DNA of 64,000 nucleotides. Origin: Atractiella rhizophila. Taxonomy: Eukaryota. Shown here piece by piece: positions 1 through 64,000 of the stretch. Position 1 is the first letter of the stretch. Each line of letters begins with the position of its first letter. Where the stretch lies: assembly GCA_021432655.1 (NCBI GenBank), contig MU271304.1, positions 1-64,000 of the forward strand. The letters run 5' to 3'. The position numbers and the translations under genes were made by a program. A model generated the notes under the pieces. It did no database searches and had not been told where the DNA came from. It was given only the letters and a program-made list of their open reading frames with translations.

Positions 1-1128
1 AGAACCAGTCTTCAGCGCTTCAGCTTCCAGTTATCACATAATTTGAATACTTTATTTAATATCAAAGAGCATGAAGAAGGATTTTGTTGCAGGGCGAGCT
101 TCAAATTCACAAAATAGAGGACCTAGTCGGAGCATTCACCAATAGCGACTAAACCAGGTTATTATACCAAAACTTTCCTTCTATTCCATCCCGACCAATG
201 AAAAGCTCATTAAAGCAGAAATTACGGGTATGCGTAATCGCCTGAAGCGGTGCCATACTAGCAATAATGGAGTCCCTTAAAGATCTAAGTCTAGGTCCAA
301 GGGTTTCAGTGAATGTGTACACCGATCCCGCGTCTGGTTGTCCCTGAACTGGCTTGCACATCAAGGAGATTACCTATATTCCTCTATTAGAACCCCCCGA
401 GATGACTGGAAATCCAGGCTTCCAGCAACTCGTATCAAAAAGTGAGCTGCTACTTCTACACTGAATAAGGTTCTCCCTCTCTCGTTTTCGATGGAGATAA
501 TCAAGTTTGAGGTAATATTCAACATTTCCTTTGGGTGGGAGGAAGCCAAGGTGCAAGTAAAACACAAACAGTATCAATGGGCGAGAAAATCTAAACAGCG
601 AAGGGGAAGCTACGCATATAGTAATAAAAAGGTCTAGTTCTCGCAGCAAATGGCAGAAAAGGTTTGGCCTTGTCAGAGGGAAAGTCGCATGTTACGCTTC
701 CTTTCTTCCCACTGGAAATTGCGGAACTCAAGGTCTTGTAGAAGAGATTAATAGGAGAAGGTGTTTAATGCTTTAGGAGAACATCTTCTACGCGAAATCT
801 AATGGGCTGAATCCATGCTGGAACTTGAGAGAGCTTACTGTCCCGTGACGCGGTTTTCATAACAATATTCATCTGGAATCCACGCCTTGTCACTATCCCT
901 TCTCTATCTCCCAATTCCAGCTCGTTGCCGTTGTCCTGACGTTGGAATGTTGGCTCGTCAGAATGTTGGAGAGGCTACGAACGCCGAGCGCGAGATGGCG
1001 ACACCGGCTATATGACAATGCCGGATGATAGCTTCTCTCCCTCAAAGGCCAACTCCGTTTATAAAACTTAGGCTCTGCCTGTGAGACTGTCGACTTCACC
1101 TTTGACTTAATCCTGAGGAGAGCTCGGA

Positions 1129-2436
1129 ATGGCGCCACACAGTCTCTCCGAATCCCTGGTTCCACTTTCTACCAAATCCCTCCCTCAAGACCAGTCCGCA
1201 ACCAACTTCGTCCAGTCCTACACACTAGACAGGCACTGGGCATTTGGGAGCGTTCCACAGGGCGGTGTGTCTTTGTCAGCCGCGCGATTCAGTGTATTAA
1301 TGGAAAGATGCAAACAGGTTACCTCTTGGGACTCATTTTGAACACCTGTCTCAACTTCATTGGCTCCCAACCGGAGCTCAGGGATAAATATAGGGATCCG
1401 CTCGTTTTGACCAGCCATTTTTTGAGGAGGAGCGAGGCAGGAAGTCGGGTGGAGGTAGCGGTAGAGGTGGTGCATCGCACGAAGAAGATGTTATGGCTCA
1501 ACGGTTCCTTATCCTACGACGTTTGTCTGCCTTCCTTCCTTATTCTCCTTTTTTCAGAGCTACCATGAGCGCTGACACGAACGGACTTATCGTGATAGGG
1601 AAAGCCCAACATTCACACAACGCACATCTTCACCCTTCACCCTCCACTCCCCTCGTTCCCCCTTCCTGCTCCATCTCCACCATTGCCGACCTATTCTCCC
1701 CCTTGTCCGATCGGCATACACCCATCTCATCCCTCCGTTAGAGACTTCCAGCTACTCCCGTGGTATAAGCGGACGGACGTCAAGGTACTAGAGATACCCA
1801 AGGAACATTTACAGAGGTCTTTGACGGAGAATGGCGAATGGGGAGCTTTCGTCGATTTCGGGGAGCCAGTCACGGTGGCTTCTTTGCCGTGTGTCTTCCC
1901 TTCTTCGAACACAAGAGATGCTGACAAGCATGATGAGGATAGGTTCCTTGTGGACACGTTCAAGAACGTCTGTCTCCCGTTCTCCTCCACCTCCTAACAA
2001 AGAGGAAGCAGAACGGTTCGAACTGATTGACCCTGGTGTACAGCTCGCGGAACTCATAGTGGACCAACCACCATCCTGGTACCCAACTTTAGCTCTCCAA
2101 ATCGAATTCCCCTTCCCTCTCCCACCCCAATCCCCGTCCACCTCGACCTCTCTTTCGACCTCCTCGACCACAACAATCACTTCCACCTCCACCGGAGGGA
2201 CTACAGCAAAAATAGCGCTCTACGCTTCCTCGCGCGTGATATTGGAGGGAAGATCGGACACTACGGTCGAGGTGTGGATCATCCCTCATGTCGAAGGCGA
2301 AGAGTTGGCACAAGATGGGCAGGGATGGAGGGAACGCAGCGTGCTCGTGGCCGTAGGGAGGCAGAGTAACGCTATCATGACTAGCCAGAGGATTAAGGAG
2401 TCGAAGGCGAAAAATGTGGAGAAAAGCAAGTTGTAG
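1129..2436 (+). CDS. Thioesterase-like superfamily (hot-dog fold) protein, probably peroxisomal; multi-exon
   Basis: Spliced reading LDRHWAFGSVPQGG|GYLLGLIL...DPLVLTSHFLRR...VDTFKN...WYPTLALQIEF...EGRSDTTVEVW...VAVGRQ is typical of acyl-CoA thioesterase-like proteins. The C-terminus is SKL (PTS1). Confidence 0.8.
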
Positions 2437-2832
2437 CCCTGCTGGAGATATCAGGAAGGGAGTAGACTGGGAAAATCTAGATGGATATATATTTCAGTGG
2501 TGGGCGCAGTACTGCCAGTGGACGGTATGATTGTGAATGAATGTCGTAGATTCCCACGCATCTGTTAAAACTTAGGTTGAAATGAGCCTAACCATAATTT
2601 CGGGACATGATCCCCTTTGTACTGGTTTGGGTTGTTCGTGCTTTTATCGCAGTAAAGCTTATCTCTCAAGGAGAATCGTTCCATCGTACTGTACCAGCTT
2701 CCTGTCATCTAAAGTATAACAACACGCAGGCTTAAAATGACGCGAACTGCATATAAACCTGTTTGTCCACTCTTTCTCTGATTAACAACAGATTGTCACT
2801 CACTTCGCCTAAAGCCAGGGACAACCCAACGC

Positions 2833-4018
2833 ATGCCCTTCGGGGACCAAGGCTTATTCGTCACTTGCCCTCGTGGAAAGGAACGTACCTGCATGAACGA
2901 GATGCTGCCTCTTCTACATGAGGTGTGCCCTCTTATCCTGCCCTTTTCTGAATTCATCCATGGTCAGTGTGCTGACATGTTGTCAGTATCTGGAGCCGTA
3001 CATATCTAATCAGGGGACCCAAGGAGAGGAGGAGGCGGAGGGAGAGGAGGAAGAGAAACAGGGAGGGGAAGAAGAAGACATCGAGGCTCAAATCGCGCGG
3101 GAATTGAACGAGATCAAACAAGCCTCGCTGCCATCGAAGAGGACGATAAGGGTTCATCGCACGAGCTCGGAATGTCGTAGGTCCTTTCCTTCATTCCCAA
3201 CCGCAATCCAATCCTCTGATTCCTATCCAACGGGATGAAAAGTTTGCCTCTTCTTCCTCTCTCGCGCCATGTCCAATCGCCCAGATCTCTCCATCACCGC
3301 TCTCATCACCCGAATGATTCTCGATCTCTCTACTCCTCCAATTCCAGTAAGTGTCTCGGAAGGCACCACAGAGAAGTCAGAAAGCGAGGGTCCGAGAAGG
3401 AGGAGTCGGTTCGTGCAACGCATCTATCCTCTCGAGCACACATGTTCGGCGCTCAGTCTGGACAAGGTAAAGAGGACGGCGGAGCAGTGTGTTGTGAAGG
3501 CTTTTGGGGATGCCGCGAGGAGAGAGGAGCCGATTAAGGTGTGCCATTGTATCCTTTCATGCAATCCTTTTCCCTGCGTTTCGGTTTGCAGATCGTAGTT
3601 TTTGAGTCGCGAGTAAAGAAATTTGAAGCGAGAAAAGCTAATGATCGACAATCCACGAAGCAATAGAAACTCTGCGTCAAAGCTACTAGTCACTAATCGT
3701 CTTCTGCTGCAGTATCGGATAGAGCTTACCATTCGGAACCACGACAAACCACTGTCGCGCTCCGTCATCTTCGACATCTTCGCCTCCATCCTCTCCCCCG
3801 CCGACAAGTCACAACCAACGGCCGCCCCTCTCCCAATTGCCTCTTTAAAACCAGGAACTGCCGACTTGATCGTCCTCGTCACCGTTCACGAGAACCTGTT
3901 CGGTGTCGCGGTTGTAGATGGGAAATTGTGGGATGGGAGAGGACGCAGGTTCAATTTGCAGGCTCTCGCGGAGGAAGCTTTGGCCGCCAAAGAGAAGGTG
4001 ACAAACGAAAAGGCTTAG
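2833..4018 (+). CDS. TAN1: THUMP-domain protein (tRNA acetylation adaptor Tan1-like); multi-exon, start approximate
   Basis: GLFVTCPRGKERTC...DIEAQIARELNEIK...SRFVQRIYPLEHTC...YRIELTIRNHDKPLSRSVI...LIVLVTVHENLFGVAVV...RFNL. Confidence 0.8.
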
Positions 4019-4992
4019 ACTTCGCTACAGTGCAGTAATATATGGAGGGAAGTACAGTGGATACATTTTAAGGTGTGCAGCATACTGCTTAGTATCATAT
4101 CTTGCGATTCATTGTATCATTATATGTATCCAAGCTAAAAGTCCTCAGATTGGGGTTGAAGCATATGCGCATAGTCCCTGATTCGTGAATTTCCGTCGCA
4201 TGAGGCGCTTTCAGCCTTTGCACCACAATTCTGCCCTGGTTTGTCATGTTGCCATCCACGCTGGGATGACAAACTTCATCCCCATCACTGTTTCTTGGGT
4301 CTAATATCTTTGAAGACCATCGCTTTCACGATCGTTGCCTTTTCAGACTGCCCACTTTCACACTCGCAGAAATAGCAGAAATAAGCTAGGTGCAGAATTG
4401 CAAATCACTTCTATAAACCAAATACATCGGTTGCGATAACCTGTGGACTTCTAGCTAGGGTACTGAGAGATGTGCTGAAACCGACTCGACAAATGCAAAC
4501 AAAACAAGCTAAGGAGAATTCTGAGATATGAACTAGGCGAATCATAATGGACTGCTGTTGAGATTGGACTAGATTGAGACTTCATAGGTAAAGGAATTAA
4601 GAGACACAAAGAAGGAGACAAAAAGGAAGAAGAAAGGGATTCGAGTAAATGCTATGACGAATTCGTTAATGATAAATCTACGACTGTTATCACGGACCAA
4701 CTGCTTGTGCTGTGAAATACGGGCATGACTTCTACAACGACCGATGAAATCAGTCTGAATAAGCTATGGCGCTGAATATTGTTCTGTGAAACCTGCGTCT
4801 GTGAGGGCAAGTGACGGGAAATGGAACGATCGACTGTTGATCCAGTCGAGCGAGAGCATAAAAGCGAAATGTGTTTGGTTGTAGCTGACTTCGTGAGAAC
4901 ATCGAAGTCAGAAGAACCTTCAAGTCCTGCAGTGAGAGCGAGGTGTAGCCGTGTCCGAAGAGTCTCCGCCCATTATCACGTCTCTGTGGTCT

Positions 4993-6318
4993 TCAGAATT
5001 CGTAGGTCCAGTCCTCGCTCACTCCGTGTCCAGCTCGAGGACTAGGACTGGGTGCTCGAGGACGGCTCGGCGGTCTGCTGATAGCGACAGGCAGGGTGGT
5101 TGGCGCCGAACTCCTCGGAGGAAAAGGCGACGAAGTCCTCGATCGTGGGACTGTGGTCTGTGGGCGAGAATGGGGAGGTACGGGGAGGAAAGAGTTGTTG
5201 ATGGACTTGGGTACAGGAGCCCGTACATTGGGGAGAGGTGAAGGAGCTTGTGTCTTCAGATTCGTTCCAATCGCACTACGGATCGATGTTGGAGATGAGG
5301 ATCGTCTCGATGTCGTCGCACTTTTCCAGTCCACTGGTGTTCTCACTCCTTCGTCCCGCATCAACTCTTCATACGACCCATAGTCTTCGTCCTCCCACTT
5401 CTGCCCATTCAACAACCTCATACTCGCGAAGCCGCCAGCCGGCACATTCTGCTTCAACAAGCCATTCGCCGCTTCGAGCTCGAAAGCGATCGAAGGCCGT
5501 CTCTTGATCATAGAAGTGGGAACATAATCTCCTTTTGGTTGTGATCGTGATCTCGATCGAGAAGAAAGGGTTTGATTCTGGGGCGGCGAACTGCTCTTTG
5601 ACGAGTTGGGAGGAGTAGGAATGATGGATCCGCAAACACCACCTGAAGAGTGAGGACGGACCCGGCTTGAGGATGGGCGGTAAGGCGAAGAACGTTTGAC
5701 AGCGTTGGCAAGCTGAGATTCGAGGGCCTCAACGCGGGAGGAGAAGGTGGCATTGAAACTCGGCGCACGAACGGTTTTTCTATTCCATCACGACGTAATT
5801 AGTGGTGATCTCTTTTCCGCACAGAGAGAGAAGTCGTCGTACACGGGACGCTCGCTTTTTCCTGCAGCTGGCTGAGTTGTCATTCGGTAACAATAATGCG
5901 GGAGAGACGCACCATCCCAACTACACAGACTGCCTTCACAGATGCATGCCACGCAAGAAGCAGTCCCGTCAGGAAGGTTTGAATATGTGCATTTTCGCCT
6001 GATTCCATCTATCAGTAAAACTTGAAGGATGGCAAGACGGAAAGGAGCTCACTTTCGCAGTCTACACAAGTCGCCTATTGCCAACCAACTCTGTCAGGGC
6101 CTTCCTAAAGTCATAGCACAAAGTAATAACATACAGGCTTTACTCGCTCTTCTCTGCGACTCATTTGTAGGCACGTATATCCCCAAGCCGTGACTTTTGG
6201 CGCCTGAATATTGAATCTGAGACTGAAACGTCGAAGACCCTGAAGCGAAAGAAGGCGTAGAGTAATCATTTCTGACGTCGTGATTGGGAAGTTGGCCCGA
6301 AATTGAGTATCGTCTCAT
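4993..6318 (-). CDS. Zn(II)2Cys6 transcription factor with Ser/Pro-rich tail; multi-exon
   Basis: Splicing across two short introns gives RRASKA|CDLCRLRK|RKCTYSNLPDGTASCVACICEGSLC. A coiled-coil SRVEALESQL follows, in frame with ORF 4993..5511. Confidence 0.8.
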
Positions 6319-7639
6319 GGCGTGAATGTGCGAAGGTCGAGGATAGAAACCGACAATACGTCGAACTTCGTGACAAAGAGATACAGCCGATCGATAAGTG
6401 AAACGTGAACGAGCCAACAAGAAATTTGGCAGAAAATCAGAAATCGAGAGATAACCCCAACAACTTGAAGAAAATCGTGACAGTGGTAGAAAGAGGACTT
6501 TATCAGAACACTTTATGATAATTGTTATAAGGAGACTTGGAGAGCCGGACTTTACAACTTTTGCACCAGCTAGCAGTAGAAGCGTTGGTCGCAACTCTTC
6601 AACAGTCTCATAGTCAATCAAAGCTTACAGAAGGCCCCTATAGCCACCGAAAGTAAGTAGCATAGGGAGTTGGGAACTTGGAAAAAAATAACCTTTCGAA
6701 AAAACGCGACAACCACTACTTGGGAACAGTGATCGAATAAGCGGCTGCCAGTGAATTGGCCCATCCTAACGGAGGTGCTCATAGTCTAGCATTGATGCAT
6801 TCACATTCAGATTTAAATCGATGATGGGGTCCATGCCTTTGCGAAGCATCAACACCCTCTTTGTGGCACTCGAACGACCTCTAGGGGACAGAAGGCGTTC
6901 CAAGCAGGAGTAATTCTCGCCGCATACTACTGATGTTAAACGATACCGAATAAGCTACCTCCCTCTCTGATTTTCCATAGACTATTACGTTCGACGAACA
7001 CCTGAACGAATCTAAGAACCGAAAACGTGGAGCTAATTCATCAGGCGACAAGCAGGACGCCTTCCCAAAACTCAACCAAACAAACGATCTCTCTATAAGA
7101 AAATACGCAAGGAAAAGTCTAGGTCTGTTTTGACTTCATGGAACTTGATGTTGAGGTGGCCTGAGCTTGCTCTAGAGATATTGGTAAGCAATGCGAGGCT
7201 CTTTTGGGCCGAGGAAAGAAAATCGAAGCATGGAGCAGACTGAGATTGAACTCAGCAGGAGCTCAGCACAATGATCAGAGAGGAGGAAGTTAATCCAAGC
7301 GTCTAACTCGAATTTCCAGTTAACTCAGAGTGTAGCAACTTGAAACTGAGAATCGAAGCAAAAACATCTTCCCGAGGCGAAGATGTGAAGTAAAAAGCAG
7401 GACGAATCCTGTCAACCTTCAATCAACGCGCGATGGTGAATTCATATTTTTCAGTTAATCCAATATTCGCTACACCTAGTAATACACCAGAAGCCGACAC
7501 ACAAGCACTCACAATGGACGGGTCGCCAAAAGCCAACAGAGCGGGGAATGGCGAGGAGAATGGGTGGTGGAGAATGCGACCGAAAATGCTCGAATGTATA
7601 CACAAGAAACGAAATGCCCAAGTACTATGAGGTATGACG

Positions 7640-9349
7640 TTATGGTTTAGGAGCCTCGATGGAGGCGCCAGAACTGGGACTGGAGGACCATCGCTTTTTG
7701 AGTTTGGGGATGACGTAGCTGAGAGACTTGACTGGACCAGCGGAAAGGACGCCTTTCATGGACTGGTTGAAGGCTGGACGACGAATGATATTATGCAAGC
7801 CTTACCAAGCGTGTCGTTATTCATAATACTAATGGAGAAAGAAGTGATGAGGAACTTACTGTCATCAATGACTTTGGTAAACTCTTCATCAACGACAATC
7901 TTCTGCCAAACAGCATTCTCGTCCACCTTCTCTTCCGTCTCCTTCTTCACACCCCCCAGTCCCTTCTGCAGATTCCATCTCCCCTGATAAGTGCCCCAAA
8001 TCTTCCCCCTCAGTCCCAATGGGAGCTTCCTCGTCAGATCCGCTCTCATCCTCGGATTCTTGTCCTGCTTCAAAGTTCTGACTTCAGAGCCTACAACGGA
8101 TGTGGAAGGGCCAGACTGGAAAGCGACGTGATGTTTGAACCCAGAAGAGATGAAGCCACCGTAGAGCTGACGGAACTGGTCCAGCTGGTTGGAGACTATG
8201 TTTCGCACTTTGTTGGGGTTCTCCCCAACCGCCATGCGGAAATCGCCCCTGTAACTCAGACCGGCAATCGTCTCGTAGAGGTCTTGCTCGCTGAAAGTTT
8301 CGGGGAGGAGTAGGAGAGAGGTACGGAAGGAGTTTGCGAGATTAACTTGTTGATCGAGACGTATGCGGGGATCCTCCCGTAGAATCTTGATCTGTCAACA
8401 CGAACATCGTCATTTGCATCACAAGAGGAATGGAACGACGAACGGGCTTGTGCATCCTCCCTCCAAGGTAAAGCGTTTCCCAATCTAACAGGTCGTTCCT
8501 TAAGGTGTCTACAGAGACCACACCGTACTTGAGGTGCTTTCCGGCGATCTCCACATTGACGTTGAACCACACTCCAGCTCCCAGGCGTTCCTCAGCCCAG
8601 GTGATAGCTCCGCTCCCCATCCACCTCATCGGGACGGCATAATGATGTGGGTTCTGCTGCAGATTAACAGCATGCCAATGCTCAGGATGAGAGACGGCAA
8701 AGACGAAATCTAGCAACGGTTTATCCTACACCACAGGGAGCAGACGAATCAACAATCCGCATTCCTCAACAACCCCACCTCGGTCTGAGCAACGAGATGC
8801 CGAAATAACTCACCTCTGCGGTGTAGCCTTTCTGACGAAACACTCCGCTGCCGTAAGCAAACGCGTAGCGGATAGGAGCTCGGAATGACGACACTACTTC
8901 CTCCAAGTCCCGTAACACCTCCTCAGGAACCTTCACTACCTGATTCCTCCCAAAAGACGCCGGTAACCGTCCAGGCAGCCATTGATAGCGAAGCGGTCGA
9001 GGAAGAGGAGTTTCGGTTTTGGGACTTTCTGGAGAAGCTGTATGGGGAGGAGGAGGGTCGGGAACGCTTTTCAAGACGGCAGCAGGAGGTGCAGGCGCAG
9101 TTGTTCCGGATTTGGTGGGCTGGGAGTTCGAAGGCGGCTTCTTGAAGGGAAAGGGAGGTGGAGGAGATGAGGCCGAGGAGCTTTGAACGGTCTCGGTAGA
9201 CAGCCAAGCGATTAAATGAGGTTTAGGGTACGGTCTGGTGTGGGCGAGTCTGGAGACTTGAGCGATTGATTTGGAGGAGAGTATGAACTGCTCAGGAATC
9301 GTCAATGCGTTGTTGAGTAGCAACGGGAGGACTGGAAACGCACCGACAT
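7640..9349 (-). CDS. TAM41: Mitochondrial phosphatidate cytidylyltransferase Tam41/Mmp37; multi-exon
   Basis: IRYAFAYGSGVFRQ, LDFVFAVSHPEHWH..NLQQNPHHY, KYGVVS..L..DLLDWETLYLGGRMHKPV, GENPNKVRNIV. The first coding exon is ATGTCG. Confidence 0.93.
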
Positions 9350-9755
9350 TATTTATTCTGTATTTCTTGTGAAAGTTATGAGCTGAATGAATGGAGGTTC
9401 AATGATTTCTGATTTCTGATGGCAATATTGACACTTGTCTCTGCTTGTGGTGGTTGGTTTGAGTGGTCTCGTGACGCGTTCAATCAGTTTATCACGTGTT
9501 CATTTTATTCATTTCCCATTTCCGAAGCCAGCATAGGAGGATGGATCAAGGAGCCAATGATTACAAGAGGTCCTGAAGTCGCTATATCTCAAGGATCGTG
9601 AAGTGGGTATAGATAGTTCCGGACATCTCTTCTGTTCGGCTGCTTATTTGCCATGCGAGTTGGAGCAACCCAGTGAACGGATTGAGTCAAGTCAGGTAGC
9701 ATGGAGGATGGCATTGAGCATATATGGCATACACGAAAGACCCAACTGTGAGAAA

Positions 9756-10373
9756 TTACGAGACCAAAGTGGAAGCGGTGTTGGCCTCGTATTTGAAGTT
9801 AGGGGCGATCTGGAGCTTGGTCTTGTAGTACCTGACGAGCCTGTGGATCCTGCTCTCGATCAAGATGAGGCGGAACTTGGAGTCTTTGTCCTTCCTGTTC
9901 CTCTCCAAGTGCTTCCTGACGGAAACAGCCTTTTGCATCAAGTGATGAAGGTCCTCAGGGTACTTCGGTGCGAGCCCTTCATAACTCATCAACATTTATC
10001 CCACAATAAACGATGAAGAGAAAAAAACGTACCTTGAGATTTGAGGATACGTAGGATCTTGTTACCAGTCACGCTCCTAACTTGAGCGATACCGTGGGAA
10101 TCCCTCAGAACAACACCGATCTGGGAAGGGGTCATGCCCTTCCTGGCCAGTTTTGCGATTTGGTCAGAGACTTCGTCGGGAGTCGTCTTCAGCCATCGTG
10201 GAGGAGTGCGCTTGTAGGGAAGGGCGGATCCGGAGATACCCTACTGCGATGTCAACATCGTTTGTTAGGCAAGAACCAGATCAAGCGGACCTTGTGGGGA
10301 TTGTGCATACGACCCCTGCGTATTCAGTCAGCTCATAGTTATATGGTAAATCGAAAGGTAAGAAGGCTTACAT
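9756..10373 (-). CDS. RPS13: 40S ribosomal protein S13 (uS15); multi-exon
   Basis: [20 protein letters not shown]...[16 protein letters not shown]...[46 protein letters not shown]. Confidence 0.98.
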
Positions 10374-11114
10374 GGCTGCAGAACGTTAGTTGTGAAAGTG
10401 AAAAAGAGAAGTCGGTGGAAGCGTCGAGTCTGAAAGAGCAAAATCACCGCGAGGGTGCACTCTAGTCAGCTCCTGGGAACACATTGGGGATGAGGGCTAT
10501 ACCTGGAACCTCCTTCAAGACTATCAGAGTCTGCCTTCAGGAACAGAAGGAAGAATCTTACCTTTTTACGGTCGTTGCAAAATCAGCAAGGCCACCATTT
10601 TGAGTTTGCGTGATTCCGCAGCAGTTGTGGCTGGTGTTTTTGTATCAATCGGTGTCGTCGCCTCGTCCAGTTTCTAGGTTCGTGTTTTCATTTTAAAGGT
10701 AAGCATTCCTATTTGTGGTGAAGGGTTAGAGGGTTTGAGAGGCTCTTGGGCTGGCTCCAAATGGTTTTATGGTTGAGACGGGGTTGAAGAGTCTGTCATG
10801 TTTGACATGGCTAGTCTTCGGGAGCAGCAGAAAGTGACATGGAATAACTTGCATTGGGATGCAAGCGTGGTTTCTGAAGCACTGGTCCACCGATAAAGTG
10901 ATTGGGCCTGTTGAGCTGTTTAAGAGGTCAACCCGAGCAAGCGAGAGGATGGGGCAGATGTGATACCTCTCGATTCTTGGTGGACTGTCGGGATGGATGT
11001 CGAGCGCTCTCCACTACAGCTGGCTATCCTATGCTTGCACACGAGTCTGACCAGTTCATCAGCTGACCAAGTATCTTGTCCAGGACCTAGCTCCTATTAC
11101 CTCTTCACTCCATC

Positions 11115-12210
11115 ATGAAATTGAACATCAGTAACCCGGCGACGGGTCAACAAAAAAGCTTCGATGTCGATGATGACAGGAAAGTGTGCGTATTTCTGTC
11201 ACTCTCTGGTTTTGTGCATGCTCAAGTATGATGGATAGTCGCGTTTTCTACGACAAGAGGATGGGTCAAGAGGTCCCAGCCGATAGTCTGGGCGATGAGT
11301 TCAAGGGATATATCGTCAGGATCACTGGCGGCAACGACAGTAAGTCGGTCTGCCTTTCAATATTCGTCGTCTCTGAGCTTGTACCGTGAACGACAGAGCA
11401 GGGTTTCCGTGCGTCATACCCCTAGTCCATGAGTCCATGATCGACCTCTCTCACATTCTTGAACAGCCATGAAACAAGGAGTCCTCCAACAACAACGTGT
11501 CAGGCTTCTCCTCTCCAAGGGCCACTCTTGCTTCCGCGAACGACGCACTGGCGAGCGAGTCCGCAAATCTGTTCGGGGATGCATCGTCGGATCTGATATT
11601 GCCGCTCTTGCTCTCGTTGTTGTCAAGCAGGGAGAGAGCGACATTGCTGGACTGACCGACCAGATTCTTCCCAAGAGGTTGGGTCCTAAGAGGTTCGTCT
11701 CACCTTTGGTCTTGTAACAAAGATTCCGATACTGATTCTTTGTGCGCGTAATGAATAGGGCTACTAAGATCCGCCGAATGTTCAACTTGAGCAAGAAGGA
11801 CGACGTGACCAAATTCGTGGTCAGGAGGGAGGTCAAGTCGACCAAGAACCCCGATAAAAAGCCTTACCAGAAGGCTCCTAAGATCCAAAGGCTCGTCACG
11901 CCCGAGCGTCTGCAGAGGAGGAGGAGACTGCGGGTGCGTCTGCTTTCCCATCACCCTAGCTTCATCCCTTACGCATCATGGGTCTGATGTTCTGTTTGTG
12001 TGCGTTACAGGCTTTGGCTCGCAAGACGACTGAGCGCCAGAAGGTCCAGATCGAGGAGTACAAGGCTGTCGTCCACAAGCGCGCTGAGGAGAGGAAACAG
12101 AAGGTCGCTGCTCTCAGGGAAAAGAGGTGCGTCCATCATCTCTTTTCTGCCTCAAAACTTTGGGATGGATTTTGATGTTGCTTTGATGGGATAGGCACGC
12201 TCACGCATGA
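11115..12210 (+). CDS. RPS6: 40S ribosomal protein S6 (eS6); multi-exon
   Basis: [14 protein letters not shown]...[20 protein letters not shown]...MKQGVL...[10 protein letters not shown]...[23 protein letters not shown]...[11 protein letters not shown]. Confidence 0.98.
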
Positions 12211-12376
12211 GCTTAGGGCAAGTTGGTGCGGTTGGGCAGTTTCGTCGTTATGATTGAAGATATATGCTATGCAATCCTATGCCCAGGTTACTTTTTTCTC
12301 CATCCGGGCGCGTTAAGCATCACGACGTTTGAGGAGAATCAACATTCTGACATTGATTCAAGGTATAATGAAGGTA

Positions 12377-13635
12377 TTATAGCGAATATAACATTGCAAG
12401 ACTTCCAACGATCAACGATACCGTCGTAGAAGACAGAATGTTGACCTGGATTCAAAATTTAGTTTATGTGCACTTAGAGAGCAAGAAATCGACTGCACCT
12501 GATTATTAGACAATAAATCTACTCCACAGACCTTGACTATTTCTTCTCCTTCTACCTTCTTGGAATAGCTATTCACGACCATCTTGCGAGTTTTTGAGTA
12601 GAGAGTTTGTTGGAGTGTTGCGCCGAGCAAGGAGTCAAGCTGTGGACCCAAAGGACGTGATCAGATCACGTCTATTGTCTTTCAGTGGGAGGGAGGAGAC
12701 GAACGAGCGATCCGAGGACGCCGCTTCCCGCACCGACTAGCACCAAATGTGCCGCTCTCTCCCAACCACATATCGGGTTCTGGATCAAGAGTGAAATGGT
12801 GGCCGTGAATCCTATGAGGAGTCCACCTAGGAGAGAGGAGAGGAGGCCGAGGGAGGAGACGCCTCCATTTGTGCCTTTGGGGACCGGACGGAGGGTGGTT
12901 ATGAGCAGAGGAGGTTGGGAGGAGAGGATGCCGAGCTATTTTAGTGTACTTTATTAGAGGGTGAGGATTGGGAGTGGGAGCGGAAGACTGACCTCGCTCG
13001 ATAGCTGTACAAAGCGAATCAGACTGTTATACCAGAAAAGGAAGGAGAGACGGAGAGGAAGACGAACTGTGTCACCTGCACAAACGCTCCAGAACGCGAC
13101 ACCGATAAATATCAGAGCGCGAGACATGTTTCCATCACCCTCGCTCCTCTCTATCACACACCAGTCCCTCCGTCCTTCTGGAACTCGAAAGGCGTCCTCG
13201 TAGTACGATCGCCAGAGGAGAGCGGAGACGGTGCCGATGAGCGAGTTACAGAGGACTTGGAAACCATTTCGGTTGCCTCCTGTCAATGCGTCCGCGGCTC
13301 CTTCGTCCAGTTCACTCTTCACTTTCGCCTTTACCTTTTACAGTCCATGCTGACATTAGATTGTTTAGCTGTGATTTGGGATGGGAAACACCTTGGTAGC
13401 TCTCGACCCGGCAAAGTAGAAAACGAGCAATGAGATGCCGAAGAGCTTGAGAGGATTTGCCTGCACACGATTAATATAAGGACTGCATGACGTGTAGCAT
13501 TTCACGTACCAGCGTGAGGTAGCCGACAAGAAGGGCAGTTATGGACCCTGATGTGCTCAGGGAACGCTTTCGAAGGCCATACGCCGCGAGGAGGATAGCG
13601 ACAATGAGTGCAGAAGGATAGATGTCGGGGGACAT
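12377..13635 (-). CDS. DUF92/TMEM19-family integral membrane protein; multi-exon
   Basis: GLRKRSLSTSGS, FYFAGSRATK, GGNRNGFQVLCN, CAGDT, LITTLRPVPKGTNGGVS, LDSLLGATLQ, LLSNNQVN. Confidence 0.88.
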
Positions 13636-14601
13636 GATAACCACCACTTCTATATCACTCTTTCTGTGAATAGTTTTCGTAAATCAGATATAACGAAGAA
13701 GAACTGTAGATCACGTGATGAAGGAATCAGAATCCGACGCTTTGACACATTGACACAAATCGGAAAGTGCACGAACAGCTCTCTGCCAAGACAAGAGAAT
13801 CTGAGACGATGTCAAGTGATCCTCAACTCAACGTATTTACCAGCGCCTTCTTCGCTCCACAGCCACCTCAACGGCGCGGCTCCCATCACGTCCCAGCTTG
13901 CACACCCAGTTTCGCATTGCTGGCAAGGGAGCCGCCTGCACTTGGCTGAAGAAAGGATTCCGCTCGAACAGGCAATAGACGTTCCACTTAGGAGCTACTG
14001 TACCGAAAATCAGGGGAAGCGGCTTTCATGTGAGGAGGCTCCAGCCGAAAGGAAGGACTCCGCCAAGCATCGGAAAGCTCCATGGTGATAGATTGCCGCG
14101 GCAGACTGCATCCCACTGACAAGTGGGCGACGTTCAGGTTCAGGGGAGCTTCGTCGTGAGTTGCGAACCGCCGCAGAGAATGCATCGAACATGCATGGAT
14201 CAAGATTCAAGATTCAGGATGAGAACAAAGAACTTGGGCGATACCGCCCACTCCTTTCACCTTGAAGCGAACATCTCCCCGAATTATCGACCTCCTCGCC
14301 CTGTCGAACGATTTCCACGGTTATACACCGGTACACTGCAACGAGCTGTCGATTTCAAGCGGTCATCGACACTACCTGCCGAAAATCGTTGGTCTAAACA
14401 GGGGTTTACGAGCACAACGGGAGCCGCTGAGACTTTGTTTTTTGCATAAAAGTGCGTCAGGCCTGTCTGCTGGCCATCTACTTATCTCACTTCTTCCCAA
14501 GTTATTGACTGTTCTTCTAGTTAGCAGTTCCTTGTACACTCTACGGTATACGACTCCTAGACGCGTTACGTTTACGTCAGTACAGACCAACCTGAATCAC
14601 C

Positions 14602-16354
14602 ATGTATCCTTCCAAGCTTTCAATCGCCTTCAAGCTCCTCTCCCTCGTCGCTACCGCACGAGCGACGGTGGAACCTCAGACGTTCGTCAACATCCAGAAT
14701 TCGCCAGGTCAGCTGGGCAAATTCAACGTGTTATCAGGTATGTCTCGTCCGTCTCTCCATAAATACAACACTAATGGATCATATGTGTTTCGATCAGACG
14801 ACGTACGTCTCCTCTAGAGTCTTTCTAGTATAGACAACTAAAACGGAACGAGGCAGCCCCAAAACTTCATATTCGACTTCTTCAATCCATCTTCGCAAGT
14901 GGGCATCTCCACAGGTCTTGATGGTATGTCCCCTTTTCTTCCCTTCCGTGCAAGTTGCTCAGGCTTGTTTGTTACGGTATGATAGGTCGTACAGTAGCGG
15001 CCGACGTCCGTAACTTCCCTGCTCTCATCGGCAACGGAGTAGCGATCACCCTCGGTTTCCTAGGTCCGTCTCCTCTTTCTTCCGTGCAGCCGCACACTTG
15101 AACATGGACGTTCCTGATTCGAGTTGTCGCTTGTGCAGGACCCTGCGGTATGAACACACCTCATGTCCATCCTCGCGCCACCGAGTTCAATCTCGCCATC
15201 AAGTGCGTCTTCTCCCAACGCTGCTACAATAATATTGACCTTGCGTGCGTTTCTACAGTGGCACGCTCCGCTCCGGATTTGTGCAAGAGAATGGAGCAAA
15301 GTTCATAATGCACGACACGCAACCCGGACAGGCTATCATCTTCCCGCGTGGAGCTATACATTTTGAGCAGAACGAGGGCTGTGAGGTCCGTTTCCTCCCC
15401 CTCCTAAGCAGTATCGGTACAAAGAATGTGCACTCACTGAGGGATGGACACAGCCCATGTTCTTTGTCGCCGCATTCTCGAGCGAGGACCCCGGAACGGA
15501 CCAGATCGCCAACACGCTCTTTCAGAACTTGCCAAGTGATGTCGTGTCTGCTGTACTCGGCGGTATTGGCGTAGAAGCTGTGGAGGGGATCGCTTCTATC
15601 ACCCCGTATGCATCTAACCTTTCGGATGGAGCGAGACTAATGCTATGCTGGCGTGTGATTCTGTATTGTAGGAGCAATGTGGCGTTTGGAACGGAGGAAT
15701 GTTTGAAGCGATGTGGTCTCACCAGACCAGGACCTAGTGATCAATGGAACGACCGTACGTCTCCTCCACCGTCTTTACAGCATGGTGATGTTGACGGTTG
15801 ATTTTGTATCCAGTCACAAACAGCCTTGTCGCTTCTACTGCTAGCAGCAGTGGCAGTAACAACCGGATCGCAGGTATCGGTTCTTCGGACTCTACGGGAA
15901 GCAGTAGCTTGAAGATCGCACCTGTTGGAGCAGCGAGCGAGAATTCGGGCAATGGATCGAGTGGGACTAATAAGGTGTTGCTCGCCCTTCTGGTGCGTTT
16001 TTGTTCATCCTGATGGAGAGATAAACAACGTTCGATGGAACGATATAGATTGTCGTCCTCATCTTCAATCTGGCCATCCTCGGAGGAGCCGCCTACCTCT
16101 TCTACCACTACCGCTCCAAGGCTCCAGGGTCCCAGAAGGATTCCACTCGATCGCTCTACTCCGTACCCGTCATCCAAACCCCTACTGGCGCCAATCAACG
16201 TTGGACAACAGCACCCGCGCACAGTCATCGCCGCTCACTCACACCAGAGAGCACGCCGTTGAGGGATGAGAAGTACGATGGACCGGAACGTTTTGATAGG
16301 TCCCCAAGTCCCTCTAGGAGTAGCTTCCATGCGACGCTTGGGGATAAGGAGTAG
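14602..16354 (+). CDS. Spherulin/germin-like cupin with signal peptide, Ser/Gly linker and C-terminal transmembrane segment; multi-exon
   Basis: Germin box GPCGMNTPHVHPRATE and FPRGAIHFEQN. Hydrophobic VLLALL|IVVLIFNLAILGGAAYLFY followed by a cytosolic tail. 5-nt microexon at 14798-14802. Confidence 0.85.
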
Positions 16355-16739
16355 ATGATGCAAATCACTTGTTGGAGTGCGTGTACAGTGTAGTATCATG
16401 TAATGCTAGACAGTGAGGGGAGGATAATGGACCTTTAGATTTCATAATAAATACAACATGGACTTTGTCGCTCTTTATATCACTCATAAGCGCTACGTTA
16501 GACTTCAAGGAACATTAAGAGAATCTGGCGACAATCTACGATGCCACGGTCTCGAAAAATTGTTGTCTATTTGATAACCCAGTCATGACAACGCGGTGAA
16601 GATGAAAGATGCAAAGTAAATACGAAATTAGGTTCGGCTAGCTGTCATGGCATGTCATGGTTGTGAACCTTGTTTAGCAATTGAGACTGTCGAATCGTCG
16701 AGTTTGTGGCTCGAATCTGGATATCTCGCATGATCTAGA

Positions 16740-19700
16740 ATGTCCTCAGCCAGCCTTCCGTCCATGCCAACGGTGCCCAAGAAGCGACGAGCTGGTTCGA
16801 TTGCCGTTGCCAAATCTGCCTGTGTCAGCTGCAAACTCGCCAAGGTTCGTGTGGGCTTCACACCCCCCGCTCTTTTCTCGTGGTTAAACACTACTGATAT
16901 GATGGTTGTCGCTCAGCGAAAGTGCGTGCGCGATAACCCAGCGGAGCCTTGCGTGGCTTGCGCGCAGAGAGACACTCAGTGCATCTCCACTGGTCCCGAC
17001 CACACCCAGTCACGCTCAGCCTCATTCGCGGTCTCGAGACTTGGACCGAGAGAGAAGAGGACGGGAAAGATCCTCGCGACAGCGCAGATCATCTACGGAG
17101 ACTCGTCCTCATACCTTCCATCCAGCTCAATCGCCGGTCCGAGTAATAGGGCCAACAATAATCTCGTTCTCAGCAATCTTGCTTCGACACTCGCTTACGA
17201 ATTGCTCTCCCATTCATACCTACAGTGGCCATACCCTATATGTATGCTTTTGTTTCTTCTCGCTGAGCATCCGTTAATCTCACTTGCGTAGGTAATAAGT
17301 GAGATTGATATCTCTATTCCACAACTTTCCGCTCACTCATGAATGAAACCTTCCAAGGATATATCCAAACCTCCCCGCTCTCTTCGAAGCAAAGGGAAGA
17401 GACGCATCTAAAGTAGGCAAATATGCAGAGGTCTGTCCATCTTGCTCTCCTTGCATCTTGCTCATTCCAGTTGCTCCCGCAGGTTCACGTTGCTGTCCTA
17501 ATCGGTAGAGTTGCTTCTTTGAATCCCACGCCCCTGAACTGAATGAGCAACCTCTCATTCGCAGCTCACGCCGCGCGCACCATCTCCCACTCGGTGCGTC
17601 TCAGTAGGACTTTCCCGCAGCTTCTGACTCGATCTCTGCCCAGGCGCTACTTGGACCTCTGGCTTTGAAAACTCCTCCGCGGCTGTCCGGCGACCTGCGA
17701 CAGTTTGGCAGACAGCGAGAAGCTGCGATGCAGAACCTCTTGACGCGTGCTCTCAGGTTGTGCGATTATTCTGGGGCGCTCGAAGAAGCTTCTGTGGAGA
17801 GTGTGGTGACTTTGTTGGATATCGCTAGGATCATGTGGCGTATGTCCTTTCCCCTTTCCTTTTTCTCTTTATTGACATTGGACGCCTGGTAATGAAGGCG
17901 ATAATCCAAAGATCGCCTCAAAGTATTTTGACTACGCCCTGCAGCATTTCAGGACGATTTATCGAGACCAAACCATCGAATCTTCCACTCGACATTTCCT
18001 GCACCGAGTAAGTTTATTTCGTTCGTTCAGATTTAGATTGATGTCTCTCAACAGACATGCGCGCAATGGCTCTTCGTAAGCCTGCTTTCTGCTTTCTCTC
18101 TCCCCAGTTCATCCTCCTCGACAGGTCGCCGATGTGCGGATAGCGGTGCATTTGCGTCGGATGCCTCTAATAGGGGACGAAGAGACGGTGGACCTATTCA
18201 ACAGCCTTCCGATTAACCCTCGCCTGTTCCTCTCCCCCGAAAGTCTGCAGCAGCTCGATCCAGAAACGACAAGTGAGCATAGGGAATTGATCAAGTATGC
18301 TTCTAGTCAGGCTCTCGATAGATCTTATGCTATTGCTTGTTCGTATTTCCTTCTTACATGGAAGCACAAGCGTTCTGATTTGGCACGGTGATTGCAGCCG
18401 TCGTCTTGAAGAATTGTCCGCAGAAGGAGAAGGAGAAGATATTGCAGACGATGATGGACAGGTTTCAGCGGTACCATCGTTGGAATCGGCTGAACCGAGA
18501 GTTCGCAGTGTGGGAAGTAGGGCCACAAGAAGTTCGTACTTTCTCGTTTTGCCAGCCTATATTTCTCAAAAAAATCGTTTAGGCACAAGTCGAGTGGGAA
18601 GTCATTCAGGATCAAGTCGACTATGATTCCACGTACACTTCCCACACTTGCTCCTGCGTTGATGCTGATGAAATGGCGATGTGCGCAGGTTGTTTATGTG
18701 GTTCCAAGTCCTCTCCGAACAACTTGACAAGTGCCCAACACCAGCTTTACAAAAGCTATACGACGCACACAAGCCCCGAGTGCGGTCAGAGATAAACAAG
18801 ATCAGTGGGTGGTTGACGAAGCGACTACAGCAGGTACTACATTTAAGAACATAAAGGTGCGTTGCTGACGAGAGACTTTGTCAGGATCCCCCTGGCATCC
18901 AAGGTTTCTCAGCTACTCAGTTTCGAGCTCTGTGCGATATATTCGATTTTCTCCCAATCGACTTGTTGGTGAGATTAGCTGCTGAAACGTCACCATCTCC
19001 CGTGAAGGCGAAGAGTCTACAAGGGATCAAAACAGCGAAGATGGCACTGGGATTTTTCGGATCGAAGGTGGGCTACTCTCACCCGATTGCAGCACAGATT
19101 GATGCCATGCATGTAGTTTGCCGAAGATGTTGCAAGTCTGGAACGCGCAATGGACAGGTTTTCCCTTGTCACCACGCCGGTTCGTTTCCTTCCACAACTA
19201 ACCCGAGACCTGAGCTCAACCACCAATATCCAGTCGTCAAGCGATTCGTCCCCCCGAGCGCCAGCTTTGATTCCCACGCACCCACTTCCCTCCCCACCGA
19301 ACACTATCTCTCCAGGCTCACAGCAGATGCATTCATCTCCTCCTACTTCTCTCCCTACCTTTGACCAGCAACAACAACCGCAGCAACTGCATCCATCTCC
19401 TCCTCCTTCATTTGGTCAGCATCAGCAACAGCAAGTCCCGCCAGTCCACCTATCTCCTCCTACTTCTATACCTACTTTCAACCCGCAACAACAACAAATG
19501 CAGCAGCTGACATATATCACGCCTCCCCGAGATCCTTCAACATCCCTCCATCCCTCCCCTCCGCATGTCCCTTACTCCTCTGCACCTGCCGCAGTGGCGT
19601 ATACGACCAATCAACCTTCAATCTCATATCCATTTCAAGGTCAACCTTCTCAAGCTCTGCCTCACAGTCAGGTTTTCTTGCATGACCCTCAATGTTTAGG

Positions 19701-20712
19701 AGCACCGACAATCGCTCCGCGTCAATCGTTTAGCAACTTGTATACCTACGTCAACAATCCTTCTGGGGCACCAACACATGGCAACCCCTACTCCTCCTTC
19801 AATCCTCCACAACCTCTTAGCGATCCTGTCCAGAGAAACGCATACGACCACGCAGGCACCTTGCAGTCTTCGAATCAAGCAGCTGGTTTCTCCCTGCATT
19901 TATCCTCGGTTGCGGAGGAACCAACCTTAGGTTACAATTTCTCGGCAGCACCATACGATCCTTCGCAATCACTTGCTACACCAACGACTTTTACCCCCTA
20001 TGCGATTGGAACCGAGGAAGGGGACGCCCCAATCAACTACATACCCAGCTCAACGCGCTTTGGCCCGTCTGATTACCCCCAGCCAGCGTTGGATCAGTCG
20101 CAGTATCAATATCAGTACCAGTATCAGTACCAAAATGGGAATCAGCCTGAAGACGTTTTGACTGGCCATCAGACCACGCACGCCTTCCAAGGTAATTCTT
20201 CTGGCAGCAGTACTGGATATCCGGCTTCGAATCAATATCAAGTTCCTTCTGGCAACGTCTCCGAGCAGCAATACCAACAATCAGGATACTCGAATCCGCC
20301 GTCGTTCCCTTCCAGTTCTTCCGCTCCATTTAAACAGTACCCCAGCTATCCAGCCCAGCCACCTCTGCCGTCTACCACTCTTTCCCAGGCTTACTATACG
20401 CCAAACGTCTACGTTCCTTCTCCACAGGCATCTTCAGCTTCGGCCAACCTGCACGATTACTACGGCGCATTCAACCAGCAGCATCCGTCAGTAATGGCTA
20501 CCACTATCGACGCTACGTCGTCTTCTAACGATGGATCATACTACGGCGGTCCGGCCAACGGAATGCAACCTCCAACAGTCCTGCAGCAGCCTTTTTCTTT
20601 TCCGGAGATGGAAGATGATCCAAATGCAAGGACGGAACAGCAAAGGATTGCAAGCCAGATGGTCGAAAATATCTTGGCTGATATCGCTAGGAATGGGGCT
20701 GCTTCTCCATAA
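16740..20712 (+). CDS. Zn(II)2Cys6 transcription factor with long Q/P/S/Y-rich C-terminus; multi-exon, internal exons approximate
   Basis: KSACVSCKLAK|RKCVRDNPAEPCVACAQRDTQC. Long low-complexity terminal exon (ORF 19150..20712). Confidence 0.82.
20101..20133 (+). repeat. Coding hexanucleotide microsatellite (CARTAY)n encoding QYQYQYQYQYQ
   Basis: cagtat caatat cagtac cagtat cagtac caa. Confidence 0.85.
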
Positions 20713-20976
20713 AACTTATGTTAACTTCCTGTCCCTCGTTTCCTCACCACATCTTTGGCAGCCTTTTTCTTAAATTCAGTATTTTTGTGACTGAAGATAG
20801 TGAAATGTTCGAGTAAAAGCAATTTCGCCACTGGATGTTTATTGGTGTTTTTATGCTTTAAAATATCGCTCGCAGTCTTTCCGGCTCTTTTGTTCGTCTT
20901 GCTGGCTGTAAGTTATACTTCTGGAGCTTGGCGCACAAATATACCAATATCAAGCTCGTCATACCCACTACATACA

Positions 20977-21931
20977 CTAACCCACAGCCTCCGTCTGGAT
21001 TCGCTCCAGCTCCTTTTCAAACAGCGTCTTGTGAAATATCCCGTCGACGTCGAAGAATGCGTTGAAGGGCTTCTCGAAATCGATTGACTGTTGCCGTAGG
21101 AGCGTGTTGCCGATATTGTTCACGCTTTTGTATGTTGTATTGAGAGAGTACGAGGGGCAAGGCGCGAGGGAAAGAGGATGCGGGCGTGTCCAAGGAAGGA
21201 GAGGGAAGGAAGGGACTTTTGCGACTTTGGAGGACACGGCGAGGGTCTCGAGTTGTATCTGTGGTCTCACAGTGAGATAGATTGGCTAAGAGAGTGGAAG
21301 AACAGACTCTAGAATTGACGAAGGTTTTGCGGTTACCCAAGAAAATGTTGTCGCCTTCGACATAAGTGATATATAATCCGAGAAGGGAAGAAAGGATAAC
21401 ATAACTGTCCTCCATTCAGCCTTATTCGAGGAGAAATCTGGTAAAAGAGACATACATAGCAACACACACTCCCACAATCAACTTGCTCTCATGAAAAGGA
21501 GTCATGTATCCGTACGCGCTCCCTCCAGTGCCAATGATCACGGCCGTCCATCCCAGCACCAATCGGACGTCTGTGTGCCGATAGGATCGGTTGAAGTTTC
21601 CTGACCGTGCAAAGTACTATTCCCGTTACTTTCAGCACATGGAGTTCTAACGGGCACCACCAGGCGATAGAAGCATAATCACCTCTTTGACGGCATCGTC
21701 GCACGCGTTCTTCAGGTCGGCAAGATTGCGTATATTCACTTTTATCGTTTCTTCTGAACTCCTAGATGAGGCCTCATTATCTTCACCTGCCAAGTAACAC
21801 GACACAGCAACCTCACTCTATCACCCTTCCTTGGCAACAAAAGGACACTCACCTTCCTGACCTCCAACCAGTGTGGTGTCCTCTACCGCTTGTGCACTTT
21901 CCCCAGCTGATTTCACTTTCTTCTTAGCCAT
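20977..21931 (-). CDS. SPC2: Signal peptidase complex subunit 2 (SPC25 family); multi-exon
   Basis: SYRHTDVRLVLGWTAVIIG...PFHESKLIVGVCV...YVILSSLLGLYITYVEGDNIFLG...KPFNAFFDVDG. Confidence 0.82.
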
Positions 21932-22342
21932 AGCTCTTAGCAGCTTGATTTCAGGACGTTTCGAACTGGCGACCTAAAATCTACACTAAATGCTGGGGTC
22001 GTAGATGCTTGCACAATTGTGTGTGAATATGCGGTGGAATTTGTGGTCACGACGTGTCAAAAATCCGACCGCAGAGGAAGTTATGTTTGTTTGAGATCAC
22101 TACATCTGCTTAATAGGGAACGGGACGTGAAGAGCCGAAATTATGATTGATATTGAAACAAGGTGAAATACAAAATGATGGGAATCTTGTATGTTAGGGT
22201 ACAAATCGAATCATAATTAGCTATAAACCCAAGGACTTGCGATTCAAGAACGGCAGACAAGCCAACCGATTAAGGAGTCAAAGAGTCAAGTAACCAGGCA
22301 CCTCTGCTACACCAAAAGACTAAAGAGAAGAAGATGAATCAT

Positions 22343-25300
22343 TCAAGACGTGTTGTAGACCAATGAGTTTCGAAGGACTCGGATGATCCCTGTCTGATCG
22401 TCCGCAATCACGATGATGGCATCTTCAGCTGTCGCTGCTTCGCCTGGTGCTGGGAGCTTCGAGGATCGCGACGACGGAGCAAAACGAGGATCGCCTGCTT
22501 TCGCGAGGTGCTGATATGTACGATGCGGAGCAAAGATGGCGCAAGTGGTGATGTTGGAATACGCTACACCATCCCCATTCGTATTAATGGAGCTGTTCTA
22601 GTAGGAAATGAATGAAGGAACACACCTGGAAACGCTTCATACGAAGATTTATCTCGCTTTTTAAAATTCCAGCTTCGGGAATCACCAATCTTTGATTCCC
22701 AAAGATACACCCACTTGTCTTCAGAACCGCTGATCACAAAGCTCGCACCATCGCTGAAGGTGGCCTGCGGGAATAATGACATCATTTGAAACGTTTTCTC
22801 AGGAAACAAATCTTCTTACCTTGATCTGCGCGCTCGTCAGGGTATGTCCTTCATACTTCTCCTCCAGACTCTTGTCTGCCAATGAGTAAAGACGGTGTTT
22901 GGAGTCGTTACTCGTGATAAGGATTCGATTGCCATCTGCTGGCGCAATATGCGTAATCTTCCTCCCCTTCTCCTCCTTCTTCGACTTATTCCCTTTATCG
23001 CCCTTCTTCGCATTCTTCGCCATTATCGAAGTGTTCAATTTGAGACTGTCTGATTCGAACAGCATGCATTCTCCTGTGAACGTGCCCACGCAGGCGAGGG
23101 ATCCGTCGTTAGTAAAGTTTACGCAGGTTATCAATCCAGGAATTTCAGTCCACAGATGTACTTTCTTCTCTATTCCCACGTATAACGTGTGAGCGGATGG
23201 AAAGAAGAAAAGGCACAAGTACCTGGAATATTCCACAGACGCAACTTGGCATCTAGAGATCCGCTGATGAAGAAGCGGTCATCGCGAGGGTCTACAAAGA
23301 GTTCAGTGCGGGGGAGGACAATGCGAGAATGTATGCTCACGGAAAGCGATGGATGTCACGAAATCGCGATGCAGGAAGGTCGCGAGACATGTGTTCTTCG
23401 TCACATGGTACAATCTCACTGTATTATATGGTATCAGCTTTTTCAAAGTGCAAGGATGTGCATAATGACGTACCAGTCTTGTCCATGCTGGAGCTGAGCA
23501 AGAAGTTATTCTTGCTCCAAGCCAAATCCAAGACATCCTGGGTATGATCGGCGAAGCTGAGGACAGGAATGGGGTGAAAGATGGGCATCACGTTACTCTT
23601 GCCAGTATGAGGATCGACCAGAGACTCGTCCCTCTCCGCCGGATCAGAAAGAACCTCGTATATCCTCACGACACCATCGTGTCCGGCAGTAGCAAGGAAC
23701 CTTCCGTCCAACGAGAACTTCATCGCCCATATCGCCTTCCCCGTCTTCACGCTCGGCCCTCTTGCGCTCCCATTCACACTCGTTCCTTTCGACGAAGACG
23801 CCGTGTTCGCCCTCGCACCGTGTCCGTGTCCGCTCTCAGAGATGGGGACAGCAGACGCTGGTCCATGACCAGGTTCGGAGCGCTGAGTGCGTGCAGGATG
23901 ACTTTCACTTCTTCCACGCCCGGTGTGCCCAACCTCAGATTGTACACGACCATGGCCGGACGTTGAAGGGTTGTTGGAGGCGAGAGAATCGCTGGATGGC
24001 TGTCGGTAGATGGAAGGAGGCGCGTTGATGTTTGGCAGAGACATGATATTGAGCTCTTGGGCCAGAAAAAGCCTGTCGAAATCTTTCTTGCTCTTGTTCT
24101 TCGACCACGTCTAAGCCGCCGTCTCAGTTAGCGAGCGCGAGATGGGAGGAAGGGAAAACGAACCTTGATATACCGGACCTTGTCATCCTTACTTCCCACA
24201 CTCTTCGTTTGGCTCGTCTGCGTTGACGTTCGATTGAGTTTCGTTGGCTCAAAGGACGAAGAGCTTGACTTGTTTCCCATGCGGGAAAAGAATCCTTTCT
24301 TCTGAGCGGCCGCTGGACTCTTGTTCGCCAAATTAGGCATAGAATCGTTCCCACTGCTGGCCATGGACGCTGGACGCTGAGAGACGGGTGTAAGTCCTAG
24401 ATTTGCAGATGCGGCCGGGATCTTCGCTGCAAGTTGTGAAAGGGAAGGGGCGGGAGCAGAGACGCGACGCGTGCGGGACGACTCCTGGTCTTCTGATGGA
24501 GTCAAGTTGGTCGTCGAACCTGGGGCCGTGGTTGACTTGGACGGTTGAGGTGGAGCAGACGAGGGAAAACGAGAAGGGATAATCTCGGGGCTCAGGTGGG
24601 TAATGGAGCTTGAAACACGTCCGTTTTCCTGGCCGGGCGATGACGATGTTCTGCCAGCCGGGGATGCATGCGTTTGCGTTGCGTCTGATATGGATGTGAA
24701 CCGATGGAGACCGGGAGTGAGAGGTTGAGGCGAAGGCATGGGTGTCATGAATACTTCTTCCCCTCCCCCTCCCGTGCTTCCCGTTCCTTCTCCAGTGACT
24801 TGATCAATCTCTAGATTCATGCTCTTCCTATCATCTGCTTCCTCCATTTGCCTTCCACTTCCAGTAGCGCTGGTCTTCCGTCGTCCAGTGTCGGGAGTCA
24901 AGCTTGAGAGTTTCGGGAGGGCAGAACCGATGGACCCAATGGCACTAGACACCGTCCCAAAGCCAGGTATAGAGGAGAAACTGAACCCCTCGCTTTCTGC
25001 ATCCGTTGCGCCTGCGCGATTAGAACTTCCCAACATCAATCTTTGATTATAAGCAAGTGGGGATCCAGGAGAGCTGAGAACAACAGCCGGAGAAGCATCC
25101 GACCCCTCTAACAGCTGCCTTCCGTTGGAAGGTGGGGTGTTGGCGCTCGACGTCCGACGATGTTGTTGACCCGGCCCCCTCTGAGTGCTCGACGGTTTCG
25201 CTCTCCCGAACTCTGTGACGCTCGAGACTCCCGCGATGACCCCTTCCTTTATAGGCTGAAGAGTGACGAACGACCTGACCCATGATACTAAGCCCGTTCC

Positions 25301-25528
25301 CTCTCCATGGCCCGATTCGCTCGCGCTTTTCTCCAGCATGTCAGACCTCAGAGCTCCAGGAGGCGCTCTGGGCGTATCCTCTGGTGGCTCCTCATCGTCT
25401 GAGGCAGAAGTGATGCTCGAGGAAGCGGATGGAGTCCTGGAGTGACGCGGACGGGTCTCTTCGTCCGTTTGGAGGCTGGAGAGGGACGGTCGATTTGGGA
25501 TGTGGGCGGTTTGAAGCTGGGTGGCCAT
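22343..25528 (-). CDS. WD40-repeat protein, WDR44-like, with long disordered N-terminus; multi-exon, start approximate
   Basis: AIWAMKFSLDGRFLATAGHDGVVRI, HTQDVLDLAWSKNNFLLSSSMDKT, FLHRDFVTSIAF, ILITSNDSK, ATFSDGASFVISGSEDKWVYLW. Confidence 0.88.
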
Positions 25529-25938
25529 GGATGTCGCATAAGATCCCTGGACGGCCTGAACGAAGGTGTTTTGAGGGAGAACCGTCGTCAAGAGTCAGGC
25601 TGGGTTTTGTGAACTCGTCGTTTCAACAGCAGCCCGTTCGCGGTTCGCACCGCGGTTAGGGATTTTAGGCGCATTACGTCGGCTTTTCTGCGGGCAGCGG
25701 CACCGCTCATGCATGATATTCCCTTAGAGCCAAATACTCAATTGCCATCACGTCGGTCCTTTCCTGGGTCCTTACAAGTCGTCGGTAGTCACTTGTTACT
25801 TACCATTGACAAATGCAGAGCTGTCAACATGTCATGTCAAACCCGTCTTACCTGTTCAACGATGTCACCCGTGACAATTAGGACAGCACAGTTAATGGGA
25901 TCCTCTGAAGAGAGCAGAATAGCTGAGAAAATCATCTC

Positions 25939-26408
25939 TCATTTCTTCAGTCGTTCGCTTATCCGCTCATTAATGCTCTGCAACAATCCCCCTCCATCCT
26001 TCGGCTTCTCTCCCTTCTCTTCCAACTGCCTCAAATATTCCTTCTGAATCGCTCTGTTCCTCTCAATCTTCCATTCACCCAATGTCACCACCCAGTTCAT
26101 GGCGAGACAACGAGGGATGGCTCACCTCCTTGGTGTGGAACAGACACTCGTAATAGTCCTCCTTGTGTCCTACGCAGTCCGAGGGCTTCTCAGCTTTCAG
26201 ATAGCATTTCTGGAAGTCTATATTCATCCATAAAATCATCAGTCATAGTTTCGAGGCAGAGGAAAGACTGATGAAATGAAGCGCAGGAAAGAGCACCTTG
26301 CCAGACGGGAAAACAACGCGAAGGGCCTCCGTGAAAAGCTGTTCCCGACTACCCAACGCACTTCAATCCACTAGCCACCTATTAAAGAAGGAGAGAGCTC
26401 ACTGCCAT
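25939..26408 (-). CDS. NDUFS5: Complex I accessory subunit NDUFS5-like (twin CX9C); multi-exon
   Basis: MA|SGTAFHGGPSRCFPVWQ|DFQKCYLKAEKPSDCVGHKEDYYECLFHTKE. Confidence 0.85.
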
Positions 26409-26531
26409 TCTGTACTTCCAGAAGCAAATTGTCAATTTCCTCTTTGCTACTAGAACCCCTTAGCATGCCTTCGCCTGAGGGGCCGATCCTCCCTTCCACG
26501 ACTTCCGCAAGGCAAACTAAACTGAGCACAA

Positions 26532-27595
26532 ATGGCGTCCACGAATGGGTATTCGATACCGGTTCCAGAGACTGCAATTTCTATAGAACCAGATGACGAC
26601 GAGCCAGCGACAGCAGTGCCCCCCAAGTCTCAGTCTCAAGGGGGTGGTGGACCTGGGAAAGGGAAGGAGAGGGAGAACTTGCTGAGTGGGAACATTGGGT
26701 CTAGTCCTTCTGGAGGGGGGACGGGGGGAAAGAACATGCGTCAGAACATTGGAGGTATGTTATCTCCTCTTTAGCTGGTATTTGAGAGTCGGAACGCTGA
26801 AAAGTGTCGCTTTTGAAGGCATTCAAACGGAAACAAGGTACACTGGAATGGACACACTGGACGAGCCAGTCTCTGAAACGTTCATGAGAGACGCGAGAGC
26901 TATATCAGCCAAGATTGTGCAAGTCCTACGGCCGACGAGCCATAATGCCGTGTTGAGGGATTGGGACCTATGGGGTCCGCTTATTGTGCGTCATCTCTTC
27001 TTTTTCCAGTAACACTAGGCTGAGATTGCGGGCAGTTTTGTCTCGCTCTTGCTGTGCTACTGAGCATGAATGGTGTGTTATCCTTCCCGCCCTGGTGGTC
27101 TGAATGCTTAGGAATGGTGTAGCGTCCGGAGAACAGTCACTCTCCATCTTTACAGGTTCGTCGTTTCTTCCCTCCCGCGCTCTCTTACGGACTGTGCGAT
27201 GGCAACAGGAGTGTTTGTGATTGTATGGGTCGGTTCAGTCGTAGTAACAATAAACGCCAAACTGCTCGGCGGCAAAGTGTACGCATCTCCTCCTCTCACC
27301 ACCACCGCCGCCAACATTAACTCTTGAATGTAGCTCTTTCTTCCAATCCCTCTGCGTCCTCGGCTACTGCGTCTTCCCCCTCGACCTCGCAGCGCTCCTC
27401 TCCCTCTTTGTAAAGACCATCTTCATCCGAGCCCCGGTCTCCCTCGCTGCTTTCGCTTGGGCGATCTACGCTGCGGTCAATTTCCTGGGAGGGACGCAGT
27501 TGAAGGATGGGAGGGGAGGAGACTGGAGCGTGCTCGCTGTCTACCCTCTGTTTTTACTTTATTTCGTCTTGGCTTGGATGACTATGCTGAGCTAG
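26532..27595 (+). CDS. Yip1-family Golgi membrane protein (YIPF6/Yip4-like); multi-exon
   Basis: DTLDEPVSETFMRD...LRDWDLWGPL...VWVGSVVVTINAKLLGGK..FFQSLCVLGYCVFPL...LAVYPLFLLYF. Confidence 0.9.
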
Positions 27596-28075
27596 ACCGC
27601 GTATGAAGGAATGAGGAACTCTTTGAACATTTCTTCCTATGATACAACAGCTGCGCTCTTGGAGCGTTGCGAGGTTTGGTCTTTGAGCTTTCCGTCCGGA
27701 CTGTGCATTTCGTTCAGCTTTTGTTCAGTCTGGTTGAATGGAGCTCTGATCGATCTGATCTCTGATGAAAAGATTTGAATGTAAAGGATTTGAATGAAAG
27801 AGAAACGTCAGACGACAGGAAAGCTGTCATTTTGATTTGAATGCGTTTACTTTATTCCGTCGTTTCTCCACCTCCCCTTCTCAGTTCTCGTGGAGTTGAC
27901 GCGTGGAAACACGTCCCAAGGTCCACCTTTGAATGAAGAACATGATCCCTCCCAGACCTAATCTGACCCGGCGCGGTTGACCCCACAAAATACGGATCGC
28001 ATAAAAAGAACGACCACGACCGCCTCAGCACTCGCCACCCGTACTGACTCCTGAGGCCCCTTCCATCCGCTCACA

Positions 28076-30281
28076 ATGCTGTCCCCAGCTCTTCTCTCTC
28101 GCTCCAGTCGCACGACTCTTCGTTACGCATCTCTTTATAGCGGCGCAAGGACGTTTGCTACTTCTGTCCCTTCTCGTGAGCCCCTTCCCTTCTAAGTGGA
28201 AAGGCGTGGTGATACCAGTGCTGGCGGAAGGAAATGGAAAAATCAAGGTTGATAATCCAGTCGTTGAGCTGGACGGTGACGAGATGACACGGGTATTTAT
28301 TCGCTATGGCAAGGTTGAAAAGAGTAGGAGCTGACGCGAAAAATGAAAGATAATTTGGCAATCCATCAGAGAAAAGGTGTGTCTCCTTCTTATGTATGTC
28401 GGGAAGGAAAGGAATGAAAGTGTGGTCATCTTAGCTAATACTGCCTCATTTGGACATCAATCTCAAATATCATGAGTGAGCATCTGCTTATCACACAAGC
28501 ACCGTGATCGAATTTCCTTGTGTGTCCAAACAGTTTGGGAATCGAGCACCGTGACTATACAGAGGACAAGGTGACGCTTGACGCCGCTGAAGGTGCGACT
28601 TCTGTTCTGCTCTATTAGAGTGCTAACTCACGAAGTTGAATTAGCCATCAAGAAGTATGGTGTTGGTGTCAAATGCGCGACCATCACACCGGACGAAGCA
28701 CGAGTAAAGGGTTCGTTTTTCACGCCAGTCTCTCACCCACCCCTTTTGCTTAGTCCTTTGGGATGGAAGAATTCAACCTGAAGAAGATGTGGAAGTCGCC
28801 TAATGGCACCATCCGCAACATCTTGAACGGCACAGTATTCCGTGCGCCAATCCTCCTCGAAAAGGTCCCACGGCTGGTCCCTGGATGGACGAAGCCGATA
28901 GTAGTCGGGCGACACGCACACGGCGATCAGTATCGTGCCACTGACATGCTGGTCCCTGCTGCGGGAAAGCTGGAGCTCGTCTTTACGCCCAAGGACGGTG
29001 GGGAGGTAAGGAGGTTTGATGTCAATGACTTTGACGGGCCGGGGATGGGACTGGTGCGCTTTTTCTCTCTTTCGCGGTCCGCGTGTGATTGATGGAGTTG
29101 TTGTGGAATTGTTTAGGCTATGTATAACACCGCAGAGTCGGTCCGGTCCTTTGCTCACTCTTCCTTCAAGATGGCTCTCGAAAAGAAGACGCCTATGTAC
29201 CTCGCGACCAAGAATACGATATTGAAGGTGTACGATGGACAGTGGAAGGACATCTTTCAGGAAATTTACGACACGTGAGCTTGCACTCTTTTGCAGTGAA
29301 ACATGCTTATTTATAAGTTTCTGGAAAGGCATTACGCTCAGGACTTCAAGAAGCTGAATATTTGGTATGAACATCGCCTGATCGATGACCTTGTCGCGTT
29401 CATGATCAAGTCGGAGGGGTTCGTTACTCTCTGAATTGTTGTCTCATGCGCTCACTCCTCCGTAGTGGATTCCTTCTTGCTCTCAAGAATTACGATGGGT
29501 AGGTTCCATCCTTAGAGTTGACCCAATGCTGACTCAGTACTCCACCAAGTGATGTGCAAAGCGACATCGTCGCTCAGGTACAACTCTACTGCTGCTTACG
29601 AATGCAAGTGTTGACAGGCTTCTGCAGGGCTACGGATCACTCGGATTGATGAGCAGTGAGCTATTAACACCTGACGGAAAGATTATGGAGTCTGAGGTAC
29701 GCCGTGCCTTTCTAAACGCTAAGAGCAATGCTGACGTTTGGGTGAAAGGCTGCTCACGGTTCGTCATCGCGTTTCCGTTGCTAAATAATGCTGAAGGGTC
29801 TGCATTCCTCGTCTTTAGGTACCGTTACACGGTAAGTCAAAGTCATGCAGCTTTTCATGTCCCCTAACGTTCCAACAGGCACTACCGCGAGCATCAGAAG
29901 GGCAATCCAACATCCACTAACAGTATCGCGAGCATTTACGCGTGGACCCGAGGATTGATTCATCGTGGCAAGTTGGATGGGAATGACAAGCTCATACAGT
30001 TCGCTAAAATGGTGGAGGAGAGCTGTGTGACGGCGGTGGATCAAGATAATGTCATGACTAAAGGTTTGTTCCTGCCCGATTTTCTGAACAAGATTAGCTC
30101 ATCCAGACTCGACAGATCTTGCTCTTGCGGTTCATGGGAAGAAGATGAAGCCAGGTATGCTTGTGACATGTTCGTGCTTGAGTCACTAACTAGTTTTGAT
30201 CGTGCAGAGCATTATGTGAATACCCAAGAGTTCATAGATCACGTCGCCAATTTGGTAGAGAAGAAACGTAGATCGAATTAA
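28076..30281 (+). CDS. IDP1: NADP-dependent isocitrate dehydrogenase, mitochondrial presequence; many short exons
   Basis: [67 protein letters not shown]. Confidence 0.97.
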
Positions 30282-30452
30282 GAAGAGCTATTTACCCTAC
30301 ACTTTCTCATACACTTTCTCAGAAGTTCAATGTGAGCCGAACCAACAGCAACTTGGAAGTGTTCTGCATGCTTGTAATTATACATAGGTATTTGCATACG
30401 AAATTTCCCTGTTTCATCACGGAAGTAGAAAGAACGAAAGAGCCAGAGGGAT

Positions 30453-33400
30453 TTAACAAGAAATGGATATCTCCAATTTTCGCAAGAGGGACTTGAGGTT
30501 CATACGACTATTTGACGATGCCGAAGCGTTCGTCAACCAAGCTTCCATGCTCTCCCTAATCTCCCCAAGTTCATCTGTAATGGGAAGAGACCCGCCGTCG
30601 CGAACAGTAGTAGGATTCAAGAGGATGTCAAAGAAACGGGTCCATAGATCGACTTGATGATATCGACGCAAAGTCTGATTGATGGTATACCTTTTCGAGC
30701 CGTCAGACATAACGACCACGTTCGTCTCCATGTATTTCCCAAAGAGGAGACAGTACGCGATTCCAGCGAGACCGTAGTAGTCAGGTTGATAAGACCATGG
30801 ACGTGATTCGCGCAACTCGATGCAATCGTATTTATCCGTTTGGAGATCTGAATTGAAGGTCTGGGAAGGCGGAAAGAGCGACATGTCTATGCTTCTTCCA
30901 AAATCAATCACCTTCACTCCTAGGTGCGACCAACCGCCAGAACCGGAGGGACTATAAACACTGTCCCAAGCCTTCGAACCACCAGGGATTTCGTCGAGAC
31001 GAAGCATAACGTTGTCAATCTTGAAATCCCCGTGCACAAATCCAGCTGAATGAAGGCCTTCAATGACACGCAACAGCTCGATGGTGAAGAAAATTGCGAG
31101 AACCTCCTCCAAACCGCCGTTGCTTGGCCCAAGATTGTACTCCGACGCACGATTCACCACATCCAACAGACTTCCGTGTTCGCAATAGTCGAGAAGGAGA
31201 TAGCCTTCATCGCTGTATCCGTAAAACGATTGAGGTCGAATGATTGAAGTTCGGAGTCGATCCTGCGACCGTCGGTGGATGTGCTGAAGAATAACAAACT
31301 CCCAGGGCTGACATGGCTTCTCAATCTTCACAGCGACGCAATCTCCATCCAAGTCCTCTGCCTCAAGCAGAAAGACAGATCCAAATGCTCCTTCTCCAAT
31401 TTTGCTCTTGACGGAAAAGTTTTGGTCCCCAAGCTCTAGAGGCCAACTCCGCTCGTCGACCCGCGAATGCCCGTTACTGCCAGACTTCCTGCTCTTCGCT
31501 TTTTTCTGCAAGCCTGCAAGCTTGTCGGCAACATCATTGGACAGACTGAAGAAGTTGTCCCATTCTGAAGGAAGATGGCTAGCCATCCTCATGACCGTTT
31601 CGCGCAAGGTGGGATCAAAAGGATCGCACGGATTGCTGAATCGGAGAGGTTGAAGAGAGCCCAAAGTCTTGTCAACAACGACCATGCTGTCCGTGACTTC
31701 CGTCTGATTACCAGCGATGGTGAGACCTTCCGGAAGCTGCAGAGAAGTGCCATCAGGGTTAAACGATCTGTGGGATTGATTGGTAGAACTAGGACTGCCA
31801 TTCCTAATGGAAATGGAGGTCACGCCTTCGTCACTAAATCGCTGTCGAGGCATGCTAATCTCTCCGTCCTTGCACGTCGTATCCCTCCAAACGCTTCCAT
31901 CTCCTTCTGGTAGTGCTGATGACACAAGACGATGCCCACCCTGGGACTCTTCCCTTGTATTGATAAACGCATTCTCCTCGTACTCGTCATCATCCGCTTG
32001 ATCTTCATCAATAAGGTCGAGAGGCCGCGCTTTGTATACACTGGTGTGTTGAGACCACGCCGTGAACTCTTGTGTTCGCTCAGTAATGGGGGTCATGATG
32101 TGCATCATATTTTCGAATGGTACTCCGGCGAGACCTCGTCCTCCCATTCCTCTGTGCATCTGCTGGTACTGTTGATACGCAGAAGCTTCTTCCATTATCG
32201 ACTCTTCATCTTGAAGTGGGTGCGTTTCAGGTGCCGGAGGCGTATAATGGTCGTAGATCGATTCGTCAACTTCGTTCATGTGAGAAGCCATCCCGCTTTG
32301 GCTGGAGACCACATGTTCCGGCTCTCCTTCTTCGTCAGTCGACGAAAGCCCATCTTCAGAACTCTCTTCTTTAAAATTGTGCCCGTCAAATGCAAAGGTT
32401 TGTGTTGCGTCACTGGCAAAAAGATTGTCGATAGCTCGTTCGGCCGCCTTTGTAACCATCGTTGGACTGGAAACGTGAATTTTCGCCAGTGCATCGGCAG
32501 TCATCATCGTAGGAGATGGGAGATGAAAGTTTTTATTCCTTCGTTGCTGCTCCGGCGTCATTGGAGTATCAAACGATTGGTCTTCCGGCTGTCTTCTGCC
32601 TGGAGGAGTTGCACTATGACTTTCGACGACATTCCGTACTGGTCGCGATGCTGGAGGAGTTTTCTCATCCTCGTCTTCCTCACTAAAGACCTGGAAAGCA
32701 GGCTTTTGGGTCGACATTTGAGGTTGGGGAACAGCATCCTCCTCTGCGAACACTTCAAAAGCAGGTTTTCTCAGTGATGGAGGAGGTGGAGTATCAAAGT
32801 TGTCCTCTGAATACACTTGGAAAGCGGGCTGACGAGGTGGTTGCGCATTTTCGTCAAAGACCTGAAACGCTTGCTTAGAGCGGGAAGAGAGAGGTCTTCT
32901 GCTCGAAAAGGGATGCGATGGCGAAGGAGTCTTCACGTCCTGAGGCTCACTTCGGCGAATGTAATCCCATAAGGCGTCTGATATGATTGTCAGTCACATA
33001 TAGCGACGGTGGTCAACACACCATCTGTTTGGGGGTCTCGCTCCACAACTGTGTGCATCGTGGCGTCCATTTTAAATCGCTCTGCCATCCTCTTTCAGTT
33101 ATTGTGAGCGAGATATATATTTAAAAAATGCTCACTCCTCGTCCTCAGAGCTTCCTGGACCCACGGTTCATCTGCGTTACTTTTCAGGCCCAATGCCTGT
33201 ATTAAAATCTCTTCGGGTGACGCGTCATTATAGGCTAAAGAGTCGAATATTGCTTTTGAACTTGTTGCCACTGCCGAGCTGCTCTTTTTGTCCTTCTCTC
33301 CAGATCTGACACGCTCACGCTCCTTCCCTTTGTTAGAAGTGGAAGATGACGATGTATTCGTACGCTGATGCGCCTTATGGCTCCTCTTCTTCTCCTCTTG

Positions 33401-34811
33401 ATCCTTTATCTTGCTCGTTGTCGACGTTGAGGCTGAGGATTCTTTGCGCGATGTTTCCGATGGCTGAGGTCGTGGTGGAAGGGACGGGGCTGGTGCGTCG
33501 ATCGGAGCGGACTGCTGATCCAAGGGAATAGCGAAGAGATCAGGGAGGGCGGAGTAATTCTTGAAAGGATTCAGACGTAGGAGCTCTGCTTCCGTCTTAC
33601 CACGGCGTGGGATTGACTTAGAAACTGAAGCAGGGACTCCTCCGGGTGTAAAAGGGGATCGTAGGTTGGTGAGCATGTCGTTGTCCTATTTTATCGTCAG
33701 TCCCTCGCTTCGCTGCAACACAGTTGAACTGTACCTCATCTACAAACACCTCGATCCGTTCCTTCGCAACGCCTCGTCCAGGAGTCATGGGCATCGTCTC
33801 CCCTTGCACCCAAGGTCTGACCTCTACCTCATTCTCCTTCTTCCTGTCCTTCCTCCCCTCCAACTCATCCCACTTCCCTTCTTCTTCGTCTTTCGAGTTT
33901 CCATTCTCGTCCTCATAGATCGTAAACGCCTGTGCTCCATTGTTTTTCAGCTTTGGTGGCGCGGTAGAGCTCCCCAATGGCCGCGCTTTATTTCCTCCCA
34001 GTGCTGGGCGCGAGGATGACGAGGAATTTGTTGTCCGATTGGCTGGATCCGGGACAGTAGGTGCAACGAGCATGCGCGCTTGAAACGCTTCATATCGCTT
34101 TTGTAGACGAATAAAAGGGGAAGCTCGACGAGCAATACCGAGGGAATAGATTGATGCAGCCTCCTTCCGCCTTTCAGAAGCCCTCAATCCCTTCCTCTGT
34201 GTTCCAAAACAAATAACTTACCTTCCTTCCGACTCTAAATCCAGAGCCAACTCCTCATATAAACTCCCATGGCTCGTGCCAATCTCATTAGCAAAGAGAA
34301 ATCTCCAAACATCAACCCTGAACTCCGTGTCTAACTGCTTCGCATAGAGCGTCCACAGCTTCAGGTACCTCAAGTCCTGCTTATATCTGCCATCTCCCAC
34401 AAACTTTCTCGTCGCTTTCTCCAGCAGAGGAATGAGCGCTGTCGCTCCAGCGGAATTAGAAACCATAGCTCCACCGCTAGGATAGGCACCGATGATCCAC
34501 TTGACATATCGATGATAAGAGTCGAGCGGATCTTCAAGGGCGTCCATTCCCACTCGTCCAGTCGAAATGAGCTCATCATAGTCCTTTTCCCCATTCTCAA
34601 ACTCCTCTAAAGCCGCAATCTCCTCTTGGAACTGCTTGTGGCCCTTTTCCAAGTCGGATTGCAGTGCTCGCGAATCGGAGGAGAACACTTTGGTGAGTTT
34701 GGAAGCTGACCGTCCGAACGAGACTGGCCGTATGTTTTCTTTCTGATCTTCGAGGACCTCAAAGTCAACTGGTGGGCGAGAAGGCGTTTGGAGTGGTGAA
34801 TCCGTCGACAT
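30453..34811 (-). CDS. BUB1: Spindle checkpoint kinase Bub1 (unduplicated MadBub type); multi-exon
   Basis: KEN box (QKENIRP), Mad3/Bub1 TPR region (RYKQDLRYLKLW), and a C-terminal kinase (GEGAFG, HGDFKIDN, IDFGRSID, DYYGLAG). Confidence 0.95.
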
Positions 34812-34856
34812 TATGTGCTCAAGCGAAAATCGAGCTCGTTTGTTCCCTCAACCTGA

Positions 34857-34906
34857 GTAAACAAAACTGGAGAGGCGAGGCGATCTAGGGTCAGGGTTAC
34901 GCGTCA
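34857..34906. promoter_or_regulatory. Putative BUB1 promoter module: forkhead site, telomere-like box, MCB
   Basis: GTAAACAA at 34857-34864, CTAGGGTCAGGGTTA at 34885-34899 and ACGCGT at 34899-34904, all within 100 bp of the BUB1 ATG. Confidence 0.5.
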
Positions 34907-35154
34907 GTCACCTGATTTTCTGCAGGTGTTCAAGTGTTCAAGAGGGTGTTCAAGTCGTGCCAGCTGAGAATTGTTCCATACAAAATACAAGTCTTGATTT
35001 TCACCCAGAGTCAGTGTTAATGCTACACCAGAATCTCCTTCCCAATTTAAGCTGAAGGCGAATACAACATCAGTACCACCAAACAAATGTGATGAATTCT
35101 TCTTGATCATCCCCTCCAACCCGCACGGCACCTTTAAACCGCTCCAAAGTCCGT

Positions 35155-37550
35155 TTAATGCAAGACGTCGTCCCAATCCTGGGTTTCCCAAGCCCTACCG
35201 ACCGTTTTGGAAAGGTCGTCGATCTTGTTCTTTGACCAGTAACCGGCATGGATCTTCGCGTCGATTTCTACTCGAGAGTCCGCTGTAGCCCATTCCACCA
35301 ATCACGTCAACTGAGAAAGAAGGAGGGAATGATGACGCACGCGGAATCATCGAGTCTGGAATTTCGTGACGTGACAAGATTGGAATGCCCGATTGCACTG
35401 GTTCATAACAGCTCAATTCATAGGGCAGTGAGTTGAGAAAGGAAGGACAAACCTATGGCGTCGTGCTTCATATCACTCATGGACATCATTCTGTCAATCT
35501 ATCCACCGCAACTCATTAGCTGGACATTTAAAATGGGGAAGTAGAAGGCACCAACTTTTTTAATTCCCAACCAATGGAGCACATCGGGCATAAGGGCTTG
35601 GAAGCGCATATCCTATCCATCTCTCTTCAGAGTTATCCTGGCAAGGAAAAAACAACGCACCTTGACACCAGCGATGTTCTCGGTTCTCAGAAAGTAATGT
35701 TCGGCACTATCGCCTCCCCTCTTCCGAGCGTTGTAGACCAGGTATTTCGTCACTTCTCCCAAAGCCCTTCCTTCTTTTCGAAAGTAAATGACGACTCCAC
35801 TCCCTCCCCTTTGTGCGCACTTTACTGCCTGCCAATCCATATTTTGGTCATTCCATTTTCTTCACCTGCTGGACGGAAAGGGGACAAACCTCTGAAATTC
35901 CGTATACTAGGTATGGCTTGCATGTACAGATGTCAGAACCAAAGACGTCTGAGCCATTACACTCGTCGTGCCTGTGATCAAAAACCATCACTCAATGTTC
36001 ATAACCTCAGGAAGAAAAAATACTCACACTCTCAGGGTCAACTCCTTGGTCTCATCTGATACAAATGCAGGGTTTCCAAATATATAAACTGTGAGACCAC
36101 CGATAGGAGGGAGGAAGAGTTTGAGATCAGGACGACTAATGAGTTCGGGATACATTCCACCTGTATCCTCGAACAATGCTCGTCGGAGTAAAGCCTCAGA
36201 AATGCCAAAACGTTTCGCCACGCCGGGGAGGTACCACACCTTTGTTCAAACCGAAGCAAGTTAGTTATCTTTTCCCGAAAGAGGAAGATAATGTACGGGT
36301 TCGACGGCTGCCTTTCCAACATTCAACTCCACTCCATCCTCGTGGAAGCCCTCTCTGGTCTTCATCGTCACCTCACCATTGCTGCTCCCATCAAAGCTTT
36401 CTTTTCCTTCAGACCATTCGGCGCTCCACTGCTTCGGCGCAGGCATCACAATCTTTCCATCCACCTCCAGTTCTCCCTTCCTGACCAAATCATCGATTTC
36501 CGCCAACTTCATATGCGCTTTTGTGATCGCAATCGTCGGGCGGACATCGACACCGGCGTCTAGGTGTTCTTTGAAGATTGTGGGCACGAGATGGCCGTAT
36601 GGATCGAGTGAGACAATTTTATCTGGATCCGACCAGGACGGTTGAGGCGGGAGGGAAAACGGTGGTTGGGTATTGGTGAAATCTGGGCGGAAGAGAGGGT
36701 CGACGACGCCAATCGCACCAGCCAAAGCTACATCATATCTCGATTCAGCTCTTTGCACCACTGCATGATCGGAAATAGAAATACCCTTGTACACGCAGTA
36801 GCTTCCACCATAAGCTCCAATAGAGTTCCGAATGCGGATTGATGCTGGATGCCTGCATCATGCAACAATAGCTTTTTATTAGCTTGCTTGGATCGCAGGG
36901 ATAGAACGACGTGAGGGATGAAAGGGATCCCGAACCTGGATGCGATGACGGGGCCACGACGGAGAGGATCGGGATGTCCCCAATGGAGAGGGATGGGTTC
37001 AACGCCGACTGGGTAGCACGATCTCTCAGCTTTAAGAGAACAAAGAGGCGCATAAACCGGTAGGGCTCACCCGTTCCCGGATAAGCTAAAATCTGCAATC
37101 AACGCCAATGCCACTTCGCATGAAACGAAAGTACATACTTGTAAGCACGACTCGACTAGGGTACTGGCTCGTGGTTGCAGAGTCCAGCATAGAACTCGTA
37201 GCGAGCGCGGTATCGTTTTCCCGTACCCAGTTTAAGAACTTCTCCTTCTCCTTCGTATCCCTCTCATCCGTGCTATTCCTCATCGCTCTCCCTCCGATCC
37301 CGATCCCACTCCCGGTTCGAGGCGGCGACATAGAAAGCGGTAAAGGTGCAGGCGGTGAAGAGGAGAGCGCACGCTGTGGCCCTAAGTCTGGAGTGGCGGG
37401 AGATCGCAAGGAGGCGCCATTGACTTGCTGTGATAAGGCGTCCACCTGCCCGATCATTATCAGCTTGCTGATTTGGAACGAGATTGAGTCTACCTTGTTA
37501 GAAAGAGCGCTGAGCTGATTGAGTATCTCAGTGAGAACTGTGGCTTCCAT
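35155..37550 (-). CDS. URG1: GTP cyclohydrolase II-like uracil-regulated protein; multi-exon
   Basis: GAYGGSYCVYKG, PDFTNTQP, KIVSLDPYGH, RPTIAITKAHM, WYLPGVAKRFG, LFLPPIGGLTVYIFG, GVVIYFRKEGRALGEVTKYLVYNARKR, RVEIDAKIHAGY. Confidence 0.9.
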
Positions 37551-37773
37551 GATAAATGGTAATCTTGAATTTGACGCTGACAAGTGGATTCGGATTGGTC
37601 GACGCGTTGATCTCTAGCGCTTGTTCGTGTTTGTCTCCTTCAGCCAATGTTTCTAAGCAGACCAGGAATCCGAATCCGCTAGAGCTAGGTAGCTCAGAGA
37701 GCAGGCTGAGCGACAGTACACAGGAGCTGAAGAAGAGCGTTGAAGGGTCTGAAAGGCTTCAATCGCCACTGCC

Positions 37774-39454
37774 ATGGCCGGTTTCGCGGTCGCCCCAATC
37801 CACTGCCGCACGTCTCCTTCTCAGCTCGTCAAACGCCTCCCAGTGGTCATCATCTGGATCCTCTTTGCATGGGCCTACTTTGGCAGCGTCGCAGTTTGCA
37901 TCATACACTACACTTGGCTCACCAGACATGATGGGTGGACAGCAATCTGGAGGGCTGCAGTGTTCCATGCGCTATGGATCGCTAGTGTTTCCAGCTATGT
38001 GTTAACCATGGTACGCTCCTTCATGTCAAGATTTTCGCTGTCTCAAGGGATGGTGATATGGAACCTCTATGGGTAGAAAAATGGCGCTGGACCGGTGTTG
38101 GCCCATCCTCCTCGCTCACAAGACTTGGAAGAACTCTCAAAGTTGCCCTCTCGAACCGTCCACAAGCGAGGCCTCGGTCGTCCGTCGTCTTCCTCTTCAG
38201 TCGAAACTATAGTCCCTCTTCTCTCCTCGTACGAACAAGCTCCATACCAATCAAAATCCAAACCCAAACACGTACACTCCATCCTCCCTTTGCACAAGGA
38301 CGATCTAGACCAACGGGATGTTCGAGAAGAGGAAGAGGAGGAAGGGATGGAGTTACTCGACGCGCTCACATTGAAGACGGAGAATGAGAATGAGCATTGG
38401 GACGATGGAACGGTTAGAGAGGAATGTGTAATGGTTAAGAGCGACGGGACCGGAAGGTTCTGTAAAAAGTGTCAAGTTCCGAAACCAGACCGAGGTGAGA
38501 GTCTTTGGGTGGGCGAGTGAGGCAGCACTGACTGGTTCTCTATCGTGGGCAGCACACCACTGCAGTATTTGCAACAAATGCTTCCTGAAACACGACCATC
38601 ACTGTCCATGGACAGGTACGTCCTTTCGCCTTTTCCCCCCAAGACGTGATATTTATTGTTTCCGAAGGTGGATGCGTCGGACTGTACAATTACAAGCAGT
38701 TCCTGGTCTGTCATTTCCTCCACCGACCAGAAAGTCACTGAGAGTATGGCCAGCTTTTCATCTTCTACTCCAGCTTTATGTGTGCCTTTGCCTGCTACCT
38801 AGGCACCATCACACTCATAGATTACATTGATAATGTTTCCTCCGCCGTTAGTCTCCATTGGCCTGTGCATACCCTGTTAACTGTGATACATAGGACCTGG
38901 GCGAATTTTTCCCCGTCCTATGTGCCTTTCTCGCCCTTTCAGGAGGTTCCGTCGGTGCCACAGTGGGAGGATTCACCATGTACCACATCAGTCTCCTCCT
39001 ACGGAACCTCACGACAATCGAGGCGATGGAACGGTCGAACCCTTTCCGAGTCAAGCTCCCGACATTGAACGAAGAGGAGTACCCACCTTGGGCTTTCAAG
39101 GCAGATCATATGTTGACGAGGGCAGAGAGAGAGGCATTGATCAGTGCAGGCGAGAGGTGGAGGGTTTATGATCTCGGATGGAGACGGAATTGGGTACAGG
39201 TGTTTGGGAGGGATTGGAGGATTTGGTTCCTGCCTGTCAATCGAATACGGTCCGTCTGTCCTTTCTCAGCAATGATTGGCGTGTTGATACGCTGTCTTAG
39301 ACCGTGGGAGGGCTACAAGTTCCCGATCAATGAGGCCAACCTCGAACGATTGCAGAAGGTCACAAAGGAGATAAGGCTCAACGAACCGAGTCCAACGCTC
39401 TCATTCGCTTCTCGTTCATCGCATTCGCATTCACGGTCAGCTTCGTTCGCATGA
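37774..39454 (+). CDS. DHHC palmitoyltransferase (Pfa3-like); multi-exon
   Basis: RFCKKCQVPKPDR|AHHCSICNKCFLKHDHHCPW|GGCVGLYNYK, NLTTIE, YDLGWRRNWVQVFG. Confidence 0.92.
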
Positions 39455-39755
39455 CCCATGTCTTCCCTTTTCTGCACATTATATCTTAAACCATGCAAGA
39501 TTTGTCTGTCTACATTTTTACTGGTACAACGTCGTTAATGATTCGCGGACGATTTTCAGGGAAGAAGCCTGAGGACTTTTTGAGACAGTGCTAGATGAGT
39601 ACCTCAATACGTTTGACAGTGCTGTTGTAATTTGTGGCTGACAAGCAATTTATTATGCATTTCATCTTCTTTTCTGTTGATACACGCGGTGCCGTTTCCC
39701 TTGCTGCTCCGTTCGAATGGAAGAGCTTGAAGGATGCTGATTGAGAAAGAATCCA

Positions 39756-40420
39756 CTAAAGTACCTGTGATTGCAGTGAAGGCATAGATTGGTGAAGCGT
39801 GGATATTTTTTGATCCCTTCTGCCAGGTTGCTTTTGAATTGCGGCCTCTGTCAGGTGGCCACCGTCAGACTCGCCGGAAGTGGCTATTGCCTCTTTTGTT
39901 GATCCTGAGCGAAATTTTGTCTTCTGCTCGCTGCTAATGGTACCTTGGCTGACTCTCACTTTCAAGGAAGGTGCCCAATCAAAGACAAATTCGTAAGGCA
40001 TCTATCAATCTCAAAATGATAAAATGTGCCGAAAGAATGCTTACATCATTCTCCTTGGCCCTCGTTGCCCGTAACACACCTTCAAATATTCCACATCGAC
40101 GGGAAGTGGGCCATCAGGTGGTTTCTTGATTCCACATAACAATCACCCAATCCGCTACATCTCAGGAAACAGGGACGTATTTCTTCAGATTCCCCCAAGT
40201 TAGTTGAAGCGACGATTGCAGAGCAAAAACCGCCAGCCAAGCTATCCCTCATTTATTGCAAGCTTCAATGCGTCATGTCCACCATGAGCCTAACAACTCA
40301 GTGTATGCCAGCAAAAAGCGAAGAATGAGGCAATAAACGTACTGTCTTGACATGGGGTGACTTTTCCACTTCCACCGCTGGCTCAATGACTTAACGCCTA
40401 CAGACAGAACCATGCAACCT
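39756..40420 (-). pseudogene. Possible decayed spliced gene of unknown family
   Basis: Exon-like block 40045-40289 is bounded by canonical splice signals and splices in phase into ORF 39756..40001, but carries four in-frame TGA codons. Confidence 0.35.
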
Positions 40421-41071
40421 GGTTACAAGCTACAACCATATTACTGGCATGAAGAAAATCTCAAACAGGATTAATCCGAATAGACCTTCTCAAGGTCCTT
40501 GGAAATATATATTTTGCGCCTGCCCTTGAGAGCTTGAGCTACTTCCTCGTCACGCGTCAGTAATATGTGAAAGGCGTTCAGGTCGACACGACTATCTCGA
40601 GCAGCCGTTCCACATTTACTAACAGTTATTTACTAGATTCGCATACAACGTGAACGATAATAATATGTCAACGTGCCTATCCCGAAAAGATTGTGTCTAG
40701 AGACGAAAGCACATTGCTTGGATCTTATGGTTGCGATGATGTGGACTACATGCACAAGATACAGTAGTTTTGTAATGTGGTCCAAAACATGCGAAGGTAA
40801 TCTGAAACATATCAAATTTCACACCAGGGCTAAGCCTCGAATAACAACTTAAAGGAATAACATCATTAATATTTTTCGATTATGGTTGTAATATTATCGA
40901 TTATGGTTGTGAAGTTATGTTGAGGGAAGACTAGGTTCCGCTTCCGCCCATTGCCGCCACCAGCAGTTCGCCAGCAAAGAAAGTACGAGGTTTGGTTTGT
41001 TGACAGCAACTACTCCAACTTTAGGTTGTTTCTCAAGGACATTGACGTTGGGACCGAGTGCGAAGTGCAAA

Positions 41072-41770
41072 ATGGCCATTCCACAGAATCTTCTTCCTCC
41101 AATAATACTGTATCGGTACCGTGATTCTTTTTGCCACGTCCAGAGCCCAGGCGTTTTTCAACGTCACTTTCTGATGTATCTGTCGAAGGAAGGAGGTTAC
41201 TCCGTGCACATTACAAGGTGCTAAGGGACCCTTCGATGCGGTTCCTGGGTGATGACTATGTGAAGGTAAAGTGCTTTGAACATTCACTGCGCGCAAACTC
41301 AGGCTGATGTTTGGGTGTTTGGCAGGCAGAGTTTCGGCGACATAAAGAAGGTATGGAAAGTATACCTACCCTATTTCGATGTGATACTCAATTGGAACTT
41401 GTGTCAGTCACGAACCCAATCCAACTTTTACATTTTTTGGGGCAATGGAGAGAATACCTGGATAAGCTGGAATCATCACATCCAGACCAATTTGGGCAGC
41501 TGAGCTCCGACGATCTAGACAAGGTGTGTCTCTTTGCGTCTTCTTCAAAACTTCAATCCTCACGCCAGTTTTTCCCAGTTTAATGATCAACGTTAGCATT
41601 CCAATGTGGGGCTGTTGAGTAGGTTCTAATGTAATTACAGAAATTGGACAACTAGCGGAGCTGAAAGAGGCAGCGAAAGATCTTTATAAGGAGGCTGTCG
41701 TGCAGCAGACCAAAGGTGACTGCTACTTCCACTCAAAGGTTCTGATACTGACAGAGCTGTAGTATCATAG
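41072..41770 (+). CDS. SDH7: Succinate dehydrogenase assembly factor 3 (Sdh7/ACN9, LYR motif); multi-exon, true start may lie upstream
   Basis: Spliced LLPPIILYR|RLLRAHYKVLRDPSMRFLGDDYVK|AEFRRHKE|VTNPIQLLHFLGQWREYLDKL...DK|FNDQ|QIGQLAEL. Confidence 0.88.
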
Positions 41771-41931
41771 TATGCAATAGATGCTCCATACGTTCTGCCT
41801 CGTCATGGAGCAGGTTTGGAAGTACCATTCTTGATCCCTCGTCGCTTAGTTTCTTTGCCGTTTCTCTGCTTGATCCTGCGCGCCACCAATACGTATGATT
41901 ATGATATGTCATGTAGTATGGACACTTTTCT

Positions 41932-41991
41932 GCTTAGCACAGACATTGTTCCGCTTAGCACAGACATTGTTCCGCTTAGCACAGACGTTGT
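41932..41991 (+). repeat. 21-bp tandem minisatellite, ~2.8 copies
   Basis: (gcttagcacagacattgttcc)x2 followed by gcttagcacagacgttgt. Confidence 0.9.
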
Positions 41992-42254
41992 CGCGGCTCA
42001 TTGATGCGTTTGTTTGTGGCGTTCCACCAAGTTCCACGTTTTTAATATCTTAATCTCATTCCAGAAGTCAGTCGGCAAGAAATTACGAAACCTGTTGAAA
42101 CTGACAACCACCGCCGTTGCAGACATTTAGCTTCATGTGTTTATGTTTGAATATTTAAAACATTTTCCAACTTTTTTTCACATTTTTCAAAACAAAGGTT
42201 GAGATCAACATCTCTTCAATATTTTCCTCATAATACAGAACCTTCAAAGCAAGG

Positions 42255-43016
42255 ATGAAGAAAGCAAATTCTACCTCACGAAATGAAGTTACGCGTCCGG
42301 AGGGCATGACGAGCGCGCAAGAAGAGATTCTAGAGTCTTATTTCAAGGATCAGATATACTGGACCAAGTTCTCGACCCTTGTCGTCGGGACTTTCAGCCG
42401 CTTTACCACATTGGAGTCGCCGCTTCTGCTCTCCTTCGCCGCGCAAACCTCAACTATGACCATAGCTGTGGCGTTCGCTGACATCTGGTTTTTTGCTGAC
42501 TTCCCCAAAGAGACTATCGAAAGCGTCACTCTGGTGGAAAGGGATGACAAGGCATGCTTAATCTTGAAGAGAGCTGTGAACAAGCGACCAGGATTCAGGT
42601 TCTGGAAGTATATCGAGGAGCCTCACGACATTGTGGACGTCGCTTGCGAGGATTGGTCTCACGAATCTCAGCTCTCCCTCATGCACACGATCATCTGTGG
42701 TCTGAGCTTTGAGATTGCCCTGTTTGACTTCTTGCGCATGTTGAAGGAAGAAGGAATCGAGTCTAAGTTTATCAAAGACGATGCCAGCGTCGAACTGAGA
42801 GCTCACGTTCCATCGCAGGAGTTGGATGAATTGAGAGCTTTTCTTCCGGCCACCTTTTTCGATCTCCAGGAGTCCCGCGACAACTGGATCAGTAGCAGCC
42901 CGACGCAGGCCAGTGGTCATGTTGGTCCTCAGCAAACTTCTTCGTCGTCCAGTCTCTCCACTTTGGACAAGCCTCCTACACCTTCCTTTGTCAGAAACAA
43001 CGATTTCTCCGCCTAA
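42255..43016 (+). CDS. Intronless 253-aa protein resembling the PH-like domain of Phx1/HOY1-type homeobox proteins
   Basis: Uninterrupted ORF. Pattern LVVGTFSRF...FFADFPKETIESV...KRPGF...ACEDWSHESQLS resembles the recalled L.IG.W.R...IE.P...I...RPP.F...C.DFT..QAS pattern. Confidence 0.55.
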   Translation: MKKANSTSRNEVTRPEGMTSAQEEILESYFKDQIYWTKFSTLVVGTFSRFTTLESPLLLSFAAQTSTMTIAVAFADIWFFADFPKETIESVTLVERDDKACLILKRAVNKRPGFRFWKYIEEPHDIVDVACEDWSHESQLSLMHTIICGLSFEIALFDFLRMLKEEGIESKFIKDDASVELRAHVPSQELDELRAFLPATFFDLQESRDNWISSSPTQASGHVGPQQTSSSSSLSTLDKPPTPSFVRNNDFSA

Positions 43017-43545
43017 ACATCTCGGTTCTACTTACGACGTTTCATCTAGCCTTTACCGACACTGTTCGCTCCTTGAACCTCGAAGCTCACTGTTTTGTTT
43101 CATGTTCCCAGAAATTTATCAAGTATTGTAACCACCATCCTAACTATATTGGTCCACATCAGAAGCCGTGTCTGTATTGCTTTAGCAAACCTGTAGTTGT
43201 GTCCAAGCTGTTTCAAGGTTGCAATGTCACGTTCGCCATATCTTTCTGCACCATTCGGAGAGACAAATTGATATTCATAGATTCACTGAAGACTGCCTGT
43301 TGCGTATAGACATTTCAAGCTTACTTCGAGTTAAAGAAAGACGAAGGGGGATGACAACAAGTCGTGAACTCACTGGCGGAATGCGGAAAGAGGTAACAAA
43401 TCAATACGGCTTGAGAGCAGAAAAGGAGTCATGAAAAAAGGATAGATAATTGGGTACTCACTAGCCAAAAAAATAGGAAGAGAGAGGGAACATCACATAA
43501 TACCGTATAAAAAGCAACTGAGAGGAAGCAATCGTAACGGGAACT

Positions 43546-45873
43546 TTATGATGGCAGAGGTGTTCTACTGGGCTGCTTGTCCATGAATTCCTGACTGGCC
43601 TCAGACAAAGACCAGTTTCGTGCATATGCGCTTGCCTTTAAAACTATCGCACATCCCGCGTTATTTCGGATGCTGAAAGAAAGAATAGCCGAGCGTACAC
43701 TTCTTATTTGAATACTTTTTGTATAGAAATTTCTCTTCAAAGAGGTCGTCCCTCAAGACTTCGACAAGGAACCTAGCCGGACCCAAGAGCTGAGCTTCGG
43801 TAAATCCAGAGTAGAAGACAAAGGCATGGTTCTGATACAGCGGTGTCAATCTTCGATTCATATCTCAGAAGTTGAGGACTAACCCAAGTCTGACCCAACA
43901 TGATCCTTGCCATATACATGCCGATAGCAGCGATCAAACTGGGCTTAGCTCGAAGGAAGCGATGGTCGAGAAGAGTGACTTCCATCAAAAATTTGGAAAG
44001 AGTTCGTGTTTGGACATCGTAATCATCAGCTTTGCTAATCCTCCTCACCCAGGTGTAAGGCGAACAGTACGTCGAGATCTCGAAATCCAAGGTCTCTAAT
44101 ATGACACGTTCGCCCTTCAGGATCTCTTCTTTCGTATAACCGTCGTGAGTAATGTAAGCAAATTCGTCCACACTGTAATGAAATGGGATGAACAAAGGAC
44201 ATGATCTGAACATGACAGAGAACTTACCTCGGAGCCATCACCTCTTCATATTTAGCAGCGATGAACATGGAAGTCACTCCGACCAGTTGAACCTTATGGA
44301 CATTGACGATTCGCTTGGAGAGGAACCTGTCGAAGATATTGATGGCGATCCAAAGAGTTTCCGGTAACATGTGGTATCTCATGTGAATCTGAAGGAGCCA
44401 ATCGACGAGAGAAGTTCGCATGGCCCATTGGATATCAGGCTGGCGTTCCATATAATTGGGATCCGGGAGCGCCTTTCCCTATTTTCGAGTTCCCATGAGT
44501 TCTGTGTCTCCAAAGCAGAGGAAAGACACACCTCTAGTTGGGACATATACTCGAAAATCTCTTCGTGGTACTCAGCGACCATCTGAGTATCCCTCACGTC
44601 AACCTGTTCCGAAAACATCTCCCTGATATTCTTAACTTCCCTCTGAGCCTCAGCCTCAACCTCTTGGTCAAGAAGAAGCCAGTTATCCGGATCGATTTCC
44701 GTGACTGGTGTCGGAGGAGCAGTTGACTTCTTTTCCACCTCCGCCACTTCGACAGGATCCTCGTAGACAGAGACTTGGGAGATTGGGCGATGACGACTCG
44801 CTCGCGCTGGTTTAGCAGGCGAGGCTTCCCTGGCAGCCTCCTTCCTAATTTCCACCTCAATGTCCTCATCTACTTCCTGGATCGGCAGTCCACCTGGCAT
44901 AACCGTCTCCTTCAAAGGCTCATCGACCATGACCTGGTCCCTGAGCGAACGCCTCGAAGACTTCTCCGATCTATACGATCCCCTCCTCGACTCAGCTCCG
45001 CGCTCCATTGGGACGGGGAGAGTGACATTGTCCACTTGAACTTCTTCCTTATCCGTTACTCCACACATTTCGAAGCCCTGCCCCACTTCCTCAATCAAGT
45101 CGTGCTCCTGAACTGGTGAGAAGATCTCCATATCCGCCGTACTCCAGGGTCGTTCCCTTCCATGAGCTTCTGTCCTTTCCCGCTTAGCAGGGGGTGGAAG
45201 GTCCTCGTGAACTTTGAAAGCAGGTTCGTGAAGAGATTGGTTGGAAGACTTGACCGAGAGCCCGGGTCTCGCGTGTTTTGTCCCTCCAAAGGATATGGTG
45301 CTAGACTTGCTTTTGGCATTCTTGAGGCGTGAAGCAAGGGTCTTCGATGTTTGTGCATCCGCAGAAGTGACGGTGGATGATGATCGTGCTCTGATAGTTG
45401 GAATGCGTGGGACAGCAGCTGAGTCGATGGACATTGTTTTCTTGTGCATCGGCTTAACAAGTGAGCTCGAGGACTTTCCCCGTTACCTCAGTTATTACGA
45501 CGCGTCGATGCATAGAGGGACGAGTAAAGCATACCTTGCCGACTCCATTTGTGAGGACCGCTCGCTTTGGTAATCCTGCAATGGGCTTGTTCTCAATCCC
45601 TCCGAAATCCTTTACGGAAGCGACCGGTCCCTTCAAAGGGTTCCCTAGACCGGAGGAAAGTGGTCCCTTCTGAGGAAGAGGAGCGATCGCGCGGACTGTA
45701 GAAGCAGTCTTGGGCAGGAGTGGCTGTCGAGGAGCGAGATCCTCAGTAAGGTTAGCTTTCGATGCAACCCGAGAAGCACGACCTGCTCGAGGCTGTATTA
45801 TCAAAGGCAATCAGTCGTACGAAAAGAAACACTAGAACAGGAAAGGACGGACTCTGTTGAGGGGTTGTGCCAT
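43546..45873 (-). CDS. B-type (G2/M) cyclin; multi-exon
   Basis: MVAEYHEEIFEYM, MRTSLVDWLLQIH, LPETLWIAINIFDRFLS, QLVGVTSMFIAAKYEE, RRISKADDYDVQTRTLSKFLMEV. Confidence 0.95.
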
Positions 45874-46392
45874 TTCGTTCTTTCAAAAACGGGCCTCAAG
45901 AATAAGATGATGTGATGTAATCCGACGTCTAACACCACCCATCAGACAAATTAAATACAACACATCTCCTCATTCCAGCGGTAAAAGTGAAGAGAATACG
46001 AACGGTTAGACTATTTACTGTGGTACTTTCTGACCACCCAACCGACAAGGTCGAAGGTTCCAATTCCGTTTTCGTACTTGATAAAAGGTGATAAAAAGAG
46101 ATATTGACAAATCCTAGAGGCTCTGAGGAGAGAATAGGCGGGAAAGAGGGTAAGGTGACGACTTTGTGAAGGGTAAGCAACAAAGTGACGCCTTTGATCG
46201 TTACGAATTAATATGAGAAAAGCGTCCAGAACTCAAGAGCCGTTGCAGGAACTGTGATTCTGAACGGAGAAAGTATACCTTCGCGTCAAACGTGGCCTAG
46301 GCGAAGGGCGAAACTGGCGGACGAAAGGTGGAAGGTGACGGTGAAAGGGAGGACAAGCGAAGTTGAGCGAACGTCTACTCAAAACATAAATG

Positions 46393-46404
46393 ACCCTAAC
46401 CCTA
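46393..46404 (+). repeat. Interstitial telomere-type repeat (two CCCTAA units, permuted)
   Basis: ACCCTAACCCTA in the intergenic region upstream of the cyclin B gene. Confidence 0.7.
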
Positions 46405-46920
46405 CGTCACATTGCGCGTTAACTCACACGTGATCGGCACTTGTTTCTGGATGTGCCATGAACATGAAGCGTGTGAGAGAGGAGCAGAGAGCAGAGGATA
46501 CTTAATTTCCCACTTCACCGCCATTTATTCTGAGCATGTATATTGAGAGAATCCTCTGTCAGTCCTGCTGGAGTTGCAATGAAGCATGCCAATCTTCATC
46601 AAGTCCTGGGTTATGGTTCGAAGGTAGGACATGTCCTGATTTACGGCTCGGAGTTGCGACACCAAAATGAATCAATGGATGAATAATGAGACATTGCAGC
46701 GATGGGTGTGATGCGACGACAAATGCAACAGAATGATTAGAACATTAAGGGAATGAGAAGTCACACCAGAACCATCATGTATTTAAGACAGAATTGACTG
46801 ATACCATACGACTCTTTGTTGTTTTTTTCCTTCCTTGACGACATAAAGGGACCATAGATAGAAAGGCGAAATGAAATGAACACAAATGACACACTGAAAA
46901 GAAAGAGAGGTTTGAACAGA

Positions 46921-49245
46921 TCAGGCCTTCGCTGAAGCACGACGCAGGAAAGAATTCCACTTCCCCGACTTGGGTGCATTCTCGTCGTCTGATGCCGATG
47001 CCGAAGTCGTGCTCAAGCTCCCAAAGATCCCTTTGCGCCGGACGGGTTTAGGAGATTTGACAAGCACGGAATCACTTCGTGTCTCTTCGGGTGGAAGGGG
47101 TGGAGACAGGACGCGCGCAGATACAGGGGGAGTTGGCAACGACTGAGTAGGTCGTTCTGGTAACGGAAGAGAATCGATCCGACGCGGGATACCTTCGCCG
47201 GGAGTTGGGGGTTCTGAATGAAGCGAGGTAACCTGTGACATGGATGTGGGAGAAGCGGTAGTCTGATCTAGGTATTCGCTCATGTTCATGTCGACATCTG
47301 AAGACGACGCCTCAGAATGAAATGACGTCCGTGAGGAGAGTCCAAACGAGGAGTAGCTAACTCCTAACCCGGATATGCTTTGAGCTATCGAATTCGCTTC
47401 GGCCTCTCTGTTACTCAAGGTTGGATCCAGCGTTGCTACTGATCCAGCAAATGATGGATTGGATTGGAAGGAAGCCGATGATGCGTAGACCGAGGCTTCA
47501 GGTGGAAGTCGGGTCCTTCGACCAGTCCCACTAGAGCTTGAACTTGAGAACGTCGGCGCCGTAGAACCCCTAATTGTCCTCAAGGTTTCCTTCGAGGAAT
47601 TACTACCTAATGACGGACCACCTGCACTCCTGGGTCGCCTAGATGCGTCGTAAGGGTGATTCCTTGGCTTCGGCGAGAGGTGATTGGGAGAATGGTGCCG
47701 GCGAGGCGGACTAAGAAGGTTAGAAGTACTGTTGAAAGAATCGCTATTATTCATAATTCGGAAGGTTTCTGAGCTTAATGAACTTCGATGAGACGCAGTT
47801 CGACGAATCGAAATATCGCCAGTGGATGGCCGTGAGACGCCAGCAGTTGAAGGACGAACAGCAGTCGACGAACGCACTAGTTTCGGGGCGGTTTCAGGTT
47901 CTGGAATCGTCGGCATTGGGAGTTCTGGGGGTGGGGTGAGAGCACGGCGGTCGAAAAGGTCTCGCTCAGCTTGACAAGCTGGAAGTTGGCGCAGTGCATT
48001 GTGCCCAGCCCGTTTTCGCTCGCTCGCTCCAATGGGAGCGACTACCAGTTCCTTTGAAAGTTCTATTGACTCGTTTCCTCCAGCCTTGGTTTTGATTAGG
48101 ATCTGATAAACCGACATAACAGTGAGCAATGTGAAGAAGTAGGCGAGAAATGACGGACCTTGACATTAATTGTGAAATAAATTTCCGAAAATCTGGTGCA
48201 CATGGTTTCACCGATGGAATAAACATATGCCGACTTTGGTTTGGGGAGAGTCACGGCGAGAGATGTTTGTGCGGTCCCGCGCTCATCGAATGAAGGATTT
48301 TCGGTATAAACAGGTGAGAAAGTTGTGGTATTAGGTCGTTTGGCAATTCTTGCTAACTGGGTTTGGGTTTGGGGGAGATAGGTGGAGTCGTATGAACGGT
48401 AGACGACATAGCGACCGGATACCAGTTCGGAATTGATGGCGCGGTGGCGGTCTGAAGTTGTTTGAAACTGCAGTTCTTCGAAGGTGGGTCGCACGAACTT
48501 GAGGTCCCTATTATCCTCCCCCGCTTCATCGAAACAGAGAACGTGATGACGCTGGATGGAAACCGCAACTTTTTGACAGCAACTGAGTTGTCGTGCTTGC
48601 GCATGACAATGTTGACATTGTGTGGCTCGTCATAGCTCACAATGTAGCGTTGATGGTCTATCGAGCACTCGATGCCGCGGTGGAAAGTGTATGTATGGGG
48701 TACAAATTGAATCGGGGGAGGAATTCGAGGAAGGTCGTATCGTGTGAGAAGGAGAGGTTTAGCAACAACTTTTGTCGTGCCTTGCATCGCGATGCGCTTA
48801 TGCGTGACCACTGTCCCGTCACATTGTGAACCCACTGACTTAATGAAAGGAGCACTAAAGACCCACCGGCTTCGACCTGCCACCAAGCTCTGTACGACCT
48901 AAACGAGCTCGTGCTCACCCCACCGACAGAGATTGGCAAAACGATTCTGAAGAAGCTCTCCCAGTCTCCCAGCAGTCCCCATTCCACACCATCACCCTTC
49001 CTCCATAACTCTTGAACAGCCTCAAAGAGAATACCGACATTGTCGTTCTTCACTGGCTTTCCGTCCACCTGAGACTCGTAGCAAACAACTCTGACGACGA
49101 CACTGGATGCTTTCACTGGCTTGAGGTCCTCCTGCAGGCCCAAAGAAACAACGCCTTGTATGATAACTGGCGTGAGGCCCAGGTAACCAGCATGAGGGAA
49201 GAATCTCGCTGTGTTTCCCCTGCTCTTGAGGGCGAGTACGACCAT
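46921..49245 (-). CDS. Conserved fungal protein with arrestin-like N-terminal beta-sandwich and long Ser/Pro-rich tail; multi-exon
   Basis: FFPHAGYLGLTPVIIQGVV...VVVRVVCYES...ELW...FRIVLP...YRAWWQVEA|VVTH. Long low-complexity last exon. Confidence 0.65.
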
Positions 49246-49781
49246 GTTGAATGGCTTCTGGGTGGAAGTTGGGAATCCTCCGTTGCTGTTTTCGACACGC
49301 GACTTGTGAAAATGGAATACTTGGGATGAGGACCCGCAGAGGGATTGGGGAGACTGGTAGGTGAAGGGAGCGAACAAAGGAGAGAGGTGGTTAAATGAGA
49401 ACGGAGGTTGGAGTGGGCCATTCGTAAGGGCAAATCATTGGGAAGGACGCTAGTCCAAGTTAGCGCTACTCAAACTTTGAGATCGGAAACTTGAACGTGA
49501 CTCCCAGACGCGTTAAGAAAGCTTCGGCCGTGACCGGACAGTCAATTCTTTTGTTCTCTTCCGTTCACTCAGGTTCACTTCGCGTTTTGCCCAGTCCCGA
49601 CAAACAATACATGCATTATTAGTGTCCGCCAAAGGTATCTCAAAACAAAAAACAAATCCAAGATAAAGATAAAAGGCATTTCATTCCACAGAGCGTGAAA
49701 GCATCACTCCCGGCGCTCAACTTTTTACACACGGTCTTCTGCATTCCGATGGACTCTAATTGCCCAACTTATTGCCCTAGA

Positions 49782-51949
49782 CTAGTTGTGCTTCCAGTAA
49801 CTACGCCAACGTCAGATTTTTCTGTGCCGATGGGTCTGTAGCCTTACCAGATGTCACCATCTTGGACTGCGCCAATTCGAACTCATCAGCTTTGGCTTTC
49901 GAGCTAGCAGCATACGACTTACCTTCGTACGTTTTTCCTATTCAAAGTCGGACCCATCAACGTTTGCACATCAGATCATGACAGAGAGCACCCACCCTTT
50001 TGAGCAAGCTTACCGGCCTGGACCGGATTTGATGAAAAAAAAAAAGGAACTTGCGGACCGGAAAAGTTCGAAAAACCTACAGCTTTCACAGCTGCCTCAG
50101 AACCTAGCTCACGGAGATCATTATAGGCCATGATATCAGCTGAGATAAACTTGTTTTCGAAGTCAGTGCTGTCAACCGCGCAGAGGACAGTTCTCAGAGA
50201 TGTCAACCTTCAACGCAAGATGGGAGGACGCACTGAATCACTCCGGCAGCCTGGGGAGCTTTTGTGTTCTCCCGAATTGTCCATGCTCTCACTTCATCAG
50301 GCCCGCAGGTAAAATACCGGATGAGCTTACGAAATGGATAGGAGTCAGCCATCCACATCCATCAACGTGAGAAAAAGGAACCAATGGACGCACATGTAAA
50401 GCTTGATACCCAGCTGTCGTGATCTTCCCTAAAGCAGCTGGAGCACCTAGCTCCTCGCACTTCTTTTTTTGGTCGTCCTTGCTCAAGTCAACAAGCGTTT
50501 CTTCAAAGACAACAGAATAGGGAATCAATGGGTCTCCAGGGTTGTTACTGTCTATCCATTGTTTGATCTTGGGCAGCCTGGAAAACCTCCAATTAACATT
50601 TCTGCAGACGAAAATCGCCATGAGGCAGGACGAGGAACAACACACACCATTTGTTCTTCTTCCGGATGTAGTCCTTCTCGCTAAGATTTACAAGGTATAC
50701 CACGGGTTTAGCTGTTAGCAGCTGCAATCCGTTCACCACATCAATCTACAAAGAAAAGAGAGGTCAGCTTGGCCGTTTGACAAGGAGGCACATCAATCGG
50801 AGCAAGATCAGATTGGATATTATCTCATCGTTCATGTGCATGAACATTCGACGAGCTGGGTTATTAGATTTCGAGCACTGCGTGCCCTTTTTCATCACAG
50901 AATCAAAGTGAAAAGTTTCAGTGGACTGCAATAGTGCTTACCTCCTTTGCGCTCCAGTCAGCCTTTCGAACGTCTTTGTTACTCTTCAAAACGTCGAGGA
51001 CTTTCTCCACAGACGTCTGAACTTCATCAGTCCACGTTGGAGGTGGGTGGCGAGCGAAAACATACGATCTCTTCCTTCTTCGCTTTATCGGCCAGAGACG
51101 CCGTTCCAGTTCCCCGGAAGGTTTTCTTCAGCTGGACGCCAGGAATATCGTCAATAAGAGCAACATTTGTGCACAAATGCCAAGAAAAGACATACACCGT
51201 CCAGATGTTTCTCCACCCATTCTGTGTCCTTCAGCCTCAACTCGTTCGAAATGATCTCCATGTCCCTGACCGGGTCGACATCACCTTCGACGTGGGTAAC
51301 ATCCGCGTCATCGAATGCTCTAACAAGTTGATAGATCCCATCGACAGCTCGGATGTGGGATAAAAAGGAGTTCCCCATTCCTTCTCCTGTGTGTGATCCT
51401 CGTGTAAGGCCAGCAATATCGATGATTGTGAGATGGGCGGGGATGCGGGAAGCAGGCTTATAAAGGTCGCAAAGCCATTCAAACCGCTCGTCAGGGAGAG
51501 GGACTCTAGCTTCTTCCTGTAGAGAAGCACATTATGCACGAATTTGAAGCTGAAGGGAAGAAACAAACTGGATCGACGGTTGCATAAGGGTAATTCTAGA
51601 TGTGGATGAGCATTTGCTCTCAGTCTAGCAGAAATAGAGCTTACAGCAGTCTACAAGAGGAAGGACAGCATGAGCATTGTTTGAGCAATGAGAGGAATCA
51701 CACCTTTCCGAGATCTGGAAACATTTGAATCAGTTCAGGCCCGGTGAATCATCTGATGCTCCTACCAGTTTTAGAGATGACGTTAAACGTTGAGGACTTT
51801 CCGATGTTGGCGAGCCCAACAATTCCCATTTTCAGATTGTTAGAGGGTCGACCTGATTTTCTCCATCAAGACAGATTTTGATCAACGGAAGAAAGCGGCT
51901 CACCAAGCAATGCCTTTGGCTCGGCAGCAGGCGCTTTTTTGGGAGGCAT
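49782..51949 (-). CDS. OLA1: Obg-like ATPase 1 (YchF family); many small exons
   Basis: MPPKK...[84 protein letters not shown]. Confidence 0.95.
50805..50903 (-). ncRNA. Intronic box C/D snoRNA, snR69-like (predicted 25S rRNA Cm2948-equivalent guide)
   Basis: Lies in an unusually long (196 nt) OLA1 intron. Box C GTGATGA (50898-50892), box D CTGA (50811-50808), D'-like TCGA (50851-50848) preceded by AACCCAGCTC, which is complementary to conserved LSU rRNA GAGCUGGGUU. Hairpin between D' and a C'-like ATGAGA. Confidence 0.8.
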
Positions 51950-52695
51950 TTTCTTTTTGGCGCAATAGAGAGTACAATGAAAACTACGAATACAAAGTCT
52001 TTGAGCTGGATATCGAACGAGGAAGGCCAGATTGACGCTCTCGTTGATTGGTAGAAAAAAATTGATCAGCCCTGTCGGTTTGATCCGAAGCAGTGGTGGA
52101 ATAGAACCACTCTAATTATCGATAATGTGCTCTCTAAATCTGCAGGTGCGAAGTCTGAAAATCTGCAAATGGTTGATGTGCGCCACAAACTTAATTCCCA
52201 ACTTTCCCGTTTCGGATGTTTGCCTTTTTGCTTTCACTCACCTTTCCACGCATATTCTGCGCTTCTGCATATTGCACATTATATCTCTCGTCGAAGAGAG
52301 TGAAGCCATGCTGAAGGGCTCATCTGTGAGGGCTCTTGACGCAACTCTTCCGGGCAGCATAAATTCGATTGCACTGACGTGAAGGAGAAAACAAAAATTC
52401 ACAACATGCAAATCAAGCACTCAAACCTGAATAAATGGGGGGGTGCGGTTCAAATGTGATGGCAGGAACGCAGGAACACACAGAATGTTCACAGGCCGAT
52501 CGGAGAGAATGGATTGATTCTACAACTTCGATAACACACCAGAAAGAGAGACAGAGAACGCGATCACACGACGGAAGCCAAATATATAAGAACCATAGCC
52601 ACAAAGCATTATCAGGTAGGCGTACTGGAATATATCAAGGGCAAAGTGAAAGCCGAAGATTGGAGCACGCCCCGTTGACAACGGCCCCAACACCG

Positions 52696-54992
52696 TCACC
52701 AACGTGGAGCAGGCCAGGCTTCAACTTGTCGATTTCTGGCAACGAAATCCGCGACGTGCTGCATTCTGGCCCTCATCATGGGAGACTCGTTGTCGGAAGG
52801 TGGGGGAGCGGTAGGCTGTTCGCGATGATGACGATGTCTTCTCCGCCGCTGAGTATCTGCAACCGGAGCCACTGCAACGATATGTGTGGTGGAGTCTGTT
52901 CCAACATGATCTGACTGCACTGGGAGTTGTACCCAATGAGCGTGATGTGCGTGATGGTGCACGTGCCCATGTTGAGGCGCAGTCATGTTATTCTCGTTTT
53001 CCACATCCATCCCTTCCTCCTCGACATCCTCATGCTCTTCACCATCCAACGAAATCTCCCCTTTATCTGCTCCTTCCGGAAGCTCGATCGGTCCATTCTC
53101 GTTCTCCAATTTTGATGCCATGGAACACCACATTCGGTGTCCCTTGCTCCAAGCTTTACTCTGACAAGTCTTCGAGCAGTACTTCGCTTTCCGACACCTC
53201 CGACATTTAGCAAACTCGCGAGGAGACGACTCCCACTTCCCACAAGCCATGTTGGCGCACTGCCGAATGCCACCTCGAGCGTCATCCTTCCGACAAGCAT
53301 TACGCATAATCACTCCGGCCCAGCGTTGAATTTCGGGGGGGAATTGAATAACATTGCGGTCCTCCTTGACTGGCCTGAATGTGAACTTCTCCACGATGGC
53401 GAAGATATTCGGGCACACCCAGTTCGCCGGTCTAGCATCGGTGAAGCGGGTTCGGGAACACACGGCGTTGGCAGGAGCCATAGGATCTGGTGGAGTGAGG
53501 GGGCTTGGTCGATGGAAGGTGGCACGGACGTGAGGATACTTTGAAAGGTAAGCTAACAGCTGTAAGCAAAGCAGAATCTCCTCGTCGCGGATGCTGTAAT
53601 CGTCAGAGGTTGAAGGTGACAGCTGTAGAAGCGAGATGGAAGGACTATCTTCGTCCTCCTCCCCTTGCTCTGTCTCCGGAACATTGACTCGATGGACGCT
53701 GGACTCGACGTCGAATACAGGAATAGCGGTAGGTTCAGCATCTTCCATCATGGGGGCACTGAGTGGAAGATTTCGGCCCCGTCGTGGTGACGGATGTTGA
53801 ATGGGCGACTGAGATGGTCGAGGATGAGAAGAAACAGAGCCCTCTGCTGAGCCCATCACAACATCTCCATCCCTATCTACACTGCGCTCTGCCTTCGACC
53901 TGCCGATAGCAGCCGATGGATCTGGAGCTCGTCTGATAATACGATGGAAAAGCTCGTTGCGAACTGAAAGGAGAGTGGACGCATCTGTAGTTGCCGTCCG
54001 ATCAGAGGAGCGGTCCTCCTCGATGGCATCAGCCGGCAACTCTACATCCTCATCCATTGGCTGAGGTTCCTCAGGAGCGGAAGTATCGCCGTCTGAGAAT
54101 GAAATGGTACCTTCTGGAGTCGGAATGCGGTTAACCTCCTCTCTCGAACTATTATCACTCATCGACCCAACAGGGACACGACTGGGTCCAGCAACATCCG
54201 AACTTTGAGAAGGATGCGCTGATAGCTGTGTCGCTCGAGATCTACTCCGATGATGCTTTGAAGAATGACTCTTTGACCCGCTCCCCGCAACGCCGAGCCT
54301 CTCCTTCACCCATCGCTCCTTCGTCTCCTGCAAATACTTCTCCATAATGCAAACGACAAGAGGAAGCACTCCAGCTTCCACTAGTTTCTGGCGAACTTGC
54401 TCCGTACCCCTTATCCCAACATTACAAATACACTGAAATGCAAGTGTCCACGACCAGACCGACATCCGCTTTGCACTGTCAGCTTGCGGAAGCCAAATGT
54501 CCGGTGACAGGGACGGTGGTCGATCGATTGAGAGATCTAGATAACCCGCTCCGCTCGGTGGCCTGGCGCCGAGAGAAGCTGAAGGGCACGAATAGAATGG
54601 TTTGAACGGACCCGGGGGTGGTTTGAACTCCTTGAAGCATCCGTCGACGAGATCCATCAGACGTTCGAGGCCACCATCATGCGTTAGAATCTCGCGAATA
54701 CGGGGAGAGGTAGAAGTGAGGGATTGAAGACGTGTGAGGGAATTAATCAGAGGAACAAGCGAGGTATTATCGAGTGCTGGAAGACAAACGTCAACAAAAC
54801 CGGTCTTGATCACGTGATATCTCTTCAGAGGCAAGATTTGATGGCCAGTAATGTGATATTTGGTCCCACTCTAGAGTCCCATGCACCGATAGATAGTAGA
54901 TGATTCTGCTCACCTCGCCTGTCGTAAAGCTGGCCTGTAATCACCACGGCTGCCCTGCCCGCTGCCGAAGTCGTGAAATTGTCGCCTCTCAT
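52696..54992 (-). CDS. MUB1: MYND zinc-finger protein Mub1/SamB
   Basis: VVITGQLYDRR|ALDNTSLVPLINSL...TSTSPRIREILTHDGGLERL, LQLLAYLSKYPHVR, WAGVIMRNACRKD, CANMACGKWE...FAKCRRCRKAKYCSKTCQSKAW. Confidence 0.93.
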
Positions 54993-56385
54993 TCTGCTCT
55001 CGCGATATCAGCGTCGAGACTAATGAAGCAGTACTCGAATAGGTTTTTCTGAGGGGAAGGAAGGGAGGCCGGGAGGAGATGACGACGAGAGGGGGTGAAG
55101 GGAGCGAAGCGTATGTCGATCTAGATGAGGAGTTGAAGGATGTGGCAAGCATAAAGAGACCTGTGCAGCAATAAATATGCGTGAGAAGGTATTCTCCTGT
55201 GTTCAGGAGCGTTGAAATATCGTTGATGGTGGATGTCTGTCATATTGGGGGAGAGCGTTTGCCACTGATGACTCACCCTGTGTCTGTCTGAATCCGATGA
55301 CGAAGGTGTTCCAGAGTGGATTTTAGGGAGACGATAAGTCGAAAGAATGGGCTAGGCAAGTGCAGAGCACTCGACTCGGTTAGTGTTGGGCGAAGAGGGC
55401 AAGACGGTTTATGTTGCAGTGTTCTGTCCGCAGCCGCAGTTACTGCGCAGCCCAGCGAAATCGGAAGTGGACTCATTCATCTCCACCACAGATCGACCTC
55501 GAAATTGGGCTAACGATTGACCTGACAAATTCTGGTCACCAGCTCATGAGAGAGCTCCATCTCAATCTCTCTCTAATCTTGACAAAGGGCGCTGCCCAAG
55601 GACCAGTTTTACGCAATTTTACGCCTTTCTTCAGTTCCATCCGAATCCAGCAAGGATCCACAATTCGACACATTTTACCAAGACTTCACCTGTCTTGAAA
55701 GCTTGAAATTGAATTTCTTGGAAGCCTGAACATTCTTGAACGCTGTGCCTATGAATGTGTGCGAGTTTCCTTCCTAAGTGCCCCTGCACTTGCAATTGGC
55801 ATGGCATGATGAAGCGTGCCAGAAGAGTGCGCAATAGTGGCGCAGTAATGCTTCAGGAATTGAGTTGAATGTCGCAGGCTCCACCACGTCGTTGCTTTCT
55901 CGAGAAGTTGCTCAGTTCAGTTGCGTGGGAGATGGAGAATCGGGAAGCATCTGCAGCGACCAATATTGTGTAAGATTCTCTTCGAGAAGCTGCCAGGGAA
56001 GGCTTCGGACAAGCTAGAAGAGAATATCACGCGATTCTTCTCCCGTATGGAAAAGCAATGGAAGGAATGAGTAGTTGAGTGTTGTTATTCTGGGCTTTCT
56101 GGATGCTGCCCAATGAGCTCTCCGATCCTGTTCCGTGCTCTCGGTAGTTCCCCTCCTTCAAAAGGGCATTCAATTCGTTAGTTAACACTGCACCAGATTG
56201 GCAGTAGACTGGCTATGCTTGACTACAACCTTGCCTAACCCTGATGATCTGATCTCCATTACGTCCGCTGAGAACTCTTTCGGAGCATCGAAGGAAGGTG
56301 TTGCGAGGTGTGGCTGTTATCCCCAACTTTTCAAGTCGAGAAGAACAGGCATCAGATTGTTGGCAACGTTCGCTCCACATGAGAA

Positions 56386-57137
56386 TTAGGAAAGGGCATC
56401 TCTTTGCAACAGCCTCTCCTTTACCTCTCCTCGTATGCTGCTCCAATACAGTTCCTCTCGTCTTCCTACGATTAAATCAGCCTTCACCATCGCTTCTTCA
56501 TCAAAGTCTTCATTCAGCGGTAGCCAATCATCCCCTTCCAGTTGATGAACGACGCGATGCTTTCCCAGCCAGTCCACCAGTCGCCGTGCTTGCTCAGTCG
56601 TCTCGAGGCGGATATGACACTTTCCGCGTCGACCGTGAGTAAACATTGGACTCTCGTATCTTAAGAAAAACATGGGATGCTGACGCGATCGAGACCTTTG
56701 GTCAAATCGACATATTCCACCTTCACACCATCGACAGACCTCTCAATCAACTTTTTCATCTTCTCTCGGTTTGTGGACGTAGAGAGGTGGGATAGATGAA
56801 CGATCACTCCCTCGGGGAAACCACGTCGTCTTCTTCGTTGCAGCCCAAGTCGAGACTGATGCTGCACATCGGGTGATCCCCCATAATACCCTCGTTCGTC
56901 AGGTTCTTCCTGTATGTGCTCCTCCGCCTCAGCAGCATTGCTGAAATCTACCACATCCGACTCTGTCTTCTGGACATCCACAGCTGGTGTGGTTTCGTCT
57001 TGAGACTTTGGCCGTCGCGTTGCACTCTGTGCGTCAATTTTCAAGTTGCCTGCCGCAGGCTGAGTGGAGATGGTTTCTTTGGCTGCTGAGTTCGAGATGG
57101 AAGCCTTCTTTATCGCAATGGCTCGTGGAAGGAACAT
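56386..57137 (-). CDS. Short LARP7/Pof8-like protein with C-terminal xRRM (228 aa; intron 56620-56684)
   Basis: N-terminal MFLPRA. C-terminal FPEGVIVHLSHLSTSTNREKMKKLI...VEYVDLTKGLDR|CHIRLETTEQARRLV...ADLIVGRREELYW fits the xRRM pattern (YVD strand, IR strand, G..E..YW helix). Confidence 0.75.
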
Positions 57138-57554
57138 GGCAGTCTGAGCCGCTGGTTGTTCGTTGACTTCCAATACTGTGATACTCACAGATGTTGGCTT
57201 ACTGGCTGGCGACAGGTCTTCATACTCTAGCAACTTTGCCTTTCAAGTTGGCCCCCCAATAGGGATCATTAGAAAGTCTTCCTATTGATGATTGCTTTTG
57301 TAGTAATACAGAGAAAGAAGACGCAGAAAAGGAGTAAAGAAAGATTTATACGGATCCCAATATTGAATCTTCAAAGAACTGAGGTAAGAACCAAAATCCA
57401 AAGAAAAGAGTGACCTCCAAAGTATGAACACAAAACGCTTGCACTAACTCTCCAAGGTAAGATATTGATGGAAAGTAAGGAGGGGAAGGGGTAATCGAAA
57501 TTTCGTCTTCTTACATCCCTACGTGACAATAACAGCAATGAAAGTCCTTCAAAT

Positions 57555-59335
57555 TTAATGCCCACTCCCGCTTCCACTGGCTACGGCGCTCCCATCACGG
57601 TTATGTGAGCCGCTCCCGCTCGCAACAGCATTTCCATCTTCCGGAGGGACCGGAGTCGGCTGTCTCGTATCCCTATACACTGGTGGTAACTCCTCCACCT
57701 CCCCCTCCTCTCCAACCCTTCCTGCATCCTGTGCATGAACGACTCTCCTGCTATTGTTAGGGAAGTTGAGCTCCGCAGTGAGAGCAGCCTTCGTTGCGCT
57801 TCCTCTCCGCGGATCTGTTGGTCCTCCATCCGCTCCTCCGTCAGGATTGGTGACGAAGAACCGGCCAGCGGACGTTCGTCGTCCTGCGGCGGGAAGTGGG
57901 TATTGGTTTGGACCAACAGGAGATGGGATAGGAGGATACCCGTGAGTGGATTGGTAGCCTTCTGATAGGCCTCCAGCCGAGGAAGGACGGCCGTTTGAGT
58001 GGTGTTCGGTAGAGGCATATGCTGATGGTGCGTAGGAGTTGGAGTACGAGGGAACATGAGAGTGACCGTATCCATATGGTTCCCCATTTTGTGGATCCAG
58101 GTGCTCACCAGAGTGCCTAAGCTTACATGTTAGAAGGTAAAAGAGACTTTAACAGGCCGACTAACCCTGCTGGACTGTGGTTGTAATAGCTGCCCTTCTT
58201 CTCACTTAAGGACGCAAGAGACTGCCGGTTCTTTCTTCGGCGCAAGAACCACCAGACACCAGCAGCAAGAACGACCACAGCGGCCCCAGCTGCTACACCA
58301 CCTGCTATTGCTCCTACGCTAGATGAGCCTTTGCTGTCGCTCCCACTGTCCCACTCGATTAGTCGTTATGTGGAAGTGGAGGAAAACGCACCTCCCACCG
58401 CCAATGCCACTACCGTTACCAGAACCGCTACCGCCCGTTGGACTGCTGCCGCTGGAGGAGGTAGTCTGAGAACCACCAGAGAGACATGCGGCATTGCCGG
58501 TCCCTGAAGTGAAGAGGTCCGAAGTGGGGAGGTAAACATTGTTGTTGTTGGAAATGGCGACTGTGAGTGAAAACGCGGCCGTCAGGAACGCATTCAGGAC
58601 ATGAACAGATAATCAGAGCAATGGAAAAGGAACACCGACTGATAGCCTGTCCGCCCGTCTGGATTGTATTCTTCCAAGCATAGCTGGTTCCAGTTACACC
58701 TGTGATGTTTACCGGGGCAGCTCCAGTTCGAACAATGGTAATAGTATACGGTCCGCTGACCTGGGTATTCGTCCAAGAGATGGAAAGATCTTCGCATTGC
58801 GGCGGGTTTGGTTCAGTGGGCACTGTGACAGTCTCCGTGGAAGTAGGACTGGGATTTGTTTGCAGGCAACTCTGATTCGCGGAGGAGGTGACAGAGTAGA
58901 TTGCAGTAGATATGCCTCCAGAGATCCCGTTGGAGTCCGCCATCGCAAGGAGCACCTGAGTCCCTGCACGGCGCAAACAGTCACCTTCGCAGTCCCGTTT
59001 CCAACAGTGTGATGAAACGCACCAGCAGCATAATTAGCCGTCCAATGGAACGTTGTTCCAGCTTGCCCAACTGTAACCACTTCAGGGACACCTCCAATGG
59101 GGTAAATAAGCAGGTAATAAGGCGCCCGAGGAGCAGGATTTGGATTATCGACGGGGTAGATGTCGATGGAAACGTCTCCGCAGGAAGGGAAGCTCCTGCT
59201 CGTATCTGCTGCGCCAGCAGCCCAATTGAAGGATATGGGTACATTCGTAATTTGTTCAGCAAAAACTGTCCCCATAAAGGAAAGGAGAGCCGCGAGACTC
59301 ATCGCTGTTGGCATCAATGCCGAGCTCGTTAACAT
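57555..59335 (-). CDS. Type I membrane protein: signal peptide, Ser/Thr-rich ectodomain, single TM, cytosolic tail with PPxY; multi-exon
   Basis: Hydrophobic N-terminus, TM VGAIAGGVAAGAVVVLAAGVWWFL followed by RRRK, and tail ...HAQDAG...EELPPVY. Confidence 0.7.
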
Positions 59336-59526
59336 TGCCCTGACAGTCTGTTAACGTCACCTCCAGCCAGAAAGTTGGGCAGCCGCACGATGATCACTCT
59401 GTGGAGTTCCTCGACTCGCTCTGGCCAGTTTTCGTCGCCCAAGGGCTTCACAGCTTGGTGATAGTCAAAAAAGTTGGTCGTTCGAGTTCGTGAAGTGACG
59501 CAGCAGGAACCATAGCCCGTGGCCGC

Positions 59527-62404
59527 CGACTTGGCGGGTTTCGGATTTCACCGCTTATGCTGACTTCTTGTCCTGTTCGAGTACATTTGCATGTACATCT
59601 GCGCTTTGTCTGGGTACAGTAATAGCATCAACTTCGTCGTGGCTTAGAACTGATGCGAAGAGGTGCGTGGTTCGGTTGTGCAGAAGGTGTCCTTTATGAT
59701 ATTATCTGCTTGACCTTGGCAGTTTGACCCATCAAACGCGTCATAATCCACGCGATAAACTCTACAAAGCTGTAACAGTGTCTTGTTCGATTCATGAATC
59801 TTTGAGTTCAATACATCGTTCACGTCATGAGGAACGCCTCTTGCTTACTTCATGACACTTTCGGCGCACTTGTTAGGAGCCGTTGAATATTTGCAAGTTG
59901 GTCATGAAATCGCCAATTTCTTGACCAGGCGGTTCGGGCTACGCGCTAGAATCTGAAGCAAGGACGCTTCTGCTGAGCAGCTGTCAGATTCTTTGTGAAG
60001 GATTTCTCTGAGTGAAACTAATGGTGTACTTTATGTTGCACTCGAGTATAAGTTTGTGAGGTTGACCATTTACCTGCTATCTCGTCCAATCATATATGAC
60101 ATCCGCCGATACTATTACGCAGACTAACGTTTTTGTGAACTCTCAGAATGGCAGAAACGATGTCGCACCGCGTGCTCTCGTCCTACTTCCCATCCCCAGG
60201 ACGAGTTTTCACGCTGCTTGAATGGCTCAGTCCCAATGACCCGACCAGAATCCTCCACATTGACGATCCAGAAGGCTTCCGCCGTTTTCTGAATGATTCT
60301 TTGGTTGGGGTTGACTTCGATGCGACGACCTGGAAAGGCCCTATTCTGGATACCACGGCACATGGAGAGTCATCTATTGAGGTGGGAAGATCTATAAAGT
60401 TGTGACCCCCATTAATCCATGTTCAAGTTGATTCGCAAAGCTCAACTGAGGTTGTTGAGCGTTGGCGCAACCAAGTCCAGAACAGCAGCTCCGTCCGGTT
60501 CTAAATCTTTCCCGCATCCAAAAAACATCTTGATACTCGGTTGTTCTAATGTAAGTCTTCCTCTTATGAAGGGATGTGACAATTTTCAACGAGTAACAGG
60601 AATCAGGAGGGGTGGCAATCAAATTTCCGAATACCACTGTGGCATTCTTGGAACAGAATAAAGACATTGCAAAATTAATCGAGAGGTCAATTCTCGACCT
60701 TGGGATGACAATGAGCTGACTATACAAATAGAGCTGGACCTCATGCTTTCACTCAGTTGCTGACAAGAACATCCTTCTTCCTCTCCTTACCGAACAATTG
60801 CTACGTTCAAGTCGCCGGTCCTGCTCTTTCCGAGCTTCCCCTTCCCGTAGACAAAAAATTGTCACGCATAAGCGCGGCCGATACGCCAAAGGAGGTTTCA
60901 ACCCGTGGACCACAACCGCTAGAGCACACGCAGTCATTGCCGGGACGGTTAATAACGCTGGACCAACCTACATTAAAACGGACAAGATCACTGGGCGTCG
61001 AGACTGAGAGCGAAAATATAAAGAAACGAAGGGTTGAAGACGGCTCTTCTCCTTTTCTGTGAGGACTTTTACGTTAGTTTTGATTTTACTGAGGTTCCGC
61101 AGGATAACCGCAAACTCGATTCATTTTGCCAGAAATCGTATTTTTCATTCTCGTCCTGTGAGACTCTTGACGGGAGGAATAAACTCTGGAGTATCTCCGA
61201 ACAGTGAGGCACGACCTTTGACTTTTTGCACGAACAATTAACGAATTTGGCAGATATCCTCAATCGCGTCAAGTTGCTATTTGGTCCTTCCGATGAGAGG
61301 GCTCGTCACTTATCCAAATACATGTTCCCGCGAGCGTATGGCCTACGAAGCTGTTTTGATACCAAAGATGAGCTCAAGGGTTTGTCGGGGATTAAATTCG
61401 ACGAGCGAGAAAAGGAGATTAAGGTAAGTAGGAGCATGTCGTTTAACAGCTGATTGTGAGGCGACATGACAGGCTTTGGGAGCGTTGAAAACTCCAAAAA
61501 AGATCAAGTCTGTGATCCGTCTGATCGAGGAGGTAATACGAAATCACTCACGAGTCGATTATCGCCGCCTGCTGGACCAACATTGTCCCCGACGGTTGGG
61601 TCGAGGAGCAAGAAATTGTACAGAGAATGAAAAAACAAAGGTATGCTTATATCATCCCAAGACAGGTATTTGATACCTCAGAAGGATTCTTTATTGGAAG
61701 CTGAGCCTCACACGCAAATATCAAAGAATGAGGTTAGCTTGGAGGTGTCGCATCCTTCACTGGTTGTGCCTCATGGTGCAAGAGAGGCGAAGGAAGCAGT
61801 TCGACTACAGCCGAAGTTTTCTGAATATACAATAGCTGCTTACGAGGTATGTGCCAAGTCGTTCCCAACCGTATCTCTGACACTCTGACCTGAAGGTTGA
61901 ATCTTACGTGAAAGCCATAGCCCTGGCCATCTTTCCCGCTGATCTCTGGGGCTCGGACACTAATTGGGATATTATGTGGTTCAGTTCATATTTTACTCTC
62001 ACCATGGAGTTCACACTCACAACCATTAGACATCAGCCTTTTTATTCGCGCCCGACGATATGAAACGTTCACGTTGCACACCTTTATGCAAAAACTTCGG
62101 CCTAACGACTGCCCCTGGATGGGGTCGAACACGAATGCCAAGATCACACCCCAAGAAGCAAAAATGCGGATGGAGCTTTTTCAGGATCTTGTCTATTGGT
62201 TTATTGATAATTTCTTAGTGGACGTTTTGAAAGTGAGCCATTTCATGTGTCGACGCGGCGACGGTGGGCTCAAATGCGCCATAGACAACATTCTACATTA
62301 CGGAGTCCTCTGCCTATCGAAACCGTGCCTTATACTTTAGACAAGACGATTGGCACGATATTTGCCAGCCTTTGCTGGGGAAAATGTCGCAGACTCTCTT
62401 CCAA
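59527..62404 (+). repeat. Tandem segmental duplication, unit 1 (TERT promoter region plus 5' part of TERT)
   Basis: Sequence from 59527 (cgacttggcgggtttcggatttcacc...) recurs at 62405 and stays collinear to the window end with scattered substitutions and two small indels. Confidence 0.95.
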
Positions 62405-62500
62405 CGACTTGGCGGGTTTCGGATTTCACCGCTTATGCTGACTTCTTGTCCTGTTCGAGTACATTTGCATGTACATCTGCGCTTTGTCTGGGTACAGTAG
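60148..62500 (+). CDS. TERT: Telomerase reverse transcriptase, 3'-truncated copy (TEN + linker + TRBD, no RT domain; ~625 aa, 11 exons)
   Basis: TEN/GQ motif KFPNT...LLTRTSFFLSLPNNCYVQVAGPAL, KYMFPRAYGL, CP motif DYRRLLDQHCP, QFP region IFPADLWGS...FIRARRYE, T motif YWFIDNFLVDVLK|TTFYITESSAYRNRALYFRQDDW. The frame crosses the duplication junction and stops at TAG 62498-62500. Confidence 0.9.
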
Positions 62501-64000
62501 TAGCAATCAACTTCGTCGTGGCTTAGAACTGATGCGAAGAGGTGCGTGGTTCGGTTGTGCAGAAGGTGTCCTTTATGATATTATCTGCTTGACCTTGGCA
62601 GTTTGACCCATCAAACGCGTCATAATCCACGCGATAAACTCTACAAAGCTGTAACAGTGTCTTGTTCGATTCATGAATCTTTGAGTTCAATACATCGTTC
62701 ACGTCATGAGGAACGCCTCTTGCTTACTTCATGACACTTTCGGCGCACTTGTTAGGAGCCGTTGAATATTTGCAAGTTGGTCATGAAATCGCCAATTTCT
62801 TGACCAGGCGGTTCGGGCTACGCGCTAGAATCTGAAGCAAGGACGCTTCTGCTGAGCAGCTGTCAGATTCTTTGTGAAGGATTTCTCTGAGTGAAACTAA
62901 TGGTGTACTTTATGTTGCACTCGAGTGTAAGTTTGTGAGGTTGACCATTTACCTGCTATCTCGTCCAATCATATGTGACATCCGTCGATACTAGCAGACT
63001 AACGTTTTTGTGAACTCTCAGGATGGCAGAAACGATGTCGCACCGCGTGCTCTCGTCCTACTTCCCATCCCCAGGACGAGTTTTCACGCTGCTTGAATGG
63101 CTCAGTCCCAATGACCCGACCAGAATCCTCCACATTGACGATCCAGAAGGCTTCCGCCGTTTTCTGAATGATTCTTTGGTTGGGGTTGACTTCGATGCGA
63201 CGACCTGGAAAGGCCCTATTCTGGATACCACGGCACATGGAGAGTCATCTATTGAGGTGGGAAGAGCTATAAAGTTGTGACCCCCATTAATCCATGTTCA
63301 AGTTGATTCGCAAATCTCAACTGAGGTTGTTGAGCGTTGGCGCAACCAAGTCCAGAACAGCAGCTCCGTCCGGTTCTAAATCTTCCCCGCATCCAAAAAA
63401 CATCTTGATACTCGGTTGTTCTAACGTAAGTCTTCCTCTTATGAAGGGATGTGACAATTTTTAACGAGTACCAGGAATCAGGAGGGGTGGCAATCAAATT
63501 TCCGAATACCACTGTGGCATTCTTGGAACAGAATAAAGACATTGCAAAATTAATCGAGAGGTCAATTCTCGACCTTGGGATGACAATGAGCTGACTATAC
63601 AAATAGAGCTGGACCTCATGCTTTCACTCAGTTGCTGACAAGAACATCCTTCTTCCTCTCCTTACCGAACAATTGCTACGTTCAAGTCGCCGGTCCTGCT
63701 CTTTCCGAGCTTCCCCTTCCCGTAGACAAAAAATTGTCACGCATAAGCGCGGCCGATACGCCAAAGGACGGTTCAGCCCGTGGACCACAACCGCTAGAGC
63801 ACACGCAGTCATTGCCGGGACGGTTAATAACGCTGGACCAACCTATATTAAAACGGACAAGGTCATTGGGCGTCGAGACTGAGAGCGAAAACATAAAGAA
63901 ACGAAGGGTTGAAGACGACTCTTCTCCTTCTCTGTGAGGACTTTTACATTAGTTTTGATTTTACTGAGGTTCCGCAGGATAACCGCAAACTCGATTCATT
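62405..64000 (+). repeat. Tandem segmental duplication, unit 2 (runs off the window)
   Basis: Near-identical to 59527-61125. Confidence 0.95.
63023..64000 (+). CDS. TERT: Telomerase reverse transcriptase, second copy (5' part; continues beyond the window)
   Basis: Same TEN-domain exons as copy 1, with intact splice sites and open frame. Confidence 0.88.

Follow-up and report, generated by a model that had tools for sequence, protein, structure and literature searches.

The question raised by this locus is whether a telomerase assembly factor of the LARP7/Pof8 kind is encoded next to the gene for telomerase reverse transcriptase (TERT). The window, which is the whole stretch of DNA analysed here (64,000 nt, from the root fungus Atractiella rhizophila), carries in order an xRRM gene on the reverse strand, a membrane-protein gene on the reverse strand, and the start of TERT on the forward strand, with 3,011 bp from ATG to ATG. 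The original prediction, made from the DNA letters, had placed the start of the xRRM gene at 57137 (-) and that of TERT at 60148 (+), with a single membrane-protein gene between them, and this layout was borne out in each part. The spliced coding sequence of the xRRM gene equals an NCBI protein and matches the Pfam xRRM family (PF19977) at 75.4 bits, the TERT frame yields 59.1 bits for Telomerase_RBD (PF12009; cut-off 25), and the gene between the two has a signal-like peptide, one hydrophobic span, and spliced introns. The coordinates of all features are collected in Table 1.

Table 1. Features of the xRRM-TERT locus, with positions in the window and the evidence for each.
Feature	Position	Strand	Evidence
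3' UTR of xRRM gene	56075..56385	-	Unbroken X3 RNA-type contig 56075..56514
xRRM gene exon 2	56386..56619	-	Pfam xRRM profile positions 55-119; 100 % match to KAH8924086.1
xRRM gene intron, 65 nt	56620..56684	-	X18 RNA contig end at 56619
xRRM gene exon 1, 151 codons	56685..57137	-	Translation, Pfam, structure prediction
xRRM domain, residues 107-217	56422..56819 (including intron)	-	PF19977, Foldseek, Atlas
Intervening gene, secreted or type-I membrane protein	57555..59335	-	ORF translations, RNA-contig introns
Tandem-duplication unit A, 2,878 bp: TERT upstream region and TERT 5' part	59527..62404	+	
TERT copy A: TEN, linker, RBD through T motif, then cut	60148..62404	+	PF12009, PF11474, three-frame translation
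Tandem-duplication unit B, running past the window edge, with TERT copy B start at 63023	62405..64000	+	98.4 % identity to 59527-61125

The xRRM gene is read from an ATG at 57137-57135 through exon 1 (57137..56685) and exon 2 (56619..56389) to a stop codon at 56388..56386, and its spliced translation is identical, letter for letter, to KAH8924086.1 (228 aa, hypothetical protein BT69DRAFT_1349690). Exon 1 encodes an unstructured N-terminal region with an RRRRR patch followed by beta-1, alpha-1, and beta-2 (Y142-V143-D144), and exon 2 (77 codons plus the stop) encodes beta-3, alpha-2, beta-4, and helix alpha-3 of the xRRM. The intron (56684..56620; GTCAGC...CTCAC...GAAAG) splits the domain between beta-2 and beta-3. 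A contig from RNA run X18 stops at 56619 and continues for 22 further letters, and 21 of them agree with the last letters of exon 1; splicing of the intron is thus seen. A contig from run X3 spans 56075..56514 without interruption, and the 3' end of the gene thus has no intron; the kind of run behind X3 is not on record, and its contigs carry GT..AG joints and cover the xRRM gene. An alternative 3' intron (56424..56373) was ruled out by the same unbroken contig, and an alternative donor at 56695 was ruled out since it would disrupt the reading frame and contradict KAH8924086.1. The xRRM gene is therefore a real, spliced, and expressed gene of A. rhizophila, and only ~420 bp separate its ATG from the end of the neighbouring gene.

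An HMM search against the RRM_3 and xRRM families, which the original prediction had proposed as a check, confirmed a genuine xRRM: residues 107-217 of KAH8924086.1 match PF19977 well above its cut-off of 23.7 bits and over profile positions 2-119 of 120, and RRM_3 (PF08777) also matches, at a lower 35.9 bits. The residues by which xRRMs contact RNA are in place. The RNP3 motif Y-x-D is present on beta-2 (Y142-V143-D144) together with the conserved R155 on beta-3, and these align to YVD and CHAR of the human LARP7 xRRM; the 13-residue spacing of Y142 and R155 equals that of Y330 and R343 in Pof8, as given in the available text of 10.1101/739532. The aromatic residues of canonical RNP motifs are absent, with no F/Y at RNP2 on beta-1 (VIVHLS) or at RNP1 on beta-3 (RCHIRLE), the strand limits being those of a low-confidence model. 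Helices are predicted after beta-4 at 205-213 and 217-223, where pLDDT falls below 50, and may pack on the beta-sheet; both the Pfam match and the human LARP7 alignment extend over the predicted C-terminal helix alpha-3. We would like to note that the AF2 model of KAH8924086.1 is poor overall, with a mean pLDDT of 47.7 that is too low for firm fold statistics.

Outside the xRRM, neither a La motif (PF05383) nor an RRM1 (PF00076) was matched in KAH8924086.1 at E <= 1, and the protein is too short for the latter. Residues 1-106 are arginine-rich and predicted to be unstructured except for one 4-residue helix. Because it has no La motif or RRM1 and its N-terminal 106 residues are predicted to be unstructured, KAH8924086.1 is not a LARP7-family protein by architecture; it is very probably a Pof8-like protein consisting of the xRRM only.

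To place the domain among its relatives, sequence and structure searches were compared. A sequence search of the PDB, with either KAH8924086.1 or the xRRM profile as query, matched human LARP7 weakly (E 0.014-0.026) and did not reach the Pof8 chains (6u7v, 6tzn) at E <= 10. The reciprocal best hit to Pof8 that the original prediction had proposed as a check therefore failed at the sequence level, with the search run in the forward direction only. In a Foldseek search against the PDB, xRRM-type domains held seven of the top ten ranks (human LARP7 ranks 1-2, Pof8 ranks 4 and 6, p65 ranks 7-8, and La rank 10), all at E-values above 1e-3 from a poor model. The Atlas places residues 103-228 closest to a cluster of basidiomycete PF19977 proteins, with a TM of 0.80 versus 0.60 for the La cluster; this nearest cluster is a family of 515-aa basidiomycete xRRM proteins. 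A grouping with genuine La, which had been named beforehand as evidence against a telomerase role, is less likely on these rankings. By sequence and predicted fold, the nearest solved relatives are probably the xRRMs of LARP7, Pof8, and p65 rather than genuine La.

Word-index searches with exon 2 against longer proteins and with KAH8924086.1 against proteins of near lengths returned only KAH8924086.1 itself. A phmmer search of 1.84 billion representatives with exon 1 only retrieved KAH8924086.1 and one metagenome protein (P0002), a 106-aa sequence from a 1,802-nt JGI/IMG contig that is 42 % identical to KAH8924086.1. P0002 begins only ~58 residues ahead of the xRRM domain and reads through at the site of the xRRM-gene intron, after KGLD, the intron site being common to both. 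These sequence searches led to no homologue of tested function. For synteny, scans of metagenome contigs with the xRRM alignment (229 pattern matches) and with the TERT RBD piece (84 pattern matches) gave no confirmed relative.

According to the available passages of Deragon 2020 (PMC7928011), Pof8-related RRM2 proteins occur in most Basidiomycota, some of them too short for a La module, and KAH8924086.1 fits this already known short class. As in KAH8924086.1, the sole recognisable part of these proteins is the C-terminal RRM2 of LARP7/Pof8 type; none is known to have a tested function, and those passages mention no linkage to TERT. Pof8, p65, and LARP7 are described as acting on telomerase RNA (passages including PMC7928011 and 10.1101/739532). 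S. pombe Pof8/Lar7 (6u7v, 6tzn) shares with KAH8924086.1 a C-terminal xRRM, the Y-x-D on beta-2, the R on beta-3, and the extra helix alpha-3 (predicted in KAH8924086.1), whereas the N-terminal La-like module and RRM1 assigned to Pof8 in the available text from secondary-structure prediction have no counterpart in KAH8924086.1; the telomerase role of Pof8 is experimental, while that of KAH8924086.1 is inferred. The human LARP7 xRRM (5knw, 6d12, 7slp) is the best solved-structure match by both sequence and Foldseek and has VxYVDLxxG...CHxR and YW..I in alpha-3 in common with KAH8924086.1, at a Foldseek identity of ~20 % over the aligned domain; unlike KAH8924086.1, LARP7 carries a La motif and RRM1 and binds 7SK. 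Tetrahymena p65 (4erd, 4eyt) and Euplotes p43 have the xRRM fold in common with it, and folding telomerase RNA for TERT loading is the role proposed for them and, here, for KAH8924086.1; p65 differs by its La module and by its alpha-3, which is long and acts as a wedge in stem IV, and its Foldseek identity is 12-14 %. The RRM2 of genuine La (1owx) is likewise an atypical RRM with a C-terminal helix, in keeping with the PF08777 match, but genuine La always has a La motif and RRM1, both absent from KAH8924086.1, and ranks lower structurally (Foldseek 10, Atlas TM 0.60).

The gene between the two (CDS ~59335..57555) shows, in its ORF translations, a signal-like peptide at the N-terminus and a single hydrophobic stretch with RRRKNR after it. 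Introns at 58116-58164, 58346-58391, and 58561-58639 are spliced in contigs of X3, X7, and X18, and Pfam assigned no family to the three ORF pieces of this gene.

TERT begins with the ATG at 60148 (+). The Telomerase_RBD match lies at 61921-62340, a weak TEN_TERT match (PF11474; 19.3 bits, below the cut-off of 25) lies at 60715-61062, and the T motif can be read in the three-frame translation of the first copy as FYITES...YFRQDDW. The span 59527-61125 is repeated at 62405-64000 with 98.4 % identity (21 mismatches and 2 gaps in 1,600 columns); a sequence comparison of the duplication units lists 26 differing columns. Because the duplicated unit restarts there, copy A ends as TERT at 62404, just past the T motif, and its frame stays open for 32 codons of repeated upstream DNA before a stop at 62500. 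Copy B, starting at 63023, runs beyond the window end. A reverse transcriptase domain after the RBD is absent from copy A in the window, and copy B exits at 64000 before its RBD. In this assembly, a 2.88-kb duplication that cuts the neighbouring TERT copy inside the RBD is a new observation, absent from the original prediction.

A contig of X1, an independent DNA data set, carries the reading on beyond 62403 into ..TLFQRLEL and then a GTGAGT donor, and an intact continuation of TERT therefore exists in the X1 data set. The depth of X1 is ~140-250 over the duplicated span versus ~200 in the flanks, which hints at a single copy there without being decisive. A word search with TERT exon 1 returned no annotated TERT protein of at least 141 aa, a result of little weight. 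For anyone annotating TERT here, the first copy is either a truncated paralogue or an assembly fault and must be checked.

The proposal of a telomerase assembly factor linked to TERT thus survives in part. The xRRM is genuine, with its RNA-contact residues and with LARP7 and Pof8 probably nearest, but the protein is without a La module, Pof8 was unmatched at the sequence level, and the nearby TERT copy is incomplete. As the best overall explanation we tentatively favour an xRRM-only, Pof8-like RNA clamp whose likeliest client is telomerase RNA, the closeness to TERT being unproven as part of its function. By analogy with the xRRMs of Pof8, p65, and LARP7, the domain would use beta-2/beta-3 and helix alpha-3 to clamp between them a bulged guanine that adjoins a stem in one structured non-coding RNA, and would thereby keep that RNA in an assembly-competent fold. 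The likeliest client would be the telomerase RNA of A. rhizophila, on which the protein would act ahead of TERT loading or in the course of it; that this RNA is the main client is a possibility we hold with some reserve. Since it is without a La module, KAH8924086.1 cannot itself grip a 3' U-tail, which would need to be held in trans by Lsm2-8, genuine La, or another partner. xRRM proteins make contact with the RNA, and direct binding of TERT is not claimed.

A different client is a serious possibility. In the available text of PMC10484740, the S. pombe Pof8-Bmc1 complex acts on U6 too, so the client of this protein may be other than telomerase RNA, and the xRRM-only protein could be a chaperone of U6 or of another small structured RNA of Pol III or snRNA type, its gene lying beside TERT by chance. 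Within the La/LARP7 group, xRRMs work on more than one kind of RNA: LARP7 on 7SK and La on Pol III transcripts, while Pof8-Bmc1 has a link to U6. The sequence holds no telomerase-specific feature. The xRRM gene and TERT are divergent with an unrelated membrane-protein gene between them, and no telomere gene was found among the other Pfam-recognisable genes of the window (104 of 121 ORFs of at least 110 aa scanned). Against a 7SK-like client, 7SK is identified in metazoa in the available text of 10.1101/739532, and no fungal report was found in the literature examined. Chance adjacency is also rare: by our own rough arithmetic, in a genome of ~10^4 genes the odds that any one named gene lies no more than two genes away from TERT are ~4 in 10^4, and the adjacency therefore carries some weight. 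It is unlikely, on the other hand, that this copy is just a cut-down paralogue or a relic with a reduced or different role, the working factor being a Pof8/LARP7-like protein of ~500 aa elsewhere in the genome. The nearest structural cluster is indeed the family of 515-aa proteins, and just 106 unstructured residues precede the domain in KAH8924086.1; yet the gene is spliced and present in RNA contigs of X3 and X18, its RNA-contact residues are all intact, and short forms are known from other Basidiomycota (available passages of PMC7928011). The metagenome protein P0002 is also short and has the same intron site, which argues for a conserved short form rather than a one-off decay.

The same rarity of chance adjacency, together with the 3,011 bp and the one gene between the start codons, would also suit a conserved and selected telomerase mini-cluster of TERT and the xRRM gene in Atractiellomycetes or wider, which we consider improbable. 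The linkage is known from one assembly, there is no shared promoter, and the adjacent TERT copy is incomplete in that assembly. No paper describing such linkage was found in the literature searched, so a mini-cluster would be new. That selection in Atractiellomycetes has held TERT and a Pof8-like xRRM gene without a La module together as a pair is a long shot, and a still bolder variant has the 2.88-kb duplication as real and yielding, beside the RNA chaperone, a TERT fragment of TEN and partial RBD that titrates telomerase RNA. A linkage that is conserved or functional in any sense is hardly less doubtful. In the DNA itself the 3-kb closeness to TERT is real, but it probably does not mark a regulatory unit: the genes are divergent, an unrelated gene lies between them, and the TERT copy next door is, in this assembly, a 5' duplicate that has been cut short.

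At present the locus offers, from a single genome, one gene belonging to an already described class. The basidiomycete telomerase work found is confined to TERT and to telomerase RNA in Ustilago and its relatives (PMC9564094, PMC10035886), no tests of accessory telomerase proteins in basidiomycetes were found in the literature searched, and Pof8-like xRRM proteins are the obvious candidates for such a part. The short xRRM-only form shows that a LARP7's RNA-folding half can occur on its own, without the half that binds 3' ends, and bears on the splitting or loss of La-module and xRRM functions in fungi. Were the TERT linkage to turn up again in relatives, it would offer an inexpensive genomic lead to the assembly factor and, via RIP, to the Pucciniomycotina telomerase RNA; if the selected pair were true, the locus would point directly to the assembly factor still missing for basidiomycete telomerase and then to its telomerase RNA.

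The window was also searched for the telomerase RNA itself, and no Rfam telomerase RNA family matched at E <= 10. For comparison, U. maydis alone has 782 template-like loci (PMC9564094). The 9-mer CCTAACCCT at 56234 (+) was rejected as a telomerase RNA site, as it lies within the X3-covered span of the xRRM-gene 3' UTR and antisense to that gene; the transcript of a MYND gene occupies 54776-56036. The 12-mer ACCCTAACCCTA at 46393 (+) lies ~60 nt past the end of an RNA contig at 46331, with no X3 cover at 46504. This 12-mer is rare, with ~0.05 occurrences expected per window by our rough arithmetic, and we read it as a telomere-repeat-like promoter element rather than a template.

The xRRM gene read on the minus strand has two exons, and its predicted start codon was borne out. 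Exon 2, used as the query of a word search, retrieved a single protein, NCBI KAH8924086.1 of Atractiella rhizophila, a root-associated fungus of the Pucciniomycotina (228 aa, 100% identity, from a contig of 99,755 nt), and the translation of the spliced coding sequence, when compared by script, equals this protein exactly. Contigs from two coded public sequencing runs also back the gene model. An RNA contig of run X18 (a root metatranscriptome, 95-99% alike) ends its alignment at 56619 and then carries 22 extra letters, 21 of which are the end of exon 1. A contig of X3, a run that behaves as RNA given its many GT..AG joints, extends from 56075 to 56514 without a break. A candidate second intron (56424..56373) was ruled out because the X3 contig is unbroken there. 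The gene is expressed, and its transcript ends near 56075, the limit of the X3 contig.

Coordinates of the xRRM gene, the TERT copies, neighbouring genes and template-like strings in the window
Feature	Position	Strand	Remarks
xRRM gene start codon ATG	57137	-	minus-strand reading
xRRM gene exon 1	57137..56685	-	151 codons
xRRM gene intron	56684..56620	-	65 nt; GTCAGC start, GAAAG end, CTCAC branch-like site
xRRM gene exon 2	56619..56389	-	stop codon at 56388..56386
Gene between xRRM gene and TERT	CDS ~59335..57555	-	ORF translations
TERT copy A 5' region	ATG 60148	+	weak TEN and clear Telomerase_RBD matches, T motif
TERT copy B start	63023	+	repeat of unit A; runs beyond the window
MYND-finger gene	ORF 52696..54870	-	PF01753; downstream of xRRM gene
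Telomere-like 9-mer CCTAACCCT	56234-56242	+	antisense to xRRM gene
12-mer ACCCTAACCCTA, two telomere-repeat units	46393-46404	+	~400-bp intergenic gap

The Pfam xRRM family (PF19977) matches residues 107-217 of the protein with 75.4 bits against a cut-off of 23.7, covering positions 2-119 of the 120 in the profile, which upholds the original domain call. RRM_3 (PF08777) matches with 35.9 bits, and Pfam gave neither a La motif nor RRM_1 at E <= 1. The hallmarks of an xRRM, per the excerpted text of the Pof8 xRRM structure preprint (10.1101/739532), are the absence of RNP1 and RNP2, a Y/W-x-D "RNP3" on beta-2, a conserved R on beta-3, and an additional helix alpha-3 across the sheet. The Atractiella protein carries Y142-V143-D144 and R155, and Y142 and R155 are 13 residues apart, as are Y330 and R343 of Pof8 in the same excerpts. 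HMMER alignment to the xRRM of human LARP7 places Y142-V143-D144 and R155 opposite YVD and CHAR of LARP7, and the C-terminal ELYWSSI opposite its QRYWQKI.

An AlphaFold2 model predicted from a two-sequence alignment was poor (mean pLDDT 47.7). At that confidence, it presents the elements in the expected order (beta-1 111-116, alpha-1 121-134, beta-2 139-141, beta-3 151-156, alpha-2 159-171, beta-4 197-202, helices 205-213 and 217-223) and leaves residues 1-106 unstructured, bar one short helix. A Foldseek search of this model against the PDB yielded nothing at E <= 1e-3; among the best ten ranks, all above that value, seven are xRRM-type domains: human LARP7 (1 and 2), S. pombe Pof8 (4 and 6), Tetrahymena p65 (7 and 8) and human La RRM2 (10). 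The ESM Atlas was searched with the whole protein and with residues 100-228, using the Atlas's own model of the latter. Closest was a basidiomycete "XRRM domain-containing protein" cluster (TM 0.80 over 123 residues; 515-aa representative; PF19977 in 100% of 80 members); TM was down to 0.65 for a chordate RRM_1+RRM_3 cluster and to 0.60 for one of "lupus La protein". By these comparisons, which are a ranking and not a tree, the domain does not appear to group with genuine La or an unrelated RRM, an outcome originally named as refuting.

Word-index searches with the gene retrieved only its own product, and an exhaustive phmmer search with exon 1 found a sole relative, P0002, a 106-aa protein from a 1,802-nt JGI/IMG metagenome contig (42% identity, E 1.3e-4). 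P0002 starts ~58 residues ahead of the domain and turns into unrelated residues exactly after KGLD, the Atractiella intron position, which points to a short N-terminus and an intron site common to both. The original "LARP7 family" label was too strong: 106 unstructured residues at the N-terminus, with ~420 bp between the ATG and the point where the next gene ends, leave no room for a La module, so by family architecture the protein is not a LARP7. A reciprocal best hit to Pof8, proposed as a check, fails in the forward direction, as PDB sequence searches with the protein and with its joint profile with P0002 returned, apart from one unrelated regulator, only chains of human LARP7 (E 0.014-0.51), with those of Pof8 absent. 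A class of short Pof8-related RRM2 proteins in Basidiomycota is already described in the excerpted text of Deragon 2020 (PMC7928011), where Pof8 RRM2 served as the search bait.

A single membrane-protein gene does lie between the xRRM gene and TERT, as predicted. In its translated ORFs the N-terminus is signal-like and a single hydrophobic span precedes RRRKNR; three of its introns are spliced in contigs of X3, X18 and a further public run, X7, and no Pfam family was detected in it. The predicted TERT 5' region is also present, with a clear Telomerase_RBD match (59.1 bits vs 25), a weak TEN match (19.3 bits, under the cut-off) and a translated T motif (FYITES...YFRQDDW). The sequence at 59527-61125 occurs again at 62405-64000, the two being 98.4% identical (21 substitutions, one 1-nt and one 4-nt indel), and the unit of this tandem duplication (~2,878 bp, 59527-62404) takes in the region upstream of TERT as well as the part from TEN to RBD. 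At the junction 62404/62405, where ...CTCTTCCAA meets CGACTTGGCGGG (the same CGACTTGGCGGG as at the start of unit A at 59526), the reading frame of copy A switches abruptly to repeated upstream DNA and reaches a stop 32 codons past the junction. Owing to this break at 62404, the TERT copy nearest the xRRM gene has no RT domain at all in the assembly.

A 1,379-nt contig of X1, a DNA-type run, matches 61074..62403 with one mismatch; its 49 letters past 62403 are unlike anything in 44001-64000 and continue in frame (..TLFQRLEL) to a GTGAGT donor, which is how an intact TERT exon would look. Across the repeated span, the depths of X1 contigs (~140-250) resemble those in the single-copy flanks (~200); elsewhere, X1 departs from the window by ~0.5%. 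Considering the depths, the divergence and the continuation, the duplication may be a structural variant peculiar to the strain or haplotype that was assembled, a heterozygous variant, or an assembly fault stacking two haplotypes, and the adjoining TERT copy needs re-examination.

The basic linkage of the xRRM gene to TERT stands under either arrangement. With the X1-type arrangement, the distance from the xRRM gene to the start of an intact TERT would be 3.0 kb; with the assembly taken as it stands, the copy that is presumably complete has its start at a distance of 5.9 kb. Of the originally predicted ~3 kb spacing, the adjacency of the xRRM gene and a TERT start holds, but the copy found there is without an RT domain in the assembly. 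The linkage is a single-genome observation, its conservation appears improbable to us, and no mention of such a linkage was found in the literature searched.

The gene product is an xRRM-only protein whose RNA-contact residues are intact. Going by the solved structures of p65 and LARP7 complexes and by the genetics of Pof8, Y142, D144, R155 and helix alpha-3 would form a pocket that grips a guanine together with its neighbour, next to a stem in one structured RNA, and that stabilises the fold of this RNA; the arginine-rich N-terminal region may contribute unspecific RNA affinity. The leading reading is that the client is telomerase RNA, in which case binding would favour TERT loading and other factors would provide 3'-end protection; we regard this reading as a serious possibility, short of probable. 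That the client is instead a non-telomerase RNA is a somewhat fainter, still substantial possibility; a functional test of such an xRRM protein in any basidiomycete was not found in the literature searched.

No telomerase RNA was detected in the window by Rfam at E <= 10, and two template-like strings occur there. We rejected CCTAACCCT as a template, as it lies antisense to the xRRM gene and inside the X3 span read as the xRRM 3' UTR; our own arithmetic puts the chance expectation for telomere-like 9-mers of this kind at about three per window. Sites of the ACCCTAACCCTA type are expected at ~0.05 per window by the same means. Its gap is bordered by a cyclin gene transcript (RNA contig end 46331) on one side and the next gene on the other, and, since X3 gives no cover at 46504, a promoter element made of a doubled telomere repeat is a likelier reading of ACCCTAACCCTA than a template of telomerase RNA. 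Template-like strings are common, with 782 such loci in U. maydis in the excerpted text of PMC9564094.

Two introns (54777-54913 and 55159-55274) interrupt the long 5' leader of the MYND-finger gene, whose transcript reaches ~56036, ~40 nt from the xRRM transcript end. These tandem genes are therefore packed very tightly, with no unassigned space left between their transcripts. The window has 121 stop-to-stop ORFs of at least 110 aa, of which one Pfam scan covered 104 and another 8 more, the nine left out being overlapping or copy-B ORFs; among those scanned, we found Tam41, DUF92, WD40, Yip1, BUB1/Mad3 kinase, GTP cyclohydrolase, DHHC and cyclin families, and no further telomere-related family. 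A C/D-box snoRNA at 50804-50902 (-) was matched by Rfam Afu_304 (43.5 bits, gathering 35) and snR69 (38 bits), and the intron around it, 196 nt long, is removed in RNA contigs (joint 50745->50942). Contigs of X7 and X18 (root-metatranscriptome and other runs) are 95-99% identical to several genes of 44001-64000 and include the spliced xRRM mRNA, so close relatives or strains of Atractiella rhizophila are transcriptionally active in those samples.
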